Below, in pieces: positions 1 through 34,901 of a stretch of DNA of 34,901 bases. The translations under genes were made by a program, and so were the position numbers. The stretch's first letter is position 1. Every line of letters starts with the position of its first letter. Where the stretch lies: NCBI GenBank assembly GCA_014728185.1, contig WJMB01000027.1, forward strand, positions 1 to 34,901. The letters are read 5' to 3'. Below the pieces are notes generated by a model. That model made no database searches, was not told the origin of the DNA, and was given only the letters and a program-made list of their open reading frames with translations. This DNA is from Candidatus Coatesbacteria bacterium (lineage in GTDB: Bacteria > RBG-13-66-14).

Positions 1-67
1 CCGCCGCGGCGTCCTCGCGGCTCCGCCGCGCCAGTGTCCCGCCGCCGACGCCCTCGACCGTTCAAGG

Positions 68-589
68 TTGACGCTCAAAGGAACCGTCATCGCCGACTAC
101 CGTCACGAGACCTACTGCGGCCTCTACTGCGGGGCCTGCCCGATCCTGGCCGCCAACGAGGCCGGGAACGAGAAGCAGCTCGCGGCCTGGGCCGCGGAGT
201 GGAAGAGGTCTATCGAGGACCTGCGCTGCCGGGGCTGCTACACTGACCTTACCGCCGTCTTCTGCCGGAACTGCGAGATCCGCGATTGCGCCCGGGCCCG
301 GGGGCTGACCCACTGCGGCCTCTGCCCCGAGTTTCCCTGCCGCCTGCTCGAGTCCTTCCGCGACGACGACGCGGCGCACCACTGCGTGGTGGTCGCCGCG
401 AGTCGCCGTCGCGCCCAGCTCGGCGACGCCGCCTGGCTCCAGCGGCAACGGGCGCGCTGGAGCTGCCCCGACTGCGGCCGCGACTTCACCTGGTACCAGA
501 AGCGCTGCCCCGAGTGCAACAGCGAACTCTACGACTGCCGGGCCGAGGAAGCCGACCTCACCGGCGAAACCGAGGGACCCACCCCATGA
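68..589 (+). CDS. Cys-rich DUF3795-like protein (173 aa)
   Basis: ORF-track ORF with a TTG start. It has YCGLYCGAC near the N-terminus plus further CxxC pairs (CRGC, CRNC, CGLC, CPDC, CPEC), as in DUF3795-type metal-binding proteins. Its stop overlaps the next start (ATGA at 586-589). The start codon is uncertain. Confidence 0.6.
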   Translation: MTLKGTVIADYRHETYCGLYCGACPILAANEAGNEKQLAAWAAEWKRSIEDLRCRGCYTDLTAVFCRNCEIRDCARARGLTHCGLCPEFPCRLLESFRDDDAAHHCVVVAASRRRAQLGDAAWLQRQRARWSCPDCGRDFTWYQKRCPECNSELYDCRAEEADLTGETEGPTP

Positions 590-1404
590 CCGACACCGCG
601 ACCCACCCCCTCTACCAGGTCGATTCCTTCACGAAAAAGCCCTTCGCCGGCAACCCGGCGGCGGTCTGCCTGACCGAAGGTCCCGCCGACGAGGTGTGGA
701 TGCAGCGCGTCGCCGCCGAGATGAACCTCTCCGAGACCGCCTTCCTCCACCCCGGCGATGACGGCTGGAACCTGCGCTGGTTCACCCCGGCCCTCGAGGT
801 CGACCTCTGTGGCCACGCCACCCTGGCCGCCGCCCACGTCCTCTGGAACGAGCGCGGATCGACCAACGAGCCGCTGCGCTTCTCCACCCGCAGCGGCGGG
901 CTGACCGCCCGGCGCCTCGATCATCCCCACGGCTCCATCGAGCTCGATTTCCCCATCCGAGCCCAAGAGGAGGTCGACGACCACTGGACCGCCGAGCGAC
1001 TGGCCCTGGCTCTGGGCGAGAGCCCGGTCTACCTGGGTCGCAGCATGGAGGACTACCTGGCCGTTTTTGACGACCCCGAGAAGGTCCTGGGTCTGCGCCC
1101 GGACATCAAGCAGATGCGCGCCTTCACCATTCGCGGCGTCATCGTCACCGCCCCGTCCCGGGGCGAGGAGTGGGACTTCGTCTCGCGCTTCTTCGCCCCC
1201 GGCGCCGGGATCGACGAGGACCCGGTCACCGGCTCGGCTCACTGCTGCCTGGGCCCCTACTGGGCCGCCCGCTTCGACCGCGATGAACTCGTCGGCTACC
1301 AGGCCTCCAAACGCGGAGGCCGGGTCGGCGTCAAGGTCTGCGGCGAGCGGGTGCTGCTGCGCGGCGACGCCGTAACCATCATCCGCGGCGAGCTGACGGG
1401 ATAG
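586..1404 (+). CDS. PhzF-family isomerase/epimerase (272 aa)
   Basis: In-frame ATG at 586 inside ORF 286..1404. The product MTDTATHPLYQVDSFTKKPFAGNPAAV...LSETAF...CGHATLAAAHVLW...DPVTGSAHCCLGPYW matches PhzF/YddE-type proteins. The first 100 codons of the long ORF are R/P-rich and overlap the previous gene, so they were discarded. Confidence 0.85.
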   Translation: MTDTATHPLYQVDSFTKKPFAGNPAAVCLTEGPADEVWMQRVAAEMNLSETAFLHPGDDGWNLRWFTPALEVDLCGHATLAAAHVLWNERGSTNEPLRFSTRSGGLTARRLDHPHGSIELDFPIRAQEEVDDHWTAERLALALGESPVYLGRSMEDYLAVFDDPEKVLGLRPDIKQMRAFTIRGVIVTAPSRGEEWDFVSRFFAPGAGIDEDPVTGSAHCCLGPYWAARFDRDELVGYQASKRGGRVGVKVCGERVLLRGDAVTIIRGELTG

Positions 1405-1427
1405 GTCCGAACGGTCTTGATCCCCCC

Positions 1428-1446
1428 GCCCCCGCACCGCGGGGGC
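1428..1446 (+). terminator. GC hairpin after the PhzF-family gene (weak terminator candidate)
   Basis: GCCCCCGC-ACC-GCGGGGGC forms an 8-bp stem 24 nt after the stop. It is followed by ATTCAATT rather than a clean T-run. Confidence 0.3.
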
Positions 1447-1526
1447 ATTCAATTGCTCTGGACACCGCCGTCGTCGGAAACTTTTGCCAAACCTGTATTA
1501 CAATGGTTCTCGCCTTGGTCCGGCTT

Positions 1527-1541
1527 TGGCACGTTTATTGC
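1527..1541 (+). promoter_or_regulatory. sigma-54 (-24/-12)-like site, TGGCACG-TTTA-TTGC
   Basis: Exact match to the RpoN core consensus TGGCACG-N4-TTGC, followed by A. It lies in the left inner arm of the palindrome, about 215 nt upstream of the purM ATG. Function is untested. Confidence 0.35.
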
Positions 1542-1584
1542 AGCAGGGCGGGTGGCGGTTTCGGACATCCGGCGTCGGATCTAC

Positions 1585-1599
1585 GCAATAAACGTGCCA
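1585..1599 (-). promoter_or_regulatory. sigma-54 (-24/-12)-like site on the minus strand, facing the site at 1527-1541
   Basis: The reverse complement of 1585-1599 reads TGGCACG-TTTA-TTGC. It points leftwards toward the PhzF-family gene 3' end. Confidence 0.3.
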
Positions 1600-1755
1600 A
1601 AGCCTCGTCGCCGGTGTTCAGGATGCTTCACCAGCTCCAGAGCGGTTTGGCAAAGGTTTCAGAGTGCGATCGCCATGACTTGTTTTATGTATTACAATGG
1701 ATTGACTCTTCAGACTCTTAGACAAACGTGCTCTTAGCCAAACGTGGAGCAAACG

Positions 1756-2790
1756 ATGATCCCCGACCCCTACAAATCCGCCGGTGTCGACGTCCGGGCC
1801 GGTGAGGCTTTCGTCAAGAACATCGCCCCCCTGGCCGAGGCCACCAGCATCCCTGGTGTGGCCGCCGGTCTGGGCGGCTTCGCGGCGGCCTTCGACACCA
1901 AGGCGGCGGGCCTCAAGGACCCCGTCCTGGTCTCGGCCACCGACGGCGTGGGCACCAAGCTTCTGGTGGCTATCCGGGCCGGTGTCCACACCACTGTGGG
2001 CATCGACCTGGTGGCGATGAGCGTCAACGACGTGCTGACGGTGGGCGCCCGGCCGCTGTTCTTCCTGGACTACTTCGCCACGGGGAAGCTGAAGCCGGAG
2101 CGGGATCGAGAGGTCTTGCAGGGAATCAGCCAGGGCTGCCTGCAGGCGGGCTGCGCGCTGATCGGCGGCGAGACCGCCGAGATGCCGGGGGTGTACAGGG
2201 AGGGCGATTACGACCTGGCGGGATTCGTCGTCGGGGCCTTGGAGCGCGGCACGGAGCTGGGTCCGCGGCGGGTGCGGGAGGGGATGGCCCTGGTGGGCCT
2301 GGCCTCGAACGGCCTGCACTCGAACGGCTTCTCGTTGGTGAGGAAACTGGTCTTCGAGGAAGCGGGCTTGGGGCCCGGCGACGTGGTCGAGTTCCTCGGG
2401 CGCAGCGTGGCAGACGAGCTGCTGGCGCCGACGCGGATCTACAGTAAGCTGCTGCCGCTGTTCCGCAAGCACCAGACGGCGGCTATGGCGCATATCACCG
2501 GCGGCGGCCTGGCGGACAACCTGTCCCGGGTTGTTCCGGAGGGAATGCGCGCCGTCCTGCACCGCGACGCTTGGCCCCGCCCCCGGGTCTTCAACTGGCT
2601 CAAGGAGTTGGGCGGTTTGAGCGACGACGAACTCGAGGCGGTCTTCAACTGCGGTTTGGGCTTGATCGCCGTGGTCCCGGAGAAGAAGGCTGCGTGGCTG
2701 ATCGAGGATCTCTCGGCGGCGGGCGAGTTCGCCTACCGGGTGGGCGAGGTTTCGGCGTCGCAGGAGCCGCCCCGCGCCGTGGTGGTCTAG
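1756..2790 (+). CDS. purM: Phosphoribosylformylglycinamidine cyclo-ligase (AIR synthetase)
   Basis: The product MIPDPYKSAGVDVRAGE...GGFAAAF...LVSATDGVGTKL...DLVAMSVNDVL...GGETAEMPG...HSNGFSLVRK is the PurM family signature. ATG 1756 is preferred over the track's GTG 1744 because GGAG (1746-1749) sits 6 nt upstream. Confidence 0.92.
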   Translation: MIPDPYKSAGVDVRAGEAFVKNIAPLAEATSIPGVAAGLGGFAAAFDTKAAGLKDPVLVSATDGVGTKLLVAIRAGVHTTVGIDLVAMSVNDVLTVGARPLFFLDYFATGKLKPERDREVLQGISQGCLQAGCALIGGETAEMPGVYREGDYDLAGFVVGALERGTELGPRRVREGMALVGLASNGLHSNGFSLVRKLVFEEAGLGPGDVVEFLGRSVADELLAPTRIYSKLLPLFRKHQTAAMAHITGGGLADNLSRVVPEGMRAVLHRDAWPRPRVFNWLKELGGLSDDELEAVFNCGLGLIAVVPEKKAAWLIEDLSAAGEFAYRVGEVSASQEPPRAVVV

Positions 2791-2815
2791 CCGTTGAGAC
2801 TGCCGGAGATGAGCG

Positions 2816-2843
2816 CGGGCCGACCAACAGGTCGGCCCGTTTC
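2816..2843. terminator. Bidirectional rho-independent-type terminator between convergent genes
   Basis: CGGGCCGACC-AACA-GGTCGGCCCG is a 10-bp GC stem followed by TTTC. It lies between the purM stop (2790) and the lipoprotein stop (2867). Confidence 0.6.
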
Positions 2844-2866
2844 GCATATGCCGTCGGGAGTCCCGT

Positions 2867-4117
2867 TTACATCAGGGCCGGGTCCAGGCGGAACACCCGC
2901 CCGCCTTCGGCGGAGAGGAACAGCTTTCCGTCGGCGGCGAGGAGCTCGCCCAGGGGGAAGTCGGCGTCCAGGCGCCAGAGCAGCTCGCCCTCGGCGGCGT
3001 CCAGCGCGTAGACGCTGAAGACCAGGTTGGTCAGCTCGATATCCTGGCCTGCGTCGCGGTACTGCTCGAGCAGCGGATCGACATATCCCCAATCGCCCGA
3101 GTGCTCGGTGGTGACCACGACGTAGACGGCGCCGTCCAGGTAGACCGGCGCGCCGATCTGCCCGGGGAAGGCCATGGCCCACCTGATGGAATCGTCCTCG
3201 ACGGCCAGGCAGGTTAGTTGGCTCTGGCCGGTATCGGGTCGCTCGCCGGCGGCGTAGAGGTGTCCTGAGGCGTAGAGGAGCTTCCCGCTGCGTGTGGGCA
3301 GCTTGAGCAGCTTCTGGGAGGCTCCCTCGTCGGGGTCCAGGCGCTCGAGGTGGTCGCCGATCAGCAGGTAGAGGCTCTCGCCGTCGTAGGCGTGGTCGAT
3401 GAGTCCGTTGCCGGGCAGGCGGTGGCCCCAGAGGGAACCCAGGCTCTCCGGATTCAGGCGGCGCAGCTCCCGGGTGCGCATATAGAGGGCGTCGCCGACG
3501 CTCATCAGGTAGAAGGGCTCGCTGGGGTTGAGCTGGACGGCCAACTGGTCGACCTGTTCACCCGTCGCCTTGTCGATGGTCAGCAGGCGCTGGTCGGCCT
3601 CGGTACCGGCCACGTCCATGGCCATGTCCACGCCCAGGTAGAGTTTTCCGCCCAGGCTGACCATGTTGTAGCGATATTGGTAGGAGGGGGCGTAGTTCCA
3701 GCGCTTGTCGCCGGTCTCTAGGTCGCGGCAGATCAGGTTGCCCGGGCCGTCGCCGGGGTAGCGGTGCAGGTAGACCGCCTCCTCGTCGAAGACGGGGGCG
3801 CCGAACTCCGGTGACTCCCAGACCAGGTCGCCCGTTTCGCCGTCCAGACAGAACAGGCCCACGCCGGTGAGCGCGCAGTACAGCCGTCCGGAGGTGTAGT
3901 GCTCGAGGCCCGGCGTGGCGCCCTCGACGGCGTACTGCCAGACCAGGCTAGGATTGTCCAGCAGGGGCCGGGGCTCGAAGTCCTCGCCCTCGCCGATCAC
4001 CCGGGCTTCGCCCACCTGGGGAGGGGCATCCTCCGCGGCGGATTCATCACCGGCTTCGTCGCAGCCGGTGAAGAGGAGCGGCAGCGCCGCAAGGATAATA
4101 ATAAGGGTATGCTTCAT
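2867..4117 (-). CDS. PQQ-like beta-propeller repeat lipoprotein (BamB-like fold), 416 aa
   Basis: MKHTLIIILAALPLLFTGC is a signal peptide with a lipobox. Repeated motifs of the type LDxxTGxxxW occur (LDGETGDLVWE, RDLETGDKRWN, IDKATGEQV, LDAAEGELLWR). ATG 4117 was chosen because GGGAGG lies 5 nt upstream; the track ORF starts 7 codons earlier. Confidence 0.8.
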   Translation of the reverse strand: MKHTLIIILAALPLLFTGCDEAGDESAAEDAPPQVGEARVIGEGEDFEPRPLLDNPSLVWQYAVEGATPGLEHYTSGRLYCALTGVGLFCLDGETGDLVWESPEFGAPVFDEEAVYLHRYPGDGPGNLICRDLETGDKRWNYAPSYQYRYNMVSLGGKLYLGVDMAMDVAGTEADQRLLTIDKATGEQVDQLAVQLNPSEPFYLMSVGDALYMRTRELRRLNPESLGSLWGHRLPGNGLIDHAYDGESLYLLIGDHLERLDPDEGASQKLLKLPTRSGKLLYASGHLYAAGERPDTGQSQLTCLAVEDDSIRWAMAFPGQIGAPVYLDGAVYVVVTTEHSGDWGYVDPLLEQYRDAGQDIELTNLVFSVYALDAAEGELLWRLDADFPLGELLAADGKLFLSAEGGRVFRLDPALM

Positions 4118-4460
4118 GGCGACCTCCCGGGTCGGCATTGCGGTCTTGAACGGCCTGATAGGGGACGAAGGACTACTTGTGGGACAACCCGTCGAGGTTT
4201 TTCAAAGGGTCCGCGGTATTGCGAAACCTGCACGGGTTCCACCGCGGGCAGTCCCGTCGATCTGCAGACACTCTTGCCTTTGCGTGCCCCCTGCTCTTTC
4301 CCGGTTAACAATCTCGCGCCGGGTGGGTCGGCAAACCCCAGTCGGTCTGGATCTTCTTCATTATGATAGTCTATCGGGAGCTTTCAGGCAAGCCTGGTGA
4401 GTTTGTGCTATCATTAACGTGAAGCAATTGCATCGTTAACGACCCCAACGGGAGGTCCCG

Positions 4461-4958
4461 ATGAGTGAACTGACCGTCAAGGAGGCTCTGGAGATCGCCA
4501 TCAAGAGCGAGACCCGGGCCAAAGAGCTCTACGAGAAGATATACGAGAACGTCACCAATCTGATGATGCGCGACAAGCTCAAGTTTCTGGCCTCCGAGGA
4601 GCAGCGCCACCATGACCTGCTCACCGGCGTCTACACCGAACAGATCGGCGGCGAGCCCACCGAGCCCGACCCCAATCTGCTGCCCAAGATGCAGATCGAT
4701 GTCGACTTCGACCGAGCCGAGCTGACCGACCTCTGGCAGGCGGCCATGCAGGCCGAGGAGGTCTCCGCCGAGCACTACGAGATGCTCACCGGCCGGGTCT
4801 CCGGCCGCGCCCGGGTGATGTTCAACTACCTGGCCAACGTCGAACGCAGCCACTATTATCTGCTCAAGAGCGAGTACGACGTGCTGGCCGAGATCGACGA
4901 GTACACCCGCACCGACGACGACCCCTTCGGGCTGAACATGATCAACCTCGGTCCGTAG
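4461..4958 (+). CDS. Ferritin-like / rubrerythrin-family diiron protein (165 aa)
   Basis: A four-helix-bundle-type sequence with paired E...ExxH motifs (ETRAKE...SEEQRHH and QAEE...NVERSHY). GGGAGG lies 6 nt before the ATG. Confidence 0.75.
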   Translation: MSELTVKEALEIAIKSETRAKELYEKIYENVTNLMMRDKLKFLASEEQRHHDLLTGVYTEQIGGEPTEPDPNLLPKMQIDVDFDRAELTDLWQAAMQAEEVSAEHYEMLTGRVSGRARVMFNYLANVERSHYYLLKSEYDVLAEIDEYTRTDDDPFGLNMINLGP

Positions 4959-4986
4959 CCTTCGTGATCCAGCCGATTGGTCAATG

Positions 4987-5016
4987 AAACGGGACCGGCT
5001 CCGCCGGTCCCGTTTT
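4987..5016 (+). terminator. Rho-independent terminator
   Basis: AAACGGGACCGGC-TCC-GCCGGTCCCGTTT is a perfect 13-bp stem followed by T, 29 nt after the stop of the ferritin-like gene. Confidence 0.7.
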
Positions 5017-5112
5017 CATCTCTTTCACGACCGAACCCGATGGCGCGCCGAGCGACCTTCGCCAAACAGGTCCCCGGCGGACGAAGCCCGTCGGTCCGCC
5101 GAGGCCCGGCTT

Positions 5113-5127
5113 TGGCACGTTTCTTGC
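5113..5127 (+). promoter_or_regulatory. sigma-54 (-24/-12)-like site, TGGCACG-TTTC-TTGC
   Basis: Exact RpoN core consensus in the left inner arm of copy 2. It points into the 3' end of a minus-strand gene, so an mRNA promoter role is doubtful. Confidence 0.3.
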
Positions 5128-5168
5128 GCAGGCGGACGTGGCCTGCCGGATAGGCGGCGGGCGACTCC

Positions 5169-5183
5169 GCAAGAAACGTGCCA
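5169..5183 (-). promoter_or_regulatory. sigma-54 (-24/-12)-like site on the minus strand, facing the site at 5113-5127
   Basis: The reverse complement reads TGGCACG-TTTC-TTGC. It points into the terminator and 3' end of the ferritin-like gene. Confidence 0.3.
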
Positions 5184-5388
5184 AAGCCGCCGCGGGAGGA
5201 GTGGTTTTCGAGTGAACCGTTTGGCGAAGGTCGCGGGCACCGGTGGGATGGCGGTTAATGTATGACGCAGGGGATGCAACAGCTCCAGATATTGCGCGTC
5301 CCAAAGGGTTTGTTCATTGCATGTGCAATCGTACTCACCCCGGGCGGCTCGGCGGTGCCGGGCAGCTTCCCGCGCCTTGAGGTGTCGT

Positions 5389-6045
5389 TCAATCGATGAT
5401 CGAATCCGGCCCCGGAACTTCCAGGTCCCGTTCGCCCTTGGGGGCCAGGCGGCTGAGCTCCGCGAGGGCCTCGAGGCCCCGGGGCGGGCGGCCGTTTGTG
5501 CGTTCGAGGCGGGCCAGCTCCCGGCGTATCCAGCGTCGGATGCTCTGACCGAGGACCCACATATAGAGGTAGCGTCCCGTGGTGAACTGGCGGGCGACGG
5601 AGGCGGCCCGGCGGCGGGCCAGTTTGGGATCGCGCTCCCGGTAGGCGCGCAGGGTCTCGCGATAGCCCCGCCATTCGAAGAGCGCCCGCAGTGTCAGGCC
5701 CAGGGGCAGGGGCAACAGCAGGTAGCAGATCAGGAAGGGGGCGAGGCCCAGGCGGCGCTGGTCCAGCAGATGCACGGCCTCGTGGCGCAGCACCAGGTAG
5801 CCTGCCCGGGTGTCGAGCAATCTGCGGGCCAGGTAGACGGTGCCGTTCCAGGTGAAGGCGTCGAAGCCGGTCAGCCGGACGCCGAGGGGCCGGCCCAGGG
5901 CGTCGAGGAGCCGCACCCAGCGGCTGTCTTCGAGGACGGCCAAACGGAAGGGGATGATCCGGCCCAGGGCGCGCGTCAGGGCGCGGAAGGGGGCGTAGGG
6001 ACGTCGCCGGGCGGGGTTGCTGTCAACGATTTTCTGCTTCGCCAT
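5389..6045 (-). CDS. Hypothetical membrane protein with an HExxH motif (218 aa)
   Basis: ATG start. LRHEAVHLLDQ is an HExxH motif, followed by a hydrophobic segment (LGLAPFLICYLLLPLPLGLTL). The composition is protein-like, unlike the surrounding shadow ORFs. No family was recognised with certainty. Confidence 0.6.
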   Translation of the reverse strand: MAKQKIVDSNPARRRPYAPFRALTRALGRIIPFRLAVLEDSRWVRLLDALGRPLGVRLTGFDAFTWNGTVYLARRLLDTRAGYLVLRHEAVHLLDQRRLGLAPFLICYLLLPLPLGLTLRALFEWRGYRETLRAYRERDPKLARRRAASVARQFTTGRYLYMWVLGQSIRRWIRRELARLERTNGRPPRGLEALAELSRLAPKGERDLEVPGPDSIID

Positions 6046-6341
6046 GGGTCCGGTGGATGGGCTGGGACACGCTCAACCTTGTGCCGGGTGGATGATCAAG
6101 GCACCGGATCGAGATAACCTGTCGGGGAATTGCATTCGATTGGGTTCGCCACCGCGGTTACATATTGAAGGATAGCTCGGGGGGGAGCGGTCCGAGGGTA
6201 AAGCTTCCGGCGGCCTCGGCTTCATTGGACCAACAGACGACCGTTTTGCCGGTAGTATCCCTCAGCGCGCCCGAGTTGTCGAGTGGTGCGACAAACCCGC
6301 CGCCGGCCCGAAATCAGCGGAAAAAGCCCCGCCAAATAGCT

Positions 6342-6369
6342 TGACACATCGCCGGGGACTATTATACCC
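6342..6369 (+). promoter_or_regulatory. sigma-70-type promoter candidate for the str operon
   Basis: TTGACA (6342-6347), 16-nt spacer, TATACC (6364-6369), about 130 nt upstream of rpsL. Confidence 0.4.
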
Positions 6370-6501
6370 TTACCGCCCTTACAACGCTCAGACACCGCTA
6401 AACGCCCGGCCTCAAAGGCTACAGGCCGACCGGGCGATCCGCTGCCGAGGCTCCCCGCCCGGTGTGGGGACGCTCCGAAACCAGCAATCGAGGTTCACGC
6501 G

Positions 6502-6873
6502 ATGCCGACCGTCAATCAGTTAGTCCGCAAGGGGCGCAAGCTCTCCAGGAAGAAGACCAAGTCGCCGGCGCTGCAGGGCTGTCCCCAGCGCAAGGGGGTC
6601 TGCACCCGCGTGTGGACCGTGACCCCCAAGAAGCCGAACTCGGCCCTGCGCAAGGTGGCCCGCGTCCGTCTCACCAACGGCATCGAGGTCACCAGCTACA
6701 TCCCCGGCGAGGGGCACAACCTGCAGGAGCACAGCATCGTGCTGGTCCGCGGCGGTCGCGTCAAGGACCTGCCCGGCGTACGCTACCACATCGTCCGCGG
6801 CACCATGGACGCCATCGGCGTCAGCGGCCGCAAGCAGCAGCGCTCCAAGTACGGCACGCGCAGGGAGGGTTAA
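6502..6873 (+). CDS. rpsL: 30S ribosomal protein S12
   Basis: [12 protein letters not shown]...[19 protein letters not shown]...[10 protein letters not shown] is unmistakably S12. Confidence 0.97.
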
Positions 6874-6876
6874 GCG

Positions 6877-7347
6877 ATGTCCCGCAGGCAGAAAGTCACC
6901 CGTCGCAAGCTCGATCCCGATCCCGTGCACGGCTCCGAGCTGGTCACCCGCTTCATCAACAACCTGATGCTCGACGGCAAGCGCTCCACGGCGGAAAATA
7001 TCTTCTACGGTGCCCTGGAGCTCGTCGAGAAGAAGACGGGCAAGGAAGGCGTCAAGGTCTTCTACGACGCCCTCAAGAACGTCAAGCCGACCCTCGAGGT
7101 CAAGAGCCGCCGCATCGGCGGGGCCACCTACCAGGTGCCCCTGGAGGTCTCGCCCGAGCGCAAGACCACCCTGGCCATCCGCTGGATGATCAGCTTCTCT
7201 CGCAAGCGCAAAGAGCACGGCATGATCAACAAGCTGGCCATGGAGTTCATCGACGCCCACAACGGCGTCGGCGCCAGCGTCAAGAAACGCGAGGACACGC
7301 ACCGCATGGCCGAGGCAAACAAGGCCTTCGCCCACTTCCGCGTGTAA
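6877..7347 (+). CDS. rpsG: 30S ribosomal protein S7
   Basis: [16 protein letters not shown]...[13 protein letters not shown]...AHFR is S7. It starts 3 nt after rpsL. Confidence 0.97.
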
Positions 7348-8121
7348 CCCTCGGCAACACCGTAACACCGAACGACGACACCCCGATCCCGTCCCCCCTC
7401 CAACCGCGGGGACACCACCCGGGGAAGAGCGCGGTCCCGCCTGCGCGGCGGGAAACCCCGCTCCCCCATCTCCCAGAGCCGGGTGGGCTGGTCTGGGGGC
7501 CGTGGGAAAACGGGCGCGATTCGAGCCCCGTCCCTTCCCGATTGGCCTGGTACCGGCCGTAATCAAGCCCCGCTAAGGCCGTCGTGCCGCCGCCCCGGCG
7601 GATAACCACGGCCGACAAGGGGTCCCGGAAGCAGGTGGACTGGTACCGAAGGGTGCGCCTACAGAGGGCTTGAACAGTCCCGGGCGCGACACCCCGTCGG
7701 TTCGACAAATCCAGACCGCCGCCTGCCCGCCCAGGCGGGCTGGTATAGCCCGGCCCGTTCCACGCTTCGTCGAGACCACCGCGAGACCAACGCGTGTTGA
7801 GCCCCCTTAAGGTAAGGGGGAAGGTCCACGACGCTGGAACACCCTCCGCGCCCTTCCCTGACTTTCCTTGGGTAAGTGCGGATGAGCGAGTGCGGAGCCG
7901 CCGACCGGCGAAGCATCGAGCCGGCGCTATGCCGACCAGCCTCGGCCTCGATCCGCCCCGCGAGGGCGATCCAAACTCCAGTCCGTATCCGAGCGACACC
8001 GGCGTTTCGCGCAACGTCCGCGCAACGGCGTATTGCTCCGGCTATGCCCGCCTCCGGCGAAGAAGCTCCGGCGACGGTCCGCCGCGGTTCCAACACGGCC
8101 GAAAGCGGTTTGAGGTCCAGC

Positions 8122-10191
8122 GTGTCCGAGAATCCAGCCAAACAGACCGCCGCCATCGCCAGGGTGCGCAACGTGGGCATCACCGCCCACATCGACGCTG
8201 GCAAGACCACGCTGACCGAGCGAATCCTTTACTACACGGGCAAGACACACAAGATCGGCGAGGTTCACGACGGGGCCGCCGAGATGGACTGGATGGAGCA
8301 GGAGAAGGAACGCGGCATCACCATCACCTCTGCCGCCACCACCTGCTTCTGGCGTGACCACCGCATCAACATCATCGACACCCCGGGTCACGTCGACTTC
8401 ACCGTCGAGGTGGAGCGCTCTTTGAGAGTTCTGGACGGCGCGGTGGGCGTCTTCTGCGCCGTGGCCGGGGTCCAGCCCCAGTCCGAGACCGTCTGGCGCC
8501 AGGCCGCCCGCTACGGCGTGCCCCGCCTGGCCGTGGTCAACAAGATGGACCGCGTCGGCGCCTCCTACGACCGCGTCCTGGACGACCTGGTCGCCAAGCT
8601 CGACGCCTCGCCGGCGCCGCTGACCATCCCCCTGGGCGCCGAGGAGACCTTTCGCGGGATCATCGACCTGGTCACCCTGGAGCGCGTCGAGTTCGGCGGC
8701 GATTTGGGCCTCGAGGTCCGGCGCTCGCCCCTGGACGACGAAGAGGCCGCCCTGGCCGCGCCCTACCGGGAACGCCTGGTCGAGGTCGCCTGCGACTTCG
8801 ACGACGCCCTGATGGAGGACTACCTCCACGGCCGGGACCCGGAGCCCGCGCGTCTCGTCTCCGCGCTGCGCACCGGCACTCTGGCCTGCGGGCTGCACCC
8901 GGTGCTGGCCGCCAGCGCCCTGCGCAACAAGGGCGTCCAGCCCGTCCTCGACTACGTCGTCGAGCTGCTGCCCAGTCCCCTGGACCGCGGCGCCGTCACC
9001 GGGCTCAACCCCGACTCCGGCGAGCGCGAGACCCGGGAGCCCGATCCCGATCAGCCGGCCACGGCCTATGTCTTCAAGACGGCCACCGACCCCTTCGTCG
9101 GCAAGCTGACCTTCTTCCGGACCTACGCCGGCACCCTGGGCGTCAAAGACAAGCTGCTCAACAGCCACACCGGACGCCAGGTGCGCATCAACCGGCTGCT
9201 CGAGATGCACGCCAACAAGAAGCACGACGTCAAGAGCCTGGGACCCGGGGAGATCGGCGCCGCCGTGGGTCTCAAGGGCTGCCGAACCAACGACACCCTC
9301 TGCGACCCCGCCGCTCCGTTGATCCTGGGCGAGATCGACTTCCCCGAGCCCGTGGTCCGCGTGGCCATCGAGCCCCGCTCCACCGAGGACGAGAAGAAGC
9401 TCGAGGGGGCCCTCGAGGAGCTGGCCGCCGACGATCCGACCTTCACCGCCCACGAGGACGCCGAGACGGGCCAGCGGATCATCTCCGGGATGGGCGAGCT
9501 GCACCTGGAGATCATCGTCGACCGGCTCAAGCGCGAATTCAAGGTCGGCTGCCGCGTCGGCGAGCCCCAGATCGCCTACAAGGAATCCGTCGCCTCCGCC
9601 GCCGTCGGCTCCTTCACCCTCGACCAGCTCCTCGGCGGCAAGCGCCAGTACGCCCGGGTCGAGGTGCGCGTCTCCCCGGCCGAGCCCGGCGAGGGCTTCT
9701 CCTTCTCCGGAACCGTCGACGGCCTGCCCCGCCTCTACCGCGAGGCCGCCGCCGCCGGCTGCCGCCAGGGGATGTACTCCGGCCCCACCGCCGGTTACCC
9801 GATGATCGACGTCCGCGCCGAACTCACCGGGGCCGACTTCGATGACGAGGCCTCCAGCGAAGAGGTCTTCCAGGCCGCCGCCTTCCGGGCCTTCCACGCG
9901 GCCTGCCAGAAGGCCGACCCCCGGGTTTTCGAACCGTTGATGCTCCTGGAGATAACCTGTCCCGAGGACTTCGTCGGCAACGTGATGAAAGACCTCGTCA
10001 CCCGCAAGGGCCAGATCCTGGAAACCCGGGTCCAGGCCGGCGCCCAGGTCGTCGACGCCCTGGTGCCACTCTCGCGGATGTTCGGCTACGCCACCACCTT
10101 GCGCTCGCTGACCCAGGGCCGCGCCGCCCACCATATGCAGTTCGAGCGCTACGAGCCCGTCCCCGAGGACGCCGAGGGCCGCTGGTGGTAG
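8122..10191 (+). CDS. fusA: Elongation factor G (689 aa with this start)
   Basis: [25 protein letters not shown]...[11 protein letters not shown]...NKMDR are the G-domain motifs, followed by EF-G domains II-V. GTG 8122 was chosen because GAGG (8112-8115) lies 6 nt upstream and it leaves about 14 aa before the P-loop region. The ORF is open from 7876, but that part is R/A/P/S low-complexity. Confidence 0.85.
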
Positions 10192-10307
10192 CCCGGCCGC
10201 TGGAGCGCCGGACCCGCCCGAGATTCCGTTCCGGTCCCATTCAGGGGTGAGGGCTCCACGCAGAGCGAGCGGTGCGTTGAGCGGCGTAAATGCACCCGCA
10301 GGATAGC

Positions 10308-10337
10308 TTTACTTTGCCGCGCGGACTGTGTTATATT
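10308..10337 (+). promoter_or_regulatory. sigma-70-type promoter candidate upstream of tuf
   Basis: TTTACT (10308-10313), 18-nt spacer, TATATT (10332-10337), within the 425-nt fusA-tuf spacer. Confidence 0.4.
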
Positions 10338-10616
10338 CTCCGCCCTTTGCCCAGGCGCCCGATGAACGGCGCCCCGGGCCGAATCGTCATCGGCCGTATT
10401 TCGATCCGTCGGCGGCGAAGCGAGCGGAAGAACGAAATCCCCCGGGCTGCGAGATAACGATAGGGACCTGGATCGGAAACGACGGGAACCACAGGCAGGA
10501 GCCGGGGTTTGAGTGAGATGCACTTGAAGACACGTAAAACAGGAAAAGGACAAGAGAGCGAGAAGTCCTAGCGCCCGTTACCACCAGGCTAACCGCCATT
10601 ACCAGGAGATTTGAAG

Positions 10617-11819
<1,203 letters not shown>

Positions 11820-11982
11820 ACGGCAAGCAAACGGCAAGGATAGCCACAAGCGTTTCCGGTTGTGTCGGGGAACGCATGAAAAGCGGGACCGGCGGCGGAA
11901 CAGTCCGCAGGAACAACGCCGCCGGTTCACCCCCACCGGCAACGCGAAACAGCAACCGTTTCCCACAAGCGTAAGAAGGGCC

Positions 11983-12294
11983 ATGGCCACCAGCGACAAG
12001 ATACGCATCCGGCTGCGGGCTTACGATCACCGCCTGCTGGACAAGTCCGTGGAGAACATCGTGGAGACCGTGCGCACCACCGGCGCCGAGATCGTCGGTC
12101 CGGTACCGCTGCCCACGCGGATCCACCGCTTCACGGTCAACCGCTCCCCCCACGTCAACAAGAAATCGCGCGAGCAGTTCGAGATGCGCATCCACAAGCG
12201 CTTGATCGACATCCTCAAGCCCACCGCGGAGACCACCGACGCCCTGATGCGTCTGGACCTGCCCGCCGGGGTGGACGTCGACATCAAGCTGTAG
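11983..12294 (+). CDS. rpsJ: 30S ribosomal protein S10
   Basis: [22 protein letters not shown]...[23 protein letters not shown]. Internal ATG of ORF 11860..12294, preceded by AAGAAGGG. Confidence 0.93.
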
Positions 12295-12321
12295 CGGACG
12301 CCAAGCGCCAGGAGAACAGCA

Positions 12322-12942
12322 GTGCTCAAGGGACTAATCGGACGCAAGCTGGGAATGACCCAGATCTACCACGAGGACACGCTGATACCGGTGACCGTCC
12401 TCGAACTGGGCCCCTGCACCGTCACCGCCGTACGCACCCCGGACCGCAACGGTTACTCGGCGGTCCAGGTGGGCTACGGCGCGGCCAAAGAGAAAAAGCT
12501 CTCCAAACCGCTGCGCGGGCAGTTCGCCAAGGTCGGCGTGGAGCCCCGCAACTGGCTCGTCGAGCTGCCCTGCGACGCCGAGGACGCTTACGAGGCCGGC
12601 CAGACCTTCGACGTGGGCATCTTCGCCGAGGTGCAGTCCGTCGACATCAGCGGCCGGACCAAGGGCCGGGGCTTCGCCGGCAACGTCAAGCGCCACGGCT
12701 TCGCCGGCGGTCCCAAGACCCACGGCAGCAAGTTCCACCGCGCGCCGGGCTCCATCGGCGCCTGCGCCTGGCCCTCCAAGGTCGTCAAGGGCAAGCGGAT
12801 GGCCGGCCACTTCGGCGACGAGAACTTCACCGTGCGCAATCTGAAGGTCGTCCGGGTGGACGCCGAGAACAATCTGCTCTACGTCAAGGGCGCCGTCCCC
12901 GGCGCCAAGGGCGGACGCATCGTCGTCCGCGTACGGGGTTAA
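12322..12942 (+). CDS. rplC: 50S ribosomal protein L3
   Basis: (M)[15 protein letters not shown]...[16 protein letters not shown] start with AGGAG upstream. Confidence 0.95.
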
Positions 12943-12944
12943 CC

Positions 12945-13562
12945 ATGCTGACACTGGACGTTTACAACCGCGAGGGCGAGAAGGTCGACTCCCTGGAACT
13001 CCCCCTGGAGCCCCTCGATGAGCCCACGCTCACCGTTTCCAACGCCGTGCGCGCCCATCTGGCCAACCGGCGCAGCGGCACCGCCTCGACCAAGACCCGG
13101 GCCGAGGTCCGCGGCGGCGGGCGCAAGCCCTGGCGTCAGAAGGGCACCGGCCGCGCCCGCCACGGCTCCCGGCGCAGCCCCATCTGGCGCACCGGCGGGA
13201 TCATCTTCGGCCCCCGGCCCCGCGACTATTCGCAGAGGCTGCCCAAGAAGGTCCGGCGGCGCGCCCTTTACGAGGCGCTGGGTTTCCGCTCCACCAGCAT
13301 CCGCATCGTCGACGAGCTCGAGATGAACGAGCCCAAGACCCGGGAAATCTACCGGGTGCTGGGCAACCTCGAGGCCCGGCGCAAGCCCCTGTTGGTGACC
13401 GTGGACTCCGACCGGACCCTCTGGAAGTCCTGCCGCAACATCCCGGGCTGCCGCCTGACCCGGGTCGCCGATCTCAACCCCCATCTGGTGCTCTGGCACG
13501 AGAATCTGATCTTCACCCGCCCGGCCGCCGAGGCCCTGGCGCAGCGATTGAAGGCGGTGTAG
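12945..13562 (+). CDS. rplD: 50S ribosomal protein L4
   Basis: Carries KPWRQKGTGRARHGS, the L4 hallmark. Operon position agrees. Confidence 0.95.
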   Translation: MLTLDVYNREGEKVDSLELPLEPLDEPTLTVSNAVRAHLANRRSGTASTKTRAEVRGGGRKPWRQKGTGRARHGSRRSPIWRTGGIIFGPRPRDYSQRLPKKVRRRALYEALGFRSTSIRIVDELEMNEPKTREIYRVLGNLEARRKPLLVTVDSDRTLWKSCRNIPGCRLTRVADLNPHLVLWHENLIFTRPAAEALAQRLKAV

Positions 13563-13563
13563 C

Positions 13564-13854
13564 ATGAGAGAGCCCCACGAAATCCTGCTCAGCCCCGTCG
13601 TGGGCGACAAGGCCGCCGATCAGCGCGAGGGTCAGAACAAGTATCACTTCGTGGTCATCGGCGACGCCAACAAGATCGAGATCAAGCACGCCGTCGAGCA
13701 GGCCTTCAAGGTCAAGGTGGTCCGGGTCAACACGGCCAACTTCCCCGGCAAGAAGCGCCGCGTGCGCTTCAAGGAAGGCCGCACGGCGGCCTACAAGAAG
13801 GCCATCGTCACCCTGGCCCCGGACAACCGGATCAATATCTTCGAAAACGCCTGA
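13564..13854 (+). CDS. rplW: 50S ribosomal protein L23
   Basis: Carries YHFVV...[23 protein letters not shown]. Operon position agrees. Confidence 0.95.
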
Positions 13855-13876
13855 TCGATCCCGCGAGGAGAGTGCA

Positions 13877-14740
13877 ATGCCAGTCAAGAAGATGAAGCCG
13901 ACCTCGTCGGGTACCCGCCACGCCAGCCGCCTGGTGGTGGAGGAGCTCTCCAAGGAGCGCTCCCCCAAGGCGCTGCGCAAGGCCAAGAAGCGCACCAACG
14001 GCCGCAACAACACCGGCCGGATCACGATGCGCCGACGCGGCGGCGGACACAAGCGCCAACTGCGCACCGTCGACTTCAAGCGCAACAAGGACGGTGTCCC
14101 CGGCGTCGTCGCCGCCATCGACTACGATCCCAACCGCTCGGCCAACCTGGCCCGCGTCAAATATCTGGACGGCGAGTGGCGCTACATTCTGCACCCGCGC
14201 AACGTCAAGGTCGGCGACACCGTCATCAGCGGCGAGATCGCCGAGGTCAAGCCGGGTAACGCCATGCCCCTGCGCTCGATCCCCCTGGGCCAGTTGGTCC
14301 ACTGCGTCGAGCTCAAGCCGGGCAAGGGCGGGCAGTTGGCGCGCAGCGCCGGCTCCTGGGCCCGTCTGGCCGCCAAGGAGGGCGACTGGGGCCACCTGCG
14401 TCTGCCCTCGGGCGAGGTCCGTCTGGTCAACCTGGCCTGCCGGGCCACCATCGGTCAGGTCGCCCTGTCCGAGAAGAACCAGGTCGTGCTGGGCAAGGCC
14501 GGACGCAAGCGCTGGCTAGGGCGCCGCCCCAAGGTGCGCGGTGTCTCGATGAACCCCGTCGACCACCCCCACGGCGGCGGCGAGGGCCGCACCGCCGGCG
14601 GTCGCCACCCCGTCTCGCCCTGGGGCAAGCTGACCAAGGGCAAGCGCACCCGCAAGAAGACCAACCGCTACGTGGTGCTGGGCCGCCGTCGCGGCAAGCA
14701 GGCCGGCGCCCGGGTCAAGGGCCAGGTCAAGAGCTCCTGA
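13877..14740 (+). CDS. rplB: 50S ribosomal protein L2
   Basis: [15 protein letters not shown]...[14 protein letters not shown]. It has a short basic C-terminal tail. Confidence 0.97.
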
Positions 14741-14821
14741 GGAGACTCGCCGCGGACAGCCATGAGCCGGACCCCGCACTCCGTTCCGTAGCGTTAAAAC
14801 AACCATCACGAGGACCAGCCG

Positions 14822-15106
14822 ATGTCGCGTTCTATCAAGAAGGGGCCCTTCGTAGACCCCAAACTGTTGGCCAAGATAGAGGAACTCAACCGGACCGGCG
14901 AGCGCAAGGTCATCCGCACCTGGGCCAGGCGCTCAACGATTCCGCCCGAGTTCATCCGCCACACCATCGCGGTCTACAACGGCCGCAAGCACATCCCGGT
15001 CTACATCACCGAAGAGATGGTGGGCCACAAGCTGGGCGAGTTCGCCCCCACCCGGACCTTCCGCTCCCACGGCGGCAGGGGCGGGCGCTCCACGGCGCTG
15101 AAGTAG
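14822..15106 (+). CDS. rpsS: 30S ribosomal protein S19
   Basis: [16 protein letters not shown]...[24 protein letters not shown]. Confidence 0.97.
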
Positions 15107-15327
15107 CCGAAGCAGCTGAGATTGCTGAAGTACGGCCGTTGGGTGATAGTCGCCATGAAAAACGCCCCGCCCGTCGCGACCGCCGAGTCCGCACTCGCCG
15201 TCCCGGGGGACTGGAACAAGCCGTACGACGATACACCAAGACCGACCTATACCCAGGATCAGCCCGGCCCCGCAGAAACATCGACCCGTCAGGGCGTCGG
15301 AAGCCCGGGAAAAAAGGATCTCCAACG

Positions 15328-15687
15328 ATGCTTGCCAGAATCAAATACGTGCGGATCTCCCCCTTCAAGCTGCGTCGCGTCGCCGACGTGGTCCGGGGCC
15401 GCAACGTCAACGAGGCCATCGCCCTTTTGGATCACATGCGGGGCGCCGGCGCGCCGATCATCGGCAAACTGCTGCGCTCTGCCCTGGCCAACGCCGCCTC
15501 CAACGATCTCGACGGCGTCCTCGACCTGGACTCCCTGGTTGTCAAGGAGATCCAGATCGATCAGGGGCCGACCCTCAAGCGCATTCGTTTCAAGGCCAAG
15601 GGCATGTTCGGCCGCATCCGCAAGCGGACCAGCAAGGCGATGGTCCGTCTGGCCGAGCCCGCAGCCGTCGCCCAAGACAGGGAGTAA
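15328..15687 (+). CDS. rplV: 50S ribosomal protein L22 (119 aa)
   Basis: MLARIKYVRISPFKLRRVADVVRGRNVNEAIALL. Internal ATG of ORF 15139..15687 with AAAAGGA upstream. The 63 upstream codons are junk-like. Confidence 0.9.
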   Translation: MLARIKYVRISPFKLRRVADVVRGRNVNEAIALLDHMRGAGAPIIGKLLRSALANAASNDLDGVLDLDSLVVKEIQIDQGPTLKRIRFKAKGMFGRIRKRTSKAMVRLAEPAAVAQDRE

Positions 15688-15693
15688 CAAGCG

Positions 15694-16431
15694 ATGGGAC
15701 AGAAGACCCACCCCACCGGATTCCGCCTGGGCTACATCAAGCCCTGGAAGTCCCGCTGGTTCGCCCGCGGCGACGTCTACCGCAAGCAGCTACACCAGGA
15801 CCTGCGGCTGCGCACGGAGCTCAAGCAGCGCTTCTACGGCGCCGGCATCAGCTCCATCGAGTTCGAGCGTCTGCCCAACCTGGTCACCATCATCCTGCGC
15901 AGCAGCCGCCCCGGGATCATCATCGGCCGCAAGGGCTCCCAGGTCAACGAGTTGCGTGACGAGCTGGCCGCCCGACTGGGCAAGCCGGTCAAGGTGCTCA
16001 TCGACGAGGTGCGCTCCCCGGAGACCGACGCCCAGCTCGTGGCCGAGAACGTCGCCCAGCAGCTCGAGAAGCGCATCAGCTTCCGCCGGGCGATGAAGAA
16101 GGTCCAGGAGGCCGCCCTGCGCCGCGGCGCCCAGGGGGTCAAGATCATCTGTTCGGGACGCCTGGGCGGCGCCGAGATGAGCCGCTCCGAGCGCTACATC
16201 TCCGGCCGCGTGCCCCTGCACACCCTGCGCGCCGACATCGACTTCGGCCTGGCCGAGGCCCGCACCACCGCCGGCCGCATCGGCGTCAAGGTCTGGATCT
16301 ACCACGGCGAGAAGCTGCCCGGCACCGAGGGACTCACCGGCGCCGAAATCAACGCCCCCCGCGGCGACGGCCACGGCCGACGCCGTCGGCCGCCCCGAGG
16401 CGACCGACGCGGCGGCGGTAAGAGGAGATAG
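15694..16431 (+). CDS. rpsC: 30S ribosomal protein S3 (with R/G-rich C-terminal tail)
   Basis: [23 protein letters not shown]...[12 protein letters not shown]. The tail is [22 protein letters not shown]. Confidence 0.96.
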
Positions 16432-16433
16432 CG

Positions 16434-16838
<405 letters not shown>

Positions 16839-16872
16839 ACCCGGCGGGGAGCCGGCAATTAAAGGAATCGTC

Positions 16873-17079
16873 ATGAAGGCCAAAGACATCCGCCAGATGA
16901 CCGACGCGGAGCTGGAGAGCAAGTGCGCCGAGCTGACCGAAGAGCTGATGAATCTGCGCTTTCAGCTCAAGATGAAACAGCTCTCCAATCCGGCCCGCAT
17001 CTACCTGGTGCGCAAGGATATCGCCCGCATCAAGACCATCATCCGGGAGCGCCGCGAGCCCTCCCCCAGCCAGGGTTAA
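16873..17079 (+). CDS. rpmC: 50S ribosomal protein L29
   Basis: [31 protein letters not shown]. Confidence 0.93.
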
Positions 17080-17082
17080 CCG

Positions 17083-17340
17083 ATGGCTACCAGCAACCGC
17101 AAACGCCGTATCGGCCGGGCGGCCTCCGACGCCCACCAGAAGACCGTAGTGGTGGTCGTCGAGCGTCGTCAAGCCCACCCCCTATATAAGAAGACGATCA
17201 GTCTCTCCAGCCGCTTTTTGGCCCACGACGAGAAGAACGAGGTTCGGGCCGGCGACCAGGTGCTGATCGAGGAGACGCGTCCGCTCTCGAAACGCAAGTG
17301 TTGGCGCGTATTGGAGATACTGGAACGGGCGACCGTCTAG
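17083..17340 (+). CDS. rpsQ: 30S ribosomal protein S17
   Basis: Carries HPLYKKTISLSSRFLAHDEKNEVRAGDQVLIEETRPLSKRKCW. Confidence 0.93.
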   Translation: MATSNRKRRIGRAASDAHQKTVVVVVERRQAHPLYKKTISLSSRFLAHDEKNEVRAGDQVLIEETRPLSKRKCWRVLEILERATV

Positions 17341-17397
17341 CCGCGACCCGGGCCCACCCCCGGTACGCTTCCGGGGATCGCTAAGAAGGCGGCAGCC

Positions 17398-17766
17398 ATG
17401 ATTCAACAGGAAAGCATCCTCAACGTCACCGACAACTCGGGCGCCAAGAAGGCCTTGTGCATCAAGGTCCTGGGCGGCTCCCGCCGCCGATACGCCTCGG
17501 TGGGCGATATCATCGTGGTCACCATCAAGGAGGCCCTGCCCACCAGCCAGATCAAGGCCGGCACCGTTATCCGCGCCGTCGTGGTACGCACGCGCAAGGA
17601 GATCCGTCGTCGCGACGGCTCCTACATCCGCTTCGACGACAACGCCGCGGTGATTCTCAACGAGGCCGGCGAGCCCGTGGCCACCCGGGTCTTCGGACCC
17701 GTCGCCCGCGAGCTGCGCGAGAAGAAGTTCTTCCGCGTGGTCGCCCTGGCTCCGGAGGTGCTCTAG
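17398..17766 (+). CDS. rplN: 50S ribosomal protein L14
   Basis: [33 protein letters not shown]. Confidence 0.97.
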
Positions 17767-18086
17767 TGTCCCGTCCGACCAGACTGCGCAAGGGCGATAC
17801 CGTCCAGGTCCTCACCGGTGAGGACAAGGGCAAGCGCGGAGAGATTCTCAAGATCGATCTCGAGAAGCGCCGCGCCATCGTCCAGGGTATCAATTTCGTC
17901 AAGAAGCATCAGCGTCAGACCCGCCAGGACGTCCAGGGCGGCATCATCGAGCTCGAGGCGCCCGTGGCCCTCTCCAATCTGATGCGCGTCTGTCCCAAGT
18001 GCGGCAAGCCGACCCGGATCGGCGTCGCGCGCAAGGACAAAGAGCGTAAACGGGTCTGCAAAGGCTGTGGAGCCGAGAGCGAGTAG
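17766..18086 (+). CDS. rplX: 50S ribosomal protein L24 (Zn-ribbon-containing form, 106 aa)
   Basis: GTG 17766 overlaps the rplN stop (TAGTG). The product has LRKGDTVQVLTGEDKGKRGEI (KOW motif) and a C-terminal CPKC...CKGC. Confidence 0.9.
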   Translation: MSRPTRLRKGDTVQVLTGEDKGKRGEILKIDLEKRRAIVQGINFVKKHQRQTRQDVQGGIIELEAPVALSNLMRVCPKCGKPTRIGVARKDKERKRVCKGCGAESE

Positions 18087-18095
18087 GAGGCAGGC

Positions 18096-18656
18096 GTGAG
18101 TCCACGTCTCAAGGAAATCTACGAAACCAAGGTCCGGCCGGCCCTCACCAAGCGCTTCGGCTATACCAACCCGATGCAGGTTCCGCGGCTGACCAAGATC
18201 GTGCTCAACCGGGGCATCGGCGACTCCAAGGACAACCCCAAGTCCGTCGAAGGCGCCATGGAAGAGCTGACCGCGATCACCGGACAGAAGCCGGTGCTGA
18301 CCAAGGCCAAGAAGTCCATCGCCCAGTTCAAGATCCGCGAGGGCTTCATCGTCGGCTGTCGAGTCACTCTGCGCCGCGCACGGATGTACGAGTTCTTCGA
18401 CCGTCTGGTCAACCTCTCCCTGCCGCAGATCCGCGACTTCCAGGGCGTGGGCGACCGCTCCTTCGACGGCCGGGGCAACTTCAACCTGGGCCTGCGCGAG
18501 CAGTTGATCTTCCCCGAGATCAACTACGACGACATCGCCCAGATCGCCGGTCTGACCGTTACCATCTGCACCAACGCCCCCAACGATGAAGAGGCCAAGG
18601 CGCTGTTGGAGGAATTGGGCATGCCCTTCGCCAAACCCACCGCGGCGAAGGCCTGA
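18096..18656 (+). CDS. rplE: 50S ribosomal protein L5
   Basis: [34 protein letters not shown] start with GGAGG upstream. Confidence 0.96.
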
Positions 18657-18688
18657 GAGTTTATAGCCGGCCAGTTAAGGAGGAACCC

Positions 18689-18874
18689 TTGGCACGGACC
18701 GCATTGAGAGAAAAGGCCAAACGCAAGCAGAAGTACAAGGTCCGGCAGTACACCCGCTGTCCGATCTGCGGGCGCACCCGCGCCTACTACCGGCGCTTCG
18801 ACATGTGCCGCATCTGCTTCCGCAAACTGGCCCTCGAGGGCAAGATCCCCGGTGTGACCAAGGCGAGCTGGTAG
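18689..18874 (+). CDS. rpsN: 30S ribosomal protein S14, type Z (zinc-binding, 61 aa)
   Basis: [28 protein letters not shown]...CRICFR...ASW. TTG start 5 nt after AAGGAGG. Confidence 0.93.
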
Positions 18875-18914
18875 CCGCCGGACCGGGTTCACCCACAAGG
18901 TTGAGGTTACTGTT

Positions 18915-19310
18915 ATGGTGATGACCGATCCGATCGCCGATCTGCTGACCCGGATCCGTAACGCCTTCCGCGCCGGACACGACCAGGTCTCCATCGGATA
19001 TTCCAAATTCAAGGAGTCCATCGTCAAGGTTCTGGTCGACGAGGGCTACCTGCATGGCTATCGAATCGTGGAGGGCGACCACCGCGAGATCGAAGTCGAC
19101 ATCAAGTACGGCGAGGACGGCAAGCCGGCCATCCGCGGCCTGGAGAGGGTTTCCAAGCCCGGACTGCGGGTCTACGTCCGCCGCGACACGATTCCCTACG
19201 TCAAGAACGGGCTGGGCGTGGCGGTGATTTCCACCTCCCACGGCGTTCTGCCCGACTACACCGCGCGCAAAGAAGGCGTCGGCGGTGAGTTCGTCTGCCG
19301 GGTCTGGTAG
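18915..19310 (+). CDS. rpsH: 30S ribosomal protein S8
   Basis: MVMTDPIADLLTRIRNA...ISTSHGVL. Confidence 0.96.
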   Translation: MVMTDPIADLLTRIRNAFRAGHDQVSIGYSKFKESIVKVLVDEGYLHGYRIVEGDHREIEVDIKYGEDGKPAIRGLERVSKPGLRVYVRRDTIPYVKNGLGVAVISTSHGVLPDYTARKEGVGGEFVCRVW

Positions 19311-19419
19311 GCGACGCGACCGGAGCAGCGATTCCGGCAGCCTCGGACGGCGCCCCCGGCCCATATGCGGCGCGGAGGCCCCCCGGAACCGGACCCGCAG
19401 AGTCCATCAGGAGACACCA

Positions 19420-19968
19420 ATGAGCCGCATCGGTATCATCCCCATCGTCATTCCCGACAAGGTCGAGGCCAAGCTCGACGGTCGGCGGCTGACGGTCAAG
19501 GGACCCAGGGGCGAGCTGACCATGGACGTAGTCGCCCCCATCGAGGTCGCCCTCGAGGACGAGGGGCTGGTCTTCCGCCGCCCCGACGACACCCGGGACT
19601 CCAAGGCCCGCCACGGCCTGATGCGCTCCCTGGCCGACAACATGGTCAAGGGCGTCACCGAGGGTTTCGAGAAGAAGCTGGAGATCCGCGGCACCGGCTA
19701 CCGCGCCGAGGTCAAGGGCACCCAGTTGATCCTCAACGTCGGCTTCTGCCACACCGTCGACATCGATGCCCCCGACGGGATCACCTTCGCCACCGAACCC
19801 CGGGGCGACTTCACCGTGGTCACCGTCTCCGGCGCCGACAAGCAGCTCGTCGGTGAAACCGCGGCCCGCATCCGCCGCGTGCGGCCCCCCGAGCCCTACA
19901 AGGGCAAGGGCATCCGCTACGACGGCGAGTGGGTCCAGCAGAAGGCCGGCAAGGCCACCGTCAAGTAG
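19420..19968 (+). CDS. rplF: 50S ribosomal protein L6 (182 aa)
   Basis: MSRIGIIPIVIPDKVEAKLDGRRLTVKGPRGEL. Internal ATG of ORF 19285..19968 with AGGAG upstream. Confidence 0.93.
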   Translation: MSRIGIIPIVIPDKVEAKLDGRRLTVKGPRGELTMDVVAPIEVALEDEGLVFRRPDDTRDSKARHGLMRSLADNMVKGVTEGFEKKLEIRGTGYRAEVKGTQLILNVGFCHTVDIDAPDGITFATEPRGDFTVVTVSGADKQLVGETAARIRRVRPPEPYKGKGIRYDGEWVQQKAGKATVK

Positions 19969-20063
19969 GTTTTCTTCAACTCGTTCTGTAACGGTGGGTC
20001 CGCTCGGCCGGGCCCCGCGCCCCGCGGTCGCACCATCCGCCGGGGCCGACCGACAGGAGAGAG

Positions 20064-20420
20064 ATGCTCAAGAAACAGCACCTGCGCTTCCGGCGCCACG
20101 CCAGGATCCGCAAGCATGTCAGCGGGACGCCGGAGCGGCCGCGACTGGCCGTCTTCCGCTCCAACCGCCATATCTACGTCCAGCTCATCGACGACACCCG
20201 GGGCCACACCCTGGCCAGCGCCAGCACCATGGAGCTGCGCGGCGAGAAGGGCAACACGGCCAGCAACATCGCCGGAGCCGTCGAGGTGGGCCGCCTGATC
20301 GCCGAGCGGGCCAAGGCTCTGGGAGCCGAGCGCGTGGTCTTCGACCGCGGCGGCTTCCGCTATCACGGCCGCATCAAGGCCCTGGCCGACGCAGCCCGCG
20401 AGGCCGGCCTGAAGTTCTAG
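20064..20420 (+). CDS. rplR: 50S ribosomal protein L18
   Basis: Carries [20 protein letters not shown]...[26 protein letters not shown]. Confidence 0.95.
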
Positions 20421-20514
20421 CTCCCGCCGGACGAAGACTCCGCTTGCGGATCGCACGCCACCGTATCCAGTTCACGGCGTCCACCGGCGCCGCCAGCACA
20501 GAGGATGTAAGACG

Positions 20515-21144
20515 ATGAGACGAGAGGATCTCCTTGGGGATCTCGAAGACCGCGTGATCACCATCAACCGGGTGGCCAAGGTCGTCAAGGGCGGCCGGCG
20601 CTTCTCCTTCAACGCTTTGGTGGTCGTCGGCGACAAGAAGGGCCGCGTGGGCTGGGGCCTGGGCAAGGCCCCCGAGGTGCCCGACGCCGTGCGCAAGGGC
20701 ATCGAGTCCGCCAAGAAGAACATGATGAAAGTGCCGATGATCGGCACCACCATCACCCACATCATCGAGGGTCACGCCGGCGCCGGCCGCGTGCTGCTCA
20801 AGCCCGCCGCCCCGGGCACCGGCGTCATCGCCGGCGGTCCGGTCCGCGACGTGCTCGAGGTGGCCGGGGTGGGCGACATCCTGACCAAGACCCTCAACAC
20901 CAACAACCCGCACAACGTGGTCCACGCCACCTTCGACGCTCTGGAGAACCTGATGAGCGTCGAGAGCGTGGCCAAGCGTCGCGGCAAGAAGCCGCGGATG
21001 CGCCACCACGGTTACTACACCTTCAAGCGCGGCGCCAAGGAGGAACGCTCCGACAAGGAGAAGAACTCCACCGAAGGCGCCGAGGAAGGGCCGATAACCT
21101 CCTACACCGCCGGCGGCGCCGGATCGAAGGAGGACGATGCCTAA
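20515..21144 (+). CDS. rpsE: 30S ribosomal protein S5 (209 aa, extended C-terminus)
   Basis: Carries [24 protein letters not shown]...[11 protein letters not shown]. About 45 extra C-terminal residues are rich in K/E/G. Confidence 0.93.
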
Positions 21145-21457
21145 GCTCGCCATCACCCAGTTGCGCTCGGGCATCGGAGCCCTGAAGCGCCACAAGACGA
21201 CCCTGCGCACCCTGGGCCTGGGCCGCGTCAACAGCCGCGTGGTCCACGAGGACACCCCGCAGATCCGTGGCATGGTCAACGCGGTCCGGCACCTGGTCGG
21301 GATGGAGGTCGTCGATGAAGCGGCTGACGCGACTGGCACGGCCGACAAGCCCGCCGAGAGCGCCGATACCACCGCGGCCCCCGAAAGCGCCGTGGAAGAC
21401 GAGAGCGCGCCCGACGATACGGCCCTCGAGCCCGAGGGTGACGCCGACGAGGAATAA
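21137..21457 (+). CDS. rpmD: 50S ribosomal protein L30 (106 aa, acidic C-terminal extension)
   Basis: [54 protein letters not shown] is a normal L30 core. It is followed by about 45 aa rich in D/E/A/T. The ATG overlaps the rpsE 3' end by 8 nt and has GGAGG upstream. Confidence 0.85.
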
Positions 21458-21507
21458 CCAAACCAACCAGGAAACCCGTTTCCAGCTGTTTCCAGCGGAG
21501 TGAGATC

Positions 21508-21942
21508 ATGCAACTCAAGCCCTCCAACAATCGGCCCAAGCGACGGGTGGGTCGCGGTAACGGTTCGAATCGCGGCACCTTCAGCGGCCGCGGTATGAAC
21601 GGGCAGAACTCCCGCTCCGGCGGCGGCGTGCGCCGCGGCTTCGAGGGCGGCCAGATGCCCATGTTCCGCCGTCTGCCCCGGCGCGGTTTCAAGTCCCGCG
21701 TCGGACGGCTGAAGAAGTTCCACGACTACGTCAACATCGGCGAGCTCGACGACCTCGGCCTCGAGGGGGTCATCGACATCGAGGCCCTCAAGACCCGGGG
21801 ACGGGTGGCTTCCAACGCCAAGCGCGTCAAGATCCTGGGCGGCGGAGAGCTCGAGGGGGCCTACGAGGTCCACGCCCACGCCTTCAGCGCCTCGGCCCGC
21901 GCCAAGATAGAAGCCGCCGGCGGGAAGGCGGTGGTGGTCTAG
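21508..21942 (+). CDS. rplO: 50S ribosomal protein L15
   Basis: Carries KRRVGRGNGSNRGTFSGRGMNGQNSRSGGGVRRGFEGGQMPMFRRLP. Confidence 0.95.
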   Translation: MQLKPSNNRPKRRVGRGNGSNRGTFSGRGMNGQNSRSGGGVRRGFEGGQMPMFRRLPRRGFKSRVGRLKKFHDYVNIGELDDLGLEGVIDIEALKTRGRVASNAKRVKILGGGELEGAYEVHAHAFSASARAKIEAAGGKAVVV

Positions 21943-23255
21943 TGTTCAAGAGCATCCGCAACATGCTGGCCATTCCCGAGCTGCGCCAACGCATCTTCTT
22001 CACGCTGGCGATTCTCTTCGTCTACCGCATCGGCGGCCACATTCCCGCCCCCGGCGTCAACGCCGGGGCGTTGTCGGATTGGTTCAGCAGCCAGCAGGGC
22101 GGGCTCTTCGGCTTCTTCGATATGTTCGCCGGGGGCAACCTGCGCAAGGCGACCATCTTCGCCCTGGGCATCATGCCCTACATCACCGCCTCGATCATCT
22201 TCCAGCTCCTCACCGCGGTCATCCCTTCGCTGGAGAAGCTGCAGAAGGAGGGCGAGGCCGGACGCAAGAAGATCACCCAGTACACACGCTACGCCACCAT
22301 CGCCCTGGCGCTGTTGCAGAGCTTCGGCATCTCGGTCTGGCTGCAGAACTCCGTCGGCGCCGAGGTCCCCGGGCTCATCGACCCGGCCCTGGGCGTCTGG
22401 GGCTTCCGCCTGCTGGCGATGATCACCATGACGGCGGGCACGGCCTTCATCATGTGGTTGGGTGAGCAAATAACCGAACGCGGCATCGGCAACGGCATCT
22501 CGCTGATCATCTTCATCGGCATCGTGGCCCGCATCTGGCCCGACGTCCAGTCGACCATCGGCAAGATCACCTTCAACGAGACCAACATCGTCAACACCCT
22601 GATCCTGCTCATCGTCATGGTGCTGGTGGTTGCCGGGGTCGTGATGATCCAGCAGGGCCAGCGGCGCATCCGCGTCCAGTACGCCAAGCGTATCGTCGGC
22701 CGCAAGGTCTACGGCGGCCAGACCACCCACATCCCGCTGCGTGTCAACACCGCCGGCGTCATCCCGATCATCTTCGCCAGCGCGCTGATCATGCTGCCCA
22801 ACACCATCCTGATGTTCACCGACGCCGAGTGGCTGCGCACCCTGCAGAGCTGGCTGATGCCCGGCGAACCGCTCTACATGGTGCTCTACGCGGGACTGAT
22901 CATCTTCTTCAGCTACTTCTACACCGCCATCGTGCTCAACCCGGCCGACCTGGCCGACAACATCAAGAAGTACGGCGGCTTCATTCCGGGCATCAAGCCG
23001 GGCAAGAAGACCGAAGCCTTCATCGACCGCATCCTGACCCGGATCACCCTGGCGGGCTCGGTCTTCCTGGCCGTGATCGCCCTGCTGCCCATCGTGATGT
23101 CGATGATCTTCCAGGCCCCCTTCTCCTTCGGCGGCACGGGCCTGCTGATCGTGGTCGGCGTGGCCCTGGACACCATGCGCCAGATCGAGAGCCACATGCT
23201 GATGCGGCACTACGACGGTTTCCTGAAGAAGGGACGCATCCGCGGACGCCGCTGA
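21942..23255 (+). CDS. secY: Preprotein translocase subunit SecY
   Basis: 437 aa, multi-TM. Carries LGIMPYITASIIFQLL and GEQITERGIGNGISLIIF. The GTG overlaps the rplO stop by 1 nt. Confidence 0.96.
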   Translation: MFKSIRNMLAIPELRQRIFFTLAILFVYRIGGHIPAPGVNAGALSDWFSSQQGGLFGFFDMFAGGNLRKATIFALGIMPYITASIIFQLLTAVIPSLEKLQKEGEAGRKKITQYTRYATIALALLQSFGISVWLQNSVGAEVPGLIDPALGVWGFRLLAMITMTAGTAFIMWLGEQITERGIGNGISLIIFIGIVARIWPDVQSTIGKITFNETNIVNTLILLIVMVLVVAGVVMIQQGQRRIRVQYAKRIVGRKVYGGQTTHIPLRVNTAGVIPIIFASALIMLPNTILMFTDAEWLRTLQSWLMPGEPLYMVLYAGLIIFFSYFYTAIVLNPADLADNIKKYGGFIPGIKPGKKTEAFIDRILTRITLAGSVFLAVIALLPIVMSMIFQAPFSFGGTGLLIVVGVALDTMRQIESHMLMRHYDGFLKKGRIRGRR

Positions 23256-23385
23256 CGGACCCTTTTCGTCACTGTCGCGGACAGCCTGCGGGCCGGAATC
23301 GCCATCCGAACGGTCCGCGGGCTTTCTGCCACCGGGTGGATCCGACCAGGCGGCCCGAGCCGTCGCCCCAGCCAACGAGAACTCC

Positions 23386-24081
23386 ATGACACCAGCCGCC
23401 ACATCAGCCCTCGGCTTCGTCCTTTTGGGGCCTCCCGGCGCCGGCAAGGGCACCGTGGCCAAGCTGCTGGCCCGCCGCCGCGGGATGATCCACCTCTCCA
23501 CCGGCGATCTGATCCGCGCGGCCATCGCCGCCGGGGACGAGCTGGGCCGTCGCGTCGAGGACGTGGTGGCCTCCGGCGGACTGGTCGACGACGACACCGT
23601 CGAGGAGCTGCTGCGCCGCCGCCTGGAGTCCACCGCCGGAGCCACTTTCCTTTTCGACGGCTACCCGCGCAACCTCAACCAGGCCGAACGCCTGGAGCGC
23701 CTCCTCACCGAGGCCGAGGGGCGCCTGGCCGGCGCGGTGGCCCTCGAGGTGCCCGCCGACGAGGTCGTGCGTCGCCTGAGCGCCCGGCTGGGCTGTCCGG
23801 TCTGCGGACGGGCCTACAACCTGATCACCAAGCCGCCGCGCAACGACCGCCGCTGCGACGCCGACGACGCCGAGCTGGTCCAGCGTCCCGACGACGATCC
23901 CGAGACGGTGCGCCGCCGCCTGGAGGTCTACGCCGAGAAGACCGCCCCGGTCCTCGACTACTACGCCGACCGGGAGCGCCTCCACGCCGTTTCCGGCGTG
24001 GGAGCCATCGAGGATGTCTACGAGCGCGCCGCCGCCGTGATCGAAAAGCTCCTGACCGAGAACACCGGGGAGGAACGATGA
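23386..24081 (+). CDS. adk: Adenylate kinase (Zn-type lid: CxxC...CxxD)
   Basis: LLGPPGAGKGT P-loop, LSTGDLIR, FLFDGYPRN, and lid CPVCGRAYN...RCDADD. Confidence 0.92.
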   Translation: MTPAATSALGFVLLGPPGAGKGTVAKLLARRRGMIHLSTGDLIRAAIAAGDELGRRVEDVVASGGLVDDDTVEELLRRRLESTAGATFLFDGYPRNLNQAERLERLLTEAEGRLAGAVALEVPADEVVRRLSARLGCPVCGRAYNLITKPPRNDRRCDADDAELVQRPDDDPETVRRRLEVYAEKTAPVLDYYADRERLHAVSGVGAIEDVYERAAAVIEKLLTENTGEER

Positions 24082-24845
24082 CCGCGGCGGGCTACCGCGA
24101 TAAGCTGGCGGCGATGCGTCGCAGCGGCGCGGTGGTCGCCCGGGCCCTGGAGCTCTGCAAGGAGCTGGTCGAACCCGGCCGCCGAACCGGCGAGATCGAC
24201 GCCCGCGTCGAGGAGCTGATCCGCTCCGCCGGAGCCCGGCCCAGCTTCAAGGGCTACAACGGCTTTCCGGCCAGTGTCTGCATCTCGATCAACGAGCAGG
24301 TTGTCCACGGCATCCCCGGTGAGCGCCGCCTGGAGGAGGGCGAGATCGTCAGTCTCGACGTCGGCGCCTTCCTCGGAGGCTACCACGGCGACGCCGCCCT
24401 GACCATCGGCGTGGGCGAGATTTCCGACGAGGCCCGCCGCCTGATGCTGGTGACCTACCAGTGCCTCGAAGCCGCCGTGGCCCAGTCCCGACCGGGCAAC
24501 CGCATCGGCGACATCGGCGCCGCCGTCCAGAGCTGGGCCGAGGAGGCCGGCTACCAGGTCGTGCGCGACTTCACCGGCCACGGCATCGGCCGCAAGCTCC
24601 ACGAACGGCCCCAGGTGCCCAACTTCGGCCGCCCGGGCACCGGCTACCGCCTGCGCCCCGGCGACGCCGTCGCCATCGAGCCGATGGTCAACGCCGGCAC
24701 TCTGGCCGTCAAGGTCCTGCCCGACAACTGGACCGTGGTCACCTACGACGGCAGCCTCAGCGCCCACTACGAACGCACCGTCTTCATCACCGACGAGGGC
24801 TGCGAGGTCACCACACCCTGGAGCCGGCGGGGGGTTCTGGACTAG
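24078..24845 (+). CDS. map: Methionine aminopeptidase, type I
   Basis: Carries GYNGFPASVCISINEQVVHGIP...SLDVGA...GHGIGRKLHE...IEPMVN...HYERTV. ATGA overlap with adk. Confidence 0.95.
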   Translation: MTAAGYRDKLAAMRRSGAVVARALELCKELVEPGRRTGEIDARVEELIRSAGARPSFKGYNGFPASVCISINEQVVHGIPGERRLEEGEIVSLDVGAFLGGYHGDAALTIGVGEISDEARRLMLVTYQCLEAAVAQSRPGNRIGDIGAAVQSWAEEAGYQVVRDFTGHGIGRKLHERPQVPNFGRPGTGYRLRPGDAVAIEPMVNAGTLAVKVLPDNWTVVTYDGSLSAHYERTVFITDEGCEVTTPWSRRGVLD

Positions 24846-24895
24846 CCGGGCGGGAATGGCGCGGGTTTCCCCCTGCAAAAAGCGGGCCAACTATC

Positions 24896-24925
24896 TTGAC
24901 TTCCGGTCCCGCGCTGTCTTACACT
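24896..24925 (+). promoter_or_regulatory. sigma-70-type promoter candidate upstream of infA
   Basis: TTGACT (24896-24901), 18-nt spacer, TACACT (24920-24925). Confidence 0.35.
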
Positions 24926-25079
24926 TGCCGCCCGCGCAAGTGCAACTCCAGCAAGTACCCGCTAACGTGACGAATCTCACTCCCGCGGGCAATAGCTCGG
25001 CGCTAACGGGAAGAACCAGTCGGCTTCAACCAACCGGATAGAAGCAGCCTGTCGCAACCAAGGGAAAAACGGGATCAAG

Positions 25080-25298
25080 ATGGCCAAAGAAGACGTCATC
25101 CAGGTCGAGGGAGTGGTCACCAAGGCGCTGCCCAACGCCATGTTCCGCGTCAAGCTGGACAACGGGCGCAGCATCCTGGCCCACATCTGCGGGAAGATGC
25201 GAATGAACTTTGTGCGCATCCTGCCCGGCGACCGGGTCCGCGTCGAGGTCACACCGTACGATCTGACCAAGGGCCGCATCACCTGGCGCTTCAAGTAG
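25080..25298 (+). CDS. infA: Translation initiation factor IF-1
   Basis: [29 protein letters not shown]...[16 protein letters not shown]. Confidence 0.97.
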
Positions 25299-25721
25299 TA
25301 CGGACGACGAGGCTGCGAAGACGCAGCACGGCCGACGGCCGTCAATTAGCGCCATCCAGACGGTCCCTCTCCGGCGCGGCTTCCCGTCAATCACAGCAGG
25401 CTGCCGGTTTGGCGGCTGATCGTTGGAATCGGGCTCCCCATGACCATTGGACCATTGTCCGGACACCTAGACTCGGACGGCGGGCGGTAATCAACTGATC
25501 CAACAGCCGTATTTGTACGAACGCGTCGTTATCTTGTTTTCAATCCAAGCGCCTTTATTCAAAGCCTGAATCTCAGAGCCGTCATCCCGCTCTGGTTGCG
25601 GTACCACCGTGAGCAGCGCCCCAACGTATCAAAGAAACACAAGGCGCACACCGCTTTCATAGCATATTTACCGCTCCGGCCGCCGCCGCGGCCCATCGAG
25701 CGCTAACGCGAGGTAACCGCC

Positions 25722-25835
25722 ATGAAGGTACGCAGCTCAGTCAAACCGATTTGCGACAAGTGTCGCATCGTCAAGCGCCACGGCGTCGTGCGCGTGATCT
25801 GCAAGAATCCACGCCACAAGCAGCGCCAGGGCTAG
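25722..25835 (+). CDS. rpmJ: 50S ribosomal protein L36 (37 aa, zinc form)
   Basis: Not in the ORF track (under 60 aa). Hand translation gives [37 protein letters not shown], with AGGTAA upstream. Confidence 0.9.
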
Positions 25836-25883
25836 GGCGTTTCCGCCTCCGGGCGGAAGCCCGTGCGATTTTAAAGGAGTAAG

Positions 25884-26255
25884 ATGGCCCGTATCGCCGG
25901 GGTCGACCTGCCGCGCGACAAGCATATCTCCATAAGCCTGACCTACATCTTCGGCATCGGCCGCACCAGCGCCGTGGAGATCTGCCGCAAGGCCGAACTC
26001 GATCCTTCAACCAAGACCCGGGACCTCACCGACGAGGAAATCACCCGCATCCGCCAGGTCATCGAGGCCGACTACAACGTCGAGGGCGCCCTGCGCGGCC
26101 AGGTGGCCCGTAACATCAAGCGCCTGATGGCCATCAACTGCTACCGTGGCCTGCGCCACAAGCGGGGCCTGCCGGCCCACGGCCAGCGCACCCGCACCAA
26201 CGCCCGCACCCGCAAGGGTCCCAAGCGCACCGTGGGAGCCAAGCGCAAGCAGTAA
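25884..26255 (+). CDS. rpsM: 30S ribosomal protein S13
   Basis: [30 protein letters not shown]...[21 protein letters not shown]. Confidence 0.97.
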
Positions 26256-26374
26256 GGCCCGCGGTAATCCGAAGAGAAGCACCAACCGGTTTACAACCGG
26301 CCCGCCGACGCCATGGAGGCCGGCCGGCAAGCGACAAGCGCTATTCCGCTTACAGAAGCGAAGAGAGGGAAGCT

Positions 26375-26761
26375 ATGGCTCGCCGCCGCCGCCGCTCGGT
26401 CAAACTCACCGAGGGCAACCCCGAGGGGATCATCAACATCCGCTCCTCGTTCAACAACACGATCATCTCCGTGACCTCCCTGGACGGCCGGGTCATCGGC
26501 TGGGGCAGCTCCGGCACCTCGGGCTTCAAGGGATCGAAGAAGTCGACCCCCTTCGCCGCCCAGGTCACCGCCGATATCTGCGCCAAGAAGGCCCTCGATT
26601 CCGGCATCCGCAAGGTCGAAGTCCACATCAAGGGTCCGGGGTCCGGTCGCGAATCGGCCATCCGCGCCCTCTCGGCCGCCGGACTCGGCATCACCGCCAT
26701 CAAGGACATCACCAGCGTGCCCCACAACGGCTGCCGCCCCAAGAAGCGGCGCCGTCTCTAG
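26375..26761 (+). CDS. rpsK: 30S ribosomal protein S11
   Basis: Carries [15 protein letters not shown]...[14 protein letters not shown]...[17 protein letters not shown]. Confidence 0.97.
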
Positions 26762-26778
26762 CCCCGGAGGACCCCCCT

Positions 26779-27405
26779 TTGGCTCGTTACACCGGACCCA
26801 AGTGCAAGCTCTGCCGCCGCGAGGGTGTCAAGCTCTACCTCAAGGGACAGCGCTGCAACAGCAACAAGTGCGCCATGGAGCGCCGCCCGGACCCCCCGGG
26901 CATGCACGGACGCCGCCGCCGCCGCCGCTCGTCGTCCTACGGCCTGCAGTTGCGCGAGAAGCAGCGCATCCGCCGCACCTACGGCCTGCTCGAAGCCCAG
27001 TTCTTCAACTTTTACAAGAAGGCCGAGCAGTCCAAGGGCATCACCGGCCACAACCTGCTGATCATGCTCGAGACCCGGCTGGACAACGTCCTGTTCCGCT
27101 CCGGCTTCGTGGCCACCCGTCAGCAGGCCCGGCAGCTCATCCGCCACGGCCACGTCTCGGTCGACGGTCGCAAGGTCGACATCCCCAGCCAGATCATCGA
27201 CCCCGAAGAGACCGTCCGGGTGCGCGAGAAATCGGGCATGGTGCCCCAGATAAAGTTCCGTCTGGAGAAGCTCCAGCCCCAGGCCGTCAACTGGCTCGAG
27301 GTCGACAACAAGAAGCTGGAGATCAAGGTCGCCCGGCGGCCCCAGCGCGACGACATCGCCCTGCCCTTCAACGAGCAGTTGGTCGTCGAGCTTTACTCCC
27401 GCTAA
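26779..27405 (+). CDS. rpsD: 30S ribosomal protein S4 (208 aa, Zn-finger N-terminus)
   Basis: ARYTGPKCKLCRREGVKLYLKGQRCNSNKC...YGLQLREKQ. TTG 26779 lies 8 nt after GGAGG. It is in frame inside the long junk ORF 26146..27405. Confidence 0.92.
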   Translation: MARYTGPKCKLCRREGVKLYLKGQRCNSNKCAMERRPDPPGMHGRRRRRRSSSYGLQLREKQRIRRTYGLLEAQFFNFYKKAEQSKGITGHNLLIMLETRLDNVLFRSGFVATRQQARQLIRHGHVSVDGRKVDIPSQIIDPEETVRVREKSGMVPQIKFRLEKLQPQAVNWLEVDNKKLEIKVARRPQRDDIALPFNEQLVVELYSR

Positions 27406-27541
27406 TCCTATCCGTTCGTTCCGGGTACGACGACGCCTCCCGTCGTCTACCCGTTTAACCTTACATATGGCATACGCCGACCGCCGCCCGACCCGCCCCA
27501 GGTGAAAGGCGGCCGATGGCGGCAGATTCGGGGCTCAGACG

Positions 27542-28552
27542 ATGATCATCGGCAAGGTTCTCGAAACCGACGTCAAAGTTCAAATAATCCGGGACGATGA
27601 AAACCCCCACCGGGCTCAGTTCATCTTCGAGCCACTGGCCTCGGGGTTCGGCACCACCGTGGGCAACGCCCTGCGCCGGGTGCTCTTGTCCAGTCTAAGC
27701 TCCTACTCCGTCACCGCGGTGCGCGTCGAGGGACTCAGCAACGACAAGCGCTACGACGCCAAGCACGAATACGACACCCTGCAGGGCGTCGTCGAGGACG
27801 TCTCCGACATTATCCTCAACCTGCGCCAGGTCGTTTTCTCCACCAAGCTCAACACCGACGAGCCCCAGGTGGTCAGTGTGCGTGCCGAGGGACCCCACGA
27901 GATCACCGCCGCCGACCTCAACCTCCCCGGCGGATTCTCCGTGCTCAACCCCGACTGCTACATCGCCGGACTCGACGACGACGGCGTCCTCGAGATGGAG
28001 ATGCTGCTGATGAAGGGCCGGGGCTACCTGACCGCCCACGACATAGAACTGCCCGAGGAGTACGACTTCCTGGGCCTGATCCCCATCGACGCCGTCTTCA
28101 CACCCATCCGCAAGATCAACTACACCGTCGAGGAAACCCGGGTGGGGCAGATGACCAACTTCGATAAACTCATCCTCGAGATCGTCACCGACGGCAGCCT
28201 ATCTCCCCAGGAAGCCCTCGAGCGGGCAGCCGCCATCCTGATCGGCTTCTTCTCCATCATCAGCTCCGCCGAGGCCCGCAAGACACCCGAAGAGGAACGC
28301 CTCGACGAAGAGCGCCGTCGGATGGCCGAACTGCTCGCCCGACCCGTCAGCGACCTAGAACTCTCCGTGCGCTCGGCCAACTGCCTCAAGGCCGCCCAGA
28401 TCAACACCCTGGGTGACCTGGTCCAGAAATCCGAAAACGAGCTGCTCCAGTACCGCAACTTCGGCAAGAAATCCCTGGCCGAGATCCAGGAGTTCCTCGC
28501 CGGCTACGGTCTTGACCTGGGGATGGATACCAGCATATATACCGAAAGCTAA
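27542..28552 (+). CDS. rpoA: DNA-directed RNA polymerase subunit alpha
   Basis: Carries [24 protein letters not shown], plus C-terminal-domain [23 protein letters not shown]...[10 protein letters not shown]. Confidence 0.96.
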
Positions 28553-28597
28553 AGCGGATTCCCGCTTTCCTACTCAAGCGCTTCGACAGGAACTCCC

Positions 28598-29011
28598 ATG
28601 AGACACCGTAAAAGCGGCTACAAACTGGGCCGCAACGCCAGCCACCGCCGGGCGCTGATGCGCAACCTCTGCCGGGCCCTGATCCGCCACGAGCGGATCG
28701 AAACCACCCACACCAAGGCCAAGGCCCTCAAGAGCTACGCCGACCGCCTCTTCGCACGCGGACGCGCCGGAGACACCGCCGCCCACCGCGCCGTCTACGC
28801 CGGCCTGGCCGGTGACCGCAAGGTCACCCGCAAGTTCTTCAACGACGTCCTGCCCCGCTACGACGGGCGCAGCGGCGGCTTCGTCCGCATAATACCCCGC
28901 GGCTTCCGCCGCGGCGACGGAGCCGACATCTCCTACGTCGAACTCTGCGAGATGGCCCCCGATTTCGCCGAACCCCGGGTCATCAAGCTCAAGAAGAAGA
29001 TCACCGAGTAG
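28598..29011 (+). CDS. rplQ: 50S ribosomal protein L17
   Basis: MRHRKSGYKLGRNASHRRALMRNLCRALIRHERIETT. Confidence 0.95.
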   Translation: MRHRKSGYKLGRNASHRRALMRNLCRALIRHERIETTHTKAKALKSYADRLFARGRAGDTAAHRAVYAGLAGDRKVTRKFFNDVLPRYDGRSGGFVRIIPRGFRRGDGADISYVELCEMAPDFAEPRVIKLKKKITE

Positions 29012-29061
29012 TCCGAACCTGCCGCACCCACCACACCCCGCGGCGCGCAAGTTGGGACTGC

Positions 29062-29152
29062 GGAGGGCTAGTCCTAACTGGTAAGGCAGCGGACTTGAAA
29101 TCCGCCGGGCTCCACAAAGCCCTTGCAGGTTCGAATCCTGTGCCCTCCGCCA
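29062..29152 (+). tRNA. tRNA-Ser (anticodon UGA)
   Basis: Hand-folded. Acceptor GGAGGGC/GCCCTCC plus G-CCA, anticodon arm GCGGA-CTTGAAA-TCCGC, long variable arm (GGGCT...AGCCC), and T-arm with GGTTCGAATCC. Confidence 0.85.
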
Positions 29153-29153
29153 A

Positions 29154-29412
29154 GGGGGCTGGTAATGGCCTCCACCAAATGCCACCCCGGCTAAACAGCA
29201 ATACAAAACTCAGGGGGCTGGTATTGGGGCTCGTGATCGAGTGCCCATTGTACCGCCCCGGCTAAGCGGCAAAGCATAACTCGGGGGCTGGTAATGGCCT
29301 CCACCAAATGCCACCCCGGCTAAACAGCAATACATAACTCGGGGGCTGGTATTCGAGGGCTGCCAAGAAAGCTCCCGGCCAGCGGCTGCCCGGGTAAATG
29401 CCGTAGTGACTC
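29154..29412 (+). repeat. Tandem array of four ~58-72-nt hairpin-forming units
   Basis: The units start at 29154, 29213, 29283 and 29341, each with GGGGGCTGGTA(A/T)T. Units 1 and 3 are identical apart from one base and a 1-nt length difference at the 3' end (59 vs 58 nt). Units 1-3 share CCCCGGCTAA...GCAA..ACA.AACTC downstream. Unit 4 is degenerate. Confidence 0.8.
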
Positions 29413-29566
29413 GTTCGGTGGGTGGTGTCAGGGGCTCCGGTGTCAACCGAGCCTTTAGCGGCCACCTGTACGCACTCCACCGCCCGCGCATAAGTGATCC
29501 CGACTGCGATCCAATTCCGACCAAGCCCGCAAGCAAAGAAAGCAACCGCAGTCAACGCACTTATTC

Positions 29567-29595
29567 TTGCCCAACCGGCACGCTCCGGTTATAAT
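29567..29595 (+). promoter_or_regulatory. sigma-70-type promoter candidate for tRNA-Ser(GCU)/tRNA-Arg
   Basis: TTGCCC (29567-29572), 17-nt spacer, and a perfect TATAAT (29590-29595), 44 nt before the tRNA. Confidence 0.5.
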
Positions 29596-29638
29596 TCCCC
29601 CGCTTGCGCAGACGTCCTCTCGAAAAGCACCCCACGAC

Positions 29639-29731
<93 letters not shown>

Positions 29732-29744
29732 CCCGCTTCACCTG

Positions 29745-29821
<77 letters not shown>

Positions 29822-29831
29822 TCGCCCTTCC

Positions 29832-29855
29832 AACCGGCCCCAACGGCCGGTTTTT
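29832..29855 (+). terminator. Rho-independent terminator after the tRNA cluster
   Basis: AACCGGCC-CCAAC-GGCCGGTT, with the stem running into TTTTT. Confidence 0.7.
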
Positions 29856-30074
29856 CGCAGCCCCGCGCTGCAGCGTGGGGGATAATCAAACGAGCCTCGA
29901 CCGGGCCGGCTTCCGAATCATCCCGGCCCGCCCACGACGGCCGGTGGTTTTACGAGATCGCCGCGGTTTATCGCCTTACACCCCGCAACGGGTCCTTTTT
30001 TGGTAAGATGGTGTCGTCGAATTCTTTACTGAGCGTTTTCGATAAACGATGAATGATTAACCCGGGAGCCGGAG

Positions 30075-31643
30075 TTGGAGAGCAGCGTATCTGAGAAGGC
30101 CATCGACAGTTGCGAGCCGCGGGTCTCGCTAAGGCGCCTGAGCCTGGTCGTCCTGGCTGTGCTGGTGCTCTACCGCCTCTTCGTCCTGGTGGCGCTGCCG
30201 ACCGATCAACTCATCCGCTACTCCAACGACGACACCTGCTACTATCTGGGCATCGGCCGCAACCTGGCCGCCGGCGAGGGGCTGACCTTCGACGGCCTGC
30301 ACCGGACCAACGGCTTCCATCCCCTCTGGCAGCTCATCAGCACCGCACCTTTCCTGCTCGGCCTGGGAACCGACGCCGCCTGGCGCTTCCTGCTGGCGCT
30401 GACGGTCATCATCTGGGGAGTGGGGCTGTGGTATCTGAGGCGGATCATCCTGCGCCGCTGGGGGCCGGCCGCGGCACTGCTCGCTCTACTTGTCTGCCTC
30501 TGGCCGCAGATTTACAACAACTCCACCTGCGGGATGGAGGTTACGCTGACCTTCACCCTGCTGATGTGCGGTATCGATCTCCTCGAGCGGCGCGGTATCG
30601 GTAAGTTGAACGCTCCGCCAGGGGTCGAGACGGGCCTCGGCGTCCTGCTGGCCCTGGTCTTCCTGAGCCGCCTGGATACGGCCTTCCTGCATCTCGCCGC
30701 CGGTGTCTACTTCCTGCGCGCCTACCTGCGCGGCGGTGCGGCACACGGCAGGGGAATCCGGGACTTCCTCGCCCGGGGGCTGCGCCTGTTCGGTCCGACG
30801 GTCTTGGCTCTGGCCGGTTATCTGGTCTGGAACAAGCTGTCTTTCGGCCACTTCTTCGCCATCTCCGGCGCGTTGAAGAGCTCATTCCCCATCCCTTGTC
30901 TTAACCTCGGTCAGTTCCTGATGTATCGTGAGCTTGGGGTTTTCGCCGTCGCGGCGTTGATCTGGCTGGCGGTACGCCGCCGCTCGAACGAGCCCTGGCT
31001 GCGCATCCTGGCCTGGGGACTGGCGGGCCAATTGCTCTACCTGCTGTTCTTCCTCAAGTGGGCCCCCTTCGCCTACTACCTGATCGCCCTGGGGCTGCCG
31101 GTTGGTTTGTTCGCCCTGGCGGACTTCCAGAAGCGGTTACTGCCCGTCGACGGACGCCTCTACCGTTGGCTGGTCCCACTGGCGACCGCGGTGGTTATCG
31201 CCGGTCAGGTTCTCTCCTGGCACAGGCAGGGCTACGGTTTCCAGCGCGCCACCTACGAGGGCGCTCTGTGGGCGAGGGACAACACTTCAGAAGACGCGGT
31301 TCTGGCGATGCGCGACAGCGGTATCTTCGGCTACTTCTGCGAGCGCTCCTGCATCAACCTCGACGGCCTGGTCAATGATTACGAGTACCAGCGCTGGGTC
31401 TCGGCGGATCGTTTAGGCGATTATTTCGACGAAACCGGAGTCGACTACTTCGTCCACCACGCCCTGCCCACGGAGGACTACGAATCCCGGGAGACGCTGA
31501 GCTTCTACATCCCGGGGCGTCTTTACGGAGGCGAGGCCATCTACGTACTGAGCAATGACGATCTGGTCTTCACCAGCCGGCCCTACCGCTACGGATTCGG
31601 CATGAGCAGCCTGACCCTGGGCATCTGGCGGCTGAGCCAATGA
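30075..31643 (+). CDS. GT-C-fold integral-membrane glycosyltransferase (PMT/ArnT-like), 522 aa
   Basis: It has many hydrophobic segments. The first loop, YSNDDTCYYLGIGRNLAAGEGLTF, resembles the acidic DD/DE first-loop motif of GT39/GT83 enzymes. The C-terminal ~150 aa look soluble. TTG start after GGAG; the start is uncertain. Confidence 0.7.
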   Translation: MESSVSEKAIDSCEPRVSLRRLSLVVLAVLVLYRLFVLVALPTDQLIRYSNDDTCYYLGIGRNLAAGEGLTFDGLHRTNGFHPLWQLISTAPFLLGLGTDAAWRFLLALTVIIWGVGLWYLRRIILRRWGPAAALLALLVCLWPQIYNNSTCGMEVTLTFTLLMCGIDLLERRGIGKLNAPPGVETGLGVLLALVFLSRLDTAFLHLAAGVYFLRAYLRGGAAHGRGIRDFLARGLRLFGPTVLALAGYLVWNKLSFGHFFAISGALKSSFPIPCLNLGQFLMYRELGVFAVAALIWLAVRRRSNEPWLRILAWGLAGQLLYLLFFLKWAPFAYYLIALGLPVGLFALADFQKRLLPVDGRLYRWLVPLATAVVIAGQVLSWHRQGYGFQRATYEGALWARDNTSEDAVLAMRDSGIFGYFCERSCINLDGLVNDYEYQRWVSADRLGDYFDETGVDYFVHHALPTEDYESRETLSFYIPGRLYGGEAIYVLSNDDLVFTSRPYRYGFGMSSLTLGIWRLSQ

Positions 31644-31692
31644 ACCACCACGCGATACAGGCAAGTCCCGTTGACAACAGAAAGGCGAGGCT

Positions 31693-32733
31693 GTGGGTCT
31701 CATCGGAGCTTTTCTAGGGCTGTTCTCCCACGATATCGCCATTGATCTGGGCACGGCCAACACCCTGGTGTATGTGCGCGGCGAGGGCGTGATCATCGAC
31801 GAACCGACGGTGGTCGCCCTGCGGCGAGACACCGGCAGGGTCATCGCCGTGGGCCTGGAAGCCAAGACGATGCTGGGGCGCACGCCGGATTCCATCCAGG
31901 CCCTGCGCCCGATGAAGGACGGCGTGATCGCCAACTACGAGGTCACCGAGCGGATGCTCAAGTATTTCATCTCGAAGAGCCACGGCCGCCGCCGGTTGAT
32001 CCGCCCCCGGACCCTGATCTGCGTGCCCTCGGGCATAACCGAGGTAGAGAAGCGCGCCGTGCGCGACTCCGCCCTCCACGCCGGCGCCCGCGAGGTGATG
32101 ATGGTCTACGAACCGATGGCCGCGGCTATCGGCGCCGACCTGCCCGTCCACGAGCCCGTCGGCAACGTGATCATCGATATCGGCGGCGGGACCACCGAGG
32201 TGGCTGTGATCTCCCTCTCCGGCATCGTCACCAACACCAGCATCCGCATCGGCGGCGACGAGATGGACGCCGCCATCGACAAGTACCTGCGCAAGACCTA
32301 CAATCTCCTCGTCGGTGAGCAGACCGCCGAGAGCATCAAGCTCAAGATAGGCAGCGCCTACCCCGTCGACGGCGAGCAGACCATGATCATCCGCGGCCGC
32401 GACGTCGTCGAGGGGGTGCCGCGGACCCTCGAGATCACCGCCGAGGAGATCCGCCAGGCCATCGCCGAGACCGTGGGCAGCATCGTGCTGGCCGTGCGCC
32501 AGACCCTGGAGCAGACGCCGCCGGAGCTGGCCGCCGACATCGTCGACCGGGGCATCTACATGGCCGGCGGCGGCTCGCTGCTACGCGGTCTGGACCGCCT
32601 GCTCGAGGTGGAAACCGAGCTGACCGTCACCCGGACCGAGAAAGCGCTGACCACCGTCGTCGTCGGGGCCGGCAAGATAATCGACGACGGCGACCGCTAC
32701 CGCAAGGTCGTCATCCGCGGCGAGGACACCTAG
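31693..32733 (+). CDS. mreB: Rod shape-determining protein MreB
   Basis: Carries DIAIDLGTANTLVYVRGEGVIIDEPTVVA...IIDIGGGTTEVAVISL...GIYMAGGGSLLRGLD. GTG start. Confidence 0.96.
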   Translation: MGLIGAFLGLFSHDIAIDLGTANTLVYVRGEGVIIDEPTVVALRRDTGRVIAVGLEAKTMLGRTPDSIQALRPMKDGVIANYEVTERMLKYFISKSHGRRRLIRPRTLICVPSGITEVEKRAVRDSALHAGAREVMMVYEPMAAAIGADLPVHEPVGNVIIDIGGGTTEVAVISLSGIVTNTSIRIGGDEMDAAIDKYLRKTYNLLVGEQTAESIKLKIGSAYPVDGEQTMIIRGRDVVEGVPRTLEITAEEIRQAIAETVGSIVLAVRQTLEQTPPELAADIVDRGIYMAGGGSLLRGLDRLLEVETELTVTRTEKALTTVVVGAGKIIDDGDRYRKVVIRGEDT

Positions 32734-32735
32734 TC

Positions 32736-33494
32736 GTGGCGCCGGCGCGGACCATCGGGCTGGGCGTCACGCTGCTGCTGCTCTCGACGCTGCTGGTCTG
32801 GGCCGACGCCGTCGATCTCGGCTTCGTCGAGACCCTGCGCGCCGAGGCCGCCGGTTGGCGCGACGGTCTGGGCTTCCTCGCCCGGCGCTGCGCCGACTTC
32901 CTTCATGATCGCCGAGCGGCCCTGGAAGGCGGACAGGCCGCCGTCGCCGACGAACTCAGCGCCGGTCTGATCGCGCGTCTCGACGCCGAGAACGCCGAGT
33001 TGCGCGCCCTGCTCGGCCTCAAGCTGCGCAGTCCCTGGCGGCTGGTCACCGCCGAGTACCTGCCCGGTTCGCCGGCCCGTCTCGAGGCCGGCTCCGTCGA
33101 CGGCCTGGCCCCGGGCATGGCCGTGGTCGACGGCCGGGGGCTCATCGGCGTGCTGGGCTCCTGCGGCTCCCACACCAGCGAGGTGCTGGGCTTCGACCGC
33201 CTGGGGCCCCGGGGGGTCCACCTGACCGGCTGCGGTCAGAACGGGGTGCTGGAGCTGATGGACGGCGAGCTTGTCGTCGTCTACCTGGCTGCCGCCCCAC
33301 GCCCCCGCGAGGGCGAGCTGGTGGTCACCAGCGTTCCGGGGCGGCTCCCCGCCGGGATTCCCGTGGGCCGTGTGCTCGAGGTCCGCCACCGGCCCGGCGA
33401 GCTCGAGCTGAGCTGCTCTCTGGGACCGCCGCGCCCCGACGACGAGACCCGGGTGGCCCACGTCGTCGCCCGGACCCCCGAAGCCGCGCCGTGA
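32736..33494 (+). CDS. mreC: Rod shape-determining protein MreC
   Basis: It lies between mreB and mreD. It has an N-terminal TM segment, then ENAELRALLGLK, VVDGRGLIGVLGS and GIPVGRVLEV, motifs typical of MreC. Confidence 0.85.
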   Translation: MAPARTIGLGVTLLLLSTLLVWADAVDLGFVETLRAEAAGWRDGLGFLARRCADFLHDRRAALEGGQAAVADELSAGLIARLDAENAELRALLGLKLRSPWRLVTAEYLPGSPARLEAGSVDGLAPGMAVVDGRGLIGVLGSCGSHTSEVLGFDRLGPRGVHLTGCGQNGVLELMDGELVVVYLAAAPRPREGELVVTSVPGRLPAGIPVGRVLEVRHRPGELELSCSLGPPRPDDETRVAHVVARTPEAAP

Positions 33495-33970
33495 AGCGGC
33501 TGTTCCCCATCCTCGGCGCCCTCGTCGTCGACCGCCTGCTCTTCGCCTTCTGGCCGGAGTGGACGCTGCTGCGCCCCGACCTGGTCAGCCTGGCCGTGGT
33601 TTACAGCGCCCTGGCCTGGAGCCCGAGCCTGGTCCTGCCCGCCGCCTGGACCGCCGGACTGCTGGTCGACTTCAGCGGCTGGGGACCCCTGGGCGCCCAT
33701 AGCGGCGGCCTGACCCTGGTCGCCCTGGTCCTGCTGGTCCGGCGCGATTCCTTCTACCCCCGCAGCCCGCTGATCCGGGTGGTCTCGAGCCTGGGCGCCG
33801 TGCTGCTGGTTGACGGCCTGGGCTGGGCGCTGGCCGAGTTCGGCGGCTCGCCGCCGCCGCCGGGGGGTTGGTCCCTGATCAGCGCCGCGTTGCTCAGCGC
33901 CGCCCTGGCCCCGCCGCTGTTCCACCTCTGGGACCGCCTGCTGGGCACCAGCTACGAGGGCGGGGATTAA
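33491..33970 (+). CDS. mreD: Rod shape-determining protein MreD
   Basis: 159-aa polytopic hydrophobic protein. The GTGA overlap with the mreC stop gives the canonical mreBCD order. Confidence 0.8.
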   Translation: MKRLFPILGALVVDRLLFAFWPEWTLLRPDLVSLAVVYSALAWSPSLVLPAAWTAGLLVDFSGWGPLGAHSGGLTLVALVLLVRRDSFYPRSPLIRVVSSLGAVLLVDGLGWALAEFGGSPPPPGGWSLISAALLSAALAPPLFHLWDRLLGTSYEGGD

Positions 33971-34120
33971 GCGAGGGTGCGACTACTTGATTGAACGGCG
34001 CACGGTGCGGGTGGTATTTGCGAAGCGCGCTGGAACGTCATTTCCTGGAAATGGAATCACCCCTGCGAAGATACCGCCAAATGAGGGATTTCTCGGCACG
34101 CCGCCTCGTAAATGGCAGCG

Positions 34121-34434
34121 GGGATTATCACATTGCACCGGACCGACCTCGAAAAGACTGAGCTGCGAATAGGAGAGGTTCTTGATGTTTGCTCCGCGCA
34201 AGGCGTCAACTCGTGGAGACGGCCGGCTGTAACAAGTGGTTAGTCCTGCTAAAGCTGCCTCAAGCCTTTCCCGCACTTTCAACCTGCATGTCGTCCAGCC
34301 GGACCGACAGGTTACCGGCATCCTTCAACATTCTCACACATGATAAGTGAGTCGGGGTTTACCGCCGCGAATCGACTGGGATGAGCATGGCGGTAAACTG
34401 GGCCAGGGCCTGTCCAGGTACGAGTGATAATCCC
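34121..34434. repeat. Inverted pair of the 11-mer GGGATTATCAC / GTGATAATCCC, about 300 bp apart
   Basis: 34121-34131 GGGATTATCAC and 34424-34434 GTGATAATCCC are perfect reverse complements. Related copies are GTGATTATCAC (34674-34684) and GATTATCAC (34794-34802). Confidence 0.5.
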
Positions 34435-34709
34435 GTTGAAACAGCGGTGGAGAGAACTGTGGCGAGTATACCCATCGCATTCAGCCTTGCTGATTACGTT
34501 GGCAATTGGTCAAGTGGCAACGGGCTGATTGACGGGCCGCACTCTACGGGCCGAGCGGCCCTTGGCTGACTGCATCAGCCTCGTCTCGACGAGGCTTGCT
34601 CGGGCTCCGCGACACGGCGGCGGCCGATTGATCCGGGCAACACGCAACCAACGGCGTCTATTGGAAAGCGTTAGTGATTATCACACGTGCCTGAACGGGT
34701 ATGTGACAC

Positions 34710-34725
34710 TAATATCATGATATTA
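34710..34725. promoter_or_regulatory. Perfect 16-bp AT-rich palindrome TAATATCATGATATTA (operator or recombination-site candidate)
   Basis: It is self-complementary over 16 bp, flanked by near-symmetric CAC / GTG. It lies in the low-GC, ORF-free tail about 95 nt upstream of an ATG-initiated ORF that runs off the window. Confidence 0.3.
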
Positions 34726-34901
34726 CGTGCCATATAGCTGTGCAAGCTGCCACTGTTTTAGCGTTGCCTGGTGGCGGAAAACCAGACTTGCTCGATTATC
34801 ACGCTGAGAGTCGGGAAGCCATGACTCCTGATTCGCATCCCCGGCTTACCAGGTGGAATGAGGCTAGCTGCAGTCAAAAAGCTGCTTTAGCTGATATGAT
34901 A

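Follow-up and report, generated by a model that had tools for sequence, protein, structure and literature searches.

Dispersed palindromes such as REP, BIME and ERIC elements are common, and what keeps them is rarely clear. The REP and BIME elements of enterobacteria are high-copy extragenic palindromes that lie mostly after the 3' ends of genes, occur in either orientation and show compensatory changes in their stems. Some of them carry a site for a host DNA-binding protein, such as IHF in the RIP and RIB units, or gyrase. REP and ERIC elements are also known to act at the RNA level, as 3' hairpins. In the REPIN-RAYT system, inverted doublets give rise to long hairpins, there is no target-site duplication, and the elements persist for a long time in a lineage, their copies being alike over the full length, decayed variants included. 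ERIC, Correia (CREE) and RPE-type MITEs are intergenic imperfect palindromes of 100-200 bp, present in tens to hundreds of copies; their ends are conserved inverted repeats flanked by duplications of TA or another target, they can carry promoter or protein-binding motifs, and they can fold in transcripts. Another parallel is found in Frpo of the F plasmid and ssi of IncI1, in which a hairpin rebuilds a duplex promoter and the stem ends where melting starts.

The elements described here form a previously undescribed, lineage-specific family of nested DNA palindromes of about 185-200 bp; in the literature no description was found of their arm sequence or of sigma-54 palindromic repeats. Two copies occur in the window, that is, the whole 34.9-kb stretch of DNA that was analysed. 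Copy 1 (1474-1663) sits after a PhzF gene and before purM (1756-2790), and copy 2 (5052-5234) lies between convergent genes, downstream of a rubrerythrin terminator. Both are nested inverted repeats, and their parts and nearest signals are the following.

1474-1493, no strand: copy 1, left arm of the outer stem (TCGGAAACTTTTGCCAAACC), 20 nt, 90% complementary to 1644-1663, with compensatory changes family-wide.
1494-1521, no strand: copy 1, short spacer (contains TGTATTACAATGG), its sequence not conserved between copies (38% identity).
1522-1541, plus strand: copy 1, inner arm with the sigma-54 consensus pointing rightwards (GGCTTTGGCACGTTTATTGC); arms are 96% identical in 52 aligned copies.
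1542-1584, no strand: copy 1, asymmetric core of 43 nt, class A (AGCAGGGCGGG...ATCTAC), with semi-conserved ends (57%) and a centre that is about random (33%).
1585-1604, minus strand: copy 1, inner arm with the sigma-54 consensus pointing leftwards, from the exact motif and the inverted repeat.
1605-1643, no strand: copy 1, long spacer with a small hairpin, from the fold and the family anatomy.
1644-1663, no strand: copy 1, right arm of the outer stem, from the repeat finder.
1670-1698, plus strand: sigma-70-like promoter (TCGCCA-17-TACAAT) from the promoter scan, outside the element, between copy 1 and purM; TATTACAATGG is conserved in the ortholog L083.
4986-5026, plus strand: canonical intrinsic terminator of the rubrerythrin gene (4461-4958) from the terminator scan, outside the element, upstream of copy 2.
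5052-5072, no strand: copy 2, left arm of the outer stem (GCGACCTTCGCCAAACAGGTC), from the repeat finder, 21 nt, 90%.
5107-5128, plus strand: copy 2, inner arm (CGGCTTTGGCACGTTTCTTGCG), from the exact motif and the inverted repeat.
5129-5167, no strand: copy 2, core of 39 nt, class B, reverse-complemented in the orthologous copy of a sister genome.
5168-5189, minus strand: copy 2, inner arm, from the exact motif and the inverted repeat.
5214-5234, no strand: copy 2, right arm of the outer stem, from the repeat finder.

The first-pass annotation had described copy 1 as a nested palindrome with an exact sigma-54 consensus in both inner arms. Both observations are borne out: the sequence and the repeat finder agree on the anatomy, including a 17-bp outer repeat with one T.G pair, and all four arms in the window are exact. 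The inner arms form perfect inverted repeats, over 20 bp around the core in copy 1 and over 22 bp in copy 2, and each of them, read on its own strand, is TTGGCACGTTT(A/C)TTGC. The window contains four exact matches to TGGCACG-N4-TTGC, all of which are the inner arms of the two copies. Folded as RNA, copies 1 and 2 reach z = -5.4 and -8.7 against shuffles, and the inner modules folded as DNA, on either strand, reach z = -6.8 to -8.1. The palindromes were rejected as intrinsic (Rho-independent) terminators for want of a U-tract, no T-run following the inner or the outer stem of either window copy, and the scan picks the separate terminator at 4986-5016 instead. Both copies are located downstream of other terminator-like hairpins and are therefore not needed as terminators there. 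In Rfam, only tRNAs exceed the gathering threshold in the window, and nothing overlaps the elements even at E < 5.

Species-representative genomes were scanned for face-to-face TGGCAC-N5-TTGC pairs, a search in which the copy counts are lower bounds. Among the matches listed, most come from one MAG, 'uncultured bacterium SRP141376_co4_264' (CAZOOP01), which has at least 64 copies in the approximately 0.43 Mb sampled and is a close relative, with 92-96% DNA identity to the window over 8 kb. Because one related MAG alone has 64 or more further copies built in the same way, the window palindromes are not a product of chance, and the earlier view that they belong to a family holds. Matches from Comamonadaceae that also seemed to be face-to-face turned out, on reading them, to be ordinary single promoters, the second 'site' being the first codons of the downstream gene. 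Two sister species have copies at sites orthologous to those of the window: copy 1 has its counterpart in L083 (89% DNA identity) and copy 2 in L044 (92%). The third relative, L083-L086, comes from Andean microbial-mat metagenomes (89% DNA identity, purM 90%) and likewise has the element between PhzF and purM, with the TTTATTGC variant in both arms. Further away, L100 (79% RpoA identity) contains three elements with the same architecture and diverged arms. According to searches with purM and RpoA, the lineage is deep-branching, its RpoA being at most 51% identical to that of Eisenbacteria, Thermoanaerobaculia or Myxococcota. The syntenic DNA of more distant relatives (L087-L091, L104 and L105; purM 65-70%, RpoA 65-67% identity) contains no element, and there is no copy in viral contigs. 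A search of the JGI metagenome collection with the 20-mer of a single arm gave 7 unrelated single promoters and no family member. Exact look-ups of the purM and rubrerythrin proteins of the window gave no entry.

Throughout the family, the order of the parts is outer stem, short spacer, inner arm, asymmetric core, inverted arm, long spacer and outer stem. The outer stem measures 13-24 bp, with the consensus ..GACCTyNGCNrAAC; the short spacer of about 32 nt ends in CCCGGCG and leads to the inner arm, for which the consensus is GGC(G/T)TTGGCACGTTTCTTGC. The core is 37-45 nt long and falls into two classes, one of its ends being nearly always ..YTCC, and the inverted inner arm is followed by CGCCTCCCC and then by the long spacer of about 44 nt with its small hairpin. 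Total length varies little: from one outer arm to the other, measured between their inner 14 nt, it is 172-186 nt. Computed on 52 aligned copies, the pairwise identity between copies amounts to 96% for the inner arms, 63% for the outer stems, 57% for the core ends, 38% for the spacers and 33% for the core centre, with a random expectation of 28%. With spacers and core centre near random and arms at 96%, it follows that the copies are old and that only arms, pairing and spacing have been held.

Decay of the arms was looked for in several ways. The 20-mer was searched with up to five mismatches in all loci collected, and no family arm with more than two differences was found; decayed arms, with 3-5 mismatches, are absent from the 0.47 Mb of this lineage. 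Each arm variant (TTTA, TTTT, CACA, GGTTTT and GCCCTT) is present in both arms of its copy. After masking of the copies, the exact sigma-54 matches remaining in the 0.47 Mb are three further copies, one edge-cut copy and one single site; two of the three further copies have cores of 72-74 nt, which the search pattern could not select, and their arms are still exact. As there are no dead copies despite mutationally saturated spacers, selection appears to act at each locus, so that the copies would be not only old but also maintained locus by locus.

In the 52-copy alignment, RNAalifold recovers both helices and 98.2% of the cells are paired, in comparison to about 40% in slid controls. Double-sided changes affect 134 cells as opposed to 38.5 in shuffles, with none of 500 shuffles reaching 134, and only 6 cells are G-U. 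Of 62 copies, 55 have a nearly perfect outer stem despite widely differing sequences, and the helix score of the outer stems has a median of 16, in comparison to 7 for flanks combined from different copies. The strict Watson-Crick symmetry, together with an orientation that is random with respect to genes, favours an element acting at the level of DNA, and a strand-specific RNA is unlikely to be the source of the pairing. The pairing could be caused by hairpins on either strand, by cruciform formation or by template-switch correction of quasi-palindromes.

L100 was obtained through RpoA and hence independently of the motif. Its arms are GGARYYGGCACGGTTTTTGC, and its three elements carry GGAGTTGGCACGGTTTTTGC, GGAACTGGCACGGTTTTTGC and GGAACCGGCACGGTTTTTGC, each perfectly mirrored. 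With respect to the window lineage, there are fixed changes at -29, -19 and -16, and positions -28, -27 and -26 are polymorphic. When all lineages are pooled, the variable arm positions are -30 to -26, -20, -19 and -16; GG (-25/-24), CAC and TTGC are invariant in all copies, those of L100 included, and about 130 family arms are either exact or differ only at these variable positions. It had been argued that copies keeping their pairing and losing GG/GC would speak against a promoter motif; no copy, the three L100 ones included, has lost GGCAC or TTGC. By our own calculation, the finding that at most two of the eight variable positions are among the 11 positions specified by the consensus corresponds to p of about 0.04. 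The variants at -26 and -20 are single-copy each, and in the sigma-54 consensus both belong, as we take it, to the less strongly specified positions. That a conserved arm should agree by chance with the consensus at all 11 of these positions is estimated at about 1e-5 per family. Most probably, judging from the pattern of substitution, the arms are constrained by sigma-54 or something of the same specificity. Three features are left unexplained by sigma-54 recognition: the TTT in the arm spacer, which is invariant, the covariation of the outer stem and the conservation of the core ends.

Elsewhere, the same exact 20-mer occurs as an ordinary single promoter (L092 and L095), in L092 with a bEBP 1 kb away. 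Within the lineage, only one plausible ordinary single sigma-54-like site (L034:2565, CTGGCACACCCTTTGCAT) was seen; it is situated about 100 nt upstream of an ORF and hints at the use of sigma-54 in this lineage, although a single such site also counts against the sigma-54 reading. The RpoN box and tblastn with E. coli RpoN gave no match in 0.78 Mb of loci, about 0.47 Mb of which come from this lineage and make up a minority of the genome, so that the result weighs on neither side; an lptB-like match in L022 is an ordinary ABC-2 transporter. With the GAFTGA motif and tblastn with a bEBP fragment, no bEBP came to light in the 0.47 Mb of this lineage, including the stretches of about 4 kb around more than 60 copies. 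The bEBP test is positive in the unrelated loci L066 and L092.

Genes in the related loci were called with a purpose-made GC3-based caller. Copies are intergenic and are scattered among syntenic, unrelated housekeeping genes. The contexts of 55 copies comprise 41 tandem, 7 convergent and 7 divergent arrangements, with window copy 2 and its ortholog among the convergent ones. In 28 of 53 copies, a flanking gene ends just ahead of the outer stem, which starts 0-27 nt past the stop codon and occasionally overlaps it slightly; the next start codon is 13 to more than 1400 nt away. The direction of the genes shows no correlation with the orientation of the core or with the asymmetry of the flanks. 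In L100, and in L100 only, there is a copy in the secY-adk gap, 30 nt ahead of adk, where a strong block to transcription would be awkward. The placement is REP-like and not promoter-like. It does not agree with the gene-driving role that had been suggested, as the anchor point of the family is the upstream gene's 3' end and not the downstream start, and copy 2 lies between convergent genes. Similarly, a role specific to purM, with a sigma-54 leader for this gene, had been put forward, but a separate promoter of sigma-70-like type, lying downstream of the element, serves purM, and the idea that the palindrome upstream of purM is a dedicated purM promoter or switch is not supported.

The core has a history of its own. 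When the orthologous copy 2 of the window is compared with that of L044, flanks and arms are collinear and nearly identical, whereas the 41-nt stretch between the arms matches at 38 of 41 positions as reverse complement and at only about 22 of 41 when read collinearly. Such a core flip explains the occurrence of both core-versus-flank combinations across the family, which in class A stand at 23:13, both being common. Four samples of the L083 species have a single core orientation at both copies, and there is no sign of rapid phase variation among them. RecA-independent strand (template) switching at palindromes is a sufficient cause of rare flips, for which no function is needed.

With respect to the described systems, the family seems to work most like REP/BIME mosaics: it shares with them the high copy number, the extragenic position mostly after gene 3' ends, the occurrence in either orientation, the compensatory stem changes and, as in some of them, a putative site for a host DNA-binding protein, here equal to the sigma-54 consensus. 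Unlike these, it has no GTAG/GTGG head and no RAYT association, it is larger (about 190 bp) and nested, and its conserved part is the 20-bp arm, the remainder being near random. A classical REP or REPIN was rejected on this ground, no GTAG-type head being found beside either stem, although the extragenic location, high copy number and 3'-end bias are shared. As with REPINs, inverted doublets form long hairpins, target-site duplications are lacking and the elements have persisted long in their lineage, but here the arms alone are conserved and there are no decayed ones. A single Y1 transposase was seen (L034, 1584-2057), and the repeats on its flanks are a different, low-copy REP with a GTAGGGG head. 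Size, intergenic location, imperfect palindromy, copy number and the capacity to carry a promoter or protein-binding motif and to fold in transcripts are shared with ERIC, Correia and RPE-type MITEs, in which the terminal repeats are conserved, whereas the outer stems vary freely here. A MITE was rejected since direct repeats at the ends of the outer stems equal the shuffled-partner control, so that there is no target-site duplication, and since the outer stems are 63% identical, some of them unrelated, with no solitary outer arm near a transposase in 0.47 Mb. The arms resemble canonical -24/-12 promoters in their exact YTGGCACG-N4-TTGC and in substitutions that avoid GG, CAC and TTGC; unlike such promoters, they always form a face-to-face pair as a perfect hairpin, are anchored to gene ends, have no enhancer-binding protein nearby and amount to more than 120 sites in one small genome. 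The stem stops exactly at the -12 TTGC, where melting would start, a possible resemblance to Frpo and ssi; those hairpins differ in being of the sigma-70 type, on conjugative plasmids, single-copy and active on transferred strands. An integron attC site was rejected on the outer arms, which end ..GCCAAAC / GTTTGGC.. in comparison to RYYYAAC / GTTRRRY, with a fourth base that is not Y/R in most copies, and on the dispersal of copies among syntenic housekeeping genes as opposed to cassette arrays. parS, CIRCE and other operator look-alikes were rejected on a spacing that we take to be wrong.

Our preferred reading, held tentatively, is that of a host-maintained element which acts as DNA at gene ends or boundaries, in either orientation, after the manner of REP/BIME, and whose arms dock a protein. 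The two arms would together offer high-affinity docking to a protein that reads their sequence; to judge by that sequence, it would most probably be sigma-54 RNA polymerase. Where the activator is absent, the polymerase would stay as a closed complex and would not fire; a read-through transcript would contain a very stable hairpin, and the flips of the short core in the course of evolution would be a by-product of the palindromic structure. Mutually exclusive binding of two holoenzymes, as had been proposed, does not follow for closed complexes, with by our inference some 40 bp between the two -12 elements. Among the alternatives that the first-pass annotation had listed, a REP/MITE-like element or a closed-complex roadblock comes closer to the evidence than its leading hypothesis of a promoter. 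A bolder version of the docking idea, which we consider unlikely, holds that there would be more than 100 face-to-face pairs of perfect sigma-54 docking sites at gene ends, and that holoenzyme parked there in activator-independent closed complexes would be a genome-wide transcription boundary or insulator and not an initiator; the holoenzyme might then also bind the extruded hairpin, the stem of which ends exactly at the -12 fork junction, and the flippable core could possibly set a direction.

A selfish, non-autonomous mobile hairpin (REPIN, PATE or MITE-like), moved as a single-stranded DNA hairpin by some enzyme that would recognise the inner arm and the adjacent unpaired core ends, with a sigma-54 match that is coincidental or secondary, seems somewhat unlikely. 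It would account for the many intergenic copies after genes in either orientation, for the lack of target-site duplication, as in HUH-type elements, for strictly Watson-Crick hairpins on both strands and for sites that differ between the window lineage and L100 (secY|adk) and thus indicate gain or loss of copies; the lineage does carry a Y1 (RAYT-like) transposase. The repeats around this RAYT, however, are of another, classical REP type with a GTAG head, a search of 0.47 Mb for a parent IS bearing the outer arms gave none, and dead copies, which should linger, are not seen despite saturated spacers. Stability at orthologous sites across 89-92% DNA identity also argues against mobility, as do the low estimated chance of a match to the full consensus and the fact that substitutions across lineages follow the sigma-54 logo. 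An RNA-level element, either a 3'-UTR hairpin for termination or protection from 3' exonucleases or a small structured RNA, is a less likely proposal still. The predicted fold is very stable, the helices covary, and the element starts 0-27 nt past stop codons in half of the copies, in line with the RNA-level action of REP and ERIC. Nevertheless, 6 G-U cells stand against 134 double changes, core and flank orientation are random relative to the upstream gene, there is no U-tract behind either stem and no Rfam match at E < 5, a stabiliser has no need of a sequence-conserved 20-bp stem, and core and flanks occurring in both relative orientations would not yield a constant RNA product.

The hypothesis of activator-dependent sigma-54 promoters that fire both ways, with the plus-strand site of copy 1 giving purM a leader of about 200 nt, appears very improbable to us. 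It draws on the exact consensus in every arm, on the co-directional downstream gene on one side in 41 of 55 copies and on the conserved core blocks beside the arms, which by inference span about -11 to +1. Against it, more than 60 copies have no bEBP closer than about 4 kb, and the 0.47 Mb yielded no rpoN; the downstream gene starts anywhere from 13 to more than 1400 nt away, and the distance to the upstream stop is tight; 7 copies lie between convergent genes, the neighbours are unrelated housekeeping genes, purM has a sigma-70-like promoter of its own, and two independent promoters would not require mirrored changes at non-critical spacer positions. The reverse-complemented core between collinear flanks in orthologous copies, and the two common core/flank configurations in class A, could also suggest an inverton-like switch, with the arms as recombination sites and the core flip setting the productive direction. 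We regard such a switch as the most far-fetched of these proposals: we know of no invertase for which a segment of 39-45 bp would be long enough for synapsis, no recombinase gene adjoins the copies in the inspected loci, the four samples of one species share the orientation at both copies, and template switching accounts for the rare flips with no need of a function.

What this family has kept is its geometry, its base pairing and a 20-bp arm, all else having drifted near to random, and the immutable positions of this arm coincide with the sigma-54 -24/-12 code, also in a second lineage that was sampled without the motif. This leads to a sharp and cheap hypothesis, namely that sigma-54 holoenzyme, or a protein of like specificity, occupies more than 100 paired gene-end sites. 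If it is false, a transposase- or structure-driven repeat would mimic a promoter consensus, a clean case that would call for caution when regulons of uncultured lineages are predicted from motifs. If it is true, sigma-54 would have a structural, non-initiating role, and the site of a host protein would be riding on, or building, a repeat family.

In the sampled part of the sister genome, the sole exact sigma-54 consensus outside a palindrome lies at L034 2565-2583 on the plus strand (CTGGCACACCCTTTGCAT). This site is intergenic; upstream of it is an AT-rich palindromic stretch, and about 100 nt downstream begins an ORF, preceded by an RBS, for a repeat protein in which AWHP motifs recur. The same locus also contains, at 1584-2057, a gene for a RAYT/IS200-like Y1 transposase of 157 amino acids (HLHLL ... 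YIWENPIRKGL), which is AT-rich while the surrounding genome is GC-rich. On both sides of this gene (1400-1500 and 2040-2390) there are classical GTAG-headed REPs, GTAGGGGAGGACCTTCAGGTCCTCC and GGCCGACCTGAAGGTCGGCCCCTAC, a type found at only about 3 sites in the 0.47 Mb of sampled DNA from the lineage of the window. In L088, from a more distant relative, REP-like hairpins (CAAGGGGCTGAAGCCCCTTG; 16418-16595 and 17981-18134) surround the gene at 16585-20085, which encodes a restriction-modification-like protein of 1166 amino acids with a Y1_Tnp domain.

Some members of the palindrome family deviate from the usual architecture. At L074 1-100, an outer-stem element (GGACCTTCGCCGAAC ... GTTCGGCGAAGGTCC) carries the short spacer typical of the family, with its CCCGGCG end, but lacks inner arms and core; it represents the family in a form that is either empty or deleted. 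The copies at L021 1963-2066 and L024 4594-4695 have exact arms and longer cores of 72-74 nt, starting with TTGCTAT, which may constitute a third core class or be insertion-bearing.

In the window, a 13-nt direct repeat, TGTATTACAATGG, occurs at 1494-1506, inside the short spacer of the family copy upstream of purM, and again at 1688-1700, just 5' of purM, where it includes the -10 element TACAAT of the sigma-70-like purM-upstream promoter. TATTACAATGG is conserved at both positions in the orthologous locus L083. Directly before the purM start, at 1724-1758, there are three CAAACG(T/A)(G) units (ACAAACGTGC, CCAAACGTGG and GCAAACGATG) that resemble PurR-box half-sites; these units are not conserved in L083. 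In another relative, L100, a family element is located 30 nt 5' of adk in the secY|adk spacer, which measures 690 nt as compared to only 130 nt in the window, and which also harbors degenerate GGGGCTGGATT units in tandem (5640-5760).

Paired sigma-54-like sites were also encountered in other taxa. Ten Comamonadaceae loci (L011, L014, L019, L020, L030, L032, L037, L043, L054 and L055) share a conserved, non-palindromic "face-to-face" pair of about 86 nt. One of the two sites, the second, seems to consist of the initial codons of the gene that follows (ATGACCGCGCAAGAACAGTGCCAC), and these loci are therefore read as ordinary single sigma-54 promoters. L079 (30-310, Gemmatimonadaceae) and L093 contain dense arrays in which TTGGCACG-N4-TTGCA alternates with CGTGCCA(A/G)G units, placing sigma-54-like sites back-to-back and face-to-face a few tens of nucleotides apart. 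Finally, Flexilinea sp. has two palindromes (L009 3942-4012 and L038 4394-4465) with perfect 21-bp arms, G(G/C)GGCTGGCAC-N5-CTTGC, different N5 sequences (ACTTC and GATGC) and cores of about 30 nt starting with G.GGCGGA; one of the two is flanked by a stop codon on one side and an intrinsic terminator on the other. They provide no independent test, because the search pattern itself selected them; they may represent an independent family with the same design in another phylum.

Follow-up and report, generated by a model that had tools for sequence, protein, structure and literature searches.

Correia/NEMIS, ERIC, RUP and BOX elements are repeats of 100-200 bp with inverted-repeat ends, which are situated near genes, are co-transcribed and can form long hairpins. 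Correia elements carry promoter elements and have the target-site duplication TA, and MITEs as a class are recognized by termini that are conserved among copies, together with a target-site duplication. Roles as terminators, exonuclease blocks or RNase III substrates have been proposed for REP, ERIC and Correia elements. Known invertons carry a promoter inside the invertible piece, which is usually longer than 100 bp, and need a nearby invertase; short loops between long inverted repeats also invert passively, e.g., in chloroplast hairpin inversions. Characterised sigma-54 regulons typically comprise a few dozen promoters, and the tightest sigma-54 binding is to -12 fork-junction DNA. REPs are 20-40 bp in length and bear a conserved GTAG or CGTC head (PMC3733652). 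Transcriptionally inactive binding of the sigma-54 holoenzyme to DNA, including many non-promoter sites, has been described (PMC4591121).

The element described here occurs in Candidatus Coatesbacteria, an uncultured lineage, within a window of 34,901 nucleotides (contig WJMB01000027.1), i.e., the whole stretch of DNA that was analysed. It is present there in two copies, and the relevant features are the following.

1477-1660, no strand assigned: copy 1, of the same family as copy 2, between a PhzF-like gene (286-1404, plus strand) and a purM-like gene (1744-2790, plus strand).
1527-1541 (plus strand) and 1585-1599 (minus strand): sigma-54-like boxes of copy 1, with TTTA as the N4 spacer.
4461-4958, plus strand: rubrerythrin gene (Pfam PF02915), whose 3' end faces copy 2.
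4986-5016, plus strand: hairpin and T-run of the rubrerythrin gene, resembling an intrinsic terminator and situated 35 nt upstream of copy 2.
5052-5067, no strand assigned: outer left arm of copy 2, GCGACCTTCGCCAAAC; terminus of the element, forming a perfect 16-bp inverted repeat with 5219-5234.
5068-5106, no strand assigned: long spacer of copy 2, 39 nt, with a local hairpin of its own, CGGCGGAC...GTCCGCCG, at about 5074-5101.
5107-5128, plus strand: inner left arm of copy 2, in which 5113-5127 is TGGCACGTTTCTTGC, the sigma-54 -24/-12 consensus, directed rightward.
5128-5168, no strand assigned: core of copy 2, asymmetric and invertible, 41 nt from TTGC to GCAA.
5168-5189, minus strand: inner right arm of copy 2, in which 5169-5183 (minus strand) is TGGCACGTTTCTTGC, directed leftward.
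5190-5218, no strand assigned: short spacer of copy 2, 29 nt.
5219-5234, no strand assigned: outer right arm of copy 2, GTTTGGCGAAGGTCGC.
5389-6045, minus strand: unannotated gene of 218 aa (GC3 0.87), recognized by codon-position GC and converging on copy 2.

As read from the sequence, the inner arms of copy 2 are a 22-bp inverted repeat with no mismatch, enclosing 39 nt, and both contain TGGCACG-TTTC-TTGC, at 5113-5127 on the plus strand and at 5169-5183 on the minus strand. The coordinates, arms, spacers (39 and 29 nt) and left-spacer hairpin of this copy, which had been given in a preliminary description, were all recovered on the sequence. The same is true of the terminator that was said to precede the copy (a hairpin with a T-run, at 4986-5016) and of the convergent gap, bounded by the rubrerythrin gene (4461-4958, plus strand) and the gene at 5389-6045 (minus strand); the latter gave no Pfam match. 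The 16-mer arm pattern has four exact occurrences versus 0.04 expected. The predicted folding energy of 5052-5234 is -73.8 kcal/mol (z = -9.7) for DNA and -122.8 kcal/mol (z = -9.0) for RNA, and in both cases none of 200 shuffled sequences was as good. The hairpin at 4986-5016 is probably context, and not part of the element. A similar hairpin is found at the paralog L069. The identity of the element with a known RNA family was rejected, since Rfam matches at the gathering score were limited to tRNAs within the window and were absent from the related palindromes.

Copy 1 follows the same plan, with TTTA/TAAA in its inner arms and TTTGCCAAAC/GTTTGGCAAA as its outer arms. The paired differences between the two copies hold as originally claimed, in that both the inner-arm and the outer-arm changes are two-sided. 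The outer arm of copy 1 contains a single mismatch, T1482; a strain-level relative (L090), in which the orthologous copy is located at 5176-5360, has a C at this position and thus a perfect 17-bp arm. Some of the “compensatory” differences may have been inherited as subfamily states, and would then not be double changes that arose independently; an example is the GGCGT/GGCTT pair, for which 31 G-C and 13 T-A cases were observed with zero intermediates. The contigs L090 and L091 both terminate within copy 2, and repeats of this sort are able to break metagenome assemblies.

The preliminary description had made its case dependent on the existence of further copies, and these are abundant: at least 76 non-redundant copies are dispersed in the sister MAG CAZOOP01. 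The scan returned 69 loci from one MAG, in which about 80 elements were read. The sister MAG contig L033 is 92-96% identical to positions 2862-10821 of the window (8 kb shared) and retains copy 2, and the best named match for EF-Tu (94%) is a Candidatus Coatesbacteria MAG. Related Candidatus Coatesbacteria lineages possess their own, lineage-specific variants of the element. The two copies belong to an interspersed repeat family of nested palindromes, roughly 185 bp in length (176-209 bp), which is specific to one clade within Candidatus Coatesbacteria. A literature search provided no description of palindromic repeats made of sigma-54 boxes, nor of repeats in Coatesbacteria.

Each element consists of variable, self-complementary outer arms, two unequal spacers, inner arms arranged head-on and an asymmetric core. 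Both spacers, one of about 48 nt and the other of about 37 nt, are weakly conserved across the family and near saturation, while the arms are identical. The core is 37-45 nt (up to 74 nt) in length and has conserved ends beside the stem, AGCAGGGCGGGG ... ACTCC; in all three lineage types one end yields the consensus TTGCA, and the other yields TTGCG. The inner arm was identical in 76 of 83 arm pairs from the sister MAG and other loci. About 77 of 80 copies have TTTC as the N4 spacer, which is near-uniform within a genome but different among lineages. The variants TTTT (L008, L055), TTTA (copy 1 of the window) and TGGCACA (L071, a copy that fell outside the search pattern) always appear on both arms. 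Three lineage consensus forms were recognized, GGCKT-TGGCACG-TTTC-TTGC, GGAAC-YGGCACG-GTTT-TTGC and GGCGG-TGGCACA-GTTT-TTGC, which differ solely in the flank, the spacer and positions -26 and -20, such that GGCAC and TTGC are constant in intact arms. The outer arms are the least conserved of the paired parts, with a weak family consensus (GACCTyNGCCrAAC), and the similarity between paralogs usually stops at them.

It had been proposed that selection or homogenisation acts on the symmetry of the element, and that paired substitutions should be maintained in additional copies. Both statements are borne out by the family. None of the 83 inner-arm pairs displays a one-sided change, 15 of the 18 outer-stem pairs show two-sided change, and the covariation score is 0.275, compared with 0.094 +/- 0.006 for shuffled pairings (none of 500 reached 0.275) and 0.04-0.085 when the arms were slid. 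Within an element, the outer arms are complementary at 14 of 14 positions in 50 of 73 cases and at 13 of 14 in another 13, whereas between different elements the usual pairing is 9-12 of 14. Two-sided cells number 202 (about 180 of them in the outer stem), versus about 7 one-sided cells of the kind expected from a G-U route; G-U is nearly absent among the hundreds of variable stem cells, and the symmetry is that of Watson-Crick pairing. The symmetry is not absolute, in that the arms of some copies have decayed and become asymmetric, as in L093 (at 1571) and L089 (at 2373), and L096 has an insertion of one base. A tally by eye of strand bias among single outer-arm mismatches gave few and mixed cases.

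The core also varies, in its orientation. The core of copy 2 matches that of its L033 ortholog at 38 of 41 positions when reverse-complemented and at 26 of 41 in the same orientation, with flanks that are collinear (65 of 73). Likewise, the orthologous cores of L077 and L093 are identical at 40 of 41 positions flipped and at 28 of 41 unflipped. Two independent orthologous genome pairs thus document that the core inverts over short evolutionary time scales. Across the family, the orientation of the core bears no relation to the sides of the spacers (counts of 16, 16, 13 and 9) and approximates 50:50. In this respect the element resembles invertons and passive hairpin-loop inversions: its short segment, enclosed by perfect inverted repeats, occurs either way round, even when orthologous loci are compared. 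Unlike the case in invertons, however, the promoter-like boxes are themselves the inverted repeats, the segment is only about 41 nt, and no invertase was seen near the copies.

Owing to the combination of near-pure Watson-Crick symmetry and core flips between orthologs, exchange between the arms at the DNA level is favoured over compensation of the RNA type, and the data point to such exchange as the means by which the arms are kept symmetric. Within a single element, the arms would recombine or undergo template switching with each other, which would flip the enclosed segment; the same event would copy one arm onto the other, thereby keeping the palindrome perfect and allowing its outer arms to drift as a pair. 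The symmetry had earlier been ascribed to an RNA hairpin, a DNA cruciform or a dimeric protein site. The DNA level has gained from the comparison, while a dimeric site of fixed geometry has lost, in view of the variable core (37-45 nt) and the variation of the outer arms. By the same token, an operator for a dimeric or tetrameric transcription factor is extremely improbable. Its half-sites would indeed be perfectly symmetric, but the distance between them ranges over 37-45 nt and can reach 74 nt, the outer arms vary among copies and co-vary within a copy, which independent recognition of half-sites would not predict, and dozens of copies lie behind unrelated genes, mostly away from promoters.

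The copies are distributed among 50 tandem, 11 convergent and 3 divergent gaps, versus 193, 35 and 39, respectively, for element-free gaps at the same loci. The median distance to a stop codon is 22.5 nt and that to a start codon 144 nt; the stop side is the nearer in 31 of 42 tandem gaps (p = 0.003), and there is no bias in the orientation of the element. The depletion of divergent gaps, the location on the stop side and the occurrence in either orientation are all in line with the earlier suggestion that a conventional mRNA promoter is unlikely here.

Such a distribution would also suit a role in RNA, whereby read-through from the upstream gene would yield a 3' UTR hairpin (about -120 kcal/mol) that brings transcription to an end, stops 3' exonucleases or is cleaved by RNase III, the likeness to sigma-54 sites being incidental. 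The position shortly past stop codons in tandem and convergent gaps and the very stable predicted fold speak for this role, and a symmetric element would give the identical hairpin from either strand, which fits the lack of orientation bias. Nevertheless, we consider it unlikely. Selected RNA stems normally tolerate G-U pairs, which are near absent here, and the invariance of a 15-20 nt inner stem, at the sigma-54 positions, is not explained by structure. An intrinsic terminator is a G+C-rich hairpin followed directly by a T-run, and the copies listed have no T-run beyond their distal arm. Copy 2 is located behind a canonical terminator and is therefore not needed for termination at that site. 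Moreover, a copy in L096 lies between rplB and rpsS, within the S10 operon of ribosomal-protein genes, a place in which termination would do harm; another additional copy precedes rpsL in L093. The possibility that the element is nested in an older terminator or simpler palindrome was rejected, given the lack of a T-run past the distal arm and the rarity of “empty” outer-arm hairpins (2, versus 30 filled).

The exact rubrerythrin protein of the window had no record, and homologs took its place. Orthologous sites, fetched by way of these rubrerythrin homologs, were compared for the presence or absence of the element, as had been recommended at the outset. Behind the rubrerythrin gene, the site is occupied by the element in the window, L033, L077 and L093, and is empty or differently filled in L087, L088, L081, L085 and L089, i.e., there is insertion polymorphism among related lineages. 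The parallel search for target-site duplications found none beyond chance, since the lengths of direct repeats at the boundaries equalled those of a mismatched-flank control. No transposase or recombinase adjoins the copies checked or lies between them; only ordinary genes were seen, and those between the few copy pairs checked encode a beta-lactamase-like protein, a radical SAM protein and unknowns.

The element is best described as REP/BIME-like, and represents a novel type of interspersed repeat, as opposed to the promoter of a gene. As with the REP/BIME sequences of Enterobacteria and Pseudomonas, its copies are high-copy extragenic palindromes at the 3' ends of genes, in tandem or convergent gaps, which form mosaics of inverted units with variable linkers, lack a target-site duplication and keep their pairing despite drift. 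In contrast to the 20-40 bp REP unit, the element is about 185 bp long, with one arm pair nested in another, and its inner arms are exact sigma-54 consensus sequences; the GTAG/CGTC head is absent from its arm consensus, and no RAYT gene was seen near the copies checked. With MITEs of the Correia/NEMIS type it shares inverted-repeat boundaries, proximity to genes, hairpin formation, promoter-like elements and insertion polymorphism. Its termini, however, are variable, no duplication is detectable, and the promoter type is sigma-54, in two convergent boxes. A further resemblance is to integron attC sites, which are structured, variable inverted repeats directly after ORFs, and the outer arms, which end in ...AAAC / GTTT..., recall RYYYAAC / GTTRRRY; yet GCCAAAC / GTTTGGC is one base off per side, the copies are scattered among housekeeping genes with neither cassette arrays nor an adjoining integrase, and attC sites have no sigma-54-like inner palindrome.

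These likenesses bear on the view that the element is a selfish, non-autonomous repeat akin to REP, PATE or MITE sequences, the inner hairpin and asymmetric internal loop of which are read by a structure-specific enzyme (RAYT, a Y1 transposase of the IS200/IS605 type or another recombinase), with a coincidental match to sigma-54. The variable occupancy of the same sites in related lineages agrees with this view, as does the lack of a target-site duplication, which is also the case for REPs and IS200/IS605. Genome-specific arms (TTTC versus GTTT; GGCKT versus GGAAC versus GGCGG) would fit co-evolution with a lineage protein, and the conservation of the core ends adjoining the stem, as well as the existence elsewhere of a separate hairpin family with the same stem motif, can be cited in its favour. 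We regard it as somewhat unlikely all the same. The copies checked have no transposase beside or between them, conservation among the paired parts is lowest in the outer arms, which are the termini, and near-saturated spacers next to identical arms are more in keeping with constraint over a long time than with copying in the recent past. A simple combinatorial estimate of the chance that a 20-nt arm matches all 11 sigma-54 positions is about 1e-5 per family. In addition, the TTTC and GTTT consensus arms differ at 5 positions, none of which falls on the consensus (126/15504 = 0.008, our own calculation).

Both arms of both window copies agree with the sigma-54 consensus at 11 of 11 positions, and the exact -24/-12 consensus is present in the inner arms of almost all intact copies. 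The T-rich spacers are like those of strong sigma-54 binding sites, e.g., rhizobial nifH. The sister MAG encodes an activator of the GAF-Sigma54_activat-HTH_8 type with a GAFTGA motif (L064, 5353-6849; Pfam PF00158, 237.8 bits). A search for rpoN by its RpoN-box motif found none in roughly 1 Mb of Coatesbacteria sequence, a sample that is uninformative on absence. At least 150 consensus sigma-54 sites per genome are implied, a number that would exceed the few dozen promoters of a typical characterised regulon. The arms resemble known sigma-54 promoters and non-promoter sites in their TGGCACG-N4-TTGC sequence, T-rich spacer and host activator gene, and there is also the precedent that many sigma-54 sites bind holoenzyme without driving a gene (PMC4591121, PMC3844500). 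They differ from these known sites in that the boxes belong to a repeat family, are always head-on at 37-45 nt, lie behind stop codons and lack a conserved activator site. A sigma-54 promoter is expected upstream of a gene and in sense, with a conserved activator site about 80-150 bp upstream. The element does not conform, because copy 2 lies between convergent ends, divergent gaps are depleted and the upstream outer arm varies.

Our preferred reading, to which we assign a probability of roughly 0.55, is that of a palindromic interspersed repeat with flip-flop symmetry that serves as a putative docking site for sigma-54 polymerase. The inner arms would be held by selection on their sequence in double-stranded DNA, and RNA polymerase holoenzyme with sigma-54 would be their most likely ligand. 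Holoenzyme on both arms could form stable closed complexes, silent without an activator, and the element may thus constitute a paired docking site at gene ends, acting as a boundary, roadblock or reservoir, and would not be the promoter of an adjoining gene. The selected property is probably the putative tight docking of sigma-54 RNA polymerase, as opposed to expression of the neighbouring gene. The need for outer arms and the conserved core ends are left unexplained by docking. Furthermore, sigma-54 is blind to the N4 spacer, yet N4 is near-uniform in each genome, which calls for homogenisation between copies, a spread in recent times or recognition of every position by the ligand.

Sigma-54 look-alike hairpins can arise in unrelated contexts. 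In one low-GC metagenome family, TGGCACG-N4-TTGC stems stand at the head of an extended non-coding region that is conserved. When genomes and metagenomes were scanned with the pattern, many head-on TGGCACG-N4-TTGC pairs were returned, although the pattern itself fixes those bases, and the matches are a mixture of the low-GC hairpin family, arrays of alternating boxes and singletons. Cross-phylum matches were counted neither as the same family nor as support for sigma-54.

If the boxes were instead working sigma-54 promoters, they would putatively give rise to short convergent, antisense and read-out transcripts, and the flipping of the core would select the promoter with a good -11/start region (TTGC-A versus TTGC-GGAG), in the manner of a direction switch. 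The exact consensus boxes, the activator gene of the host, the asymmetry of the core (TTGCA at one end and TTGCG at the other, in all three lineage types) and its flips among close relatives would be expected on such terms. This proposal is very unlikely: the outer arms vary and no conserved activator site lies upstream, neither a transcript nor a terminator nor coding potential is conserved downstream, the statistics of position and orientation fit a tolerated repeat rather than a regulator, and short hairpin loops also invert passively. A more far-reaching reading, that of a genome-wide layer, is quite unlikely. At least 76, and probably more, paired consensus sites per genome, with the initiation region between the boxes flipping through recombination of the boxes themselves, would putatively sequester holoenzyme at the ends of genes or yield activator-triggered, direction-switchable antisense and read-out transcripts from many loci simultaneously, and the extruded hairpin would mimic -12 fork-junction DNA.

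Irrespective of function, the family offers a clean natural example of perfect palindromes that are maintained by arm-to-arm exchange, with core flips between orthologs and covariation of the Watson-Crick type only, and it cautions that “compensatory” changes in palindromic repeats do not necessarily signify RNA structure. If sigma-54 polymerase does bind to the arms, the family would be the first among interspersed repeats to be made of sigma-54 promoter boxes, and the consensus sites in a single genome would extend far beyond any known regulon. Binding of this kind would bear on the partitioning of sigma-54 and on the question of whether silent, bound polymerase is able to mark gene boundaries.

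When one genome per species was scanned for two consensus TGGCACG-N4-TTGC boxes placed head-on at a distance of 25-55 nt, at least 76 loci were recovered, and 69 of the matches listed came from a single MAG, CAZOOP01. One locus of this sister MAG, L033, is 92-96% identical to positions 2862-10821 of the window and retains the nested palindrome at 5052-5234 (copy 2), which indicates that the window comes from a close relative of CAZOOP01; among named EF-Tu relatives, the best (94%) comes from a Candidatus Coatesbacteria MAG. Copy numbers of the element are lower bounds throughout, and the retrieved loci hold at least about 80 non-redundant elements; the prospect raised in the preliminary description, that copies 1 and 2 might be alone and form no family, can thus be set aside. 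Since similarity between paralogs normally ends at the outer arms, the unit measures 176-209 bp (mean 187 bp). A mini-element in L056 (6-100) has typical outer arms, GACCTTCGCCGAAC and GTTCGGCGAAGGTC, 70 nt apart, without the sigma-54-like inner palindrome, and could be a deletion derivative or an ancestral form.

The layout first described for copy 2 matches the sequence base for base. Its placement between convergent gene ends, just after a terminator, and its paired differences from copy 1 (which carries TTTA/TAAA in the inner and TTTGCC/GGCAAA in the outer arms) are likewise as described.

Copies 1 and 2 and the surroundings of copy 2
1477-1660: copy 1, built on the same plan as copy 2
4461-4958, + strand: rubrerythrin gene
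4986-5016: canonical terminator-like hairpin of the rubrerythrin gene
5052-5067 and 5219-5234: outer arms of copy 2, a perfect 16-bp inverted repeat
5107-5128 and 5168-5189: inner arms of copy 2, a perfect 22-bp inverted repeat with TGGCACG-TTTC-TTGC in each
Between outer and inner arms of copy 2: spacers of 39 nt and 29 nt
5389-6045, - strand: gene converging on copy 2

Aligned in both orientations, copies 1 and 2 are conserved only in their outer and inner arms. The arm 16-mer has four exact occurrences versus 0.04 expected, and copy 2 (183 nt) is much more stably folded than shuffled sequence, with z = -9.7 for DNA and z = -9.0 for RNA.

A paralog in L069 (1660-1907) is 81% identical to window 4987-5236 across 250 bp, a stretch that takes in a hairpin resembling the upstream terminator (GGGACC...GGTCCC and a T-run), and the duplicated unit of this subfamily may extend ~65 nt past the outer arm. 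Within the left inner arm of copy 2, two independent short-read contigs from near-identical strains, L090 (8799-8814) and L091 (2954-2973), come to a stop; assemblies break at the palindrome. The motif TGTATTACAATGG lies inside a copy 1 spacer (1494-1507) and again at 1687-1700, 27 nt past copy 1 and upstream of a purM-like gene; TACAATGG precedes genes in relatives too (L090, ~5386-5397; L096, ~14716-14726), and the motif is possibly a -10-type promoter element of this lineage.

Across the family, the inner arm GGCKT-TGGCACGTTTCTTGC is essentially invariant. One-sided changes occurred in 0 of 83 arm pairs, and the rare variants are found on both arms: TTTT (L008, L055), TTTA (window copy 1) and TGGCACA (L071), the last lying outside the selection of the search pattern. 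The core is asymmetric, 37-45 nt long (mode 43), with the form AGCAGGGCGGGG...(A/T)YTCC, and is found in both orientations. The unequal spacers (~48 and ~37 nt) are only weakly conserved. The outer arms share a loose consensus, GACCTyNGCCrAAC, yet are element-specific: within an element they are complementary at 14 of 14 positions in 50 of 73 cases and at 13 of 14 in 13 of 73, whereas arms taken from different elements, as a control, match at 9-12 of 14. The inner arms of the copies in L014 (1963-2066) and L018 (4594-4695) are normal, but their cores are unrelated and longer, 72-74 nt with TAT... at the start.

The covariation that had been proposed as a check on aligned copies is present. In alignment A2 (46 elements, arms joined by A-linkers), both members change in 15 of the 18 outer pairs, and the score of 0.275 compares with 0.094 +/- 0.006 in shuffles (0 of 500 reach 0.275) and 0.04-0.085 in slid controls; because A2 was registered by the pairing itself, the between-element control is the fairer test. 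The arms as a whole agree with the earlier view that selection or homogenisation acts on symmetry. Two-sided changes account for 202 stem cells, ~180 of them in the outer stem, and one-sided changes for ~7; of the hundreds of stem cells that vary, almost none is a G-U pair. In an RNA stem under selection, wobble pairs normally occur as intermediates and are tolerated. Moreover, the cores flip: that of the window is identical to that of L033 at 38 of 41 positions when reverse-complemented versus 26 of 41 as it stands, with collinear flanks (65/73), and those of L077 and L093 agree at 40/41 flipped versus 28/41 unflipped. Core orientation is independent of the long-spacer side across the family (counts 16, 16, 13 and 9). 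A rival reading, an RNA hairpin in the 3' untranslated region, would suit the folding as RNA; the near-lack of G-U pairs and the core flips suggest instead that the symmetry is a property of the DNA. If the two arms of a single element exchanged sequence, through recombination or template switching, this would account for the core flips, for the arms' perfect Watson-Crick identity and for the drift of the outer arms as a pair. The symmetry is not absolute, as L093 (at 1571) and L089 contain copies that are decayed and asymmetric, and one arm of the L096 copy carries an inserted base. In L093 (297-1447) and L094, an AT-rich insertion with a DUF6602 gene separates the rubrerythrin gene from the terminator and element; the L093 copy adjoining it has decayed, asymmetric arms.

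Orthologous sites, obtained via rubrerythrin gene homologs, vary in occupancy among relatives, a point the preliminary description had left to comparison. The element follows this gene in the window, in L090 and L091 (strain-level contigs, both breaking inside it), in L033, in L077/L078 (85% protein identity) and in L093. It is missing from L087 (80%), L088, L081, L085 and L089, which have a plain terminator or other repeats instead. Palindromic repeats of other kinds occupy element-free sites in L081 (~6500-6560), L085 (~6560-6620), L088 (~1700-1810) and L089 (3560-4085), for example CTCTCCC...GGGAGAGGG(C/T)...GGGGTGAGGG and GGCGGGGAT...ATCCCCGCC; repeats in general seem to land in the gap at the gene end. 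L093 also has a lineage-specific copy upstream of rpsL, and L096 one between rplB and rpsS. No target-site duplication, which the preliminary description had proposed looking for, was found at element boundaries.

Inner-arm variants by lineage
Window and CAZOOP: GGCKT-TGGCACG-TTTC-TTGC
L077, L093, L169, L179: GGAAC-(T/C)GGCACG-GTTT-TTGC
L096: GGCGG-TGGCACA-GTTT-TTGC
L089, left arm: GGCGG-TGGCACG-GTTT-TTGC (right arm decayed)

Differences between lineages are confined to the flank, the N4 spacer, -26 and -20, with GGCAC and TTGC constant in intact arms. The five consensus differences between the two best-sampled lineages all fall outside the 11 sigma-54 consensus positions of 20, for which simple combinatorics gives a chance of 126/15504 = 0.008. 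Both N4 versions are T-rich beside the GC element, as strong sigma-54 sites are. A competing explanation, a structure-specific transposase or recombinase site whose sigma-54 look is coincidental, would leave this constancy of the consensus positions to chance.

Genes in the loci were called with a crude heuristic based on third-position GC and checked on the window. Gaps with an element were tandem in 50 cases, convergent in 11 and divergent in 3, against 193, 35 and 39 element-free gaps in the same loci (convergent versus divergent, Fisher p = 0.04). Within tandem gaps, the median distance is 22.5 nt from the upstream stop codon to the element and 144 nt from the element to the next start; of 42 such gaps, 31 have the element nearer the stop (p = 0.003). 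In a few cases an outer arm overlaps the stop codon or last codons. No orientation bias relative to the gene was found for the core (14:14) or the long spacer (11:16), nor any T-run after the distal arm. The element's position and the absence of any conserved activator site argue against a gene promoter, as the preliminary description had anticipated in calling a conventional one unlikely. Truly active, direction-switchable promoters, a further rival, would draw on the flipping cores but run counter to the same two observations.

The nested palindrome has no Rfam match, and no description of a sigma-54-box nested palindrome was found in the literature searched. It differs from REP proper in size and in the missing GTAG or CGTC head, and from a MITE in its variable termini and lack of duplication; it also failed the defining tests for an attC site and an intrinsic terminator. 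Pattern scans of genomes and metagenomes returned head-on boxes in other phyla as well, which are not counted as support because these matches are heterogeneous and the pattern itself fixes the diagnostic bases.

Among the matches listed, a low-GC family (L159, L129, L167, L101, L157, L124 and ~30 other metagenome loci) has a 15-bp TGGCACG-N4-TTGC stem with co-varying N4 and a loop of 25-26 nt. GACCCTTT stands before this hairpin and >150 nt of conserved non-coding DNA (ACCCTACGGGTCAGGGCAGTGGTTCA...) after it; the family matches nothing in Rfam and resembles an IS-end or guide-RNA-like element. Arrays of TTGGCA(C/T)G-N4-TTGC in alternating orientation, every 40-50 nt, occur in several unrelated organisms (L125, L152, L127, L166, L151, L119, L148, L059/L204). 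The window holds a second multi-copy non-coding family, unrelated to the nested palindrome, at 34673-34901 (cut by the window end): AT-richer, conserved over at least 330 nt, starting ...GGGATTATCACACGTGCCTGAACAGG..., with at least 10 copies in sister-MAG loci (L051, L039 twice, L042, L030, L034, L032, L061, L013) and no Rfam match, it might be a structured RNA or IS-associated RNA. Three direct repeats of ~63-70 nt at 29154-29345, 97% and 68% identical to the first, directly follow a tRNA gene (29062-29149) and precede tRNAs at 29639-29818.

The inner arms are most likely under sequence selection in duplex DNA, and the best candidate for their ligand would be the sigma-54 holoenzyme. Among the genes of the sister MAG is one for a GAF-Sigma54_activat-HTH_8 activator that carries GAFTGA. 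PMC4591121 describes the holoenzyme as binding DNA while inactive, often at sites other than promoters. Docking of this kind would leave the uniformity of N4 within a genome, the outer arms and the conserved core ends unexplained. In its behaviour, the nested palindrome resembles both REP/BIME elements and invertible segments. It is most likely a REP/BIME-like interspersed palindrome, tolerated or used at gene 3' ends, its symmetry kept by flip-flop exchange, where paired closed complexes could serve as a boundary or reservoir.
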